Source: Tetramitus jugosus (taxonomy: Eukaryota; Protista; Heterolobosea). From it: a stretch of 64,000 bases of DNA. The first letter of the stretch is position 1. Each line of letters begins with the position of its first letter. Below, piece after piece: positions 1 to 64,000 of the stretch. The DNA is taken from NCBI GenBank assembly GCA_937625935.1, contig OW569362.1, forward strand, positions 1 through 64,000, written 5' to 3'. Under the pieces are notes generated by a model. It saw nothing but the letters and a program-made list of their open reading frames with translations. It ran no database searches and was not told the DNA's origin. Made by a program: the position numbers and the translations under genes.

Positions 1-823
1 CCAAACCCAAACCCAAACCCAAACCCAAACCCAAACACCCAAACCCAAACCAAACCCAAACCCAAACCCAAACCCCTAACCCAAACCCAAACCCAAACCC
101 AAACCCAAACCCAAACCCAAACCCAAACCCAACCCCCAACCCAAACCCAAACCCAAACCCAAACCCAAACCCAAACCCAAACCCAAACCCAAACCCAAAC
201 CCAAACCCAAACCCAAACCCAAACCCAAACCCAAACCCAAACCCAAACCCAAACCCAAACCCAAACCCAAACCCAAACCCAAACCCAAACCCAAACCCAA
301 ACCCAAACCCAAACCCAAACCCAAACCCAAACCCAAACCCAAACCCAAACCCAAACCCAAACCCAAACCCAAACCCAAACCCAAACCCAAACCCAAACCC
401 AAACCCAAACCCAAACCCAAACCCAAACCCAAACCCAAACCCAAACCCAAACCCAAACCCAAACCCAAACCCAAACCCAAACCCAAACCCAAACCCAAAC
501 CCAAACCCAAACCCAAACCCAAACCCAAACCCAAACCCAAACCCAAACCCAAACCCAAACCCAAACCCAAACCCAAACCCAAACCCAAACCCAAACCCAA
601 ACCCAAACCCAAACCCAAACCCAAACCCAAACCCAAACCCAAACCCAAACCCAAACCCAAACCCAAACCCAAACCCAAACCCAAACCCAAACCCAAACCC
701 AAACCCAAACCCAAACCCAAACCCAAACCCAAACCCAAACCCAAACCCAAACCCAAACCCAAACCCAAACCCAAACCCAAACCCAAACCCAAACCCAAAC
801 CCAAACCCAAACCCAAACCCAAA
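1..823. repeat. Telomere, (CCCAAA)n on + strand = (TTTGGG)n G-strand; left chromosome end
   Basis: About 137 tandem CCCAAA hexamers run from base 1 to 823. The C-rich strand is at the 5' end, as expected for a left telomere. Variant units occur only in the first ~140 bp. Confidence 0.97.
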
Positions 824-1814
824 TCAAATTCCTTCTCAAAAATCAAAATTTTCATCCAAATTCAAAATAGAAACAATCTATCATCTAAAATATGATCAAA
901 CAAGATTAATGGAAGTTAAAATTACTCAGTTCATTTCTATTTCCATCGCTTGACATTCACTCATGAGTATTTGTCGAAAATCGAAAACTTCTCATTAAAT
1001 GCTCAACATCTGGAAGGATTAGAGGCAATCAAGCGAGTCAATACACGTTTAATGAGTAATCATTGCTCTTTCTTTTCAGTTATGACGGGTTGGGTCTGGG
1101 TATTCAACTCTGCACTCAAGAACAACACAAAGTTTGAATTCTCATTCTGTCAGGGTTAATCGCTCTCAGAAGAACAATTTTTCCAAAAGACTCTCAGTCT
1201 ATTACATTCATAAATATGAATTGTCATTCAGAAAAGCTAGTAATCTGTATTTCTGACCTGTTGGATCTGGGATTTCAACTTTAAACTAGATGCAGATTTG
1301 AAACTTCACTATTTCACTGTCTTACAGGATTTTACGTAGAAAAGTCTCATTACTAGATAAAACATCTGATTCTACAGTGATTATTTAATAAAATCTGTCT
1401 ATTCTATCCAGAAAAACACTAAATCAAGTCTGTCAAAAATTCTGAAAAATCAGGTACTCAGAAACTGAGGCAAAAATTATAGCTGGAAGAAAATCATGTT
1501 AAAAATGATCAAATACTGTCTCAATATCCTGATCCAAACTAAAGAAATCAAGTCTCACTCTAATGTCTTAACTCCAGTACAGGATCAAAATCGACAGAAA
1601 TCTATTGCAGTTTTAACACTGTTGCAGATGAAAATCTGTTAAATACAGCACAGATATATCGGCTCTACGAGCCGATAAAGCTCAAATCGAGTTGAAAACC
1701 TCGCCAATCTCTTCACCTCAACCAGCTGAAGCTCCTTGAGCAATAAAAAATCTCAAAAAAAAAATTGCCATATAAGGAAATCGTTTCCTTAGGTTGGGGA
1801 ATCCAGGATGTATC

Positions 1815-1834
1815 CCCAAACCCAAACCCAACCC
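1815..1834 (+). repeat. Internal telomere-repeat seed, left of the YR gene
   Basis: CCCAAACCCAAACCCAACCC in the same orientation as the telomere. Its 14-mer CCAAACCCAAACCC (1816-1829) recurs at 4579-4592. Confidence 0.9.
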
Positions 1835-2340
1835 TGTCCTCTCCCCTTCTTTATAGTCCCGATTCTTCATCGGAATAAATTGGTTCAACGAATGAAAGGT
1901 TCACGGTCCAGGACCGTGGAACGGAAAAATGAGAACCAACGCCTGTGGGACTAAGAAAAATAAAAATCTCAAAATAAACAGAGAGTTCAACCAAAGTATC
2001 AGAAGATCTAACGGAGTTCAGCTGATTTGAAGATGCTTCACGCTCGTCGATGATGAACGGGTAAATAAGGAACGGTTGGAATTAGAGAGGTTGAAGATGA
2101 AGAGTGACAGAGATTGAGCCGTTGTAGTTGGACCTCCTTGATGGATGACTGACACATGAGTTGTCAAATGATTCAACCAATCAACACGTCAAAACAACCG
2201 TTAAAGAAAATCAATGAGTTGACCGCAAAGCAAGTTGACCACCAGTGGACCAAGATAAAAGAATAGAAAATAGGCCTAGAAAACAACCCAAAAAAACACA
2301 ATCACACCATAATATAATAACTCTACTCTTACTTGTTACT

Positions 2341-4476
2341 ATGTCTGCTACTACTGCTGTTACTGTTTCTGCTGCTGCTAAATCTCACTCTGAGGCTACC
2401 TTTGAGGTTACCTGCACTAATTTGTTAAAAGCTCTTCAAAGAATGGATGATCATGATGATTATGATCCTGCAGAATTGGACGATGTCAATGAAGCTGTAG
2501 ACTTGGAGTCAACTGTTGACAGAACCATTGCTGATTCTGATATGACAATGTTGAACGACTCTGTCAACAATTCAAGATCAATCAGAGAGTTGGAATTCAC
2601 TGACATCAATGATTCCTTCAGAGGTGGAGCCGATGAAGACTTGTTTCCTCAGGTTGCTTTTGGTTCTATTGGTGAAATGTCAAGATTGGACGAGGCTGCT
2701 GTTTCTGTTACAGCAAGCATCTCTAACACTCAGTATGCTCCGGCTACTGTTCAATTGTTCATCTTTGCGGAAAGAAGATACTTTTCATTCCTGAAGGAGA
2801 TGGACTCCAAATTCAAAGATTTCTACAAGTATCAAGCAACTCCATATCCAATGAAGAAGCTTACTTTAATGATGTATCTCTACTGGCTTAAAGTCGACAA
2901 AAATTACAAGTTCTCCACCATTCAGAGTACTTTCTGCTATAGTTTCTTGGCTTTCCTTTTCAAAACAAAGAGGGACAGAAATTTGAGAGAGGAATTCCCT
3001 CTTGATATCAAGAATGCTCTGAGAGCATTGCTTAGAAAGTTTGGCAATGATAAGTTCAAGGTTGAACCTCTGATGAATCCTGATTTGGTGAAATTAAGAC
3101 TCTTGTGTGACCAATCAACTGATGCCGGTGCAAGATTGGATGCTCTCTTGGCTCAAGGCAGAGCAAGAGGTCTCAGAGCTGATTCATTTGAACATGTTCA
3201 ATTGAACCATTTAACTTGGACAAAAACTGTTGTTGACAACAAGATTCGTCTCTGTGTTGATATGCATATAAAGAAAGATAAGATCCTCTTGCCGTTCATG
3301 TGGAAACAGAACCTACTTGGTTGGACCAATCTCAAAATGTGTCCTAATATCGCATTGTTGATTTATTTGGCTGATGTTAGACAAGTGTTTAAAGCTGGTA
3401 GTGCTGCTCAATGTCTGATCGAGGGTAAATTTCAGTTGAGAAAGAGAGCAAGAGATTTGCCATTGTTCACTCCACTTGGGAAGTCCACAACATGGTTGAA
3501 CAAGGATATGAGTAATTCGCTCAAGGCTCTCTCTGCGACTATTGGGAAGAGATACTCCACAAGATCCCTAAGATCTGGTCTAGTTGTTACTTGTTTATTG
3601 TCCAGTAGAGTCGAAAACAACGGAGTCTTTGATGATAGAGTTGCTGATACTCTTGCTCATTTTGTTCATTGGAAGAACAAAGAAAGTCTCAAGCCCTATG
3701 ATAGGTGGATTACTCAGTACTTCTCTTCAATCAATTCTCTTCAGGAACCTTCAGAGAGAGTTGAATCTTTTAGAACACTCTCTCAATTGGCTAAAGATAT
3801 GGGATTTTTGGAGGAAGATGCTCCAATTGCGACAGTTCCTGAAAATTCTCATGTAACTGATCCAACTATTCTCAGATCTCATATGTTCCATGAAGTGACA
3901 AATGGAAAGAGAAAGAAGTGGACTGCCAATGTTAAGAAGTTGAGAGCACCAAAGTATTTCAGACTCTATCAGAGAAGAAATGACTCCCTATTGGATGAAT
4001 CTATGAAGGAAGATAAGAGTGGAAAGGATAGAGCATGGGCATTGTATTGGGGAAGAGTCTGTATTCAGGAAGCAAATACAGACAAAAAATGTCAACAAGC
4101 ATTGAAAGCAGACAAGCAATATCAAAAAGAGAAGAGAAGTGATAGAAGATATCAAATCAAAAAGATCTATGGTGGAAATTCTCTCATCATAAAATGGATG
4201 AAAGATCCCGAAGTTCAAAAGTTCATTGACCAAGAAGAAAAACTCATGTTCATGAAAAAGAATGAAAAGAGTAAAACCGATGTTCTTACTCCTGGTACAT
4301 TCAAGAGAAAACTCAGTGCTTTGAAGAACAGAGAAAAAGAAGAATATGAAGCAATAAGAACGAAGTATGAGAAACTTAAAGACGATTTGGAACAAGAATA
4401 CAAGCTTTACAACCAAGAAGAAGAGATTGTCGAAGAACTGGAGATGGAAATGATCTACATTTCTGATTGTGAATAA
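2341..4476 (+). CDS. Tyrosine recombinase (integrase family; Crypton/DIRS-YR-like). First ATG at 2341; frame open from 2245
   Basis: Catalytic motifs appear in order: GLR(311)ADS, HIKKDK(343-346), CPNIAL, YSTR(440)SLR(443)SG, H475-W476, and Y485 in ESLKPY (numbered from 2245). A helical core-binding-like region precedes them (YAPAT...YFSF...YLYWL...STIQS). The C-terminus is basic and coiled-coil. Confidence 0.88.
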   Translation: MSATTAVTVSAAAKSHSEATFEVTCTNLLKALQRMDDHDDYDPAELDDVNEAVDLESTVDRTIADSDMTMLNDSVNNSRSIRELEFTDINDSFRGGADEDLFPQVAFGSIGEMSRLDEAAVSVTASISNTQYAPATVQLFIFAERRYFSFLKEMDSKFKDFYKYQATPYPMKKLTLMMYLYWLKVDKNYKFSTIQSTFCYSFLAFLFKTKRDRNLREEFPLDIKNALRALLRKFGNDKFKVEPLMNPDLVKLRLLCDQSTDAGARLDALLAQGRARGLRADSFEHVQLNHLTWTKTVVDNKIRLCVDMHIKKDKILLPFMWKQNLLGWTNLKMCPNIALLIYLADVRQVFKAGSAAQCLIEGKFQLRKRARDLPLFTPLGKSTTWLNKDMSNSLKALSATIGKRYSTRSLRSGLVVTCLLSSRVENNGVFDDRVADTLAHFVHWKNKESLKPYDRWITQYFSSINSLQEPSERVESFRTLSQLAKDMGFLEEDAPIATVPENSHVTDPTILRSHMFHEVTNGKRKKWTANVKKLRAPKYFRLYQRRNDSLLDESMKEDKSGKDRAWALYWGRVCIQEANTDKKCQQALKADKQYQKEKRSDRRYQIKKIYGGNSLIIKWMKDPEVQKFIDQEEKLMFMKKNEKSKTDVLTPGTFKRKLSALKNREKEEYEAIRTKYEKLKDDLEQEYKLYNQEEEIVEELEMEMIYISDCE

Positions 4477-4578
4477 AAATCATCATTTTTTCTTCATCCG
4501 TTCAGCACTGCCAGCTGGCGCTGTCAGTGCAATGATAGCTTCCTGACCTAATCTCTCCGGTGGAGTGCTTGTGTAACA

Positions 4579-4592
4579 CCAAACCCAAACCC
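4579..4592 (+). repeat. Internal telomere-repeat seed, right of the YR gene
   Basis: CCAAACCCAAACCC about 100 bp after the YR stop codon, preceded by a hairpin at 4505-4530. Confidence 0.88.
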
Positions 4593-4762
4593 CGTTTATT
4601 GGATCATCACATGTCTATCGATGCCAGAAGCCGTCAAGCGATAAGATATACTACGTCGATATCCATTCGTTATTCTGTAACTGTCTAGATTATCTAGGAA
4701 ACTTTGGTCGTGTATGTAAGCATATTAATGCCTCCCTTGTTCATTTTGCAGTAGAAAAAGGA

Positions 4763-6951
4763 ATGTATGGTATTGAAAGGAATGGCTACGAGTTTCTTCA
4801 AATCATGAAAAAAGTAGTTAATTCAGGATCCGATTCCCGAAGCCAGTCAGAGAATAGGGTTTATGTCACATCAGATAGATTAGGTGCTCCGAGGTCCTCT
4901 ATTAATAAGGCAAGAAAGTTTAAACCTAGAAAGAAAACTGGGAGAAAGAGATCGAATTGTCTGCAAGTGAATGACAATATTGGTGTATCCGTTGAAAATG
5001 TTGTCGGTATGAAGCGAGATCAAGATGGAGCACTGTTGTATCTGGTTATTTTGAATAGTCAAGAAGTATGGGAGCTGGCTCAAAATATCAACGAGCTTGA
5101 TCTTATTGAAGAAGTGCTACAAGATGTTTATGATGTTTATATGAGCCTGAATGTTTGTTGTTCTCAGACTATCTGCATCATTGAAGAGGTTTTGTTCGAT
5201 GTTGACTCATATTGTATGAGAATCACTGGAAGAGAGGAATACATGGACATAGATGATCCTTACAAAGTATCCTTGTATAAGTTTTTTCTCATTTTATGGA
5301 TCTGGAATTCGTCATTGAATAAAGGGTTTACTTGTCGGGTTTTTTCGACTTCGGGGATTTCACCCAGTTTGTGGCGGGTTATCCTTTGTCGGGGCTTTTC
5401 TGCGGAACGTCGGGTTTTGTTAATTTTCAGTCTGGAATTAATGCATAATGTTTATCATCCAGCAGCAAGTGGAGAATCGCTGGATATTGTTGTCCAGAAG
5501 TGTGACAGGGCTTTGAAGACGGTGGAAGAAATGAGAGAGCTCACTGTTAACTTTAGTAAGGGTCTGATTGGTGTCACAAAGGCTACATACAACTCTTTGC
5601 TGCTCAATCTTGCTGGATATACACTAATTCTGACAAAGATGAGTGTATATTGTTCTTGCATCCATCTAGGAAGCGCAGTAAGATGTATAACAAGCAGCGT
5701 CATTATATAGATTTTGTCCCAGTGGAACATAGGAATTCTACTCTTGATGAGCAAATTTCAAAGTTGCTGAAAGCATTCACAAGTAGTATGTAATAGAGAG
5801 CTGTAGAACTTGCTGAAATATTTCATATGCCCAAAGTGAAAGTGCTCAGAGACAGTTATTATGGAGCACGTCTCAATGATCTAGGTAAATTGATTCAAAT
5901 GAGAAATACACCTGCTCCACTGAACAAATCTACTACTAGGCCATTGTCACAATATGAAAAGAGCAGTACCTCTCAGATTGCAGTACTCACACAGAACATA
6001 ACAGATGTTCAGTCAAATAGAAAACAGTTATTCAACAGACCAGTTCCAGAATTTGAACATACTGATATTGCTATGGTATTTACACCCATACTCCAGTACA
6101 TAATATCACCATAGAGCAACTGAAGTCTGCACCGTCACCACTATCTGTATTCAGAGAGTATATGGTTTAATTGAAGTCATTGAATTCAGATAAGGTCGTA
6201 CTCGTAGCACACTTTGGAACTGGTGCAGATTTCCCTAAACTGTTCAGGACACTACACAGTCTGGGCATCAAACTGGATCTAGATCTGGAACTAGCTGACA
6301 CTAGATACACTCTAAAGAAATATCTGAAAGGAGGCAGCAATACACTCAAGCTCACAGAATTGTATCTTAATCGAGTGTCCAAGGAAGGTTACAATGCTCA
6401 TAACTCTTTGAGTGACAGTATTGCGCTGAGACAAGTTTTACGTTCTATTGTCACGGATATTGATCATGAGAATCAGAGAGCAATATACGAACGGTTCCTG
6501 GAAGATGTAACTGCTAAATCTAAAGAAAAATACCACCGATTAATATGTGAAGTTCCTAATCCAGGAACCGTTCGTATATTGCTCTCTTGATCCTACTGCA
6601 GTTGCTCCAGACGGATACATGTGTGTGAAGAAGAAACGTAGACGGGCTTCTAAGAGAATAAAAATATCAGATGATCAAGTAGATGAAGTATTGTATGAGG
6701 AAGATTATCGTGGATTTGATGCATCACAAGCTATTCACACTCGTACCAGATCTGCCACAAAGAAACGAGCATGGAATGAACTGCAAGAAGACTGGAAAGA
6801 GAATGCAGAAGATGGTCACCATGATTACTGCTACAAATGCAATATTGGTGGTGATATTTTGATGTGTGTTGGTTGCAATCAGTCTATTCATTCAGATGAA
6901 GTGCCATCTGATGACTGGTATGCACTCAATTGGACAATTTCACGAGTATAG
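4763..6951 (+). pseudogene. Fragmented (or spliced and decayed) gene with chromo-like, DEDDh 3'-5' exonuclease and PHD-finger segments
   Basis: VENVVGMKRDQDGALLYLVIL..VWELAQNI is chromodomain-like (~4990-5110). VLVAHFG..DFPKL...DT...LKLTELY...AHNSLSDSIAL matches DEDDh ExoII/ExoIII (6171-6590). HDYCYKCNIGGDILMCVGCNQSIH..VPSDDWY is a truncated PHD (~6820-6920). The pieces are split across frames by stops and frameshifts. Confidence 0.65.
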
Positions 6952-7281
6952 ATTCTGACACTGAATTTGAAGAGCAAGATGCTTATGATCATGAGAGTGA
7001 TGTATGTTTCTTTATTTGAAAATGAATTGTTTGAAGTAAATTTTGGCAGAAACAATATCTTTTCCATACAACCATCGCAAGCACAAGATTGCTCATTTAT
7101 TGCACTTGTTTTGTGAGCAACGACCCGTAGGGCATCTTTCACTCTTGTTGTCCCCTCGTAATGTACAAATTCCCCATTCAGCTAATTCTGTCGTAGCTTG
7201 TTTGGTTAGGGTGTGTGTTACTATGCATACATGCTCTAGTTCGAATCTCATCCATGGCAAATCAGGCCAATGGAGATGGCA

Positions 7282-7985
7282 TCACCTTAAAATTTTTCGT
7301 TGTGTCCCCCTGGGAGAGAGACTTCCATTCTCGATAAACTCAGTGAAGCTAGTTGTTGAATGAAATACACAGCGCTTGGTGTATAGATACCAGAGTAATG
7401 CTAACACAGGACAAGAGGAAAGAGTCCCTGTTCCGTAGATAGTTTGCTCTCTTGGTTCCGAGAGAAGCACTTTGTCTTTTACAATCTTCGTAATACAGGC
7501 AAGCTTGGAGTTGACACGGAAAAATTTCAGATGACGCAAAGTAACTGCAGCATAGGTGTCTTTGACCACTGGCACGACCAAACAACAAGATTATTAATCT
7601 GGATTCAGCCTCTGAATAAAAGTTCAACTTTGAACACCAAATTCGAAGATCTTGATTCAGTAGGGGTGCAACCTTCTTTGCCATATTTACGAAGAATGGC
7701 ACGCAATATATTTTGTATGTCACTGCCGAATTCCTTCTTAGGGTCGCCTCGGTTGGTGTCCCTGAGGTGGTTACTCAAACTGTTCGCAAAGGTATCGCGG
7801 ACAGTTTTATTACTATACCTCACCTCAACCCTCATCTTGAACAAGAAAAGCAAGAAGGTTGCTTTCTTGATTGGAAAAGGAACACTGAAATACAGAATCC
7901 TGCTTCATGTCTTCCCAAAACATTAGATAGTTGCGCTCCGCATACTCACGTACCTTAGATGTGTTTGGTGCTAGTCCAAAGCTTC
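7282..7985 (-). pseudogene. Frameshifted paralogue of the tyrosine recombinase (YR copy 2); C-terminal catalytic half not found
   Basis: Successive minus-strand frames align to the intact YR: LAPNTSKVREYAERNYLMF~YAPATVQLFIFAERRYFSF; VPFPIKKATFLLFL~TPYPMKKLTLMMYL; KEFGSDIQNILRAILRKYG~EEFPLDIKNALRALLRKFG; KVAPLLNQDL~KVEPLMNPDL; GRASGQR~GRARGLR; KIVKDKVLL~HIKKDKILL; CPVLALLWYL~CPNIALLIYL. Confidence 0.88.
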
Positions 7986-9036
7986 AAGTTGGTTTTCAAA
8001 TGTAGTGGAGTTGGAATGTGGCCTCAAGTTGGTTTTGAGCCAAATCTAGCATAGGAACAATCCTGGTTATCCTGTTAACTCGCTTGTAATGTGGACCCCC
8101 ATCGGTGACACAAGCGGCGCCACGTCCTCTTTGGATTCTCGAGGTGATGGTGGTGACACTTAGTTAGCTTTGATGTTAATTACAACAGTCGTGCTCTCAG
8201 TTGATTGATGTATGATTCAATCAAGCCTATGGTCAATAGTGTGGCGCTCAGTCGGTGGATGAGTAGGACTTCTTTACGTTGTTGTACTGGCGATAGAGCG
8301 TGGTGCATACAACCACGATGAGGAGTACTTGGTTATGTTGCTGGTGGCAGGGATGTTGTTGTGGTCTCAGTCAATTGAGGGGAAATGCTTTGACGGTGGG
8401 TGCAGTCAATGAAGGTGACGCTCAGTCGTGTGTGCTTTGTTTGTCTCAGTTGTGGTGGTTAGAATGGTGCTGTACTTGATGGCTTTTTGTTGGTGAGAAA
8501 TGAAGCAATGAATAGCAACACAAACACCACCATGTTGTTGCCAGTCTATTGGCACACTGATAAACGTGTTATTGGGGGCCGATCGGCTGTCGACAGGCAA
8601 CTGTTTTGATGCTGCCAATCAGATTATGATGTGATATTTCGCAGACAGAGAGCTGTCATACTTGAATTTGGATCCTTTTGCTTCTGAGGAAGCATGTTGG
8701 AAGAAGTTCCCTTTATTTTGCTTCTTGTCGATCAATGAAGCTGTTCCATTCACCTCACAACAGTTGTAAACATACACTACGAGAATGTTCAGAGCTTGTC
8801 ACTTGTTTTTTTCCGTTTTGAATGTCGGTGACCTAAATTTCGACTGAATTGCTTGTCGAATTGTCGCTGTACTCCCAACAACCAACAACGACACCATCCT
8901 CCTCCAACACCCACCACCAACCATGCCAACAATTTAAAAAGTGTCATTCCATTTTTTTTGCGATCATAGGGCAATCGGAAAGAAGAGCACCACAAAATCT
9001 CCACAAAAGAAAAAATCAGCAAAGACGACGAAAGAA

Positions 9037-9174
9037 GACAATTCTTACGCTCGGAGCACTGCCAGTAAAGTTATTATTGCTTTTTGCAAGACAAAATTTC
9101 CTGACTTTGCAAGATATCAAGTAACAGTCTTTCCCTTAAAGAAACTTACATTACAAATGTACTTTTACTGCTGA
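9037..9174 (+). pseudogene. Short fragment of a third YR paralogue (N-terminal domain)
   Basis: DNSYARST...KFPDFARYQVTVFPLKKLTLQMYFY matches NTQYAPAT...KFKDFYKYQATPYPMKKLTLMMYLY of the intact YR. Confidence 0.8.
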
Positions 9175-9769
9175 TCTTTCAACCAACCTATCCAACTCCT
9201 CCAGGAGTAGATGTGAACTTCTTAGTTAGGAGAATTGTATCAATTTGAACCAGTTGATAGTGATGTTGTACCCATTTCGTTGGAATGACAAAAGAACTTT
9301 GATTTTAAATAAATTTGAGTTTGATTTGTAAAAAATGAAAAAGTTTTAGTTTTTTAGTTTTGAGTGAGGGATGAGCTTTTTTGTGTCATCTCAATTTTGC
9401 CATGAAGAAAGAACGAAAAAAGAAAAAAGCCCAAAAAAATCAAAAAACAATCAGAGTACGAGGAAAAAACTGGTCCAAAAGAAAGGGGAATCCATGCCCA
9501 ATTTTTGGAAAAACCGAGTTCAAGCCAAGCTGTCAAACCAAGCTTCCTCTCTCCTTTGCAAGGAGCAACCAACACCCAAGAAGTTTCTTCAAACACTTTC
9601 CAAACAACGTTTGCTCGAGCGGAGTATAGACCGAAACTCCGCATGGATACAAGCACTGAGCCATGAAATTGGATCAAATATTAATAAAAACTTTTATTTT
9701 TTGGCAACCTTGTGTGGCTTCGGATTGTTTAGCTCGCTGCCAGTTCTCTTGTTGGTTTGCACCACCAAC

Positions 9770-10830
9770 TCATGCACGATCTTGCAGAGATGTGTTGGGC
9801 GTCTCTGTCAACAAGGTGAGATTGATGTGATTCTCTATATGAGAGCTAGAGTAGGTACTTGTAACCCAGAATGGGAAGGTCTTGAGATCCTCCAACTTCT
9901 CAATGCCAAGAGGTGCTGCCAAGATGGATGCCATTTGAGAAACAGTCACCTTGTTGTAGGCTTGTGTGAGTTTGAGGAGGAGTTCACCCACACGAACGTC
10001 CTTTAGGAAGCCTTTCACCTCAGTGCCTTGAGTTTCTCTTCCTTTCAACAGTTGGAAGAGATCCTTGCCTTCCTTTGCCACCTCCTTTCTTCTCATTGCA
10101 TACCTATATTTAATCCTTCTTGTACCAGTAGCTTGTTTCCGATTATCATCTCCATTTTCTCTCAGCTTAATAAGGTGTTGTCTAATTCTGGAAGGCATTC
10201 TATCCTGAGACCACAATTCCTTCTTAATATTATCATCAATTGTAGAATGACTATGTTGAGACATGACCCAATAGGGGAAGGCTTCTAAAGCGGTCATACT
10301 TTCTACCCTCAATCTTCTTAAAATGGAAGTAGTCTCCAAATTTGAGCTTCTCTCATTGAAGACAAGTGTTAAATGGCCTAAGAACTCACCGACTCGGATC
10401 TCTCTTAGGGAACTCTTCAATTCCGATCCGATCGGATCTGCACCCTTAATGGTTCGGAAAAGATTCGCACCCTCCTCTCAGGTCTCCCTTACGTAAGAAG
10501 GCAATGATGGACACGTGTTTTCGTCGCTCAAACTCCTGATCACTCATTTTGGCCATCTGATCAACCGTTTCTGGACAATGGGGAGGCCTTTCCTCAATCT
10601 CCACAATATCCAGCCAATTCAAAGCCTTCTTTACAGACTCACTTGGTGGAATTTCAATTATTCACACAGTTCAGACAGCTTCTCAATCTCTTGCCTCATA
10701 CTATTGAGATTCAATAAAGTATCTCTTAGTTGGCTTGTAAGGTTACTATTGGAAGTTTTCTCTTCCTCCAATTTTTTCTTCAAGTCTTCAATCCTTGCTC
10801 ACCTTCTTTACAAGTGCTGTTAGCCAAGAG
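9770..10830 (-). pseudogene. Decayed gene with a coiled coil and two tandem copies of an ~100-aa unknown domain
   Basis: Copy 1: EEGANLFRTIKGADPIGSELKSSLREIRVGEFL...LEAFPYWVMSQHSHSTIDDNI. Copy 2: KEGKDLFQLLKGRETQGTEVKGFLKDVRVGELL...LKTFPFWVTSTYSSSHIENHI. An upstream coiled coil (IEDLKKKLEEEK) is separated by stops and a frameshift. Confidence 0.65.
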
Positions 10831-11469
10831 CATTGAAATCAACATCATAACTATATTGTCAGAAATAACATTCAACTGCACATTATCTGGGGATTCAAAC
10901 TCTTCATGAAATTTGGAAGTATTCAAAAAATTAAAAATTATAGCCAATGAAGAAAAAACAAATTGGAATAGCCGCGTATTAATCTATTATTTGGTTTTGT
11001 TTGTTGTATTCTGAGCGGAGTTTTATCTTCTACGATTTTGGCGCAAAATTCACTCATTCACTTCCTTAAGCGAAACGTTGCTAATTGTCCTAGGTGTTGT
11101 GCGACTTACATGGGTACCACCAGTTCAAAGTTCGTTGGAAGCACTATAAGGCTGATGAGGATTCGTGGATTCATGAATATGATTTCAGTGAAAGTATGGT
11201 ACGGAAAGCTGTGGAGCATTTTAAGAAAAAGAATAAGAAGAGTTGTTGCTTTCGGTAATCAAGGTTTTTGGTTCGGCGGTTTTTTGATACATGGATTGGG
11301 GAATCCAGAACGAAATCCAACAAGAAACAACAAGCTGTTAAACCTTCTTCATCAACCACCAAGTATAAGAAGAAGATAATTGTTTTCTTTTTTCGTATTG
11401 TTCACTTATTATGAATAAATTATGAGAGATGAGCATGACACAATAAATGAAGAAAAAATGTTTGACATA

Positions 11470-11940
11470 AATTTTCATGTATTGGGAGCATCCAGTGATA
11501 GTAGATCTTAAGACCCCCGATGGAGGAGTCTGAAAGTTATTATTCATATTCAAAATTTATTCACTTTGGAGGCAGGGGTACAATTTAGGAGTTTTTTGTA
11601 AACAACTAGCCCAAAAATTTACCGTTACACGGATTCAATATAATATTATTGCCTACAATGATTAGATTGATCATTTGTGTTGTTTGATGTATATGAACCT
11701 CCTGTACTTCCCGGGAGCATCCAGATATTATATTCACCTCTGACACCCTCCCTACCTGTTTTGAATAAATTTGAATAACACATTTTCCTGTAAATTCGAA
11801 CGTTACATTAATTCTCCTACTATGATTGGGATTAAGAGACCCCCTTTGATTAAAATATTGAATAAATTTCTCAGACCCCCTCCCTAGGGGGTGCGTAAGA
11901 AATAATATCTAGACGCTCCCCCCACCCGTGAATGAGAATT
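11470..11940. repeat. Degenerate inverted/direct repeat cluster (foldback or MITE relic)
   Basis: 11470-11550 is an imperfect reverse complement of 11855-11940. GGGAGCATCCAG occurs at 11484 and 11713. The reverse complement of 11901-11920 matches 11713-11732 at 17/20. Confidence 0.65.
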
Positions 11941-12775
11941 TTTCGCGCCAAAAAATACGGTCATGTCTACCCGTAGTTAAAGTTAAAAGTTCATTTGTAC
12001 TCTGCACAGAATTACAGTTTTGTTCATTATCGGTAAAATCCCTACACCAAAATGATGCACAGTATTATCATATCTACAACTGGAATCAGAAAACTCTGAA
12101 AGAACGATTGTGGATCCTAACTAAACAATTTAGAATACTTGCCCAAATTAAACTTACTTGCATCATACAATGGTCTTAATTGTAGTTGAATCTCTTCTGG
12201 TAATCTTAATCACTTGTAGACCTTAAAAATGATGTAGATGTTGTTAATGCTTTCGCAAATGACATGACTGTTCCACTGATATGAGAAATTACCTTGGTTC
12301 GATTGTCGCATGTTTTCCCTATCAGTGCTCAACAACATCATATAGGTATGTGTAACTATGCTGGAGAATATGAATCAACACCTTTGATGATTCGGTCTAC
12401 CCATACATTTCAAATGTAATTGAATAGTTGACCATTATTCCACTGTTCAACTAGTTCTCGTGTGTTCTTTCTCCATGGGTCCGTCTCAGGAAGTGATACA
12501 TATGGACCGTAACGAACAATTATTTACTTATGGGAGAAAAGTGTATTCAACAACCAAGGATTTTATTTGGTTCGTGGAGTCTTGGTATACCCGGTACTAA
12601 AAGAACCAAAAGATGAAGCTGATGAAAACATGTCATTTCTTCAATCATTGTAGAGTAAATCTGTCAGCGGAGATACACAAACATCAGATCTGGTATTCTT
12701 AGGATCTGATCAGGAAATTTCAACAAGTTTCTGATCGACTCTGTGTGACAATTCCATGTTAAATCCTTCAGGAAA

Positions 12776-13471
12776 ATGATCAAAATATTGGTACTGGTGT
12801 TGTTCGCCATGATTTGGACTGTCAAAGCCCATGTGGAAGCAAGTGAAAAGGATGGCATACTTCAGGGTTTCTGTGAAATACAAGATGAATCATTATACTT
12901 TGAAGTTAGAGAGCAATACTTGAGAATATGTTTGGAACATGGAACTCAACTTTTTATGCTAAAGTACAGTGGTGGTGGCAATAGTGGTAAAGAAGACACT
13001 TTGATTATTCTGGATCACATTATCACCAATAATACCAGAGATTCAAAAAGCAGAGAATATTTCCAACAAGTGGCTCATTTGCCTTCAACTCTGATGATTC
13101 CAGAATGCTCTTTTGAATTGGCAGATTTGGGATTTCATGGCAAGAATGATGATTTAGCAGCCAAATTTCACATGTTCGCATTGTGGGTTCATAATGCTCT
13201 AACATACAAGTACAGAATCAATAGAGAAGCAAAGCTCGAGTGGCGTATGAATGAGAATGAAGAATGTCCTAGTCCCTACAGGAAATGCAACAATTCATGT
13301 TTCGGAATGTGTGGTAATTCATGTAGTTGTTGGGAACATATTTGTGGTGATTGTCAATGTCATGCTGGTTGCGAAGATCATGACTATTATTGCTCATGTA
13401 AGAGTGTTTTCCATCCACTTTGTTTCTCCTTTACACCTTTTGTAAGTAGGAGATGTTCTTGTTGTAAATAA
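12776..13471 (+). CDS. Secreted cysteine-rich protein with a PLA2-like C-x-x-H-D motif
   Basis: Signal peptide MIKILVLVLFAMIWTVKA. C-terminal CFGMCGNSCSCWEHICGDCQCHAGCEDHDYYC. Confidence 0.75.
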   Translation: MIKILVLVLFAMIWTVKAHVEASEKDGILQGFCEIQDESLYFEVREQYLRICLEHGTQLFMLKYSGGGNSGKEDTLIILDHIITNNTRDSKSREYFQQVAHLPSTLMIPECSFELADLGFHGKNDDLAAKFHMFALWVHNALTYKYRINREAKLEWRMNENEECPSPYRKCNNSCFGMCGNSCSCWEHICGDCQCHAGCEDHDYYCSCKSVFHPLCFSFTPFVSRRCSCCK

Positions 13472-13635
13472 TCTTCCTGATGGTCATGGACTTTGTTAAA
13501 TGTTGACCAACTAATGATGAAGACTAGCCTATTCTTTTCCCATCAGCTTGAACTTTGAGTCACTTTATTCATCTATCAATGAAACTTGTCATATTGTGAG
13601 GCCTTCTGATTACACTATGTTCGTTCTTCAAGTTA

Positions 13636-14139
13636 TTATTCTTCTCCTAGCAAACTGATGCAAGTTGATTGATTCTGCTTATTGTGTAAATAGAATGAGT
13701 ATGACTGTTGTACTGCTTGAAGTAGCTCAGAGTTTCCTTGGCAAATGCTGAACAATATCTGTCTTAAGCACTCGGTTGAACTTTCTCCATGTTTCTCAAT
13801 CAACTGACAATGTGTTAATCTGACATCTTCTAATAATGGTAGAATCATTGGATCTTGGTTGATAAAGTAATCGATTAACGTTGGTAATGCTCGAGTTATT
13901 AGTAAACCGATTGTTTCTCGCCTGACAACAGCACCATGTCTTGATAAGCTGAAAATGATATGTGCAACTTGATCATCCTTCTGCATCTCACTTGGACTGT
14001 TAACAGATTTATCAGTAACGTTACTTACAAACCTGATGAAACCAATCATAACCTTGATCATTACTTCAAAAATAGTGTCTCCATTGATTGTTACATAATT
14101 TAGATCAAACTCATACTTGAATAAAATGCGTTCCAACAC
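13636..14139 (-). CDS. Hypothetical protein or 5'-truncated remnant (weakly ankyrin-like start)
   Basis: 167-aa ORF with a non-ATG start; DLNYVTINGDTIF resembles an ankyrin turn. Confidence 0.3.
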   Translation of the reverse strand: MLERILFKYEFDLNYVTINGDTIFEVMIKVMIGFIRFVSNVTDKSVNSPSEMQKDDQVAHIIFSLSRHGAVVRRETIGLLITRALPTLIDYFINQDPMILPLLEDVRLTHCQLIEKHGESSTECLRQILFSICQGNSELLQAVQQSYSFYLHNKQNQSTCISLLGEE

Positions 14140-14159
14140 TTCAAACCATAATTCAATCG

Positions 14160-14807
14160 ATGGGAAGAGAAGAGATCGAAAACTATTTTCGATTGGGAAA
14201 ACTGTTCAATGTCAACTTGAATGAGAATCGAAATATCGTAGATGAGCATTTCAAATGTTTTGAAGGCATTCACACACTTAGGATGAATTGGTGTCATAGA
14301 ATTACAGACAAAGCAATTCGATATTTGACTGGTATTCACACACTCGATATTAGTAATTGTATCAATGTCACTGATGATGCATTTCGTCATTTGACAGGTA
14401 TTCACACACTAGATATGTGTGGTTGCATTTCCTTTATACATCTAAAAGGAATTCACGACCTGGCTATGAGTGCTAACAATAATATCACAGATAACGCACA
14501 TCGTCATTTAACTGGAATTCACTCACTCAATATGCGTGGTTGCAGTCAAATTACTGATAGTGCATTTGCTCATTTGACAGGTATTCAAGAACTTGATATG
14601 AGCGATTGTCAGAGCATCAAAGATAACGCCTTTCGTCATTTGACTGGCACTAAAGAACTGAATATGAGTAATTGTAAGAATATCACGGATAATGCGTTTT
14701 GTTATTTGACAGGAATTCGCAAATTGATAATGAATGGATGTGATCAAGAATCTATCACAGAGAAGGCATTACTTAATTTGCATGATATTCAAACACTTAG
14801 TGGGTGA
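14160..14807 (+). CDS. Leucine-rich repeat protein (cysteine-containing, F-box/AMN1-type LRR)
   Basis: About 7 tandem 25-aa repeats of the form GIHTLDMSNCxNITDNAFRHLT. Confidence 0.85.
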   Translation: MGREEIENYFRLGKLFNVNLNENRNIVDEHFKCFEGIHTLRMNWCHRITDKAIRYLTGIHTLDISNCINVTDDAFRHLTGIHTLDMCGCISFIHLKGIHDLAMSANNNITDNAHRHLTGIHSLNMRGCSQITDSAFAHLTGIQELDMSDCQSIKDNAFRHLTGTKELNMSNCKNITDNAFCYLTGIRKLIMNGCDQESITEKALLNLHDIQTLSG

Positions 14808-15753
14808 ATAGTGGACGAAACAAAGCTTTCATCAAAAAAGTGGTTGATTATTGTGAGTACCGTTCAATAACTCTTCATGGAATGTAGTTGCAGATGACCA
14901 TTGCAGCTCATTATCCTGGTTTGTCTCACTTATATGATGAAACAAAAGGAAGATTTTGATGCAAACACACTTGCTGGAAATTTACCTCTAGAACAAGATT
15001 AGCATAGCTTCTCTTCAGAAATTCTTGTCTCATTGAATCACAGAATGATGGAACAATTTCATCCAACGTTCCTTGATAATCATTAAAACATTGCGCTCCT
15101 TTGTCTCGAGCTTCATCTGAAATGCTCTATTAACTCGCTGAAGTATAAGATGAAGGTGATCTAAAATAAATTTGTGGAGAGCATCATCGAGCATTGGATA
15201 GATGTATTCGGATGCAGAAGAGTTATCACAAGTGATTAATCAAACACAAAAGAACGACGATGTTGATGAAAGTCCGGAGCTAAGTATCAAGTCGATGTGC
15301 ATGACATAACAAAGAGCTTCATTGTTATGACTCATTTGGAACAAAGCAATAATTAATTGGAGAACCCTAAGAATGCATGCATTGAACAACTTGTCCAACA
15401 TTGGGATAACAATATTACCTTGAAGTTTGCACTTCCATAAACCTGCCCGATGGATGTGAATACTACCCAAACACAAGCCCAATCCACCTCCAGATGCCAA
15501 TAGTATTCAAGATCCATTGTGCAGATGTCCAACTGACCTTCCAGTTCAATAATTCTGTAGCCGCGTCATTGAGCTATTTAGATCCCTTCCACCCAGAGTT
15601 TTTAGCTCGCGAAAAACCATAAGGAGAGTCCGACCCGATAATAAGGGATGTCGCACTGAAAAATGAGAATGGAACTTCATTTTTGTGATCCAGATAAATT
15701 TGATGTGAAGGTTGACGAGTTTGTTGTTTGTGCATCATCATCCGAAAAAAATA

Positions 15754-16662
15754 ATGAAAGTCATCGTTCTTTGTTTGGCTCTTGTGCTCATTCTATCAAC
15801 TTTGGTCGCTGCAAAGTGGTCCAGACAAGATGAGAAGGCAATGAAGCGTGTGTTGCATAAATTGGTCAAAGAGACATACAGTGATCTCTCTGACAGTCAA
15901 GGTTCAACCAACACATATGCTCAAGCACTTCAGTATGCAAGAAGTCATCCAAAACGTGATGGTGGTTCATGGAATCAATGGTGTGCATCTTTGATGGTTC
16001 GTGCTGGAAACTTGCCAGATAGATCTGTTCGTGAGAGTGCTATTATTGCTTATCGTGCCAGTACAATTGTTTCAAGAGATGTCAATGCTGCTCCACCTGG
16101 TTCTTTCCATTGGTGGGATATTGGTCAATATGGACATGTTGCTATGGCAACTGATAGAGGTTGGGCTTTGATGGCTTCTCGTAATGTGAGAGAATCATGG
16201 GGAGATGCTATTGGTGTCACTCCAGTTGATGACTACACAAGTAGAACTGGTGCTCGTTATCTCGGTTGGTCCTATGATTATGTTGGATCAGAGATTGCTG
16301 ATGTTCGTCGTCCAGGTCCTCGTCCTCCTGGTCCAACTCCTCCATCAGGTCCTGTACCTCAAACATCGACTGCTGTGGATGGAGTTCCTGGAAATATCTA
16401 TTATAGACGTCTGCAATTGTTTGCCAGCAAGAATGGATATACTGGACCTCTTGATGGTCAAATGGGAAAGAACTCTTGGGCTGGTGTCCAGAGAGGATTG
16501 AGACAATTTGGATACACTGGTCCAGATGATGGTGCACCAGGTGCAAATACATACAAGGCAATGCAAGTCGCTGCCCGAACATTTGGTTATAGCGGCCCAA
16601 TTGATGGATCTATGGGTGCCAACTCATACAGAGGCTTTGCAAAGTTCTTAAACACCTTGTAA
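15754..16662 (+). CDS. Secreted peptidoglycan hydrolase: CHAP/NlpC-P60-like amidase, Pro linker and peptidoglycan-binding repeats
   Basis: Signal peptide MKVIVLCLALVLILSTLVAA. Cys/His dyad in WNQWCASLM and GQYGHVAM. Linker PGPRPPGPTPPSGP. Three repeats GY(T/S)GPxDGxxGxN(S/T). Confidence 0.85.
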   Translation: MKVIVLCLALVLILSTLVAAKWSRQDEKAMKRVLHKLVKETYSDLSDSQGSTNTYAQALQYARSHPKRDGGSWNQWCASLMVRAGNLPDRSVRESAIIAYRASTIVSRDVNAAPPGSFHWWDIGQYGHVAMATDRGWALMASRNVRESWGDAIGVTPVDDYTSRTGARYLGWSYDYVGSEIADVRRPGPRPPGPTPPSGPVPQTSTAVDGVPGNIYYRRLQLFASKNGYTGPLDGQMGKNSWAGVQRGLRQFGYTGPDDGAPGANTYKAMQVAARTFGYSGPIDGSMGANSYRGFAKFLNTL

Positions 16663-16916
16663 TGCATAAAACCCTTGATTGTGAACAACAATTTTGCAAA
16701 GTTCTTGAACAACGTGAAAGATAATCTTCTTTTATGAATTCGTTTTATCCCTGCCCGTGGTCAAGGTACTGTTAATCTCGTAAATCTCGTACCGAATAAT
16801 TGCGTGATCAACGAAGCGTTCATCTGTAGCAGCTCTTCCCGCCAGGGATTCCGATAATGGCTGGTTTTACGATTTGATAAAATTATAATGCACCTTAAAA
16901 AACAAAAAACAACAAA

Positions 16917-17675
16917 ATGAGCAAGCTCAACGAATCGCCACAGTCTGACTTAGATATCCAACTTGATTTTCTTGGAGAGAGGCCCTCCACCATATCGGAG
17001 TCAGATGGAGAGAGACCCTTCACGGCACCTCCAACCATCAATGTCTATCAACTAACCCCGCACCAACCTCAAGAATCGGACCTTCCTTTCGTTGTAAGAA
17101 AAAGAAAAATCAGTGAATTGGTTTATATGAACGACATGGATGAAACACCACCAAAGATGTTCAAATTGGAGAGCACTCAGGTTTATGAAAAAGAAGATAT
17201 CCACTCATTGCTTCGAGAAATTAACCAGAAATTGAGTGAACAAGGTGAGAACTTGAATGGACAAGGTAAGAAGTTGAGTGAGCAAGGTAAGAAAGTGAGT
17301 GAACTAGGTAAGAAATTAAATGAACAAGGTGAGAAGTTGAATGAACAAGCTGAGCAAATAAGGGTACTACAAACTCAAGCACTTGTGAACATTTTGAAAT
17401 TCAAAAATATGGAGAACAATTTGAAGGGTGAAAGAGTTATCTCAAGTGAACTGCTCAAATCAATCCAGAGTGTCATCAAAATGGGAAGAGATGTAAGTTT
17501 GGAATCCATCAGCAACGAGCTCTTTGATGAATTGGAATTGGTCTATGTTCGAGGTAATCGAATTGTTGAGTTCTTATCCGAAGAGACTCGTCCCTTCGAT
17601 AGCACATCCAAGAATGTTCGAGAAGTAGTCGCTCAGAAAGTCAAAGATTGGATCAAGTCACAATTTTACCAATAA
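16917..17675 (+). CDS. Hypothetical coiled-coil protein with 7-aa repeats (LxEQGKK)
   Basis: 252-aa ATG ORF with about six heptad repeats at ~17230-17350. Confidence 0.7.
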   Translation: MSKLNESPQSDLDIQLDFLGERPSTISESDGERPFTAPPTINVYQLTPHQPQESDLPFVVRKRKISELVYMNDMDETPPKMFKLESTQVYEKEDIHSLLREINQKLSEQGENLNGQGKKLSEQGKKVSELGKKLNEQGEKLNEQAEQIRVLQTQALVNILKFKNMENNLKGERVISSELLKSIQSVIKMGRDVSLESISNELFDELELVYVRGNRIVEFLSEETRPFDSTSKNVREVVAQKVKDWIKSQFYQ

Positions 17676-17792
17676 AACCTGTCCCAAGAACAAGAATAAT
17701 CCTCGAGTAGTCTGTCAGAGGAGTAAAACCTCATCCAGTATTTTGATCAGTCATAACTACTCTTCATCTATACCTCTGTGCGACTTGGTCAG

Positions 17793-17893
17793 ATGAAAGA
17801 GGATATGGATCAAGTGAAGGAAGAAACCAAAAGTCTCCAGTCTCAATTGAAGCAGGTGAAACAGGATATGGATCAAGTGAAGGAAGAGAAGTG
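17793..17893 (+). repeat. 63-bp-period direct repeat (coiled-coil gene remnant)
   Basis: GGATATGGATCAAGTGAAGGAAGA at 17801-17824 and 17864-17887, reading DMDQVKEE twice. Confidence 0.6.
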
Positions 17894-18111
17894 AGTGCTC
17901 GAGTTGAAGTTGGAAAAACAAAGGGTATCTCTAACGGCCAGGCTCAATGCCAACTGTGACAGATAGGATCAACAGTATCGAATGCAATCATGGTGAAAGA
18001 CTACATCAACACCTTGTAGAAACTCCAGTGACGAGAAACAGGCACGAATATCCCTAACTATCAATCCAATCCGAATTCCTACAAAAATTGCCCTGCGTTG
18101 ATTTCTCCAAT

Positions 18112-19560
18112 TTACGATTTCTGTGTTTTTTCAATGAACTCCATCACTAATCGATCCACAAAATTTTCAGTGTAATTCGCTATTGTATAAGGCAACAAAG
18201 TGTCTAGCCAACCGACATGCCCACCACATTTAGTTTGAATGAAGGCCAAATTTTTGTTACCTCTGGCTGCAGAGATCGGTATGCACTCATATCGACTGAT
18301 TGGGTCATCCCTGGCATTAACACTAAGCATTGGTACATCTACATAAGGCGCCCAGTTTCGACTGGATGATATATCATAAAAGTCGTGCAAATTTGACAAT
18401 AAACTGATATCACGATTCTCCTGTTTCATTAATCGGTGCAACATTGGAAGACTGACATGCTCATCTAGCTCACGAGTGGTTTTACACTGTGATAGCCTCG
18501 CCAACATAACTTGGTCAAAGTCTCTCGATTCTGGAGTGGATGTCATCGAGATATTGACTCGAAACATATCCGCTCTCTTTTGGGCAAAAAATGAATCGTA
18601 TAGATAGTAATGCAATTTGTTGTGACATAAAATATCTGTTGCGACATCTAAATCGTATGGATTACCGATCGATACTACAGCTTTGAATGGGTGAGACAGT
18701 TTTCTTTCGTTCTTTGTTGCCACAATGTTCTCTCCCTTGAAATACTTGGGTTTTGGATTGATGTCCACGAGATGAAACAAAGAATTGGCTTTTCTCACAT
18801 TCTCTGAGACAAGGGAACTCCTTTCACCAATATACTGCACTAAAATATTTGCTCCCAAACTCACTCCAACGCCAATCAACGGATGATCATCACCCAGTTC
18901 ATTCTCAACGACTCGTAAAATATTGGATAGATCACCAATCGTATGCGTGATTCCAGGAATAATCGGATACTCATCCTTACTCATCACATCCAAACCCTCT
19001 TTGGACATGTAATTGAACACAATACAACGATAATTTCTTTCGACCGCAAACTGGACTAAATTCAACACTCCAACACCATCCGTTCCCGATACGACACCAG
19101 GCATAATAAACAATGTTTTTTCAGGTTCTCGAGTAAAGTTTAAACTCTTTTTCGGTGTTATCCAATCCAGATAGACTGTCGCCCCACTTCCTACAAACGT
19201 ATGTTTCGTTCTCTTTAGATCCATAATATCGTGCAAATCAGCTTGAGTAGGCTTCCTAAACAGAGCATTGAACACTGTTTGGGCATGTGGATTGGTTAGG
19301 TACCATGTCGGGCTGTAAACTTTCTTTGCATGTTCCAATTCCCAAACCAAATGATCTTCATTGTTACAAATGATCTCGGGAGCCTTGCAGCAATGATCCC
19401 TCCAGTACTTGTGATGAGAATGAATTCCAAATCCAGTGAGAGTCAACAGAGAAGTGCTCAACAAAGATCCCGTAATCACAAAAGTTCGTGTTCTAAAGTA
19501 CATTTTGTGCTTGTTGTTGTTTTTGTTTTCCAGAGGAGTGGTGAGCTTTCTTGTGATCAT
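18112..19560 (-). CDS. Alpha/beta hydrolase, ABHD1/2/3 (YheT/EHT1-like) family
   Basis: NPHAQTV motif, GVSLG nucleophile elbow, NARDDPI (Asp) and GGHVGW (His). Start is ATG 19560 or 19503. Confidence 0.9.
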   Translation of the reverse strand: MITRKLTTPLENKNNNKHKMYFRTRTFVITGSLLSTSLLTLTGFGIHSHHKYWRDHCCKAPEIICNNEDHLVWELEHAKKVYSPTWYLTNPHAQTVFNALFRKPTQADLHDIMDLKRTKHTFVGSGATVYLDWITPKKSLNFTREPEKTLFIMPGVVSGTDGVGVLNLVQFAVERNYRCIVFNYMSKEGLDVMSKDEYPIIPGITHTIGDLSNILRVVENELGDDHPLIGVGVSLGANILVQYIGERSSLVSENVRKANSLFHLVDINPKPKYFKGENIVATKNERKLSHPFKAVVSIGNPYDLDVATDILCHNKLHYYLYDSFFAQKRADMFRVNISMTSTPESRDFDQVMLARLSQCKTTRELDEHVSLPMLHRLMKQENRDISLLSNLHDFYDISSSRNWAPYVDVPMLSVNARDDPISRYECIPISAARGNKNLAFIQTKCGGHVGWLDTLLPYTIANYTENFVDRLVMEFIEKTQKS

Positions 19561-19609
19561 CCTTGTTTCGGACAACAAAAATAACAACCGAAGAACACAC
19601 AGAGAAAAA

Positions 19610-20218
19610 ATGCTGATTGGTTTTCTTGTGCACTCACTGGCCAGTGATGATGTTTGCTTGTTTGCTCACTTTTTTGATCATAGCATGAGAGCAAGTTCTT
19701 CTCTTCAGCCTCCAACAACGACCGGAAACAATGTGTTGTCGGTGACCATGAAAGAAAAGGTGTCTGCTGTGATACAGAGAGTCAACAAGGACCACTCTCG
19801 TGTTCTCTCCACTGCTCAAGAACGGTCCAATTTGGTGGATGAAGAAGCTTTGCGTAACACAAAGCTACAACAGGGAGCTTTTATGATACATGACAAGATT
19901 GCACACAAGGAAGGATCTTGGTTAATATTGTATCAGTTGATACCGAAAACTGACATTATACTTACAATGATATGCTCAGTTAGGAACTGTAATCGTGTGT
20001 TGGCCTCTCACATTCTTAGTCAAATTAGCTTACAGTTGGTTGCTGCTGTGAACAGAAGTGAAGAAGATGGAATAACAAATCCTCCAGTTCAAACAGGCAC
20101 GAGTGTATCTGCACAAGAGAGACAGGCAATGCAAATGAAACAATTTTTACTGCGACCAGAACTGGTGTATGCTTGTTTACATCGGTATTGTCCCCATGGT
20201 CAACTTCTATTGTCGTAA
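19610..20218 (+). CDS. AP5S1: AP-5 complex subunit sigma-1-like
   Basis: N-terminal MLIGFLVHSL, internal NRVLA, and C-terminal LLRPELVYACLHRYCPHGQLLL resemble the conserved ends of AP5S1. Confidence 0.72.
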   Translation: MLIGFLVHSLASDDVCLFAHFFDHSMRASSSLQPPTTTGNNVLSVTMKEKVSAVIQRVNKDHSRVLSTAQERSNLVDEEALRNTKLQQGAFMIHDKIAHKEGSWLILYQLIPKTDIILTMICSVRNCNRVLASHILSQISLQLVAAVNRSEEDGITNPPVQTGTSVSAQERQAMQMKQFLLRPELVYACLHRYCPHGQLLLS

Positions 20219-20410
20219 CATTGCAGTGAGAGGTGTCTGAACGTAATAGAATGAGCAAGACTTTGACCCAATAAATATCAATCATTCTGACCGGTCAAAA
20301 TGGCGCGCAATTGCTTCTGTACAGGTGAAAAAATAGGTAAGCAATCAAGAGGTTGGACTTGACTCGACGAAAACAGTGATTGATCGATAAAGGGGACACA
20401 AACAGCTCAA

Positions 20411-22498
20411 ATGAAGAGAAGTGATATTGAGAAAGCTGCTATTAAGAAGGCGAAAGTTCTCTTCGAACAGGGATACGCATTGATGAGCAAACAGAAGAAG
20501 TATTCTGAGTCAGTTGAAATATTCACGAACGCGATCAATACACATCCAGAACCAAGGTTTCACTTCTATCGAGCTCAGTGCTACAAGCACATGAGAGATT
20601 ATGATAGAAGTATTCTTGACTATTTGCAAGCAATTACCGAAGAGCCACTACCGTACTACATTCTACACAGAGGAATATGCTTTAGAACCAGAGCGAATGA
20701 ACATATGAATGCGCAAGATAGAGAGAAGGATCTCAATTTTTCTATTCGAGATTTCAACTTAGCTCTGAATGAACTGTCGAAGAAAGCAATAGATGGAAAA
20801 CGAACAGGAGACGATATTAAGACCTTCTTTTTATTGTATCTTAATCGAGGTATTACACATTTGGAGATGAAACAAAAGGAGAGAGCCATTGAAGATTTCT
20901 CTGCTTCCATCGATGTAATGGTAGCCTACAAACCGATGAATCCTCAGCTGTTCAAACCTTACTTCTTCCGTGGTAATACCCTACGGGAAATTGGAAAGTT
21001 AGAGTTGTCAATAGAGGATCTGACAAAGGCTGCGGAATTGGAGACTAGAAACTCTGCGGTTCAAAATAATTTGGGTTTGTCATTGTATGAGTTGGGAAAA
21101 TTTGATAGTTCGATTCAGAGATACACGAATGCAATCGAAATAGATCCAGACGTCGCTCCCTATTACAACAATCGTGGATTAGGTTATTATCGATTAAAAG
21201 AATTTGAGAAGTCATTGGAAGATTTCTCAGAAGCTATAAACAAGGATGAAAATGATGGAAACTTTTATTTTAATCGAGGTAACACATACCTTGCAATGAG
21301 AAAATACACTGAAGCCCTTGCAGACTTTGATAATGCTATTGGTAGAGTGAATGCAGATCATAAATACTATCATTGTAAGGGAATGGCATACCAAGAAATG
21401 AGGGATGTTCACCATGCTATTAAAATGTTTAAAAAAGCACTGGAGATAAATCCGGATTACATCCAATCGTTATATCATCTTGGACTCATGTATCATGCGA
21501 ATAGTCAACCATTCGAAGCTAAACGATGCTTCGAAAAGGTATTGGGTATGAAGAGTGATCGAAGAGCATTTGAAAGCAGAGGCTTAGTGAATCAAGACCT
21601 GTTGTATTACGACTTGGCAGTAGAAGATTTCTCTGCCGCTATTCGTTTGGCACCAAAGTATCCTTTGAACTATTTCCACAGAGGACGGTCGTATCTTTGG
21701 TTAGGCAGATACAAGGAAGCGATTTCCGATTTCAATGAAGCTTTCCTTCTCGGTTGTGAAGACGCTAAAATATATAATGCAAGGGCAATGGCTCAGAAGT
21801 ATATGAACAATCACGAAAACGCAATTGAAGATTTAGAGAAAGCTATTGAACTAGATGGAAACAATGTCGAATATCTCTTCAATCGTAGTCAGTGCTACTT
21901 TGATTTGAAACAATACCAAAATGCTATCGACGACTTGGATAAAGCGATCAACCAAATGAAGATCACAGACAAACGTGAGAAAATGCATCAACCTGAAGCC
22001 AAATTGCACTATCTCCGAGGATTAGCAAAATTCGAATTGCAACAATTCAAAGATTGTATTCACGATCTAAAAGTCGCACTTCGGACGAAGCCATCCTCTT
22101 CATTTGCTCACGATTGTTATTTCCACATCGGTGTTTCATATTGTAAGACAGGTAAGCATGACAATGCCATTCCCGCTTTCACAAAGGCCATCGACCACCA
22201 TAACGCGGGAGACAACCGAGCATTTGGAAATATTGCCTCCTATTATCATGAAAGAGCAAAAACATATCAACATCTGATGCAATCTGAGGATGCTATTGGT
22301 GATTTCACACAAGTTATTTCTCTCGAACCTGACAATGCTTATGCATACTTTCGACGAGCCTTCTCCTACAAGATTCTGCAAATGTTTGACGAAGCAGCCG
22401 AAGATTTTGAGAAGGCCAAGTCATTACAACCTGATAACCCCAATCTGGTAGTCAACTACAAAAAGATTCATGACATTGCGTACATTAATCTGGAATGA
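20411..22498 (+). CDS. Multi-TPR protein (TTC6-like)
   Basis: More than 15 TPR repeats (YxNRG...AIxDFxxAI). Confidence 0.92.
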   Translation: MKRSDIEKAAIKKAKVLFEQGYALMSKQKKYSESVEIFTNAINTHPEPRFHFYRAQCYKHMRDYDRSILDYLQAITEEPLPYYILHRGICFRTRANEHMNAQDREKDLNFSIRDFNLALNELSKKAIDGKRTGDDIKTFFLLYLNRGITHLEMKQKERAIEDFSASIDVMVAYKPMNPQLFKPYFFRGNTLREIGKLELSIEDLTKAAELETRNSAVQNNLGLSLYELGKFDSSIQRYTNAIEIDPDVAPYYNNRGLGYYRLKEFEKSLEDFSEAINKDENDGNFYFNRGNTYLAMRKYTEALADFDNAIGRVNADHKYYHCKGMAYQEMRDVHHAIKMFKKALEINPDYIQSLYHLGLMYHANSQPFEAKRCFEKVLGMKSDRRAFESRGLVNQDLLYYDLAVEDFSAAIRLAPKYPLNYFHRGRSYLWLGRYKEAISDFNEAFLLGCEDAKIYNARAMAQKYMNNHENAIEDLEKAIELDGNNVEYLFNRSQCYFDLKQYQNAIDDLDKAINQMKITDKREKMHQPEAKLHYLRGLAKFELQQFKDCIHDLKVALRTKPSSSFAHDCYFHIGVSYCKTGKHDNAIPAFTKAIDHHNAGDNRAFGNIASYYHERAKTYQHLMQSEDAIGDFTQVISLEPDNAYAYFRRAFSYKILQMFDEAAEDFEKAKSLQPDNPNLVVNYKKIHDIAYINLE

Positions 22499-22586
22499 AA
22501 AGCGAAAATTGTTCCCTTCACAAGTTCCGAAAAAAAATGGCTCACCGTAACAAAGAAGAACACAACAACCTGACGCAAAGAAAGAC

Positions 22587-23855
22587 ATGAATTTTAACTT
22601 GAATTTTCCCTTCTTTGGTTCATCATCGAATCAAGATCGCTCCTCCACCAGTACTAGTAGGACAAGCAACAATGATCACAGCAATGCCCATCATCCTTAC
22701 AACAATCATCATCGCTCTTCGGGTCACACTAGAAACAATAACAATGGCAACAGAAACGAAATCCCTCCGTCCTTTGCTCACCTCTTCCAAGAACATCAAG
22801 AAAATCACATGAGACATCACATGCACAATCGAGATCAACGAATTCATCAAGCGTTCGAACAAGCTTTTGGTTCCCAGTCGGTAAATTTCCACTATCATCA
22901 TGATAACACTAGCAACAACAACAACAACACCAATAATAATAATAATACTAATCACAACCAAAATAGTAATAACAGCGGAAACGATCATATCAACTTTGAT
23001 GGCAATCTGGGCAACTTTCATTCCTTCTTGAATCAGTTGTCCAATATAACTGGCGCGTTTAACGTGTCAACATTTACAAACGATAACAATAATTATAGTG
23101 GTGGCGATAACGATGGTGAAGATGGAATGAATTGGGATGACTTTTTAGACTATTCCTTCCAACATGATCAACAACAGCAGAGGAGTCAAGCACCTGCGAC
23201 ATCCGAGAAGGCCATACAGAATTTTCCGACATTTATGTTCACGTCAGAACAAGAAGACTCGATAAAGCTGAACAATGGCAGTGAATTTTGTCAAACGGAA
23301 TGCTCCATATGCATCTCAGATTTTGCTTTGGGTGAGGTGCTGCTATGTCTGCCCTGTCAGCACACATATCACAAAGAATGTATATTGCCTTGGGTGCAGC
23401 AGAACAACACTTGTCCCGTTTGTAGATATGAACTGCCCGTGGAGGACGAACAGTTGGAAAGGGAAAGGGTGGAGCGCATGAAGGCAAAGTTTACTTCCGA
23501 AGGTCTCAAGATTATGGAGATTGGTGCTCAAGTGAACACAGTGCTGCCCACCGTTCAGAGGTGTCGATTGAACTTTGAAGAGTTCTTGCGCCGGGTAGAG
23601 GAAGCCGAGCGAAATGGCCTGCTGATCCCTTCCAACCAAAAGAGGGACTTTTTGATGCGTGTAAAAAACAGACTCAACGGACTCGAAAGGAACTTGGATA
23701 ACTTTATGTGCATGCTTGATGCCCTGCAGGACTTCAAGGAGGAAAGGATCAAGAAACAACGCAAAATGCAAGTTGTAAAAATTCAGGAGGTCCAAAGTGT
23801 ACTGCAAGCGTTGAAGGACCGCGTAGTCAATGCCATGTCCATACGTGCACAATAA
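22587..23855 (+). CDS. RING-H2 E3 ubiquitin ligase (RNF126/RNF181-like) with a C-terminal BAG-like domain
   Basis: CSICISDF..LPCQHTYHKECILPWVQQNNTCPVCRYELP, preceded by PATSEKAI. C-terminal LDNFMCMLDAL...KKQRKMQVVKIQ...LQAL. Confidence 0.88.
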   Translation: MNFNLNFPFFGSSSNQDRSSTSTSRTSNNDHSNAHHPYNNHHRSSGHTRNNNNGNRNEIPPSFAHLFQEHQENHMRHHMHNRDQRIHQAFEQAFGSQSVNFHYHHDNTSNNNNNTNNNNNTNHNQNSNNSGNDHINFDGNLGNFHSFLNQLSNITGAFNVSTFTNDNNNYSGGDNDGEDGMNWDDFLDYSFQHDQQQQRSQAPATSEKAIQNFPTFMFTSEQEDSIKLNNGSEFCQTECSICISDFALGEVLLCLPCQHTYHKECILPWVQQNNTCPVCRYELPVEDEQLERERVERMKAKFTSEGLKIMEIGAQVNTVLPTVQRCRLNFEEFLRRVEEAERNGLLIPSNQKRDFLMRVKNRLNGLERNLDNFMCMLDALQDFKEERIKKQRKMQVVKIQEVQSVLQALKDRVVNAMSIRAQ

Positions 23856-24375
23856 AAGAGCCAGAGGGCAAAACACGAACTTCCAAAGTGACGTTTTTCT
23901 GAAATGGACAGTTCAAACATAAGATTCGTTCAGTTTGCTGTAGTGACCAAGATACTGGAGTTTTCACGCATCTATTCCCCCTTTTGTCAACAGCCAACAA
24001 AAAAACCTGACCACTTATGTTGGACGAACGTTCGACTCCAATCACATATCATACAGCCACACAAAAAAACTTCGCCTTTTTCTGTTGAACCATCTTTTCG
24101 AAACGAAATCACTTTCATCTACGTAGAATCCAATCACCCATAACACCACACCATTCACTTCCACCACACCCGTTGACAACCCGACAAAAAGTCCTTTGGT
24201 AGGTAGCAAGATTAAGTCAAATCAAAAATTTGTGTTGTGCACAAAAAACAAGCAAAATATCATTCAACCGACCAACAACAACAACAACGAATAACAGCAG
24301 CAGCAGCGGCAACTAGCAGATTACAAGACAAAAAATAACAAGATTGATCACATACAAAAACAACATCAACCAATC

Positions 24376-27300
24376 ATGAACAACAACAACAATAACAACA
24401 ACAACAACTCAAATGGTTATGATCATCACTTGAGTTTTATGAGTTTATTGGCCAGTGGAAGTGGTAGTGGACCACACACCACAAATGATGACCATTCACA
24501 ACAACAACAACATTTGACTTCATCGACTGCTGCTACGCCGTCGTCTCACATGTACTACTCTCATCCAATGATGCCTCCCAACTCTACGAATAACACTCCA
24601 AAAATGCCATCATCTGCCTCGACACCTACAACTACAGCTGCATTGTTGTCTGCCGCTCAACAACAACAACAACAACAAGCACTATTCGCTCATCCCTATC
24701 ATCTGTCTTCAGCTGCTACACCTGAACAACAATTACTCATGTCAACAACCACATCTGCTACTTCACATAATATGAACATGAATGGTGGTGATATGATGAT
24801 GTCTTCAAATGCATCTACTCCTTCACCTGTTGATTCACCACTCATTACACCCAGATTTGCATCATCCGCTGCTGCTATTATGGCCGCAAGGTATCAACAG
24901 TATCAACATTATCACTTGTACGAACATGGTAGTGCTTGTTCGTGTTGTGAACCCATCAATCCCAATTCCATGATGAACTCTGCTCAAAACAAGCATCATC
25001 ATCATCACCATCACCATCACCAACAATCACATCAGCAGATACAGCAGCAGCAACAACAGCAAATTCAACAACAACAACAACAACAACAGCAACAACAACC
25101 ATTAAAGAGTCCAAATTCATGTCGGCAGTGTAGAGCCAGTCACAGGCGGTGTGATCGTCTATTACCATCTTGTACTCAATGTCTCAAGCGTAAGGTTGCA
25201 GTGACATGTGTCTATGAACCATTGAAAACTCAGTCCATCAATCCATCCAGTGGCAGTAGTAGTGGTACCACGACCATTATTCTCAATAACTCTGCTGCTG
25301 CAGGCACTTCTACCTCCTCTTCATCCACCAACAATAGCACCTCCACCACTTCCACCACCACCAACAACAACACTAGCAATGATAATGCAAGCACGAGTCC
25401 ATCTGCCACATTACACTCCTCTTCGTCTTCCTCATCCTTGTCAGACACGTCCAACAAGAAAAAGAAGAGAACGAACAAGAAGAGAAAGGCACGTGATCAA
25501 GAGTCACAGGAAACAGAAGAGCAAGGATCGACGACCAGTGCCTCCACTAGCGGATCATCTCCTGCCTCACCACCATCGGATCAAGTTGCCAATATGATGC
25601 TTGCATCGTCTGCTTCATCATCGTCTACCTCGGGAGGAGGCAGTGGTAGTACTCGTCTGCCCTATCCACCTCCGTCAAAGCATCTCAAGATGGATCAACA
25701 GCAACCACAAAAACAAATGGTGTTTGATGGAGAACAAGTCGAAAAGTTTGTCATGGAGCATCCGAGTTCAGTCGGAATGGTTGCATCTAGTAGCAACAGC
25801 AGTGGCTCAAGCATGGGATCAACAACAGATTCCACCAATCAATCCGTCACTGGATTGCAGTTTAATTTATTGTCACCGTCGAGTCATCAAATTCTAGATG
25901 GTTGCTTCAAGCTTGTGTCACCAAAGGAAATGGGTATTCATTCAGATGAGTTTGAGCACAACCTGATTGCACAATTTCTCTGGAACAAGTCAGCCATGGC
26001 AGCGCAGCCTCAAAGTGAGAACTCGATAGATCAACAAGCATTTTTGGATCAAAAGGCCAGTCAAGCACTATGGTTCGCCTTCCAAGCAATTGCACTTCAA
26101 CAGTTGCCTGCTATGGAGAAATCACCGTATGTAAATACTGTACAGGAGACCAGATTGTGCGAAAGAGTATTGGAAAAGTTGCTGTACTCCATGGTGAATA
26201 TTAAGAGAAATGTGTCTAGCTTGGTGCAACTCATGTGTAAGTTTCCTAGAACACTACTCATGCAAGCATCTAGGAACATGTGTAAATTAGCCGAACAAGT
26301 CTTGTTGGATCCAAAGATCTTTCCATTTATTGGAAAGCATATGGTTTTGGCCCAGGCATGTTGCTTTTTGGTGTTTTATTTACTGGTTATTGGAGAACAG
26401 CCAGAGGAAGCCGCTGTTTTCCTGAAGGCTGTTAAGGTGTATGCTGATCGAGAACAGCGCGTGTTGGATATTGCGCCTGCTAATGTTACCAACGTCATTT
26501 CTCGTCAACAGCTACAAACACAACAAATGGTGATTCAGGGACTCATTGATGCATATGCCGCAATGAAATCAACTCTCTGGTTCAATAGTGCGGCTCCAAA
26601 GCAGAATGATTTCCACACGAAGAAATCTTTGAACAAGTTTATCAAATTGTCTCTACAAGCTGCACTGGTTGGCAGTAGTTACTCAAGCGACTCAAGGCTT
26701 GTCCTATTGAAACAACATGAGTGCTTGAAACGATTGAAAGCAATTTTGGACAGTGGTGATGATACCAAGGATCAACTTTACAGATTCTTGCTCACTTGTC
26801 AGGAGATGAGAAGAGATGCGACAAATCTTCCTGTAGAGTCATTCATGAATACCATCTGGCACATTTACGTTTTTAACTTTGAAGTATTTGCTTTGGAGAT
26901 TGCGGCTGCACAATTGAACTGCGATTTTGCTCAACTACAAAGCATTCAAGTCAATCTGGCTAATGAGATTGCTCAAGAGTGGTTGAATTGTCTGCCTGTT
27001 GTCATATCTTCTGGTGCCCGTTCGATGAATCTGCTCAAGTTTATTTCTCGTGTCCATATTCAACACTCAGCTCAACTCTGTTCCAACATGAATGTAACAT
27101 CCGACCAAAGCGATGTTTTGACAGAGGCACTTAAATTCCTACAGATTGACATTATCATTTTAGATGCCATCCATAACAAGTATGGTGTGACAAAGTACAG
27201 GGAAATGAGTGATCAGGTGAAAATTCAAGAGCAAATCCATAAGCGCTTCTTGGATCAAACTCTCGGACTGCAAACAGATAATGTTGTTCCTAGTCCTCAA

Positions 27301-27486
27301 GCAAATGCTTCCGTTTCACCTCCATCAGGTCATGTACAGATGGATAGTGTTGAAGGGGCAACCACCGGAAACAATCTCCTACAAATACCTGATGCCGGAA
27401 TGCTCGTGGATCCGACTAGTCGCCAATTGATGAGTCCTCTTAACGAGTCTCTCTTCATGGATTTGTTTAACTGGCAAGGATATTAG
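24376..27486 (+). CDS. Zn(II)2Cys6 binuclear-cluster transcription factor
   Basis: CRQCRASHRRCDRLLPSCTQCLKRKVAVTCVY, with poly-N/Q/H/S tracts and a basic NLS. Confidence 0.9.
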   Translation: MNNNNNNNNNNSNGYDHHLSFMSLLASGSGSGPHTTNDDHSQQQQHLTSSTAATPSSHMYYSHPMMPPNSTNNTPKMPSSASTPTTTAALLSAAQQQQQQQALFAHPYHLSSAATPEQQLLMSTTTSATSHNMNMNGGDMMMSSNASTPSPVDSPLITPRFASSAAAIMAARYQQYQHYHLYEHGSACSCCEPINPNSMMNSAQNKHHHHHHHHHQQSHQQIQQQQQQQIQQQQQQQQQQQPLKSPNSCRQCRASHRRCDRLLPSCTQCLKRKVAVTCVYEPLKTQSINPSSGSSSGTTTIILNNSAAAGTSTSSSSTNNSTSTTSTTTNNNTSNDNASTSPSATLHSSSSSSSLSDTSNKKKKRTNKKRKARDQESQETEEQGSTTSASTSGSSPASPPSDQVANMMLASSASSSSTSGGGSGSTRLPYPPPSKHLKMDQQQPQKQMVFDGEQVEKFVMEHPSSVGMVASSSNSSGSSMGSTTDSTNQSVTGLQFNLLSPSSHQILDGCFKLVSPKEMGIHSDEFEHNLIAQFLWNKSAMAAQPQSENSIDQQAFLDQKASQALWFAFQAIALQQLPAMEKSPYVNTVQETRLCERVLEKLLYSMVNIKRNVSSLVQLMCKFPRTLLMQASRNMCKLAEQVLLDPKIFPFIGKHMVLAQACCFLVFYLLVIGEQPEEAAVFLKAVKVYADREQRVLDIAPANVTNVISRQQLQTQQMVIQGLIDAYAAMKSTLWFNSAAPKQNDFHTKKSLNKFIKLSLQAALVGSSYSSDSRLVLLKQHECLKRLKAILDSGDDTKDQLYRFLLTCQEMRRDATNLPVESFMNTIWHIYVFNFEVFALEIAAAQLNCDFAQLQSIQVNLANEIAQEWLNCLPVVISSGARSMNLLKFISRVHIQHSAQLCSNMNVTSDQSDVLTEALKFLQIDIIILDAIHNKYGVTKYREMSDQVKIQEQIHKRFLDQTLGLQTDNVVPSPQANASVSPPSGHVQMDSVEGATTGNNLLQIPDAGMLVDPTSRQLMSPLNESLFMDLFNWQGY

Positions 27487-27685
27487 CCATCTTACTCTAA
27501 TAATAATGATATTTGGGCGAAGAGACAATAAAACTGTTTCTTGATGAAATTATGTGATGATCTTCCTATTTCTCCGACACTGGTTGACCAATTTAGTTTG
27601 ATGTTTTAGTTGATCTCTGAACTCTCGCACAAACGTTAAACAATCCAAGAAGAGTTCAATCTGGCGAAAGAAAGCACAAAACAAC

Positions 27686-29539
27686 ATGAGGAACAACTAC
27701 AAGTCCATTCCACTCACAATCCTACTCCTTTGCTCATTCGTCTTGTACTGTGATGTGTTCTGCTGGGGCGGGATGTTGGGACCTGTCCCAAACCCCAAAT
27801 TTTTCATCTCCCTAGATCACGTCTCCACTCCAAACATTTGGTCTTCCAATGTGACCATCACTCTGACTCTTACCTCTGACTATCAAGTGCCTGAAGGAAG
27901 TCACCTTGAACTGAGAACAGAGGGTTACTATGGACAAGCCGGGTGCAGTGAAACGTTCAAAGTCCAAAACCATTTCTTCAGACCGGAAACTGTATTAATT
28001 ACACAGAGTTCCTTCCTTGTCTCCAAACCAGAAACCTTGCACTTTTCTCTCAAGAAGGAATTGTTGTCAACACAGGAACCATCCTCCATTTACAATCACT
28101 TGCCCAATGGTTTGCGAGTCGAACTCCTTCTCAAAGCCAAACAGCAGAAATTAGTTAGTGTGGTGGAAAAAGTGATTCAAACAAGTTGCGTACCTTTCCC
28201 CAACATTAACTGCCTCATTGGAGATACTTTCCAATCTTTTACTCCATCTAAACATCTCAGCTTTGGTTCCACAAAGGGTAAACCAAGAGTCGAATCAACC
28301 AAACGCCCTTTCCCAATGTTTGACCAATTGAAGATTCCAATGATTAACGTTTTGGTTTTGGGTGAGGACAGAGACCTCTTTATTAACACAATGTTCAGTT
28401 CTCTCTCGGATCATATGCGTCACATTTCTTCTCCTCGACTCAGATTGGAAGAAGAATTCTATGAAGAGATTGACAAGAAGTTTGTGTTCCAAAAGGAAGA
28501 GTTGAAAGAACTGCAAGTATTGAGCGAATCATCCTTGGCAAACAAGTGCAGAATGAAGTCATTCAATTTGACTCAGATTGTTCGATTGTTTGACCCACTG
28601 TCAGTTGATTTCCCTTCAAATAAGAAAATGATTGAACAACTGCTGTTGGGTAAGTTACAGAACAAAGAAGCTCATTCCAGAAAGGAAAGAACTCTATTAT
28701 TCACCCAGAAGCGATTGAGGTCTGAAATTCATTCAGTTGTGATGCTCATATCCACCAGCGATATGAATCAAGAATCAAGATTGAAACAAATTCAATCGAC
28801 ATATGCAATGATCACTGAACTTGGATACAATCCTTTAGTGCTACTCACAAGAGTGATTCCTGATACCAAGTACGATACTATCATTGGTAAGTTGACAAAC
28901 CTGGCCAATCAGCTGAAATGCTCTCCCAATAGAGTTCTCGGTTTTGAATTGTATGAAGAGGATGGAGTGAAGTCATTTGAAGTTGATCAGAGTAGTTTGA
29001 CAGTGTTGCACAGAGTCATCAACTTGGGTAATGATCGCTTGGAATACCTGGTCAACACAGATGAGAATGTTGAAAAGTTGCAGTCTCTTGAGGTCAAGTC
29101 CAGAAAGCCATCCCTACTTCTGTTTACAACTTGTTTCACTGGTTTGGGAATTGTGGCATTGCTCATCCACTTTCTTTACCAACCTGATATCAAGAATGGG
29201 AAAAAGTCTTTACAGAGATCACTCTTTGAGGAGCCAGAGGAATCTGTTTTCGAGATGAAGGAAAGAGCCATGACTTCAGAGAAGAAGAAAAAGAAGAAGG
29301 AGAAGAAGGAGAAGAAGGAGAGATCAAAGAAAAAGAGTTCTTCATCAAAGAAACCAAGTGTGGTCATTCCTCCTTTGCCACTTCATCAGGTACCATCAAT
29401 GAGTGAAACTCAACAAAGTCAACCCGAGACCAATCTACAAGAGTTGATCAAGACATCACGCATGAATCTGCAGAAAGAAGTTGATATTGTACTAAGGAAG
29501 CAGGAAGATATGCAAAAGTTGCTGTCAAGTGACTCATAA
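27686..29539 (+). CDS. Membrane protein (signal peptide and one TM) with a degenerate IFI44-like P-loop domain
   Basis: Signal peptide. INVLVLGEDRDLFINT lacks the GKS. IHSVVMLI and GYNPLVLLTRV follow. A TM segment LLLFTTCFTGLGIVALLIHFLY precedes a Lys-rich tail. Confidence 0.55.
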   Translation: MRNNYKSIPLTILLLCSFVLYCDVFCWGGMLGPVPNPKFFISLDHVSTPNIWSSNVTITLTLTSDYQVPEGSHLELRTEGYYGQAGCSETFKVQNHFFRPETVLITQSSFLVSKPETLHFSLKKELLSTQEPSSIYNHLPNGLRVELLLKAKQQKLVSVVEKVIQTSCVPFPNINCLIGDTFQSFTPSKHLSFGSTKGKPRVESTKRPFPMFDQLKIPMINVLVLGEDRDLFINTMFSSLSDHMRHISSPRLRLEEEFYEEIDKKFVFQKEELKELQVLSESSLANKCRMKSFNLTQIVRLFDPLSVDFPSNKKMIEQLLLGKLQNKEAHSRKERTLLFTQKRLRSEIHSVVMLISTSDMNQESRLKQIQSTYAMITELGYNPLVLLTRVIPDTKYDTIIGKLTNLANQLKCSPNRVLGFELYEEDGVKSFEVDQSSLTVLHRVINLGNDRLEYLVNTDENVEKLQSLEVKSRKPSLLLFTTCFTGLGIVALLIHFLYQPDIKNGKKSLQRSLFEEPEESVFEMKERAMTSEKKKKKKEKKEKKERSKKKSSSSKKPSVVIPPLPLHQVPSMSETQQSQPETNLQELIKTSRMNLQKEVDIVLRKQEDMQKLLSSDS

Positions 29540-29681
29540 GGACAATCTGAATGTTAACTCGTAATACTGTAAATAATATATTGACTGAATTCTCTGTATG
29601 ATCCTTGAGCATGTTCATTGCAAGGATCAAATCCCTCCAATCTTATCTTTTCATACGTCAAAATCTGTTATCTAAACTCTG

Positions 29682-31304
29682 TTAGTCAATGTATGATTGC
29701 TCTTGTTTGAACCGCTCCATTCTGGCGAACAACACAAAGTATACAAGTGTAATGCTGGCACTTATGATAAACAGAATATCAAACCACTGTTCGTAAAATA
29801 GAAACTGCATTCCATGCAAAACGGATGCCATCACACTCCGTTGTGAAATTGGTAAATTCTGTCTTAGCAACATGACGCTAGCAATAAAATACGTGCCCAT
29901 AATTTGCGAGAAGAACACAATCATCGTGCTCGTACTGATGGTACTAAACAATAGTCGAGATACTCTCTGCAATGACAACAACAGACTTCTAATCGACAGA
30001 ACAATAATCCAACCAATAAATAAAAACGAGAGCTGTTGTGACCAAGCAACAAGATCAATCTTGTCGCTCATGTGGAACACAAATGTCAAATAAGATAGAA
30101 ATCGAGTAACCGGGTCTGGTCTCGTATCAGTTCTCGACATGACAAATACTTTGAAAAATGCCATTGTCAACCGATAGAGACAATAAATTGCAGTCGTAAC
30201 ACCTATTGTACGATAAATCTTTCCCTTCAAAGTCCGTGAAAACTTAACCTGATCCAATGTTGTGCAACAATCATAAACATCAAGGAACAATTGCTCATTC
30301 AACTGCTCTAGAGCAGAAATCTCAGAATTCAGATTCGAAATCTTCTCCTCCAATACCTTGTTCTGATCCGAACTGGAGAAATAGGAAACGGTGCGGCTGA
30401 TCATGCCTCCAAAGAATCCAGACGAAGCATTTCGTTGTTCATTCGGTTCATCATTCACATTTAAGGTATTGTTCAAATTGTTCCTCTGTTGAATGCACTT
30501 TGCTAACTGATGCTTCTTCATAATCGTCATGCTCAGATTACGATCCAATCTGGCCTCCAATGCGACCAAATCTTGCTCTGTTTTCTTTCCGGCATTCGTA
30601 AACAAAATCAATACATTCAAAAAGCTCACTGGTAGATTCACAGCTCCAAATCCACTGAGTAGTGCAATGACAGTCACACCGACAACAGAAATCCGTGCCA
30701 AAAACTTTTGTAGAATCACAGAGAGCCAATCTTGTACCATGGCCACAAATTCAAGCTTTTGTGTCGATGATGGATCATTGTTTGCTTCTACTCCCTTCAC
30801 ATTGGTCAACACACTGAACAGATACAAGTAAGCTACATAGGAAGCAACAACACACGGCACAAAAATCTTCCACGACGATGTGCGGCCACTCGTTGACGTC
30901 TGACTGTTCGACACAGTAATGACTCTTTTTGTTCTCATTTCAATCGAATTCAGCACATTGTTCACAAACAGTCCAATCTGATACAGTGGCAACACAAACA
31001 CGACAAAGCACAATAGAGTGCACATGTAAAGCTTCCATGTCCAAAGTCCCTCATTAATCGACGTTGCAATATCTTGGTGATTCTCCCGCTTCAACACACC
31101 AAAAATGACAAACTGGAATATGGTACAGCTCAGTGTAAAGACCATGGAGAACAAGAGTCGGGAGACGAGGTTCTGCCAACCGAGTTTGTGTGCCATCTTG
31201 GATCGAATGACAAACAGTTTGTCACAAAAGAATATACCCAGCCGAAAGTATAACAAGTTGCATGCGATTAACCAGCCCACGCCCAATACATTCCCGAAGA
31301 TCAT
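29682..31304 (-). CDS. GPR89: Golgi pH regulator / GPCR-type G protein (GPR89/GTG family)
   Basis: Multi-TM protein with RISVVGVTVIALLSGFGAVNLP, FSRTLKG, DPVT, QIMGTYFIASVMLLR and WFDILFIISA. Confidence 0.93.
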   Translation of the reverse strand: MIFGNVLGVGWLIACNLLYFRLGIFFCDKLFVIRSKMAHKLGWQNLVSRLLFSMVFTLSCTIFQFVIFGVLKRENHQDIATSINEGLWTWKLYMCTLLCFVVFVLPLYQIGLFVNNVLNSIEMRTKRVITVSNSQTSTSGRTSSWKIFVPCVVASYVAYLYLFSVLTNVKGVEANNDPSSTQKLEFVAMVQDWLSVILQKFLARISVVGVTVIALLSGFGAVNLPVSFLNVLILFTNAGKKTEQDLVALEARLDRNLSMTIMKKHQLAKCIQQRNNLNNTLNVNDEPNEQRNASSGFFGGMISRTVSYFSSSDQNKVLEEKISNLNSEISALEQLNEQLFLDVYDCCTTLDQVKFSRTLKGKIYRTIGVTTAIYCLYRLTMAFFKVFVMSRTDTRPDPVTRFLSYLTFVFHMSDKIDLVAWSQQLSFLFIGWIIVLSIRSLLLSLQRVSRLLFSTISTSTMIVFFSQIMGTYFIASVMLLRQNLPISQRSVMASVLHGMQFLFYEQWFDILFIISASITLVYFVLFARMERFKQEQSYID

Positions 31305-31504
31305 GATCGTTTCTTCTTTTGATTTCTTCCTTTTTGATTTGGTTGATCCTTCAATGATTTTCGTTCATTAGTCCGATAAAGTTATTCTTGGTCACCTCTT
31401 AGATTACCCCGCCTGAAATCTAAAAAAACTCGTACTCTGATGTTGTAAGGAATCATTCATTCAAGATCACAAGAAACAACATCACAGAAACAAACAACAT
31501 CAAA

Positions 31505-33286
31505 ATGTCATTTGAGATCGAAACTGTTCAGACCACACCCATCCCCGATCAAAAGATGGGTACGAGTGGACTCAGAAAACGAGTCAAGCTCGTTCAAAGC
31601 ACTCCAAACTACTTGGACAATTTTGTACAATCTATTATCAATGTCGTGTACACACAACATGGCAATAACCAGAATCTTCAGTTAGTGGTCGGTGGTGATG
31701 GACGTTACTTCAATAAGCAAGCCATTCAAAAGATTGTCGAAATGTTTTATGCCAATTGGGTTCATTTACTGCTGCAGAAGAAGAATGGTTCGGCTGAAAA
31801 TTGTAATTTGACAATTCTTGTGGGTCAGGAAGGTTTGATGAGTACTCCTGCTGTATCAGCTGTTATCAGACACGTGAAATCTGAGCTCGGTGGATTGATT
31901 TTGACTGCTAGTCACAATCCAGGTGGTCCAGACAATGATTGGGGTATCAAGTACAATGCACAGAATGGAGGTCCAGCCATTGAATCCATCACAGATGCCA
32001 TTTATAATCAAACTGTGAATATTAAGGAGTTTCATCGTGTGAAAGCCAATGGCTCTTTCCCACACTTGGATCTGTCAAGGAAGGAAGTCAATGCACTGGA
32101 GACGAAATTCGGAAACAATCAATTCACTGTCCGTGTCATCGACTCGGTACAGATTTACAGTGATTTGTTGTTCAGTATTTTTGACATGAATGCCATTCAA
32201 TCATTGCTCAAGAATCCAAACTTTAAGATGATTTATGACTCAATGAATGGTATTACTGGTCTGTACACTACACAGATTCTCGGTGGAAAACTTGGTGTCA
32301 GTGCCGATAGTTTGATGAATGCAACTCCATTGGAGGACTTTGGTGGAGGACATCCAGATCCAAATTTGACTTATGCTGCCGATTTGGTCAAGAAATTGTT
32401 TGATGGAGAAGCAGATCTTGGAGCTGCATCCGACGGAGATGGTGATCGTAACATGATTTTGGGAGAAAAATTCTTTGTGACACCTTCGGACAGTGTTGCA
32501 GTTATTGCAGACTATGCAACAAAGTGTATTCCTTACTTCTCAAAGAGTGGTGGTCTCAAGGGTTTGGCCAGAAGCATGCCAACTTCAACTGCTGTTGATC
32601 GTGTGGCTCATGCTTTAGGTGTTCCATGCTATGAGGTACCAACTGGATGGAAATTCTTTGGTAATTTGTTCGATGCTGGAAAGTTGAGCATTTGTGGCGA
32701 GGAATCTTTTGGTACAGGCTCAGATCATATTAGAGAAAAGGATGGAATGTGGGCTGTGTTGAGTTGGTTGCAAATATTGGCCTATGAGAACAATAAGTCA
32801 GATAAGAAGGTGTCCGTCAGAGATATTGTTGTCGACCATTGGCGCAAATATGGTAGATCTTTCTACACAAGATACGACTTTGAAGAAGTTGAAAAGAAGG
32901 GTGCTGATGAGATGATGGACAGAATGTCCGAGATGATTCAAAAGGGTGAGCTCAGGAAGGGAGACAAGTTCGGAGAGTACACTGTTGAATCAGCTGTTGA
33001 GTTCGAGTACTCTGACCCAGTTGATAACTCTGTCACCCGAAAGCAAGGTGTCATTGTCCATTTCGCTGATGGAAGCAGAATCATCTTCAGGTTGTCTGGT
33101 ACTGGCTCTGTCGGTGCTACTGTTCGTTTGTACATGGAAAAGTATGTCGAGTACAACCAGAACAATGAAACCCAGGTCCTGAATGGAGATTCCCCAGTTG
33201 TCTGCAAGCCATTGTATCCAGTTGCTCAACAAATTTCAAAGATGAAGGAATTCACTGGACGTGATGAAGCCACTGTTATCACCTAA
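31505..33286 (+). CDS. PGM1: Phosphoglucomutase
   Basis: GTSGLR, TASHNPGG (phospho-Ser), DGDGDR (metal), CGEESFG (sugar binding), and a C-terminal ATVIT. Confidence 0.97.
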   Translation: MSFEIETVQTTPIPDQKMGTSGLRKRVKLVQSTPNYLDNFVQSIINVVYTQHGNNQNLQLVVGGDGRYFNKQAIQKIVEMFYANWVHLLLQKKNGSAENCNLTILVGQEGLMSTPAVSAVIRHVKSELGGLILTASHNPGGPDNDWGIKYNAQNGGPAIESITDAIYNQTVNIKEFHRVKANGSFPHLDLSRKEVNALETKFGNNQFTVRVIDSVQIYSDLLFSIFDMNAIQSLLKNPNFKMIYDSMNGITGLYTTQILGGKLGVSADSLMNATPLEDFGGGHPDPNLTYAADLVKKLFDGEADLGAASDGDGDRNMILGEKFFVTPSDSVAVIADYATKCIPYFSKSGGLKGLARSMPTSTAVDRVAHALGVPCYEVPTGWKFFGNLFDAGKLSICGEESFGTGSDHIREKDGMWAVLSWLQILAYENNKSDKKVSVRDIVVDHWRKYGRSFYTRYDFEEVEKKGADEMMDRMSEMIQKGELRKGDKFGEYTVESAVEFEYSDPVDNSVTRKQGVIVHFADGSRIIFRLSGTGSVGATVRLYMEKYVEYNQNNETQVLNGDSPVVCKPLYPVAQQISKMKEFTGRDEATVIT

Positions 33287-33354
33287 GTGTTTTTGTTATA
33301 AATAATTTTGTTCCATTGTATGGATCTTTATTCTTCTGCTGAGAGCAAAGCATG

Positions 33355-35679
33355 TCAGTCATCACGTGCAGGAGCGTTCTGCTTGTAGTGGTTCAGTTCA
33401 TTCACATACTGCAGCCGCATTTGAATAGCGTTTATCTCTTCCTCCTCGTGCTTCATCGCTTCACGCTGGATGTCACTAAATATGTTCTTAATCTTTTGTC
33501 TATGTTCGCGTAGTTGAGTCTGAAGCATACGCAGTTCAGCACTCACTTCGTCATCTTGAATAGGAAGCTCGTCCACAGAACCTTTGTATTCATTTCTCGT
33601 ACATTCAATTCCAATGTGACTCAACTCATCAAATATATTTTGGGAAAGGGTCTCCCTTGACACCATATCGTAGTCACTCGATTTCGTGTCAAAGTCAATC
33701 ATTGGATGGTCCGTGTCACACTCAGGAATAGGAAACAACTTTCTTATTGCCTCTCGATTGGAACTCTCCAACTTTGTCCAGTCCGCTTTACCAAGCAGAC
33801 TCCGTTCTAAAAGCTGCTCATATTTACTAAGCTCTGTGTCATCTTGAGCTGCTACTGGTGTTCGAACAGTCTTTCCAAAACGAGAAGCTCTTGCTTTAGC
33901 CTCAGGTGATTGAGGTGTACGGCTACTGCTGGCAGCCATAAAATCTGGAATAGAGATCAGTGAGTTTTCAGATACCAATGAACTTAGCAGTCTTTCTGCA
34001 ATATCAGTTGAAAAACTCACATCCTGAGACTCTGATCCCAAGGCCATGTTGTGTCTCCGAGCAAATGCCCTCGACGCTTTATGAACATCGAATATAGAAT
34101 TATCTCGCGATGAATCATCTCCACCCATCTGTACATCACCTTCATTATCTAGAAAGCTATATTCATCCGATCCGTCGTATCCATTTGCCCTAGTGACAGA
34201 ATTGGCCAGACTCCTGCTCATTTTAATATTATCATCCAATCCTAGTGGTGGAATAGTGTACAGGGGATCAGTGGAGTCATCCTCGGGAAATGGAAAAAAA
34301 TATTCAGGGGAGATGTGCTTGGACACAACAGGCTTAAAGTAATACTTGTCAATGTAGTGCCAGAATTGTTGAATCATCGTTTTCGGTTTTTCACGATTGA
34401 TCATGTCTTCATGCAGTAGATCGAGATTATTTACATCTACATGAGGAAGATTCTGGGCGCCTACAAAAGAGCTCGTATAACTGATCTTTTGCTTCTTGGC
34501 AGAGGAAGAACTTGGTGTAACACGATTCCTTCTTCTCTTCCGTTTTGTGGCAGGTGTGGATGAGTCGTCATCAGGCATACCACCCGATCTCTCGTCCTCT
34601 GTCACTTCCTCTTCACTCTTGACCATTACGCTGGAAGCGGGAACTGCAAGTACCTTGGGTTCACTTGGTACTTCTGCTCTCACCTTTTTTGGTCTTCCTC
34701 TCGTTTTCTTCTTGATTGCCGGTGTACTGGTCACCACTGTTGGCACAACTACTTCTGTCAGAGGATGTGTGATGGAGTTTTTCGTGGCCAATGTATCCAC
34801 AACGGCCACAGTAGTGGTAGAGGGGACTGCAAGGGAAGGAGAGGTCAATGGCTTCGAAGGTGAACTCTCCAACGATCCATCCAAATCAATTGGTTCCACC
34901 TCTTCACTGTCACTGTCCGATAAGCTTTCATTGGTGGTATTGTTTGGATCAAAGTCATCATCACTCAAATGACCATCCGTTCTCCTTCGCTTCTTACTCG
35001 TGGAGGAAGCAGAGGTGGCCTTTGTGCTGCTGATTGGTGTTACAGCTTCCTTGATCAAGATTACCTCTTCTTCAGAATCCGATGAGATGACATTCTTCTT
35101 CTGCTTGAGACGATTTAACCGTTTCTGAGTGACTGCTGTGGCCTCCTTCTGCTCAGATGAAGCTCCACTGAGCTTTGCTATTTCAACTATTGTGGTGGTG
35201 TCAACTTGAGAAGAAGTCTTTTCTTGTGTATCCTCATCAGTAATGGGTTGGAGCTCTTGTTTTATCTGGGAAGTCGTTGGTAATGGTGTTATTGGTGTGG
35301 GTGTCGATGGTGCAGTCGGTCTAAAGTAGTCATTGATGAAGACCTTCTTCTTCTGTTGTGTGGCAGGAGAGCTTGGTATAGTTGGTTCAGCTCCAGAGGG
35401 TGGTGTGACCGGTGATGGTGTCCTTGGTTCACCAACAGTCGAAGCTTCAACGACCTCTGTAGCTTGAGCTTTGGGGTTGTATTGAGTCTCAACCTCTGCC
35501 AATTTTTGCTGTAGTTGAGTGGACCTATTTTTGGTGTGGTCAAGTGCACTCCGCAACGCTTTCAACCAATCCTCCGCGGATTGTAACGGCAGTGTGCTGT
35601 TGGGAGAATATTGGTGCAGTTCTGAGAACAACTGGTCCAATGAAGATTGGATCACTTTTTGTGTATGTTCATCAGACAT
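33355..35679 (-). CDS. Transcriptional adaptor ADA3/NGG1-like (SAGA HAT module) with an AT-hook-like motif
   Basis: FWHYIDKYYF..., YTIPPLG, AERLLSSLVSE, ELSHIGI and DDEVSAELRMLQTQL occur in the ADA3 order. TRGRPKK is AT-hook-like. Confidence 0.7.
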   Translation of the reverse strand: MSDEHTQKVIQSSLDQLFSELHQYSPNSTLPLQSAEDWLKALRSALDHTKNRSTQLQQKLAEVETQYNPKAQATEVVEASTVGEPRTPSPVTPPSGAEPTIPSSPATQQKKKVFINDYFRPTAPSTPTPITPLPTTSQIKQELQPITDEDTQEKTSSQVDTTTIVEIAKLSGASSEQKEATAVTQKRLNRLKQKKNVISSDSEEEVILIKEAVTPISSTKATSASSTSKKRRRTDGHLSDDDFDPNNTTNESLSDSDSEEVEPIDLDGSLESSPSKPLTSPSLAVPSTTTVAVVDTLATKNSITHPLTEVVVPTVVTSTPAIKKKTRGRPKKVRAEVPSEPKVLAVPASSVMVKSEEEVTEDERSGGMPDDDSSTPATKRKRRRNRVTPSSSSAKKQKISYTSSFVGAQNLPHVDVNNLDLLHEDMINREKPKTMIQQFWHYIDKYYFKPVVSKHISPEYFFPFPEDDSTDPLYTIPPLGLDDNIKMSRSLANSVTRANGYDGSDEYSFLDNEGDVQMGGDDSSRDNSIFDVHKASRAFARRHNMALGSESQDVSFSTDIAERLLSSLVSENSLISIPDFMAASSSRTPQSPEAKARASRFGKTVRTPVAAQDDTELSKYEQLLERSLLGKADWTKLESSNREAIRKLFPIPECDTDHPMIDFDTKSSDYDMVSRETLSQNIFDELSHIGIECTRNEYKGSVDELPIQDDEVSAELRMLQTQLREHRQKIKNIFSDIQREAMKHEEEEINAIQMRLQYVNELNHYKQNAPARDD

Positions 35680-35950
35680 TTCTGAAACAAGCCGTCTTGA
35701 TTAGTTTCGACAAATTTCGTTTGTCCGTTGATATACTTTGTGTTGATGATTGTCAAACAAGCGAATTGTCGCAGACAGTTGGTGTGATGCTTCGACAAGC
35801 CATAACGAACACACCACACAAAAAAAAACTATGCGGCAAGGAGAATTATACTCCTTACAATAAAAACTTTCCGCCAAAATTCTGTCGTCGGAGAAATCAA
35901 ATCCAAAGAGAAAACCTGAACACGGAGAGAAAAAGTGCATTTGCTTTTCC

Positions 35951-37705
35951 ATGGATGACTTGGGCGTAGCTACGACATCCACTCCTGCTGCCATTGCGGC
36001 ACAGTGGCTAGAATCTTGTCAAGATTTCCTATCCAACACTCCTTCTTCGTTCATGGCAACTCTTCGTTCTGCCACTGGTGGCATCAGCAGCACGACATCA
36101 TCGACCACCACTCCCAACCACTTTTATAGAGGTGAACATTTGTCGTCGTTGCTGATCCAACCAAAATTCTTTCTTTCACTCAGTACTCTTTTGTTGTCGT
36201 TTAGTGGTTTCAAATGGTTGCTTGGAATGGTTGCTTCGAGGGCAATCATGAGGAGGCAACATCAAGTGGATATATTGTTGAGAAATGCGACGAACAATAC
36301 GACATCATGTCACTATTCACTTCATGAGCTATTGAATTTGTGCATTGGAATTTATTTGCACGAGTATTTGGATAGGGCAGGTCAGATTCCCACTCGTTCC
36401 TCATCATTGTCATCAATGTCGTCATCTTCCATGCTGATATCGCGATTGTTGTCGTTCGTGCCTGGTCGCAACAGACATTTGAAACAGCAAGTCAATCATA
36501 GCAATCAATTGCCTTGTTGTCTCATTGCAATTCATCATTTAATGTCAAAGCATTCATTGTCTGTTGCTGATGGCAATGAAGATGGACAGATTGTTCTTTT
36601 AATGAAACGGTTCTTTATTAATTATGAACCACGGTTACGCATCTGTCTCGGTGATGATTACAAGGAGTTGATGATGACATCGTCGCAGAATGTGATTTAT
36701 GAGGAGAATGTTGATTTGAGAGTGTTGTTTTCTGGGTTGAGTGGTGCTGATTTTCAACCGTTTATTCAGTATGCATATGGAATCATATCGGGCAATGTAT
36801 CAACACAGAGAGATGCACTGCAATACATGCAACTAACGTATCAATCATTGGAGAATAATACTGGAACGCATATTGTGTTGTTGAGTCAGCAGATTCAGCA
36901 GCATCAGCAGCAACAACAACAATACCAAGCACAGGCAATGAAGAGAGATTTGAATCACTCCGAAGTAGAATTAGTGAAGAAGATGAGTTTATTTAGGAGT
37001 CAATACGCACAAGCGATTAATGATTTTGACATTATTGAACTATTGAATGGAATTAAGCATATCTTTGGAGGAAGAAGTTTTGTTGTCGGTCGTTGCAAAC
37101 ATGCTCAATTGTCGAAAAAGTTGTATTATTTGTCTACGGATTCTCCTGTTGCTCCCTTGTTCCAGGCATTGAGAATTGTTAGCTTGTCTGACAAGTTGCA
37201 TGTAGAATATTTATTGGAGAAATTAACGATATGTACATTGTTGATGCTGATTGAAAATGGAGTTTATGACTATGAAACGACACAGTTGGTGTGTCTAGTG
37301 CATGCAGCTCGCATCGTGATTGAATCTCACTCTGGACCATCGTTTGAGAATCAGGAATCAGAGGACTTTAGGTGGAGTATATTGCGACAAACATGGTTTG
37401 CTGTTCTGGGCTTCTTTTTATTCAATGGCATGTCACCTCAGATTCCTACCACACTCGATCTAGAAACAAAAGGAGTAAAGAGAGTGGAGGACATTCTCGA
37501 GTGGGAAGATATTATTAAGCTGTTGCGCAATAGCATTACAGGCAGTTCGTACAGTGAATCCTCTCGCACAAAGCGAGATCCCTATCAAGGACTAGAGCAT
37601 TCAATTAAGCTCATATTTAGTTGCGAAGAGCAGAGCAGGGCTTACCCACAGTATCAATTTTTGTTCCGATATATTGCATCTGAGAGGATAAAGATGCATG
37701 AATAA
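35951..37705 (+). CDS. Hypothetical protein
   Basis: 584-aa ATG ORF with an N-terminal hydrophobic segment; no motif recognised. Confidence 0.7.
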   Translation: MDDLGVATTSTPAAIAAQWLESCQDFLSNTPSSFMATLRSATGGISSTTSSTTTPNHFYRGEHLSSLLIQPKFFLSLSTLLLSFSGFKWLLGMVASRAIMRRQHQVDILLRNATNNTTSCHYSLHELLNLCIGIYLHEYLDRAGQIPTRSSSLSSMSSSSMLISRLLSFVPGRNRHLKQQVNHSNQLPCCLIAIHHLMSKHSLSVADGNEDGQIVLLMKRFFINYEPRLRICLGDDYKELMMTSSQNVIYEENVDLRVLFSGLSGADFQPFIQYAYGIISGNVSTQRDALQYMQLTYQSLENNTGTHIVLLSQQIQQHQQQQQQYQAQAMKRDLNHSEVELVKKMSLFRSQYAQAINDFDIIELLNGIKHIFGGRSFVVGRCKHAQLSKKLYYLSTDSPVAPLFQALRIVSLSDKLHVEYLLEKLTICTLLMLIENGVYDYETTQLVCLVHAARIVIESHSGPSFENQESEDFRWSILRQTWFAVLGFFLFNGMSPQIPTTLDLETKGVKRVEDILEWEDIIKLLRNSITGSSYSESSRTKRDPYQGLEHSIKLIFSCEEQSRAYPQYQFLFRYIASERIKMHE

Positions 37706-37900
37706 TCATGAAAGAGGTATCAATAATTTATTACGACAATACTGATGAAATACAGTCTGATGGTATGTCATGACAAATAAAATATTTTGTCACCAATCGA
37801 ACACGTAGTATTACGAACGAAGTGTTTTACGTGATGATGAACAATAGTTAGTCTCGATCGAGTTGATCATTATGATGAGATTAACTCTGTTTCCTCCACC

Positions 37901-38659
37901 TTAAATGGGGTTCATTGCATACCCATTATGCATGTTCAACAGTTCGTTCATCCATCTCTGCAGACCATCTGGATTCTTAGTCACAACCTCTTCGTATACA
38001 TTTGGAGAAACAACTCGCATCCACTGAAACAATCCGAATAGACAATAGTCGGCATATCCAACAGTCTCGCCATGTATATATTTTTGATGTTTCAAGGTGT
38101 AGCGAATATGAGCAATGTTGCTGTTCAGAACTTGAATATTCGCTTCTTTTGCTCTCTCGATTTCATCAAACGACTGGCCAAATCTCTCTTCTCTAGATGA
38201 TTTAAAATAGGACTTATTGCTCTCGTCCAGTGCATTGTACACATCCACAACACAACACTTTGCAACAACACCCACCAATTGATTCGCATAATTCGACATG
38301 AATTTGGTCATGGGCTCCATCGTACTCCTCGAACCTGGAAACAATGCCGGAGCCGATTCATACTGGTCCTCGAGATAGCTTGCAATGTTCCAACTGTCGT
38401 GAACAACTGTCTTTAATTCATCTTGAGCATCATACACGAGTAAAAGAGGAACTGTATTGGTCTTTATCTCTGGGTTTTGTTGCTTGTGTTGTTCAATAAA
38501 GGGCTTGATCTGGGAGAAGGTAAGGGACTTGACCTGGAATGGCAGTTCCTTGTGCTTCAGAGCCATTCTCGTTCTCCATACATATGGACTAAAGAATTTG
38601 GATGGATCAGAACCCACCAGATCACATAGAACCAACCTCGCTGTCTCTGTTTGTTTCAT
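37901..38659 (-). CDS. Glutathione S-transferase, LigE/beta-etherase (GSTFuA)-like
   Basis: FSPYVWRTRMALKHK, TVP (cis-Pro), DSWNIASYLE, YFKSSREERFG and GYADYCLFGLFQW. Confidence 0.88.
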   Translation of the reverse strand: MKQTETARLVLCDLVGSDPSKFFSPYVWRTRMALKHKELPFQVKSLTFSQIKPFIEQHKQQNPEIKTNTVPLLLVYDAQDELKTVVHDSWNIASYLEDQYESAPALFPGSRSTMEPMTKFMSNYANQLVGVVAKCCVVDVYNALDESNKSYFKSSREERFGQSFDEIERAKEANIQVLNSNIAHIRYTLKHQKYIHGETVGYADYCLFGLFQWMRVVSPNVYEEVVTKNPDGLQRWMNELLNMHNGYAMNPI

Positions 38660-38859
38660 TGCAGTTTTTTTGTTTCTTGTAGAATATTTGAAAACTTTAC
38701 TCCGCTGAAAATCCCCATTGTATTTTGACACATGCCAAGACTAGAAAAAGTAACAAGTTCGTTTTCCCTCCCAAATAGCACGTATGCTTTATTACTCTCT
38801 TTTTGACTGAGATATGAATGATGAACATCAAACATCGAAGCATCGAAGACCGACTGGAT

Positions 38860-40293
38860 TTAATCCCAGTCATCATCATCAAAGTCAGAGTCACTCTCAG
38901 AGTCATCATCGTGCACATTCTCAAACTTCTTACTCAAGATATCAGCGACAGAAACTGCTGTAGGCACAGTGCTTGTTGGTTTTTCAGCAATCGTACGCTC
39001 AGAAGCTGCAGCAAGTTTCTTTCCCGCACGAATCTGCTCCAACAGATTCATCTCTTTCTTGACTGGAGCCTGCTCAACAGTCTTCTTGAGTGAGACTCCC
39101 TGTAGCATGGCATCCAATCCACCACCACCACCACCAGAGCTCATGACAGCTGCTGGAGGAGGAGGACCAGGAGGTGGAGGAGGCATGCCCATGGAAGAAG
39201 ACATTGGAGGAGGAGGTGGAGGAGGACCAGGTGGTGGAGGTGCACCAGTGTTGTTTGACATGACAGGAGGAGCTGTCATTGAAGGCATCGACTGGTAAGG
39301 CTGAGGAATTGGATTGTTTCTTGCTGGCTCTGGTGTATTCATCACTGGAGGTTGATAGAGTGATGGAGGAGCAGGACCAGGTGGAGAAGTCTTGATGGAA
39401 GCAGAGCTATTGCTATGAGTGAGAGGTGTCGATGGAGTGTTGGTTGAATAGGCATCGTAACCACTTGGACTCACAGCTGAACCACCACCATTGTTGGAGT
39501 GACTTGGAGGAGTAGGTGTGCTTGGTGATGGACTCACTAGTGCATTAGAGCTACTGTTGTTGCTGCTGATGCTGTTGCTTGGAGCGTGCTCAATCTTGTT
39601 ACCCTGAGAGTCAAAATTCTTTCTGTAGAGTTGAATTGACGCGACTTGTTTGGCGGGTTGATTGGCGGGGCGCCCTGATTTCTCCTGCCTCTTTTTTCTT
39701 TTGAGCAATTTTCGCTCATTTTTTTGTCGTTGGAGCTCTCCCTTGGCCCAATGTCTAAAGAAGAAGCTTGGACAACTGTAGTAATCAGTGCAAGGGAGTC
39801 CCTTTTGTGGATCTTCCATCATGAGCTGTGAGAGCTCTGGTGCAAATTGTGGTAGCTCTCCACAGTTACTCTGATATTGCCATGCGAGTGCAGGCGGATT
39901 GTTCTCCTTGGACACATTCTCCTGATTGACCTTGTTCAACACGGCACGTTGACTCTCAGTCAACACATAACCATTGTTCGTAAACAAGAGCTTGTGATTA
40001 TTGGCAATCATGTACTGTTCAACATTGGTCAACGTAGAGTTCATTTGCTGTACGCGGTCAGTCAATTTTGAGATTCTTTCAAATGTGCCTCTGCTTGTTT
40101 GAAGAATGCTGTCAAACATTTCAGTCGCAATCAATGAAAGATTGGATAGTTGAAACAGGAGACCGTTGAGTGAGTTGGCAGCGGAGCCTTGAAGTGTGTT
40201 ACCGCTGATGCCGGCACTGGAGATGAGCTGGATGCCTTCGTTACGGTGACCGTAGGCATCGTAGTGATTGATTGGTCTCTGGAGAATAACCAT
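38860..40293 (-). CDS. SCAR: SCAR/WAVE Arp2/3 nucleation-promoting factor
   Basis: WHD (NSLNGLLFQLSNLSLIATEMF...YSCPSFFFRHW), basic region, polyproline, WH2 (NLLEQIRAGKKL), C (VADILSK) and acidic DFDDDDWD. Confidence 0.93.
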   Translation of the reverse strand: MVILQRPINHYDAYGHRNEGIQLISSAGISGNTLQGSAANSLNGLLFQLSNLSLIATEMFDSILQTSRGTFERISKLTDRVQQMNSTLTNVEQYMIANNHKLLFTNNGYVLTESQRAVLNKVNQENVSKENNPPALAWQYQSNCGELPQFAPELSQLMMEDPQKGLPCTDYYSCPSFFFRHWAKGELQRQKNERKLLKRKKRQEKSGRPANQPAKQVASIQLYRKNFDSQGNKIEHAPSNSISSNNSSSNALVSPSPSTPTPPSHSNNGGGSAVSPSGYDAYSTNTPSTPLTHSNSSASIKTSPPGPAPPSLYQPPVMNTPEPARNNPIPQPYQSMPSMTAPPVMSNNTGAPPPPGPPPPPPPMSSSMGMPPPPPGPPPPAAVMSSGGGGGGLDAMLQGVSLKKTVEQAPVKKEMNLLEQIRAGKKLAAASERTIAEKPTSTVPTAVSVADILSKKFENVHDDDSESDSDFDDDDWD

Positions 40294-40500
40294 GACTAAA
40301 TCTCACTCGAATATAAAAAAAAATGATACAAGTTGTTTGTTTTGTTGTTTCTGCTGGGGAAACCTTGGTTTTTTTTGACACGATGCTAGTGACAGGTGAT
40401 GTCCGTGTTACAATATTGCGAACGGAATGAACTGGGAACTTCAGCGAGTTGATTGAATGTTTAGTGGTTCAGAATACAAAAAGGAATTGGGTAACGAGAG

Positions 40501-42321
40501 TCAAGGTTGGCTCTGAACTTCACTACTGTTGCTACTTGTGGACTCTCCTTCTAAAAGTTCAACAGTTTCCGACAGTGTTTTAAGAGATTGGGAGTTTCTT
40601 CTTCGGAGCGATTTGTGGGTCTTTGAGAGATCGTCGTTTGTAAAGTAATGATACGAGTGCCAACCAATGGTTTGAGTCAATGCAGCCCCAGCAGTCATTC
40701 CTATACCTAAACCAAATACCAATCCCAGACCGTATGTGGCTATTCCACTGCACCACAGCGAGAGAGTTACAACACTAATAGTCAATCTCAGTGCACCTGT
40801 TGCCATGTTCGTATACTTGTTCAGTTTTTCATATTTTGCAACAGACCTTTCCTGTGAGATAGATAGAGCAGATAACATGTTCAACATCATCTGTACAGTG
40901 ATTTGAGAGGAGAAGGCACCTACAAAAGGAACACAGCCCAACGCTGCATTGATCGCAGTGAATGCACATATTATTTTTGCAGCCATGACTCTCCTAAAGT
41001 GAACAATCCGAGTTAAATTATTGTCCCTGATCTGACACTCTAATCCAACATCCTGAGCAATAATATCGAGTAGTGTGTCAACTCCTAAATTGGTCGAAAA
41101 CGATTTCTGATCTTTTGTGTAAACTGCTGCAGTCCTGATGTCATCAGGGAGAGAACCAAAGAATGTTTTCTTCGAGAAGGACATTGTTTCAGAAGCTTCG
41201 CTCTCTAACTGTAATATACACTCGTTAACTCGATCTGGATCTTTTGATTTTAGATCATCCATATCCAACTCAGAGTTCTCATCCATTTTTGTGAGCACCG
41301 CCACTGTTGGACACTGAACATTTCCCATTGCCTTCATCTTTGATCTATTTACAGAGGATATTAGCTCTTTCAATCCAGAACCACTATCACGGGTGTGATA
41401 TCTCGTAAAACAAAGGAGAATAATGTCAGGAGGATGATCAATCATTGCTTGAGTCAAGTCTGCCTCAGCCGGATCTCTTTTCCAAAGAGATCGTGATTCT
41501 CCTAATCCTCTCGTGTCATAAAATGTTACGTTGCATTCTGGAAAAAAATATTCGGCAACAGTTTTCGTCTGTGGTTTGTGTGTTCCAATAGCTGCAACCC
41601 TCTTTCCAACAATGGCATTAATTAACGAGCTTTTGGCACTACCCGTCCTGCCAACAAGGAAAACTCGACATGGACGAGAGGGACTCAGATATCTATCACA
41701 GTTTCTCAATGTATCGAAAGCAGAGCAAGCCTTCTGACCGATTGTTTCACCAAACTTATTAATCAACTTTAACTCACACTCCATCACAGATAACTTAATT
41801 TTGTCTATTATTAGTTCAACATCTCTCGAATCTTGATCTAGGCTATTTTCTTTGTTCTTATCTGTAGACCAGAGAAGTTGAGTCACTAATTCCAATTCTT
41901 CCTGTGTTTCGAGGGCGACAAAGAGCAAGGAACGATGTGAAGGTTCGAGCTCCAAGTAAGGAATCATTCGTTCTAAGATTTGAATTCTTCTCTCCCTATT
42001 TGTTCCGGCTAAACGAAGCAGATTGGTCACATGTTCACACGTGACAAACCTTTCTCTGTCGGATATCTGCTCTGGATCAGTAAAGATATCAGGTTCATAT
42101 TCATATTCTTGTTCAGGGAGATCGGGGCTCATATCCTTCTCGAATTTCAGTAGGTCACTTTCATTAGAGATATAGCAAACTTCTTCCATGGCGTTCATGT
42201 GCTTGTGTTTCTTACTATCTTGCGAAAGGGTTTTGATGGGGTCGTTTTTAGCTGAAAAAAATGGCCTTGATGAGCTTAACCTGGTGCCAAGAATATCTTC
42301 TGGATGTCCAAAAGATAACAT
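40501..42321 (-). CDS. TRAFAC GTPase (MMR_HSR1/Era-like G domain) with C-terminal hydrophobic helices
   Basis: G1 GRTGSAKSS, G3 DTRG, G4 TKMD, and C-terminal Gly-rich TM-like segments. First ATG is 42321; the frame is open to at least 42384. Confidence 0.82.
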   Translation of the reverse strand: MLSFGHPEDILGTRLSSSRPFFSAKNDPIKTLSQDSKKHKHMNAMEEVCYISNESDLLKFEKDMSPDLPEQEYEYEPDIFTDPEQISDRERFVTCEHVTNLLRLAGTNRERRIQILERMIPYLELEPSHRSLLFVALETQEELELVTQLLWSTDKNKENSLDQDSRDVELIIDKIKLSVMECELKLINKFGETIGQKACSAFDTLRNCDRYLSPSRPCRVFLVGRTGSAKSSLINAIVGKRVAAIGTHKPQTKTVAEYFFPECNVTFYDTRGLGESRSLWKRDPAEADLTQAMIDHPPDIILLCFTRYHTRDSGSGLKELISSVNRSKMKAMGNVQCPTVAVLTKMDENSELDMDDLKSKDPDRVNECILQLESEASETMSFSKKTFFGSLPDDIRTAAVYTKDQKSFSTNLGVDTLLDIIAQDVGLECQIRDNNLTRIVHFRRVMAAKIICAFTAINAALGCVPFVGAFSSQITVQMMLNMLSALSISQERSVAKYEKLNKYTNMATGALRLTISVVTLSLWCSGIATYGLGLVFGLGIGMTAGAALTQTIGWHSYHYFTNDDLSKTHKSLRRRNSQSLKTLSETVELLEGESTSSNSSEVQSQP

Positions 42322-42358
42322 TGGCAATAATCGATTCCTTGACCTTAATGCCCAGTGT

Positions 42359-43516
42359 TTATTTTGCTGGAGGCGTAACAACAATCTTATTCAAGACGGT
42401 TCTTGTTGGAAACACGTTGATTGGACCCACCCAGAAATAATTTTTCTCAAGGACGTCCTGTCTTTCGTTCTTTTCAAATGTCAGGACTCTACTTCCTTGA
42501 TAATTGATCTTAAAGTTTGTAGGCTGTGGCGCGTCGTTCAACACAATGTGATAATCAGCCTGAGCAGATGTAGCTGGCTGAAAGAATGCTTGGGACATGC
42601 GCCAATCGTCTGACGGAGGCAATAAGAGATCCCTCGACTTACCGTCAGTTTCAAACATGTTCTTATACTTCGTGAATGAGAAGCAGTATTGACCAGTGAT
42701 AGTTGCTTCAGAATGAACAGTAGATGGGTCACTCTTGGACACTCTGCTCACAGTGATCTGAAGAGGTGCACGGAAGGCCATGTCCGATACACGTAGGAAA
42801 GTTATGGAACCTACGAGGTCTTCGTGTGTCATCCATGGTCCAAGCAAATAATCAATCTTGCAAGATAAGTCACACTGCTTCAATAGCTCAATAAAGTTAG
42901 AATTCACAACAGATGTTGTTTCACCAGTCTTCAAATTGACCCACTGCACTGTATACTTGGTTTCAAGATTCTTCTCATTGTCATTCGTCACCTCTGGAAA
43001 AAGTTCTTGCTCAATTTTTCGTAGAGCTACACGATTACTTCTCAAATCTCTCACTGCCCTCAGCACATGAGAACAGAAAACAGAAGGCATCTGCTTTTCT
43101 AACTCAGGTTCCCATTCACGCAAATCTTGCTCAGCTACCACAATGCGTTTCGAGCTGAGGTACACTGAAAATGTCAGACTTGACACTAGCAATACAAGCC
43201 AAGGAATGTCGCGCCCACGAATAATTTTTCTTTTTTCACTTTTTGGTTTCTCCTTTTCACTGCGGTCATCTTGCTGTTCCTCAAATCGCTGGTCTTGAGG
43301 TTTTTCATTCATGTAAACCTCCTCCATTCTTCTTGAGTGAGATGACGGTTCATCTCTCAGTATGAAATCATCAATACCTTGTGGCCTTTTATATTGCATC
43401 GAATAAGGAGTCGATTGAAAAGTGGCATGTTTAGAGAATGCAATCAAGTTGTTGTGTTTCAACAGAATGCATCGTCGATTGGAAGTTGCAAGGACAAGTT
43501 TCAGTGTTTTGATCAT
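42359..43516 (-). CDS. Hypothetical single-TM protein, possibly mitochondrial
   Basis: 385-aa ATG ORF with a basic, acid-free N-terminus and a TM segment IPWLVLLVSSLTFSVYL. Confidence 0.7.
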   Translation of the reverse strand: MIKTLKLVLATSNRRCILLKHNNLIAFSKHATFQSTPYSMQYKRPQGIDDFILRDEPSSHSRRMEEVYMNEKPQDQRFEEQQDDRSEKEKPKSEKRKIIRGRDIPWLVLLVSSLTFSVYLSSKRIVVAEQDLREWEPELEKQMPSVFCSHVLRAVRDLRSNRVALRKIEQELFPEVTNDNEKNLETKYTVQWVNLKTGETTSVVNSNFIELLKQCDLSCKIDYLLGPWMTHEDLVGSITFLRVSDMAFRAPLQITVSRVSKSDPSTVHSEATITGQYCFSFTKYKNMFETDGKSRDLLLPPSDDWRMSQAFFQPATSAQADYHIVLNDAPQPTNFKINYQGSRVLTFEKNERQDVLEKNYFWVGPINVFPTRTVLNKIVVTPPAK

Positions 43517-43562
43517 TTTTTTAGGGTTACTTATTTGGCGGGAAGGAAAAGAACTCTAAAAA

Positions 43563-44135
43563 ATGCAGAGAGATAATGTTGTTTCGCTCAATTCTCTCAA
43601 GAGAGTCAAAAAGATGGTTTTGGTCATTGAAGATCGAACAGTTGCTTTATTGTTTCACAATAACCAAGTGTACTGCATTGATGAATTTTGTTATCATCAT
43701 GGTGGTCCTCTGAGTCATGGAGATATTGAAGATGTGCATGAACACTCTTGTATTGTTTGTCCATGGCATCACTACAAGATATCGTTGAATAGTGGCGAGG
43801 GTCTTTATCTGGGATTGGACGGTAAACCGAGAACAAAGGGCATAAAGCAACGAGTTCATCAAGTAATTGTGGATGAGTCGAATGATACCGTGCAAGTCGT
43901 ATTGAACAAGGATGAAACAGTGATTGAATCGGATCGTTATGTAGGATTGAACTGTAAGAGTGAGAGGCAACAGAAGCAACCATCCGAAGTAGTCAATTTG
44001 AGAGAGCTGAAAAGAGCGAGAGCATTGAAGAGGGAGCAAGAAGGTGCAATGCTTGAGAAGAAGGAGATTGACAAAACGATCAATCCACATAACCCAAAGA
44101 GTGAATCCAATGCTTCCAATAGTCGATTTTATTGA
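43563..44135 (+). CDS. Rieske [2Fe-2S] ferredoxin-like protein (RFESD-like)
   Basis: CYHHGGPL and CPWH. Confidence 0.92.
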   Translation: MQRDNVVSLNSLKRVKKMVLVIEDRTVALLFHNNQVYCIDEFCYHHGGPLSHGDIEDVHEHSCIVCPWHHYKISLNSGEGLYLGLDGKPRTKGIKQRVHQVIVDESNDTVQVVLNKDETVIESDRYVGLNCKSERQQKQPSEVVNLRELKRARALKREQEGAMLEKKEIDKTINPHNPKSESNASNSRFY

Positions 44136-44145
44136 CGGGTTAATT

Positions 44146-45477
44146 TCAATTCCTCGTCGGACGTATCACTGCTAACGAGGTCATTAACGATATGTGATCG
44201 CTTGACAAAGTCTCATTAGGTAGAGCCGTTTCGCTCTTTAACAGAGACTCCTCGGGTAGAGCCAGAATCTTGCGAGGTACTAGGTGGACGGCTTGTTGCT
44301 CATTTGGCTGTTCGACAAATATGTAATCCAATGTTTCTTGAAAACCTTGGACATAGTTTGTGTGACTAGGTTCATGTTCACCTCCAGTAACAACACCATA
44401 CCGCGTAGTACTCTCTAAATACGAAATTGTATCCCCTTCAACATGTTTCATATAGCTACCATAGGCAGAGTGGAAGAGTGGAAGGTTTTGTGAAATCGTC
44501 TTGTTCAATATAGACTCAACGTGTCTTAACCTAGTTTCTCTCTCTTCCACAATTAATTCATGCTCGTACTTGCTCCTACTTGAACATTCATTCAATATCG
44601 TTTCATTGAAGCGTTCGACGATACACTCAGGTATAGGGTATTTGATCATTTTGTAGACATGTAGAGCTTCAGATCTGAGAATGGGATCTCTTGATACTAC
44701 TTTCCTCGTATGACAAGTCAAGTAAGTGTACAAGGGGTTGTGTGGCACATCGTTCAGATCGCCTGCAAGTATCACAGGAGGAGATTGACCATATTGTTCC
44801 GATAATCGATCTCTCAGCTGGTTAATGCGCGTCAAAAGAACATGTATCTGTCTGAGACGCGTGTATTTAAAGTCTGGTCGCCAAGAAACATGAGTATTCG
44901 CCACAATAACCATGTATCCATGCTCTCGATGTCGCAAGCATACTACTTGTCCACAATTGGCAATCCATTTTAGCTCTAATCGCTCAAAAAGACCCATCTT
45001 GTGTTCAAATTGATTATTCGACTCCTCGTTAACCTCTTCCTGATACTCTACCATTTCATATTCAATCATCTCAAACTCACTCTCCTTGAATGCAATGACA
45101 TTGCCATATTGTGACACATCGCCCTCCCCATCACTAACCATCTTCTTCGGCTTCATGTACACATGGCCGTATCCTATCTTTGACAAGGTTTCAACCCAGT
45201 AATCCTCATAAAAATCAACTTCTTGAAGACACATGACTGACGCGTCTCGAAACTTGATCTCGGCCAATAAGTTTTGTCTTCGATAGTTCCAACGACAAGA
45301 TTTCTTTGTGCAGTAATTGAATTTTGTCCTTCGATTGATCAATGTCTGAGCGAGTACATTGTATTGCATCACCGTGAATTCACCAATCGTTTCTTGTTCT
45401 TCATGTTTGTTGTCATTGTGTTCAAGTGTGATCCAGTTACGTTGAAATGCACTTGTTTGGTTATTGTTTTCCGTCAT
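44146..45477 (-). CDS. CCR4/nocturnin/angel-family EEP nuclease or phosphatase
   Basis: YNVLAQ, CLQEVD, NTH, GDLN, TLDYIF and SDH. Confidence 0.93.
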   Translation of the reverse strand: MTENNNQTSAFQRNWITLEHNDNKHEEQETIGEFTVMQYNVLAQTLINRRTKFNYCTKKSCRWNYRRQNLLAEIKFRDASVMCLQEVDFYEDYWVETLSKIGYGHVYMKPKKMVSDGEGDVSQYGNVIAFKESEFEMIEYEMVEYQEEVNEESNNQFEHKMGLFERLELKWIANCGQVVCLRHREHGYMVIVANTHVSWRPDFKYTRLRQIHVLLTRINQLRDRLSEQYGQSPPVILAGDLNDVPHNPLYTYLTCHTRKVVSRDPILRSEALHVYKMIKYPIPECIVERFNETILNECSSRSKYEHELIVEERETRLRHVESILNKTISQNLPLFHSAYGSYMKHVEGDTISYLESTTRYGVVTGGEHEPSHTNYVQGFQETLDYIFVEQPNEQQAVHLVPRKILALPEESLLKSETALPNETLSSDHISLMTSLAVIRPTRN

Positions 45478-45750
45478 TTTCCTTGTTATTTGTTATTGTT
45501 GCTTTGTTTTCTTTACTGTTGGCTTGAGTAAAGAGTGTGAATGTCCAGGAATTCTTTGTTTTGAATGCCTCGGGAAGTCATCAATGTGGAACTCGAATTC
45601 GAAATGCACAGTTTTTTACCGATCACGGAGTAATTCATTTCTATCACGCGGCAACTGGACTCCAAATCGGAAAAAATTCTAGATGGAACACGAACGAGAA
45701 AAAAAACAAACACCCATTCATCCAACCGTATATACCTACATAAAACAAAC

Positions 45751-47358
45751 ATGGCTCCATCAATGGTCAAATTGGGCCACCAACCAAACGCATACAGACC
45801 GTTTGAAGTACCTGTGATTTATCAAGAAAATCGTATAGAAAACATGAAGCAAATGTTGGACGCACTTCAACACTTGGAAAACGTGTCAAACGCCGTGTTC
45901 AATCGCATTAGTCATCAAGTTGAACAACACAAATCCAATTTAGCAAGTGTACAACAACGAACACAACAAGCATCCTCTCGTGTCTCCTCACTCATTGGTC
46001 GCAATCAAGCCACTAGTGTTTTTTCTCCGCCTACTTATCCATCCTTGTCAGCAGGTGGTGTTGAGAATCAAAAGTTGGATCATAAGCCATTGTTTGACAG
46101 TACTAATGTGATTAGAGTAGATCCTGTGTATCACAAGTTGAACCCTGGTGTGTCTTCACTGAGAAACGTATGTCGTTGTAGTTTTTTTTGGCGGCTTTTT
46201 TTTTCTCTTCAAGTTGGGCTACAGTAGCGAAAGCTTACACCATCCCGTATGTTTTTTTTTGCTTCAATGTAGTACAAATTGGTGAATCCAATTAGTCTCT
46301 ATGAGACATCTGCTGCCAGAAAAATTTCAGAGAAGAATATGCAGGAAGCAGTGTCTACGGCTGAAAATCGTGTCAAGCCTGAAGGATTGGGACCCATGCC
46401 AAGCTCAATCAAGAGTATCTCTGGTCTGTTGTTGTTTAACACTGGTGAGTACGTGTACAAGAATTATCCATTGAATATTGATCCATTGTTGGGTGTCGAG
46501 AGCGGTGAGGGTGATCAGGACAAGGAAGGATTGATTGATGCACCACCTGATTCACTCGTTTCAGAGAATCACGGAATGGATGATCAATTGAATCAACCCA
46601 TTTCCTTCCAACCAAAGATGAGGGACATGCCAGAGCTTCAATTGCCAACATCACTCGATTTGCCAAACATTATTGATGTGCCATGGGAGTTGAACCTTGA
46701 TTCACTCGCATCGATTGCACCAAGTTCATTGCCTAGTCTAGCTGAGGCAACTGGATCTTCGACTGGTCCTACAACTGCTCCACCCGCTCCTTCATTGGAT
46801 GGTTCTGTTCCTCCTCCACCTGGTCCACCGCCAATGACCTCGTCCGGTGGTCCTCCGCCTCCTCCACCACCAGGCCCACCTCCTCCAATCTCATCGGGTG
46901 GACCACCTCCACCACCAGGTCCACCTCCACCCCTACCAAACGGAGCACCACTTGCGCCTCCAGCACCAAAGTCGGGTGGTGATGATGATGATGGTGATCG
47001 TGGAGATTTCCTGGCTTCCATCCGTAACTTCTCCAAGAACAAGTTGTCATCCTCCAAGACAAAGCGCAAGCAAAAGGAAGTCAAGAAACCTGTTGCCTCT
47101 GGTGGAGATATGCTGGCAGATTTGTTCAGAAAGATTGATACGAGAAGAAAAGCTATTGATGGATCTGGAGGTGATGACAGAAAGAAGAAGAGAAGAGACA
47201 AGGGCGCATCTGATGATGAATCAGAGAAGGAGATTCCTCCACCCAAGATTGCGACACCAACTGTGCAGCCAGAGCCAACTCTATTGCAAGCAAGTATTGA
47301 AAAGTTTGTGAAAGAAGAAGATGATGAGAGCACTGGCTCTTCATGGGACAGCGATTAA
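45751..47358 (+). CDS. WASHC1: WASH complex subunit 1; two exons (45751-46167, 46273-47358)
   Basis: WAHD N-terminus, EGLGPMP..SISGLLLFNTGE, polyproline, WH2 (RGDFLASIR), C (GGDMLADLF..RRKAI) and acidic tail with Trp. A phase-0 GTATGT...TAG intron at 46168-46272 restores the frame. Confidence 0.93.
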
Positions 47359-47445
47359 TTTATCAAAGATTGAAAGATTTTATTGTACATAATGATAAAT
47401 ACTCTTTCACCTTCAAAACCTGAATCACCAACTCAACTGGTTGCC

Positions 47446-47733
47446 TCACCATGCTTCCTTCCCGAGTTTTGTCCTCTTGTATGGTACACGGCGAGGAAAC
47501 TTGGATGGAATATTGAGTGGAGGGACAACAAGTCTTTGACCTACGTCTTCAAGGCTATGGCCTCGGCAACAAGAGGAGGAGGAACGGCTGTCACTCAATG
47601 CTCTTCCAGAGAAGAAACGTTGGCGGTGCACACGTTTGGTACGAGGAGATCTTGCAGCCTGAACATTAGACATTGGAATCCAAATGGTCAAAACGAGAAC
47701 CAACAACAAAGAAAGGAATAAAACCTTGTTCAT
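47446..47733 (-). CDS. Small secreted basic protein (95 aa)
   Basis: ATG at 47733; signal peptide MNKVLFLSLLLVLVLTIWIPMSNVQA; Arg/Lys-rich mature part. Confidence 0.5.
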   Translation of the reverse strand: MNKVLFLSLLLVLVLTIWIPMSNVQAARSPRTKRVHRQRFFSGRALSDSRSSSSCCRGHSLEDVGQRLVVPPLNIPSKFPRRVPYKRTKLGKEAW

Positions 47734-47842
47734 CTTCAATAATTTTTCTGTGGGATACTTTTTCTCAGCAGATCCAGCTTCGAAGCTCCTCAACAGACCG
47801 ATCCCAAAAACTCCAAAATAATACAAAAAACAACACAACAAC

Positions 47843-49300
47843 ATGGGTCAACAGAGTTCATACTATCAAGACGCATATGATGAAAATAATGATCATGCTT
47901 CTACACCTCCAACCATTATCATCAACAACAATCAACATCCTTCAACAACAACAACAAGACGAAGAAATCATCATCAACTACAACAACAAGATGCATCGCG
48001 ATCATCATCATCATCACCTTATAGTCATCCCTATTTTTTAATGTTTGGAGGTCCAACTGTCGAACCAAATTACATGGATCCACTGATATTGTTACAACAG
48101 GTAAGGTTATGTTCATTGTCAATATTCATCATCATACACATGTGCTAATTTAATTAATTATCATTAATAATCAATATATTGTTGTTGTTCAAAAAGATGA
48201 GAACGTTTGATCCAACAACCAATAATATGAATGCTTTTGGTGTAACAACAGCAACTTCACAACAACATTTGAGACAACAACGGAATATGCCAGAGTTTAG
48301 ACCAACAGAAACTTTAAAAAATGATATGAATTGTTTGAAGAGATCAGTCAAATTAATTCCATTTTTACAATGGGAACAACAACAACAACAACAACAACAA
48401 TATCATGATGTTGATGATGCGACGAGAAAAGTACCAACAACAATGATTGATTATCATAGTGAAACGAGATATGTGTTACAATTCGAGTTGGATACAAGTG
48501 TACAGTGCGATGTCATTGTTCATTGGAATGCAGTGGAGAGACGTGATGCGAATTTTGATTTTTTGAAGATACGGTCACATCAACAACAACATCAACAACA
48601 ACAAGTTGACAATCGTTCATCCACATTGAGAATGCAACGATTCAATCCAGGAACATCTCAAATTTATCAGTCACCAATTGATGGTTTAATTGATTTTTCT
48701 AATGTTTCCGAGGAGGATTTACATTATGATGATAGAGTCGATCCGTTCAAATATCCGTTGATTATTGAAGTACGATCAACAACATTGATGACGAACAACA
48801 ATAACAATAATAGTAGAAGTGAAGAAGAAAATGATGGTAATGAAGATCATTGTTTGACAGTGTCGGAGAAGGCTTCCAAATTGAGTTATCAATTTACGTA
48901 TGCTACAATTACGCAGAACAGTGATGGAGTGTACAGTGTAAAAGTATTAAAGCAAAAAATTCAAGTGGATGGAAAGGTGTATGAACTAGCAGAGATTTAT
49001 GGATTCATGGATGGATTGAATGATGGGGATCGAGCAACAGCAACTACGAGTCCAAGCATTATGGGAGGAGGAGAGCATGTTGTAAATATGGGAGACGATG
49101 GAGCAAACGATGACGCCTTGTGTGTGATTTGTATGACTGATGTGGCAGATACTTCACTGATTCCTTGTCGGCACATGTGTTTGTGTTATGACTGTTCTCA
49201 CACACTTCGGACGCAGACGAACAAGTGTCCAATATGTCGTTCCAAAATTCTAAGTATGATTCAAATTCCACAAGCTAGTAGCTCAATAAATGATGAGTAG
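47843..49300 (+). CDS. MGRN1/RNF157/LOG2-family RING E3 ligase; two exons (47843-48100, 48197-49300)
   Basis: Myristoylation-type start MGQQSS, LKNDMNCLKRSVK, YPLII, KVLKQKIQVDGKVYELAEIYG, and a C3HC5 RING CVIC..PCRHMCLCYDC..CPICR. A phase-0 GTAAGG...AAG intron (48101-48196) has a TGCTAAT branch-like site. Confidence 0.9.
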
Positions 49301-49327
49301 TAGCATTCAGTGCTCATAACAACCCAT

Positions 49328-50728
49328 TTATTCGGTCGTGGTGGTGATCCATAGCTTCGATTGTTCAAGAGGATGGGTTCTCATCTGGTTGATCTTATCG
49401 CTTGAATACAATTGGGTATACTCACTCAGAATCTTGGCTTGTTCTGCACTGAAGTGTTGAAGCTGATTGTGTGATAAACTGTTGACTACGTGCTCCAAAT
49501 AATCACAGTGAAAATTCTTGTTGTCAATGGAGAATGCATAATTCAATATCCCTCCTCCAATATGAATTCCTTGGAAGGTGAGGACTTCGGGAAAGGGTGT
49601 CATACACTTCTCAAAAATAGGGCTTTCCAGTACCACAGTTGCGGATCCCGAACTTCCAGGACTTGTGCCACACGTGTGATTGTATGTTTCGCCAAGGTGA
49701 TCTACCACTTGCCCCAAGGATACTGATCGATAATCTGCTCCGAGAAGAAAGTTGACCCTTTTTGCGGAATATGTCGCTTTGAATTGTTTGTTCAATTCGT
49801 TGATGTAATTCTTGGTTACAGGTGCTGGATATCCTATAACTAGATGATCATAGCCATCAATTGCATTTTCTGCAATCAATACCTTCTCTTCGGTGTTTAT
49901 GACAGCTGATATCGGTTTAGGGATGAGGAAGTTGGGAAATTGATCGTCTGATGCGATCTCTCTCGCAATTAGAAAAGCGTAGTCATCAGCACTAGCGACC
50001 TGAGCCATTCTATCGATATTTCCATCTTTTAACACATTGCAAAACACCCTAGGCTCATCCAGTTCTCTGTTATCAACATGGCAAGCGATTATTTCAGTTA
50101 ATTTGTAGACTTTGTTGTTATTCTTGATAAAGGGCACAATATTATGAGCACAAGTCACCAGTATCAATTTGTCACCCATTCCATAGTATGGCGTGACTTG
50201 AAAAGCACTGGCTGTAAAACTAATTTGCTTCTTGGAACTGCTGAATACTCCCTCATACTCGAATGGAGGGACCATATAGTACGACTGACGCTGAAATTCC
50301 CAGTCATGATACTCTCCAGACTCATGAAGTACCACCAGATCATTGCATTCACCTGAAAACTCATAGATCATGTGCACTACCCATGATGCTTCCATAGCTT
50401 TCTCCAATGGTTCCACCCAGTTGACAGGTACTCTCTTACCAGAAGTGAATCCATGTTTGTGGCCAGCATACACCTTGAGAACCTTTGAATTGGAGAGTGA
50501 AGTGACCTTTGAGGGATATCTTGGTATCTTGTCATGAGTATTCACCACACCGCGTGTTCTAACTTGGTTTTCCTCTTCATCGTTGTAAAAGAGAAATGCA
50601 TCACCGTAGCTTTTTACATGATCATCCAGAGCAACGTCTGAGTGAGAATGGAAATGTCTCACGATCGTCTGGGATATTCCATCTCGTGGATAGAGCTGTC
50701 GTACGAGTGCTTGTAGATGATTTCTCAT
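49328..50728 (-). CDS. Trypsin-like serine protease domain protein with an N-terminal RCC1-like fragment
   Basis: VTCAHNI (His), DDYAFL (Asp), TSPGSSGS (Ser) and GIHIGG. N-terminal PSKVTSLSNSKVLKVYAGHKH. Confidence 0.75.
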   Translation of the reverse strand: MRNHLQALVRQLYPRDGISQTIVRHFHSHSDVALDDHVKSYGDAFLFYNDEEENQVRTRGVVNTHDKIPRYPSKVTSLSNSKVLKVYAGHKHGFTSGKRVPVNWVEPLEKAMEASWVVHMIYEFSGECNDLVVLHESGEYHDWEFQRQSYYMVPPFEYEGVFSSSKKQISFTASAFQVTPYYGMGDKLILVTCAHNIVPFIKNNNKVYKLTEIIACHVDNRELDEPRVFCNVLKDGNIDRMAQVASADDYAFLIAREIASDDQFPNFLIPKPISAVINTEEKVLIAENAIDGYDHLVIGYPAPVTKNYINELNKQFKATYSAKRVNFLLGADYRSVSLGQVVDHLGETYNHTCGTSPGSSGSATVVLESPIFEKCMTPFPEVLTFQGIHIGGGILNYAFSIDNKNFHCDYLEHVVNSLSHNQLQHFSAEQAKILSEYTQLYSSDKINQMRTHPLEQSKLWITTTTE

Positions 50729-50842
50729 TCCTTGTTATTGTGAAAGCTTTTTCGCAATGTATGTGGTGTTGAAGGTAGTTTTTGGTTTTCAATACAAAAA
50801 AAAGTTTGGCCAAAATCGAAAAAGTTAAAAATCAAAATTTGT

Positions 50843-52189
50843 TTGTCAACAATGTTGCAGGATTTGGATGTAGCAGTGTTAGAGACGGAGCGAAGTATTT
50901 TTCTGAAACTGTGCAGCCCTCCAGAAAGCTGTACGAGGACCTTGAAGGAAACACATCAGATTATTTGGAAACACTGGCATTGTAGCAACTCAAATAGAAG
51001 GGTCAAACAAATACAGATCCACTCTTTGTCAGATGTACATGTCAGGCAAAGAAGAGAGCTGCAGATGTTGTAGAAATGCAAAAAAGAATATAGATCAAGG
51101 TGCTCCACATTCACGTAGAGCTCAAGAGATTTTATCTGCTTTGAAAGTACATGCTAGCGAAACGGGATGTAACGAATACATCATTTCATTTGATGGTATA
51201 ATTGTCATACCTCGATGCAAGTACTATGAGGGGTTGCATTGTGTCCTAGGAGGTTCTGGGGCTATCAGTCCAGAAGAATATGTTGCTAAGTCTAAAGAAG
51301 AGCTTGACAGTGATCTGGGAAACGAAATATTGCAGTTAATGTTGCAGAGTTTAGATGAAAAGGTAACTATTCGGGTTGGTCACTGGGTGAAGCCGGATAA
51401 GGCAGATGGACTGAAGTTTATCATATCCAAGTTAAAGTCAATAAGAGTATCTGAATGGTATTGGAGGGGAAACGAGCTAAGAAGGCTGTTAGAACAGGTA
51501 GCATCCAACACCGTAACCTATTCTCAACGAATACAATTGAATTACTAGAAGCGAAGATTAGGCTGTTACAGAAGAGTAATTATACAACAAATGAACATAT
51601 CAAACAGCAACAGAAAGAGATTGACCAAATATTTACTGACTATGTTGAAATTAATGAAATGGACCCTACGGTAATATAGAAGAAGAAAGATTTATTCATG
51701 AAACTGTGCAAATGTCTTAGGCAAGATGAAGAATATCCATTCTTCTTTCTTATATATTGGAATCAGCTTGATAGCTTTCTCAAATCGACACCATTTCAAC
51801 ACAGATATAGTGATGAAGTTAAACACTTTTGGAAACACTTCAGACATAATGCTGGGAATAAGGCAATTGATATTTTGAGAGGAGTGCATTGTGAAGATGG
51901 CAATCTGCGATATAACATGTATGTTCCAAGTAATTCAACTTTAGATAAGATTGAAGATATTGGTTCTTATGAAGATATTGGACCCTATGGACAGCCAAAC
52001 AGCGAGCGTATCAAAGATTGGAATTTCTCGCCAACATTAGTCGTGAAACTCTCTTCAATAACCAGCAAACACGTTTGTCTTACATCGACCCAAATCAATT
52101 ATTTGCATTCGAGTAATACAAAATGCCAATTTAAAAAATATAGGAAGAACCGATCATCTCGCAGTATACTCCAACTTAATGTCATCTAA
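50843..52189 (+). pseudogene. Fragmented unknown gene(s)
   Basis: A chain of overlapping or adjacent short + strand ORFs (51033-51548, 51455-51679, 51698-52189) with protein-like composition. Confidence 0.45.
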
Positions 52190-53770
52190 GTAATGTGTAA
52201 ATTTGAACAGATTCCGTTCTCAACAGCTACCCTTATAGAAATGTCTGACGATTTCGTAACAGCTATGGAATGCAGTCTATATGGACGATTGCAATCTGTT
52301 CGCTGAGTCAAGAGAGGATATCGAAAAGTGCCCAAAGGCAATGTCCACAGTGTTGCGGTGGCTACGTATGACTATGCATCCAGATTTGTGAAATTGTAAA
52401 TTTAAATGGCTTAAAAACTTGATTCAACACGTAAAAAATTCTCCACTCCGGCTGATTAGGGAAAATATCATATCCTTGGAATATTATGAATTTTTTTGGA
52501 TCTTCTCTTCTAAAGTTTAATTACTTGGAATGAATAGATTGTTCTCAAATTCTTAAAGTATGAATGACCTCCGGGCTTGTCCTCTCCCTATAGATACCAT
52601 CGTCTGGAGAGAAAGAAAAAACACAAGAATATTTGTCTATGAGATGGCTCTTGTGAATGGAAGGATCAAACTTTCAGAGAGAAGAATCAATAATATTGTT
52701 CTTCATGAACCTCGGTTCAGGAGGAAAGAATATCCTGAAAGTACAATCACTTAGAAATATGGAGACATGAGTATGGCATATTAAAGAGTCTGTCTATATC
52801 AGACTCAACTTTCTCTTTGAATTCTTTCTGCTTGTGGATTTCGCAGTGAAATTTACTCTTCAACTTGAGTGAGAACAACTCTAAGAGTTTCGACAGTCTT
52901 CTCTACTGTTTGTACGTGGCCTATTTTGTTGTTCATCTCCAGTTGTAAGTATTGGCCGCGTCGTCAGTATTGCTTGACTCTCAATTGACCAAGTCCCGTC
53001 GATGTCCCACAATCAACTCACAGGCTGCTCTCTCACCGTAGAACTTCATTGATAAGGAGAAATCTATTTTCGCAATATCTTAGAAGCATCATTTCTTTTG
53101 ATGTTAACATCCAAGCTGATTTCAAAACCATCAGAGAGGAACCAAGTAATCCTCAACTTCCTTTTGTCAATAATTTCTTTTGCGTACTCATTATTTTGAA
53201 AATTGAGTGGGTTAAATACAGTACAACTCAAGTTATAAGTCCCTTATCGAATGTTCTATTGTAGGTATAGATTCAATTATGATTAATTTATTCTGAACTG
53301 TGTTTTTCGGGATATATGCTTGACTAGCTTAGTTTTGAGATATAAAATCAGTTTTCGAAATTATACAATGCCGAAATATAGAGTCGAGAATGTTGGATAT
53401 CACCGGAAGATAAAGTCATAGTTGATTTAATTCTTTAATATGGATAGAGTCATTCATTGGAGTATGAGACAGTCATACGGAAGATGGTATGACATGAAAG
53501 TTTATTATTCTGTTAGTTATGGATGTTTTTTGATCGTGAATGACAAGGACCTGAGTGATTCAATTGACATTATCACAACAAGGAGATAAAGAAAAGATGT
53601 AAGGATGCTTATCTGTCTATCCAATGTATGGCTCTTGTGAATGGAAGCTTTAATCTTTCAAAAAACATCGTTGCTCGGAATTTTTAACCGATTATTTACA
53701 ATATTTAAACAAAAAGAGTTCTTACTTTCTCAGAACCACGAAAACCCAAAACTGAACACCATTCAACAAC

Positions 53771-54514
53771 ATGACAAACCCAATAGATAGTCCAGCCCAG
53801 TCAAGATGCAAGAAACCTAACTCGAATGACTTCCACAGAACCCTGATGCGTATATCAACCGTGGTTGCGCTTGCAACGAGCTTGGTCTGTATGAGAAAGC
53901 TACTGCTGATTTCAATGAAGCATTATTGGGGAATCCAGAAGATGAAATTACATGTTTCAACCGCGGTTGAGCTTGTAATGAACTTGACCAGTCAGAGAGA
54001 GCCATTGCTGACTTCGATGAAGCACTAAAACGAGATGCGGAAAATGTAGATGCATATATACTAATGTGATGAACTCGGTCAGTTTGAGAAAACCATTTCT
54101 GACTATAATGAAGCACTAAAGCGGAGTCCAGACGATGCAACTTCTTATCATAATCGTGGTTGGTCACACTATGAGTTTGGTCAGTATGAAAAAGCGATTG
54201 CGGATTACAATGAAGCTCTCCGGTTCAATTCAGAATTTGAAGTGGCTTATCTCAACCGTGGTTTGGCTCAATATAAGTTAAGACAGTATGACTCAGGTAC
54301 ATTAGATTATGCAGAGGATCTTGAAATTCTTAATAACTACCTCCTTAACATCAACAGCAGCCATCAACTTAAAAAGCAGCTGCGCCAAATTCAAGCGTGC
54401 ATCACCCACTTCACGCCAATTGTCAATCAGCCAGAAACTGAAGAGTTGTTAAAGAAGTTAAATCTGCTAAAAGAAACAACTGAACAGAAGCTTACACTGA
54501 TCAATCATATTTAA
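53771..54514 (+). pseudogene. TPR-repeat pseudogene
   Basis: TPR motifs (AYINRGCACNELGLYEKATADFNEAL; YEKAIADYNEAL; AYLNRGLAQYKL) are broken by frameshifts and TGA/TAA stops. Confidence 0.8.
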
Positions 54515-54659
54515 ACAATGTTTCATAGGTTACAATGACGAACAATCATAAAGGGCCAAGTCGAAGCCTCGAGTGCAATTTGGAATACGCCGCATACCGC
54601 TTCATATCAGAGTTCCGAAAAAACCAACTTGAACAAAGCCAAACAAAACGAAACCAAAC

Positions 54660-55778
54660 ATGTTTATCAATTCAAGAATGTCGACCCGGCCAGCAGAAGC
54701 ATCCATGGATGCTCCCCAAGCAAAAAAGCAAAGACTCATGGACATCGTTGCCGATCAACCGACGCCAACACAATCGATTGAACAGCAGCCTGCTGTGAAT
54801 GAAACAACCAACAACAAGAATAGCAATGTGAGAGTGCTTGGTCATGCGGTTCTACATCGTCCAAACTACACGGGACACACTCTATTATCCATGCATGGAG
54901 TGGAGCTTGCCAAAATTCCAGAGAAGCGATTCCATTGGTACTTGCGAAAGAATTTGGCCACGCAGGTGGATGATCTTACGATCCGATTGAAGTTTGAGGC
55001 AGCAGGCAATGGAAATGCTGGTGATGAGTACTATATGAGTGAGCACAAGAATCATTGTGTCGTGTGTGGTGATGAATCGCACTATACGAGACATCATGTC
55101 GTTCCTCACGAGTACAGACGATGTTTTCCATTAGAACTGAAATCGAGTAACTCACATGATATTCTATTGTTGTGCAGTAATTGTCATGAAGTGTACGAAA
55201 CAGAGGCAATGAAATTGAAGAAGGGTATCTGTGAACAATACAAGGTGAATATCAATGGATATGGCAAGGAGAGAGATCAAAGTATTTTGAAAGCAAAGAG
55301 TTGGGTCAACGCATTGATGAATCATCGAAGCAAGATACCTCACGACAGAGTGTTGGAACTGAATCGATCATTGAATCAGTTCTTGGTTGAAAGAGGAATC
55401 ATGTCAGTGCCAGACATTGACACTCAGATCCAGGATCAAAGCAACAACAACAACAATGAAGTCAACAGTGACCAAATGATGGATGACAATGAAGAGAAAG
55501 AACAGCAAATTGATTATCCAGCATGGATGAATGCAGATGTGCCTCTCAATTTGATGCCAGCCGTATTGAACATGGACGAATGGATCGGTTTAGATCAATT
55601 TGTGACTCATGGAGAAGGAGTTGTCAAATCACTGTTAGAGGGTGCTGATTCGAATGAGGAACGGATTCGAAGAATGGACGAATTTGCCGTCTCCTGGAGA
55701 CAACACTTTGTAGATATCATGAACCCAAAGCACATTAATCCTCACTGGTCTGTCACCCGATCCATGAAAAGAAAATAA
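54660..55778 (+). CDS. Stand-alone EXD2-C-terminal-like HNH/zinc domain protein
   Basis: WYLRKNLA, IRLKFE, NHCVVCG, RHHVVPHEYRRCFP..KSSNSHDILLLCSNCH and WRQHFVDIMNPKH..WSV. No DEDDy exonuclease motifs upstream. Confidence 0.82.
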   Translation: MFINSRMSTRPAEASMDAPQAKKQRLMDIVADQPTPTQSIEQQPAVNETTNNKNSNVRVLGHAVLHRPNYTGHTLLSMHGVELAKIPEKRFHWYLRKNLATQVDDLTIRLKFEAAGNGNAGDEYYMSEHKNHCVVCGDESHYTRHHVVPHEYRRCFPLELKSSNSHDILLLCSNCHEVYETEAMKLKKGICEQYKVNINGYGKERDQSILKAKSWVNALMNHRSKIPHDRVLELNRSLNQFLVERGIMSVPDIDTQIQDQSNNNNNEVNSDQMMDDNEEKEQQIDYPAWMNADVPLNLMPAVLNMDEWIGLDQFVTHGEGVVKSLLEGADSNEERIRRMDEFAVSWRQHFVDIMNPKHINPHWSVTRSMKRK

Positions 55779-55909
55779 AACAACTCCCCTCCTCTCTTCG
55801 AACTCACGTGTACTATCGCAAAGTCTTGTGTGTACTCACACAACAGCAACAACAGAACAAATATGAACCTAAGTTTTAGAGCAAAAAAACATTGACCGCA
55901 AGAGCCATT

Positions 55910-56644
55910 TCATTCAATCCATGTCGCAACATGCTGTGCCAAAACTTCCAAAGGATCTACCACCAGTAATTGTTCGCTGCTGATGTTGTAAATGTCCAAA
56001 AATCCTTCGGTAGACGGTATCAAATCAGCAATATCTGTGCACCCCAATATCACCACTCTCATTTCCTCATGATCACTCTTCATTTGAGCCACTTGTTCAC
56101 GAATATAGGACAAACAATCGACATTGTCCGCCGATGGACTCGCAATAAACGTATCCCTTCCACCAATAATACTATAAATGCAATTATGAATGCCATCCAA
56201 TGACTCCAATCCCACTGGTAACACCACATTCATCCTCTTTTCCGACATGCGCTCAATGACATTATGATAGAGACGTGAACCGATCACTCCCTTTGTAGTT
56301 ACCAATCCAACAGTCAAATCAATCTCACCATCAAATCTCTCAATAATACTGCTCACCGTCAACTCAATCATATCAATGAATTCAACACTGGGGAACAGAG
56401 CTCTCAAGTCCTTTAGATAAATGTGAGCCGTGTTACACAGAATGGCAATACGTGAACAACCACCATTGACAAGTGCCTGTACGGATTGAGCCAATTGTTG
56501 AATAATGATGCTTGGATCGACATTCACAAGTTGTATCAATGGATTGTTGTAGAGCATGAATGGTATGGTGAGATTTCTGGAAATTAGCTTTTTGACAAAT
56601 CCGGCAGATGCTCTGCTTCCTACGCCTCCAATCAGTCCAATCAT
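55910..56644 (-). CDS. Aspartate/glutamate racemase family protein
   Basis: MIGLIGGVG plus both catalytic cysteines (LCNTAH and LGCTD), and VVDPLEVLA. Confidence 0.9.
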   Translation of the reverse strand: MIGLIGGVGSRASAGFVKKLISRNLTIPFMLYNNPLIQLVNVDPSIIIQQLAQSVQALVNGGCSRIAILCNTAHIYLKDLRALFPSVEFIDMIELTVSSIIERFDGEIDLTVGLVTTKGVIGSRLYHNVIERMSEKRMNVVLPVGLESLDGIHNCIYSIIGGRDTFIASPSADNVDCLSYIREQVAQMKSDHEEMRVVILGCTDIADLIPSTEGFLDIYNISSEQLLVVDPLEVLAQHVATWIE

Positions 56645-57056
56645 TATTATCTGTGTGTCTCTGTTGTTGTTGTAGTTGTGTCCCTGCACTACTTTTTTTC
56701 ACGTGCCTGAGAAATTGAACCAGGAGTTTCCCACGGGGTTATGATGTGTGATACAAACATTTAGGTATTGAATTTTCCGAATACTCCGTGTGCATTTGTA
56801 AACTTCAGTCAGTTTGTTGAGGCTTACATTTTGTAAGAAAATATTCCGGTTCGGTTGATCGAAAACACAAAAGAAAAGAGATCCCAACCAACCGACAACT
56901 GAGAGGAATTCTTGTCGATAATTGACTCTAAACTTTGGGCGCCTTCAAACCTCATTATTTGCAAAGTTCAAACACGAATAGGATATTCAAACGACGAAAC
57001 AACCAAACGCGACAACAAACGAAAAGTCATCCCACAACTTATTGTCTCTCCCGAGA

Positions 57057-59318
57057 ATGTCAACAGGAGCAACAAGCAGCGAAATGAACCCAACAACAAC
57101 TACTGAACCTAATGGTAGTCAACAAAGCGACCCACGGTTAGCAACTACTAGTACTGATAACACTCATCCTTCGAATGATATTAACCTTGGTTCCTCATCG
57201 AATAAGTTTAGCCAGAGATCTGATTCACCACGCACTGCGAGCAGCAGTCAATCTGATTCCCAGTATTCTTCAGGTCATGGCGGAAGAAGAAACAAGGATA
57301 ATTATTCCTCTTCATCGCGAGATGAACGCATGAGAGGAGGCGGCGATCGATTTGGAAACAACTATACTGACCATTCTGCGAGCATGGGAAATAGAGACTC
57401 GCGTGGAGGTGCTTCCTCGCGAGGTGGATACAATAACGACCAATACAATCGTCGGGCAAGGTCACCAGCAGATGATGGTGCATACAAGAGAAGAAGGGAC
57501 GACTATGATTCCTATTATCAGAACAACAATAACAACAATAAGAGAAGAAGAACCGGTGGTAGTGGTGGCGGACAATACAGTGGTGGTGATAACCAATACG
57601 GATCATCCAAACCTCCTTCTGGTGGTGTTGGTGGTGGTGGTGGTGCTGGAAGGTTCTCAAGAGGATATCAAGGCGCACAGATTGTGGCTGCCCAGTGGTC
57701 CGAGAGACAAGACTTTAAGCACGGAAATGGTATTCCACAGACCAACTTTAACCACCGAATATTCTTCTCTTATTTGGACAAACTGGCACAGACTCCATAT
57801 ATTGAAGAAGTGAGAAAAATGTTCAGTGATATTCATCAAACCATTTCTGGATCCAGATATGATAACATGTATCGGGTTTGTATGATTTTGATGACACCAC
57901 AAGAGTACGCATGTTTTGATATGCACGCAACCATTGGAAACATGGTGGAAATGTTTTATTATGATGGGTCTGTTCTGGTCATGTTGCCAAAGGAGAAGCC
58001 CTTGTCCAGTTACAAACGAAGACTGCTCGATAGATTGAACAATTGGTTACGCACGGAGAGAGTGACTGATGAAGCTGCAAAGAGATCACTTTTGGAGCGA
58101 TTAGACATGGGTACTGAGATGGTTCTCAATTACTTTGGTTTTACTGGACTCATCGGAAGCGTTGTTTTGAAGAGAAGATATGCCGAGAAGCCTTATCCAA
58201 CGAATGGTGCGTTGAGACACATCCTAGATCCTTTTATTGCCGTATTCCTGGCCATTTGCGACTTGAGAGAAAACATTGACATTGTTCAATCAAAGAATAC
58301 TGAAGACTTGCTTCAACTGAAGGATACCATGACCAAGTTTATGCCAAATGACTTTTTGCACTACCCTACAATATCAATTGGAGCAAATCAAGCCATTGCC
58401 TTTATGAGAGCACTCAAAGATTATCTTTGCAAGACCGAAATTGAACATGTCAAAGATCATCACAATTATGAGTTTGCAAGCCGATTGACTGCTAATCGAG
58501 AAGCTACTGGTCAAGTGGATCATCGCGCTCAAGCCGAGTCAAGCAGCACTGCTAGATATTCCAACGAACAGGCGCAGTTCTCTGCCCAGCAAGCACAGCC
58601 ACAAGTTGTGACGCAACCACCTGCTGTTGCTTCAATTGAGTCTCAACCGCTGCCACCTGGATGGGAGATTAGATACGATGACGAAGGACGTAGATACTTT
58701 GTTCACCTTCAAGAGTGGAAATCTCAATGGGAAGACCCAAGGGAGCAACTAGCAGCCCAGACGCAACAACAAGCTCAGGCTCAACCACAACAAGATCAGC
58801 ACCATCAATCGTCAAACGAAAATAGGGATGCATACAACCAATATCAGGCACAAATCCAACAACAACAATCGCAACCGCAGTCACAACCGCAGCAACAGAT
58901 AGCACCTCACGCAGAACAATATGGACAACAAGCGACCACTCAGGAATCGAGTACTGGAAATAGCACGAGTGTTACTACCGCCGCCGCTTATGCGCCACAA
59001 TCGAACGTTCGGGAGCCATATACAATCGAGCAACTGCATCAGGTGTTAAACAGTCATAATTTTAAGAGAATCAGCCACACACTTGACCGCAACGCCTACC
59101 GTGATTTGGACAAGTGTCAAACGCCACATGATTTTGCGAGAATAATTATACGCCTGAAAGGAAATTGGAAGCATGTATTCTGCGAGCACCGATTTAAACA
59201 AGAATATACCAAGCACAATTCCGAATCGCACACTTGCGCCTTTGCACACAGTGAAGAAGAAAGAAACTACTGGGACAGCATACGAAGCGAGCTCGGAATT
59301 GTGATAAACGATCGTTAA
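57057..59318 (+). CDS. RG/G-rich protein with a WW domain and C-terminal CCCH-like zinc finger (probably RNA-binding)
   Basis: WW: LPPGWEIRYDDEGRRYFVHLQEWKSQWEDPR. C-terminal FCEH...CAFAHSEEE. RGG-like N-terminus. Confidence 0.8.
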   Translation: MSTGATSSEMNPTTTTEPNGSQQSDPRLATTSTDNTHPSNDINLGSSSNKFSQRSDSPRTASSSQSDSQYSSGHGGRRNKDNYSSSSRDERMRGGGDRFGNNYTDHSASMGNRDSRGGASSRGGYNNDQYNRRARSPADDGAYKRRRDDYDSYYQNNNNNNKRRRTGGSGGGQYSGGDNQYGSSKPPSGGVGGGGGAGRFSRGYQGAQIVAAQWSERQDFKHGNGIPQTNFNHRIFFSYLDKLAQTPYIEEVRKMFSDIHQTISGSRYDNMYRVCMILMTPQEYACFDMHATIGNMVEMFYYDGSVLVMLPKEKPLSSYKRRLLDRLNNWLRTERVTDEAAKRSLLERLDMGTEMVLNYFGFTGLIGSVVLKRRYAEKPYPTNGALRHILDPFIAVFLAICDLRENIDIVQSKNTEDLLQLKDTMTKFMPNDFLHYPTISIGANQAIAFMRALKDYLCKTEIEHVKDHHNYEFASRLTANREATGQVDHRAQAESSSTARYSNEQAQFSAQQAQPQVVTQPPAVASIESQPLPPGWEIRYDDEGRRYFVHLQEWKSQWEDPREQLAAQTQQQAQAQPQQDQHHQSSNENRDAYNQYQAQIQQQQSQPQSQPQQQIAPHAEQYGQQATTQESSTGNSTSVTTAAAYAPQSNVREPYTIEQLHQVLNSHNFKRISHTLDRNAYRDLDKCQTPHDFARIIIRLKGNWKHVFCEHRFKQEYTKHNSESHTCAFAHSEEERNYWDSIRSELGIVINDR

Positions 59319-59754
59319 ACATTTGCGCACAGCGAGGGTAGAAGATGAATCTGTACGATTGTTGCTTCGTCTATAAGCTCGATATTTGTTATTTATAAAG
59401 TACCGTATTTGTTATATTTTCTAATCTTTCGAAGGCTGGAACACTGTTATATTATCGCATTACACAACCAACATACTTTGAGTCAATTGAACATTATATT
59501 TTTTGTACTTTTATTTGTGACTTGCGCGTTTGATGAGAGTAAAGTGCGGCATATATTCGATCATATTTCTTCTATCACTTAACATCTGATTCGTGGAGTC
59601 ACAGATGGAACCAACATTCAAGATGAATATGGTCATAACAATAAGGTATGTGTATATTGCAATTTGTTTGTCGTTGTTGTAGGTGCTTTCTCTCGGCATC
59701 ACAAAAAGCTCGGCAAGATGCCTTGCTTAATCAAATAAAGTATGATCTTTTATC

Positions 59755-60405
59755 TTATAGTCTTGACTGAATAAACGATCCTGTTGGGATATGGAACATG
59801 TGTAATATTGGTACAATTGTCTTGTTGAACAGCAGAGCCACAGTCTCATTCTTTGCTACAGCCAACGTCTTTCTGAACAAATTAAGTCGATACGCCAAAA
59901 TGATGAGCAGCAATGTGAGCTGAGTACCAGGCAAAGCCAGTCTCACAAGTGGCAATAGAAACGTAATCGTGTCAAGCAATTGGAACGTGATGCCTTCCAC
60001 CTTGCCAATCACCGTAGACAATGCTGACGAAGGCTTCTTCGCCTTCTTCTCCTGCTCCGATTGTTCTTCTTGAGATGACTCATTGTTCTTCTGTGTCTTC
60101 TTCGTCTTTCTTTTTGACAAATGAATACTCAATGTTTCCACAGAATCAACCAACTTTGTCATCAAATAGGCAAAATTGATCAGTGTAGCCGAAATGGACT
60201 TGAGTGCTCCTTTGCCTGCAACAACATTACCGCCATTCTCAAGTGACAATAGGGACTCTGCAATTTTTGTCACGTGAGACAAGAAGGTCTCCTTGGTGCT
60301 ATCAGTGGATGATGATCCTTTGTTCATTGTCGTGCTTCTTTGTAGTGTGGTTTCTTGAGATCTCAATTGTTTGATCTCGACGACAAAATCCCGAACAATT
60401 TCCAT
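59755..60405 (-). CDS. Hypothetical membrane-associated protein
   Basis: 216-aa ATG ORF with a hydrophobic hairpin near the C-terminus. Confidence 0.65.
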   Translation of the reverse strand: MEIVRDFVVEIKQLRSQETTLQRSTTMNKGSSSTDSTKETFLSHVTKIAESLLSLENGGNVVAGKGALKSISATLINFAYLMTKLVDSVETLSIHLSKRKTKKTQKNNESSQEEQSEQEKKAKKPSSALSTVIGKVEGITFQLLDTITFLLPLVRLALPGTQLTLLLIILAYRLNLFRKTLAVAKNETVALLFNKTIVPILHMFHIPTGSFIQSRL

Positions 60406-60591
60406 GAAGGTTCATTCGGAGCGGACGTTAAAATCAATTCCGACTCGGCTCAATTTCCTCTCTTGCTTCCTGACACGACAGGATGACACACCCAAGCAAC
60501 AACGAGTTATTCCGTTTCAACTCAAGCTTTTTGTCTTCTGAAAAAACATCACATTTTTAATTTTTAGCTCACACTCATCCATTTTACTACC

Positions 60592-61461
60592 ATGAGTCGT
60601 AAATTCAATATCCTGCTGTTTGCAGTCTTGATTGCCATTTTCTGCGCCGTTGCTCTGGCCAAAAAATCGTCATCTTCCCAATTAGCCAAGAAGAAGCTCT
60701 CACACAACAACGGTCGTCATCTACCACACAAGAAGCACCAAATGAACATTGTTCATGCTGATGATGACAATGTGAACAAGAAGAGCTCCAAAAGCTATAA
60801 AAAAAAATTCTCAGCAAAAGAAGTGGTGGATCACAAGGTTCCCTACGTTCACCAACTGTATGACACACCTGATGACTTTTGTGGAAATTGGGCATGTGGT
60901 CCAACGAGTACTGTCATGGCATTGGCCTACTATCAAAAGATTGGTGCTCGTCCAATTCAAGTCACCAAACTGTTCAATCATACATCGGACTTTGGTTTCT
61001 ACGTGTCAAAGAATTGGACGAGTTCAGTGACTGGTGCCGTGTTTGATCGTACACAGACTGATGCTTGTGATCGAGTGGCTTATGGTGCCTATGGTACGGC
61101 AACTGACGGTGGACTTGCTTATGCATGGAGAGTCCAAGAATTGTTGACAAAGAATGGATTGAAGTCAAAGTTTTATGACGCTGCTTCGATTCAAGTGATT
61201 CGTGATGCGTTGAACAATGGTAGATTGGTTGTCATGTCTACTCGTTTGACCAAGGGTGGTCACTTGGTGTTGGCCAAGGGATACGAGTATGATCAGAATG
61301 GTCAAATTCTGTTCATTGTCAATGATCCATATGGTAACAGAAATGATCCTGATACCTATGGCAAGAAGCACAATGGAGCTGATGTGAGATACACTTGGGA
61401 TTTGCTCCAAGGTGACTTGAGTGCTCAAAAGCCAAAGTGGATGGTTGAAATTCTACCATAA
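60592..61461 (+). CDS. Secreted peptidase C39-like cysteine protease
   Basis: Signal peptide; VPYVHQ, ACGPTS (Cys), GHLVLAKGY (His) and VNDPYG (Asp). Confidence 0.87.
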   Translation: MSRKFNILLFAVLIAIFCAVALAKKSSSSQLAKKKLSHNNGRHLPHKKHQMNIVHADDDNVNKKSSKSYKKKFSAKEVVDHKVPYVHQLYDTPDDFCGNWACGPTSTVMALAYYQKIGARPIQVTKLFNHTSDFGFYVSKNWTSSVTGAVFDRTQTDACDRVAYGAYGTATDGGLAYAWRVQELLTKNGLKSKFYDAASIQVIRDALNNGRLVVMSTRLTKGGHLVLAKGYEYDQNGQILFIVNDPYGNRNDPDTYGKKHNGADVRYTWDLLQGDLSAQKPKWMVEILP

Positions 61462-61544
61462 ACAACATAGTATAGCAGATGGTTACCACCACCGTTATTT
61501 ATTGAACAACAATTAGTTTCACCACTTACTTATTTTATTATGCG

Positions 61545-64000
61545 CTACTGCTCCGTTGGTGTGCACAGGTCGCAAAGTTGCCACCTTAATCCTTGAACCT
61601 GTTCTACCTTACCTAGTTGAGTGTCTGATCGTGCTTGCTTCAACAGTTCGATGCACACTTGCATTTGTTCATTGTTTTGAATGGACATGCTTCCCAACAA
61701 CGTATCGATCCACTCTAGTTTGTTGGCAGAGTGAGTGGGCATGGCAGACAAAGTCAAGTACCACATGCAATCAATGGTGAATTCGTTGAATTGCTTTCCA
61801 ATGAGTTGACGCACCAGGCAAACATCAAACAATAGCTCTTTAGAGGTGGAGAGCCATGGGAGAAGCTCAAAGCAAAACAAAGTAACAAGAGCTTCACTTG
61901 GTTCTTGTGATTCAATTAATAGTAGTCGAGCAATATTCTTGGATATCGTCAGTTGATTATCAATAATGCTGCGACTGCCCATTTTCGTGTCTCTACTAAC
62001 AGATGCTGAAGGGGATCTATTGCTCGTCTTTTCAAATCCTATAATCTGTTCCATAAGGGTCCATGGTAGAATGATATCAGAAAAACAATGTATCCATAAA
62101 GGGGACGCACTCTTTGTTATTTGGAAGAACCATTCTTTGTCGGATTGGAAGAACGTATGACGTGCACCAGGGGCCAATTGACTTCCAGTCCTGAATACGG
62201 TCGATAGTTCTTTGATTCTCTCTGTAGTATTGTTAGGCAGAGTAACCTTCACTAATTGTTTTGCCTTTTGGTAAGTGACAGAATCTACACCTGAAAAGGA
62301 CTTATCAAAACCAAATGCCATAAATATGACAATGCATAACATGTTGTGTGAATCTGACTGATGTTTGAAACCATTTCCTTCGAGAAATCTGAGTTGATTC
62401 TCATACACTCTCCAATTTTTCAGTGAGTCAATAGACATTAGTATGAACTCACCTTCACCGTAGTTGGTAAAGTTGCTCAGTATCATTCTAAAGTACAACT
62501 TAATCTTCTTCACATTCGACAGATAGGTCGTGAAGACCGACCTTGGTTTGCTTTGCATCACAGAATGACACATTGAGCACATTGATGCTTGCAATTGATC
62601 ATATCTATATTGTGGAGATTGTGAGAATAGATTGTCTTCTTTTGTTCGCTGTTTCGCTTTGCTCATAGTATCTATTACGATTGAATAATACGCCTTATCT
62701 CCTATTGCATGCTTGATGCTTATGTCTATTAAGGACAGAGTTTCGATCGCATTTGACACATGCCGCTTTGCATTTGGATAGCTAGTTGTCAAACATACTA
62801 CTAGATTCTCTGTATTTAGTGTTTTAGTCAATGCTTTAGTGCTACGCTTACATGCCCGTTGAATAATTGCTTGCAGCTTGCTCAGTTTGCCGTGAAGTTC
62901 TGAAGGATTATAGTAGGTTACATTGGACTGAATTCTGTTCATCGTTCGATAAATGCCTCGTATTAGCTTAGCAATCCATTCATTTTCGTGGAATTGATCT
63001 ACTGTATTACCGGGCTTGGATCTCTTCTTCAAGTCTGCATACAAGTGTGACACTACACTCATCAGAATGTTACAAAATTGAGATGTGCCAGAAACGTGAA
63101 TCGTTTCCTTTCCATCAGACAATACATCTACAATTTTGTGTACAAAGTTCTTGTGGAGAATCCACATAACGACTTCGCTTGAATTTACATACGAGACACA
63201 TCCATTAGTCTCATTAGCCAATTTCATTAAATTAATCACCTTATCTAAAGATTCACTTGATGTTTCGGACATTTGATTGAATAGGGAGTAGCAATGATAC
63301 ATAATTGAACTATATTCACTGCTTTTCTGAACTGCAATTTGAGTAGAAGAGGATAGAAGTTGTCTTAAAGCATTTACCCTCAGTGTCCATCTAGACCAAT
63401 CATGATTGATATTCATCGCTTGTAGTCGATTCTTCAAATCTCGTATCGTATCCAGTTTTTCATCGAGGTACTTCTTCCATAATTCCCTCAATTGCTTATT
63501 TTCTTGCTGTAATACACCACTCGAAGCAATGCTTCGATCATATTGCTCAACAATGAGTAATTTCCCATAATTGCTACAATAATTGCTTTCCTGTTGTTTC
63601 GTGATCAACATTCGAAGAAACGCACCATGATAACTCTTATTGATGATATTCAATCGATGTTTCAGCCAATCAACGCAGTTCAAACGAATAAATGGCTCCA
63701 AATACTTTGTTCTCCAACACGAATCGAAATAGTTTGGTCGAATCACACTCTTGTGTTCATCAATCTCAACAAAACAATCAAAAATTTGATGCCAAAGATC
63801 TTTGGGTATCTCCAATTGCTGCATGAATCGATCATAGCTCAATTCATCCGTTTGAAGACAATAAAAGTATGGATTTGCTTTTCCCAACTGAATCATCCGT
63901 CGAAACCACATGTCCACTGCACTAGTCTTAATGAAAGTATCCATCATTTGCACAGGAGCTACAAAATGAGGAAATGGACTCCACTCTGTGACTTCAACCC
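61545..64000 (-). CDS. Large hypothetical helical protein; 5' end probably outside the window
   Basis: ORF of more than 800 aa whose frame stays open to the window edge. Confidence 0.75.
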   Translation of the reverse strand, partial: VEVTEWSPFPHFVAPVQMMDTFIKTSAVDMWFRRMIQLGKANPYFYCLQTDELSYDRFMQQLEIPKDLWHQIFDCFVEIDEHKSVIRPNYFDSCWRTKYLEPFIRLNCVDWLKHRLNIINKSYHGAFLRMLITKQQESNYCSNYGKLLIVEQYDRSIASSGVLQQENKQLRELWKKYLDEKLDTIRDLKNRLQAMNINHDWSRWTLRVNALRQLLSSSTQIAVQKSSEYSSIMYHCYSLFNQMSETSSESLDKVINLMKLANETNGCVSYVNSSEVVMWILHKNFVHKIVDVLSDGKETIHVSGTSQFCNILMSVVSHLYADLKKRSKPGNTVDQFHENEWIAKLIRGIYRTMNRIQSNVTYYNPSELHGKLSKLQAIIQRACKRSTKALTKTLNTENLVVCLTTSYPNAKRHVSNAIETLSLIDISIKHAIGDKAYYSIVIDTMSKAKQRTKEDNLFSQSPQYRYDQLQASMCSMCHSVMQSKPRSVFTTYLSNVKKIKLYFRMILSNFTNYGEGEFILMSIDSLKNWRVYENQLRFLEGNGFKHQSDSHNMLCIVIFMAFGFDKSFSGVDSVTYQKAKQLVKVTLPNNTTERIKELSTVFRTGSQLAPGARHTFFQSDKEWFFQITKSASPLWIHCFSDIILPWTLMEQIIGFEKTSNRSPSASVSRDTKMGSRSIIDNQLTISKNIARLLLIESQEPSEALVTLFCFELLPWLSTSKELLFDVCLVRQLIGKQFNEFTIDCMWYLTLSAMPTHSANKLEWIDTLLGSMSIQNNEQMQVCIELLKQARSDTQLGKVEQVQGLRWQLCDLCTPTEQ

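Follow-up and report, generated by a model that had tools for sequence, protein, structure and literature searches.

Elements known to attach to telomeres are retroelements, among them HeT-A/TART, SART/TRAS and Athena/Coprina/Terminons, and the Y′ elements of Saccharomyces spread by recombination. HeT-A and TART of Drosophila spread by terminal retrotransposition (PMC5537684). Athena, Coprina and Terminons are endonuclease-deficient Penelope-like elements of bdelloid rotifers and fungi that sit terminally with the 5′ end outward, and their structured 3′ end is followed by short reverse-complement telomere repeats (PMC8557442, PMC6431247). Their copies are 5′-truncated, capped by telomere runs and arranged in head-to-tail stacks, and Terminons carry accessory ORFs in addition (PMC8557442, PMC6431247).

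We analyzed a 64-kb stretch of DNA, referred to as the window herein, at the left end of contig C19 of the Tetramitus jugosus genome, where a tyrosine recombinase (YR) gene lies between two identical telomere-like 14-mers. A preliminary description had read this arrangement as a mobile element that lacks a reverse transcriptase (RT) and uses the telomere repeat as its attachment core. Our analysis indicates instead that positions 1835-4592 are one unit of a head-to-tail stack, which was most likely added end-on to the left chromosome tip, probably by way of RNA. The architecture of this tip is of the known Athena/Coprina/Terminon kind: units of YR subfamily I are terminal with the 5′ end outward and with reverse-complement repeats at the 3′ end, and their copies are 5′-truncated, telomere-capped and stacked. 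What looks new is the YR cargo. Unlike Athena, Coprina and Terminons, the YR unit has no Penelope-type RT of its own and no detected hammerhead; the accessory genes listed for Terminons include no tyrosine recombinase, and the host is a heterolobosean amoeba. Since it lacks an RT, the YR unit could count among the Penelope-like terminal elements only as a non-autonomous or cargo member.

The tip also resembles Saccharomyces Y′ elements and Drosophila HeT-A/TART, which are likewise subtelomere-only stacked units with one long ORF and telomere-type sequence between them. However, the Y′ ORF encodes a helicase and the one here a recombinase, and the recombinational spread of stacks, which we do see, does not define membership. 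HeT-A and TART are non-LTR elements with poly(A) and their host lacks telomerase, whereas telomerase-type repeats cap the ends here.

A stack of units at the left end of C19

The T. jugosus genome uses the standard genetic code and is dense in long ORFs. The window opens with a terminal array of (CCCAAA)n on the + strand, so that the G strand reads TTTGGG, a candidate for the telomere repeat in another heterolobosean, Naegleria gruberi (PMC3622300). From the tip inward, this telomere is followed by a non-coding unit (the T unit), the YR unit and older subtelomeric DNA. Units were compared across about 30 of the 112 contig ends and in genome-wide tables. The features of the locus are as follows.

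1-820, + strand: terminal telomere array, (CCCAAA)n
821-1834, + strand: T unit, 1 kb, non-coding; its 5′ end is discrete and lies at the telomere, and its conserved 3′ end runs into the left 14-mer
1815-1834, + strand: 20-nt 3′ tail of the T unit with the left 14-mer, made of telomere-register repeats and the variant AACCC; outside the YR unit
1835-4592, + strand: YR unit, a 5′-truncated copy with leader, YR ORF, 3′ tail with palindrome, terminal motif and 14-mer
1835-2134, + strand: leader module
2341-4476, + strand: ORF of 711 aa for a predicted Cre-like tyrosine recombinase, called from invariant columns, profile match, fold model and dN/dS
4505-4530, + strand: imperfect palindrome with 11-nt arms, a 4-nt gap and a conserved pyrimidine-pyrimidine mismatch
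4571-4592, + strand: 3′ terminus of the YR unit, the motif GTGTAACA and then the right 14-mer (4579-4592)
4593-10234, + strand: older subtelomeric block, duplicated at the left end of C52 (98% identity), where its first position corresponds to 4607
7297-7877, − strand: partial, degenerate copy of a diverged YR paralogue, oriented oppositely (about 30% identity by tblastn, with profile matches)

The T unit is identical (100%) to a copy at the left end of C12 and shares 83-89% identity with copies at the left ends of C2, C8, C16 and C17 and the right end of C22. Reads cover it 10-60 times as deeply as single-copy DNA, and 5′-truncated T copies have a common 3′ end at 1832-1835. The T unit and its tail occur at no fewer than nine other chromosome-end junctions with no YR behind them. 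The partners of the T tail comprise the YR unit at 1835 in the window, YR position 3409 at C49, truncated T copies and, at C52, unrelated DNA.

The left end of C52 was considered as an empty allele or haplotig and rejected, as what it shares with the window is a paralogous block of 6 kb, carried by a contig at least 290 kb long. The junction there lies 14 nt further in than seed-by-seed recombination predicts, with 4593-4606 missing and AACCC present. The apparent empty site, a check proposed in the preliminary description, is thus a paralogous end. Two joints that might have been taken for excision junctions were likewise discarded: the joint of 1834 to 4607 is the C52 paralogue and that of 1833 to 3409 is the C49 copy. 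A 4592-A-1810 joint is present among the contigs of one groundwater run.

The telomere-like 14-mers are tails of separate units

A scan of the window confirmed the pattern that had first drawn attention to the locus. The 14-mer CCAAACCCAAACCC flanks the YR gene at 1816-1829 and 4579-4592 on the + strand, in the orientation of the terminal array, and hairpin-capable inverted repeats adjoin the left copy (1652-1682 and 1773-1791) and the right copy (4505-4530). In addition, a G-rich stretch at 1792-1800 is able to pair with the left copy. Outside the array there is no third CCAAACCCAAACCC in the window, for which shuffled sequence gives 0.03 matches, and these two seeds, as we call such short telomere-like tracts, are the only telomere-register runs at least 11 nt long within the 64 kb.

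The two seeds do not bound one element as a pair. The left seed belongs to the neighboring distal T unit: an identical tail follows an identical T 3′ terminus at seven junctions, each with a different proximal flank. The YR unit in turn has the right seed as its own 3′ tail. Short telomeric seeds are moreover common regardless of the YR: in the 30 sampled ends, more than 10 unrelated unit families have a conserved 3′ terminus followed by a short C-strand seed. Many units of these families are 5′-truncated and lie in head-to-tail stacks. Among interstitial seeds in these ends, which are 11-43 nt long, 51 have the C-strand orientation and 3 are reversed; across the genome, seeds sit at contig ends on the strand appropriate to the end, with one exception. 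A seed belongs to the unit on its distal side, as the built-in 3′ tail of that unit, and a reading of the seeds as a duplicated attachment core left by crossover of a circle is not supported.

The YR unit and its copies

Copies of the YR unit with 75-77% identity lie at the right ends of C18, C25 and C28, and fragments lie at C49, C12 and the right end of C19. The C18 copy reaches about 107 nt further 5′ than the copy in the window, to a terminus common to C28 and C3. At C18 and C28 this native 5′ end lies directly against the telomere, and at C3 against the tail of an RT unit. The full copies at C18, C25 and C28 all start about 107 nt upstream with the telomere directly adjoining, have no 5′ seed and differ from the window in their left boundary. 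The proposal that copies are bounded by the same seed on both sides therefore does not hold. Truncation points fall at 1835 (C19), 3409 (C49) and 4198 (a soil metagenome contig), and the truncated copies are capped by seeds. The leader shares 96-97% identity with the C18 copy, whereas the coding region shares only 55-80% when identity is binned along the alignment.

The 3′ end is constant. RTGTAAYA followed by the seed is invariant over three diverged 3′-end subtypes in nine copies; the same terminus is found at C18, and solo 86-bp ends are found at C52, the right end of C12 and C49. A degenerate pattern of the palindrome matched the genome 20 times and the control 0 times, with 18 of the 20 matches subtelomeric and the strand always that of unit polarity. 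The conserved, lox-like palindrome is a candidate recombinase site or RNA hairpin. We saw no covariation in the RNA structure of the YR-unit tail; the conserved core of the palindrome is invariant.

The YR ORF is the sole ORF of the unit, which besides the seeds has no terminal repeats, LTR or TIR. A Pfam search found no RT inside the unit, which bears out its description as RT-free. The genome search also upheld the expectation that copies are confined to chromosome ends: all 41 genome matches of the YR family are no more than about 8 kb from a contig end, as a discrete multi-copy unit found at tips only. Orientation is fixed within YR subfamily I, and a second subfamily (II) has the opposite orientation. 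The only named source of YR homologues is Willaertia, where they also lie at contig ends, two of the three oriented the opposite way, and no C-strand tail follows these Willaertia genes. The reversed orientation of subfamily II and of these two homologues, together with the missing Willaertia tail, counts against the end-on addition that we favor.

The recombinase

The ORF at 2341-4476 is the first long ORF inward from the telomere, and the earlier reading of this first intact gene as a YR stands, given its profile match to Cre, Cre-like predicted fold and conserved catalytic residues. Searches with the single sequence gave only a weak SAM-like match in Pfam and nothing in PDB, and both a profile and a fold model were needed. 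The family profile matched Cre at E 4e-5, aligning R279 with Cre R173 and the G-W...Y region with Cre W315-Y324. The AlphaFold model (pLDDT 85.4, pTM 0.74) returned Cre-DNA complexes as the top 30 Foldseek matches (E down to 4e-7 over 360-380 aligned columns); XerH, XerA, IntI and lambda Int came next. The catalytic set would comprise R279, K312/K314, R408-x-x-R411, W444 and Y453. R279 and K312/K314 are invariant among 26 diverse homologues and the remaining residues among 7 full-length sequences; Pfam Phage_integrase is matched by 6 of the 26 family members. The dN/dS of the YR is about 0.18 (0.17-0.19). Intact copies stand apart at dS 1.3-1.7, so their subfamily has not undergone a recent burst, a point against the end-on addition that we favor. 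By profile, predicted structure and conservation, the ORF is a genuine, intact tyrosine recombinase, with a two-domain fold predicted to consist of a core-binding and a catalytic domain.

Over both domains, Cre of phage P1 matches best in structure and in profile, and in the YR as in Cre it is Trp, not His, that precedes the nucleophilic Tyr; as with loxP, a palindromic candidate site adjoins the YR gene. In contrast, identity to Cre is 12-14%, the YR carries extra sequence of about 110 aa at the N terminus and 230 aa at the C terminus, Arg replaces the first His of its H-x-x-R motif, and the candidate site has 11-nt arms with a gap of just 4 nt. The nearest Atlas clusters carry NDC10_II, DUF3435, DUF3504 or ALOG with Phage_integrase, which is the Crypton/DIRS-type set. 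As in Cryptons and Starship 'Captain' DUF3435 elements, the YR is the sole enzyme ORF, with no terminal inverted or long terminal repeats. Unlike Cryptons, YR-unit copies are restricted to the last few kb of chromosomes and are not dispersed, the flanking repeats are unit tails and not crossover footprints, and copies are 5′-truncated with constant 3′ ends, which is no Crypton feature. DIRS elements combine a YR and reverse transcription in one life cycle; however, they encode RT/RNase H and YR together and have split or inverted terminal repeats as well as an internal complementary region, whereas here the RT and YR are in separate units and the RT is Penelope-like, which places the YR unit outside DIRS.

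Penelope-like RT units on other chromosome ends

Sister units at C3, C10, C17, C48 and C9 encode an endonuclease-less Penelope-like RT. The subtelomeric RT ORF has its 5′ end distal, 5′ truncations and its own 3′ seed; at C3, where it spans 1300-3411, a clean head-to-tail stack is found. The ORF has 283 homologues with RT domains, some with a C-terminal GIY-YIG domain, and its nearest Atlas clusters are from rotifers. All RT matches in the genome fall in units other than the YR unit or at internal LINE-like loci. No Rfam hammerhead family was found by the tails of the YR, T and RT units at E up to 1-5, where a divergent fold is possible, and no other Rfam family was found at unit tails. The lack of an RT in the YR unit and of a hammerhead, which is part of the described Athena/Terminon 3′ end, counts against an RNA route.

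Origin of the stack

The reading that we favor, end-on addition through unit tails, would proceed as follows. The YR unit would have joined an exposed chromosome end through its tail, its outer (5′) end would then have been worn back, the T unit would have joined there likewise, and telomerase would have capped the T unit. Unit RNA ending in reverse-complement telomere repeats may pair with the G-rich chromosome 3′ end, which would prime reverse transcription of that RNA by an RT acting in trans from the Penelope-like RT units on other ends of the genome. Since sister units encode such an RT, a known RNA-based route to the stacked-tail architecture is at hand. Recombination between ends would spread whole stacks. 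The YR itself is probably conserved cargo, and the seeds would form with no need for it; our best guess is that it would act at the conserved palindrome, in site-specific exchange or resolution between tips.

The layout could also have arisen as a patchwork at the DNA level. Critically short telomeres would invade interstitial seeds on other ends, with break-induced replication copying everything distal, or they would fuse to broken DNA, with the YR as a passenger subtelomeric family and no RNA step. Copying between ends is ordinary subtelomere behavior in yeast and humans, and such copying fits the identical multi-unit stacks (C25 with C28, C3 left with C10 right), the 100% match of the C19 T unit at C12 left, the 6-kb block common to C19 and C52 (98%) and the leader of C19 and C18, the high identity of which resembles gene conversion. 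Nevertheless, a telomere remnant on the recipient would not recreate the donor's 20-nt tail, including AACCC, at seven different non-telomeric flanks, and a patchwork leaves unexplained both the precise 3′ and precise 5′ terminus in each of more than 10 families and the same layout in Penelope-like RT units. Taken jointly, we regard the two forms of this explanation as unlikely.

Two further explanations give the YR the leading part. According to one, which we consider improbable, the YR joins ends itself: it would cleave at the tail or palindrome, keep the 3′ phosphate covalently bound and pass it on to the telomere, where the C strand has its free 5′ end, and a DNA unit would in this way be ligated end-on. 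The non-coding units with similar termini would be non-autonomous substrates of the YR. Tyrosine recombinases and type IB topoisomerases are known to carry out such transfer to foreign 5′-OH ends. The polarity fits, as the sense-strand 3′ end of the unit meets the 5′ end of the chromosome C strand, RTGTAAYA with the seed and the strand-specific palindrome are kept in three diverged YR-unit subtypes, and junctions beside non-telomeric flanks are precise. However, the case is purely inferential, the palindrome is absent from RT and T units, subfamily II and the Willaertia genes do not share the layout, and a Penelope-like route explains the architecture in organisms without such a YR. The other is the RT-free circle of the preliminary description, in which an element crosses its own telomere-like core with telomere repeats and leaves direct repeats. 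An intact, conserved YR as the unit's only ORF, a family at chromosome tips only, seeds on either side in the window and the fixed orientation of subfamily I are all in keeping with it. Yet the left seed is the T unit's, no 5′ seed precedes the other full copies, whose left boundaries also differ, and non-coding and RT units end in seeds too. Insertion across an array of about 800 bp predicts proximal tracts of all lengths, where only 11-43 nt are observed, and the C52 junction, lacking 4593-4606 and retaining AACCC, is not a seed-by-seed product. No circle junction was found among the contigs, which is weak evidence as contigs cannot reveal rare circles. Such a circle is, in our judgment, highly improbable.

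Apart from how the stack arose, there is some chance, though a low one, that the YR is the enzyme of a DNA-level, telomere-end-specific mobile system, attaching units or swapping and resolving tips at the palindrome or tail. If so, Heterolobosea would have a chromosome-end-specialized YR system alongside Penelope-like terminal retroelements; a literature search found no system of that kind. In either case, a protist with ordinary telomerase-type repeats builds its tips from stacked units, one abundant type of which carries an intact YR under selection. Were the YR to act on tips, site-specific recombination would be linked to end maintenance or subtelomere shuffling, and even as cargo it brings an enzyme class and a eukaryotic supergroup that are both new to the Terminon accessory-gene idea. 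The 2.9-kb unit, with its defined ends and candidate 26-bp site, offers a compact and testable system.

Lastly, the identical stacks at C25 and C28 and at C3 and C10 show DNA-level copying between ends, which alone could spread units and counts against the RNA route that we favor.

The chromosome end and its first gene

The 26.35-Mb assembly comprises 56 contigs (C-numbers herein), with the window at the left end of C19. The genome uses the standard genetic code, with long ORFs densely packed, and sequence nearly identical to the window is found in groundwater and soil metagenomes. TTTGGG is the reported candidate telomere repeat in the heterolobosean Naegleria gruberi (PMC3622300). The features discussed are as follows.

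1-820, window left end: telomere array (CCCAAA)n
821-1834: T unit, non-coding, with the left seed (a short telomere-register C-strand repeat) at 1816-1829
1835-4592: YR unit, a 5'-truncated copy, with a tyrosine recombinase (YR) ORF and the right seed at 4579-4592
7297-7877, minus strand: degenerate fragment of a diverged YR paralogue, ~30% identity to protein P0003
C3 left (L025), 1300-3411; also C10 right, C17, C48, and C9: endonuclease-less Penelope-like RT unit with its own 3' terminus plus seed, and 5' truncations
C13 left (L035), 779-4058; also C13 right, C9, C42, C41, C15, C43, and C24: second YR subfamily

Profile, fold, and catalytic residues all uphold the preliminary description in that the first gene after the telomere is an intact YR (ORF 2341-4476). 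While a single-sequence Pfam search gave a weak SAM-like match and nothing else, exhaustive profile searching recovered 78 relatives. A 26-sequence profile matched Cre in the PDB (E 4e-5) over the core-binding domain up to the first catalytic Arg, with the G-W...Y region matched separately, and 6 of its 26 members matched Pfam Phage_integrase. The AlphaFold model (pLDDT 85) returned Cre-DNA complexes as the top Foldseek matches (E 4e-7, ~370 columns). Residues R279 and K312/K314 are invariant in 26/26 sequences, as are R408-x-x-R411, W444, and Y453 in the full-length set. The three intact paralogues (C19, C18, and C28) gave dS values of 1.3-1.7 with dN/dS of 0.17-0.19, hence the protein has long been under purifying selection. 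The named clusters closest in language-model features are NDC10_II, DUF3435, DUF3504, and ALOG plus integrase, which belong to the eukaryotic Crypton/DIRS-type set. Willaertia magna supplies the sole named homologue of the gene. Together with the TTTGGG repeat, this homologue points to a Naegleria/Willaertia-like amoeba as host.

The seeds are the tails of separate units

As first described, the 14-mer at 1816-1829 and 4579-4592 occurs nowhere else outside the array (0.03 expected by chance), and inverted repeats adjoin both copies. The 64 kb contain no other telomere-register run of 11 nt or longer. Both seeds had been read as the attachment core of a telomere-targeting YR element, which our comparisons with other ends do not support. 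The T unit has a copy of 100% identity at C12 left and others, adjoining the telomere, of 83-89% identity at six or more further ends; shorter copies share a 3' end at 1832-1835, and only their 5' start varies. At seven junctions an identical 20-nt tail, off-register AACCC included, comes after the T 3' terminus, and the DNA beyond differs each time; the left seed is therefore the tail of T. The right seed is the tail of the YR unit itself: the C18 copy has the same ending, solo 86-bp YR-unit ends with the same tail are present at C52, C12 right, and C49, and RTGTAAYA plus seed is kept across three diverged 3'-end subtypes.

Nor are seeds special to the YR unit, an outcome that the preliminary description had itself listed as counting against its reading. 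Across ~30 ends, 51 interstitial seeds of 11-43 nt had C-strand orientation and three were reversed, and these follow at least 10 unrelated 3' termini, each internally conserved, with varying proximal flanks. Genome-wide, seeds lie at contig ends on the strand appropriate to the end, with one exception. Just upstream of the tail, G-strand-like stretches that can pair with the C-strand seed occur in T (GGTTGGGGA, window 1792-1833) and in the C18-type YR tail (GGTTGGGTATGGGTTT, L002). This pairing potential suggests that the 3' end may fold back.

Boundaries of the YR unit

The YR unit is the most terminal sequence at C18, C25, and C28. Copies at C18 and C28 have a common 5' terminus abutting the telomere, and the C19 copy begins ~107 nt inside it. 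Since these full copies start at the telomere, ~107 nt further out, the element is not bounded on both sides by the seed as previously thought. At C3, this 5' terminus is directly preceded by the 7-nt tail of another unit. Truncated copies are capped directly by the tail at 3409 (C49; the same joint is also present as a contig joint) or by telomere repeats at 4198 (a soil metagenome contig). Close relatives in groundwater and soil metagenomes have other junctions, one joining 4592 to 1810 via a single A. The leader (1835-2134) is 96-97% identical between C19 and C18, whereas coding regions are 55-80% identical. This shows mosaicism among YR copies and points to recent exchange or very strong constraint on the leader, within which the palindrome CACGGTCCAGGACCGTG also sits.

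At C52 left, the tail of T is joined directly to the equivalent of 4607. We rejected C52 as an empty site or allele, as its homology is a paralogous block of 6 kb with 98% identity. Seed-by-seed recombination also fails to account for it, with 4593-4606 missing and AACCC retained, contrary to expectation. The window end and C52 read as a pair of paralogous ends to which different units were added following unequal wear. The paralogue fragment at 7297-7877 points telomere-ward within their common block.

Terminal stacks and the route of unit addition

Weak RVT_1 matches at several ends led to a subtelomeric RT ORF of 700-1270 aa. Its C3 left and C10 right copies are 100% identical, and those at C17, C48, and C9 are 5'-truncated. 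Homologues of the ORF with RT-associated domains number 283, and several of them have the C-terminal GIY-YIG of Penelope-like architecture, a domain that the ORF here lacks; its Atlas neighbours are rotifer clusters. From the tip inward, C3 left consists of telomere, an RT-unit 3' fragment, a 43-nt seed, a full RT unit, a 7-nt seed, a YR-type unit from its native 5' end, seeds, a mini-unit, and a seed. Athena, Coprina, and Terminons have been described with the same structure: they attach to G overhangs, have reverse-complement telomere repeats right after a 3' fold, and form head-to-tail arrays with accessory ORFs and 5' truncation by short telomere runs (PMC8557442, PMC6431247). With one change, the motif GTGGAGTGTTTG of the RT tail is also present at window 4560-4571, 8 nt before the seed of the YR unit. 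Some 60 LINE-like RT ORFs (up to 1330 aa) form clusters in chromosome interiors, clearly separated from the Penelope-like RTs of the subtelomeres.

What lies at this tip is a YR-carrying unit within an Athena/Terminon-like terminal stack, whose units were very probably stacked end-on at the chromosome tip. Within end-on stacking, the sequence comparisons lean slightly toward an RNA route. Because a constant tail adjoins arbitrary flanks, the incoming molecule would have had a discrete 3' end including the tail, and an RNA or otherwise discrete-ended intermediate is favored over a model in which the recipient's telomere remnant invades a donor seed. As a Penelope-like RT is present in the genome, the most economical reading would be trans-mobilisation of the YR unit by this RT from other ends. 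Several observations count against or limit an RNA route. Rfam detected no hammerhead in the YR, T, or RT units; identical multi-unit stacks on different ends show that DNA-level copying operates too; and the leader mosaicism limits it likewise.

Distribution and possible role of the recombinase

DNA copies and fragments of the YR unit are located at contig ends, and all 41 family matches from a genome-wide profile search, ~16 of them with open frames of at least 590 aa, lie within ~8 kb of one. The expectation that copies would be confined to chromosome ends thus holds. In Willaertia magna, the distances of three YR homologues to a contig end are 0.1, 1.4, and 7.4 kb, and one of these ends finishes in TTTGGG repeats. 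Two of the three point toward the telomere side without tails, as does the second subfamily in orientation, whose 3' end is telomere-ward and whose open frame continues into TTTGGG repeats. Given these opposite orientations and the tailless Willaertia genes, the tip location of the family predates the tail architecture and extends beyond it, which leaves room for a possible end-related role of the enzyme itself.

An imperfect palindrome ~50 nt upstream of the tail, strand-specific and kept in all YR-unit subtypes, has 20 genome matches (18 subtelomeric) versus none in the control. No covariation was seen in it; it is a plausible candidate recombinase site. The observation behind the attachment-core reading is real, the reading itself is unsupported, and the recombinase in this terminal stack is of potential interest.

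In the second subfamily, a coiled-coil ORF precedes the YR gene, and the proximal side carries arrays of a palindrome, GCCCGTAAACGGGC, together with a 390-bp unit ending in a seed. On Willaertia magna contig 118, the YR homologue P0011 is immediately preceded, in the same orientation, by a 744-aa gene (L049, 1481-3761) that may be its tandem paralogue. The contig start at C21 left (L042) has ~400 nt of almost pure poly-C (130-555), preceded by AT-rich repeats, distal to a telomere array of 317 nt; this is probably a read-end or assembly artefact. Lastly, a 208-bp dispersed repeat (window 11713-11920) with >35 copies at 85-97% identity, internal and subtelomeric on many contigs, looks like a SINE or MITE.
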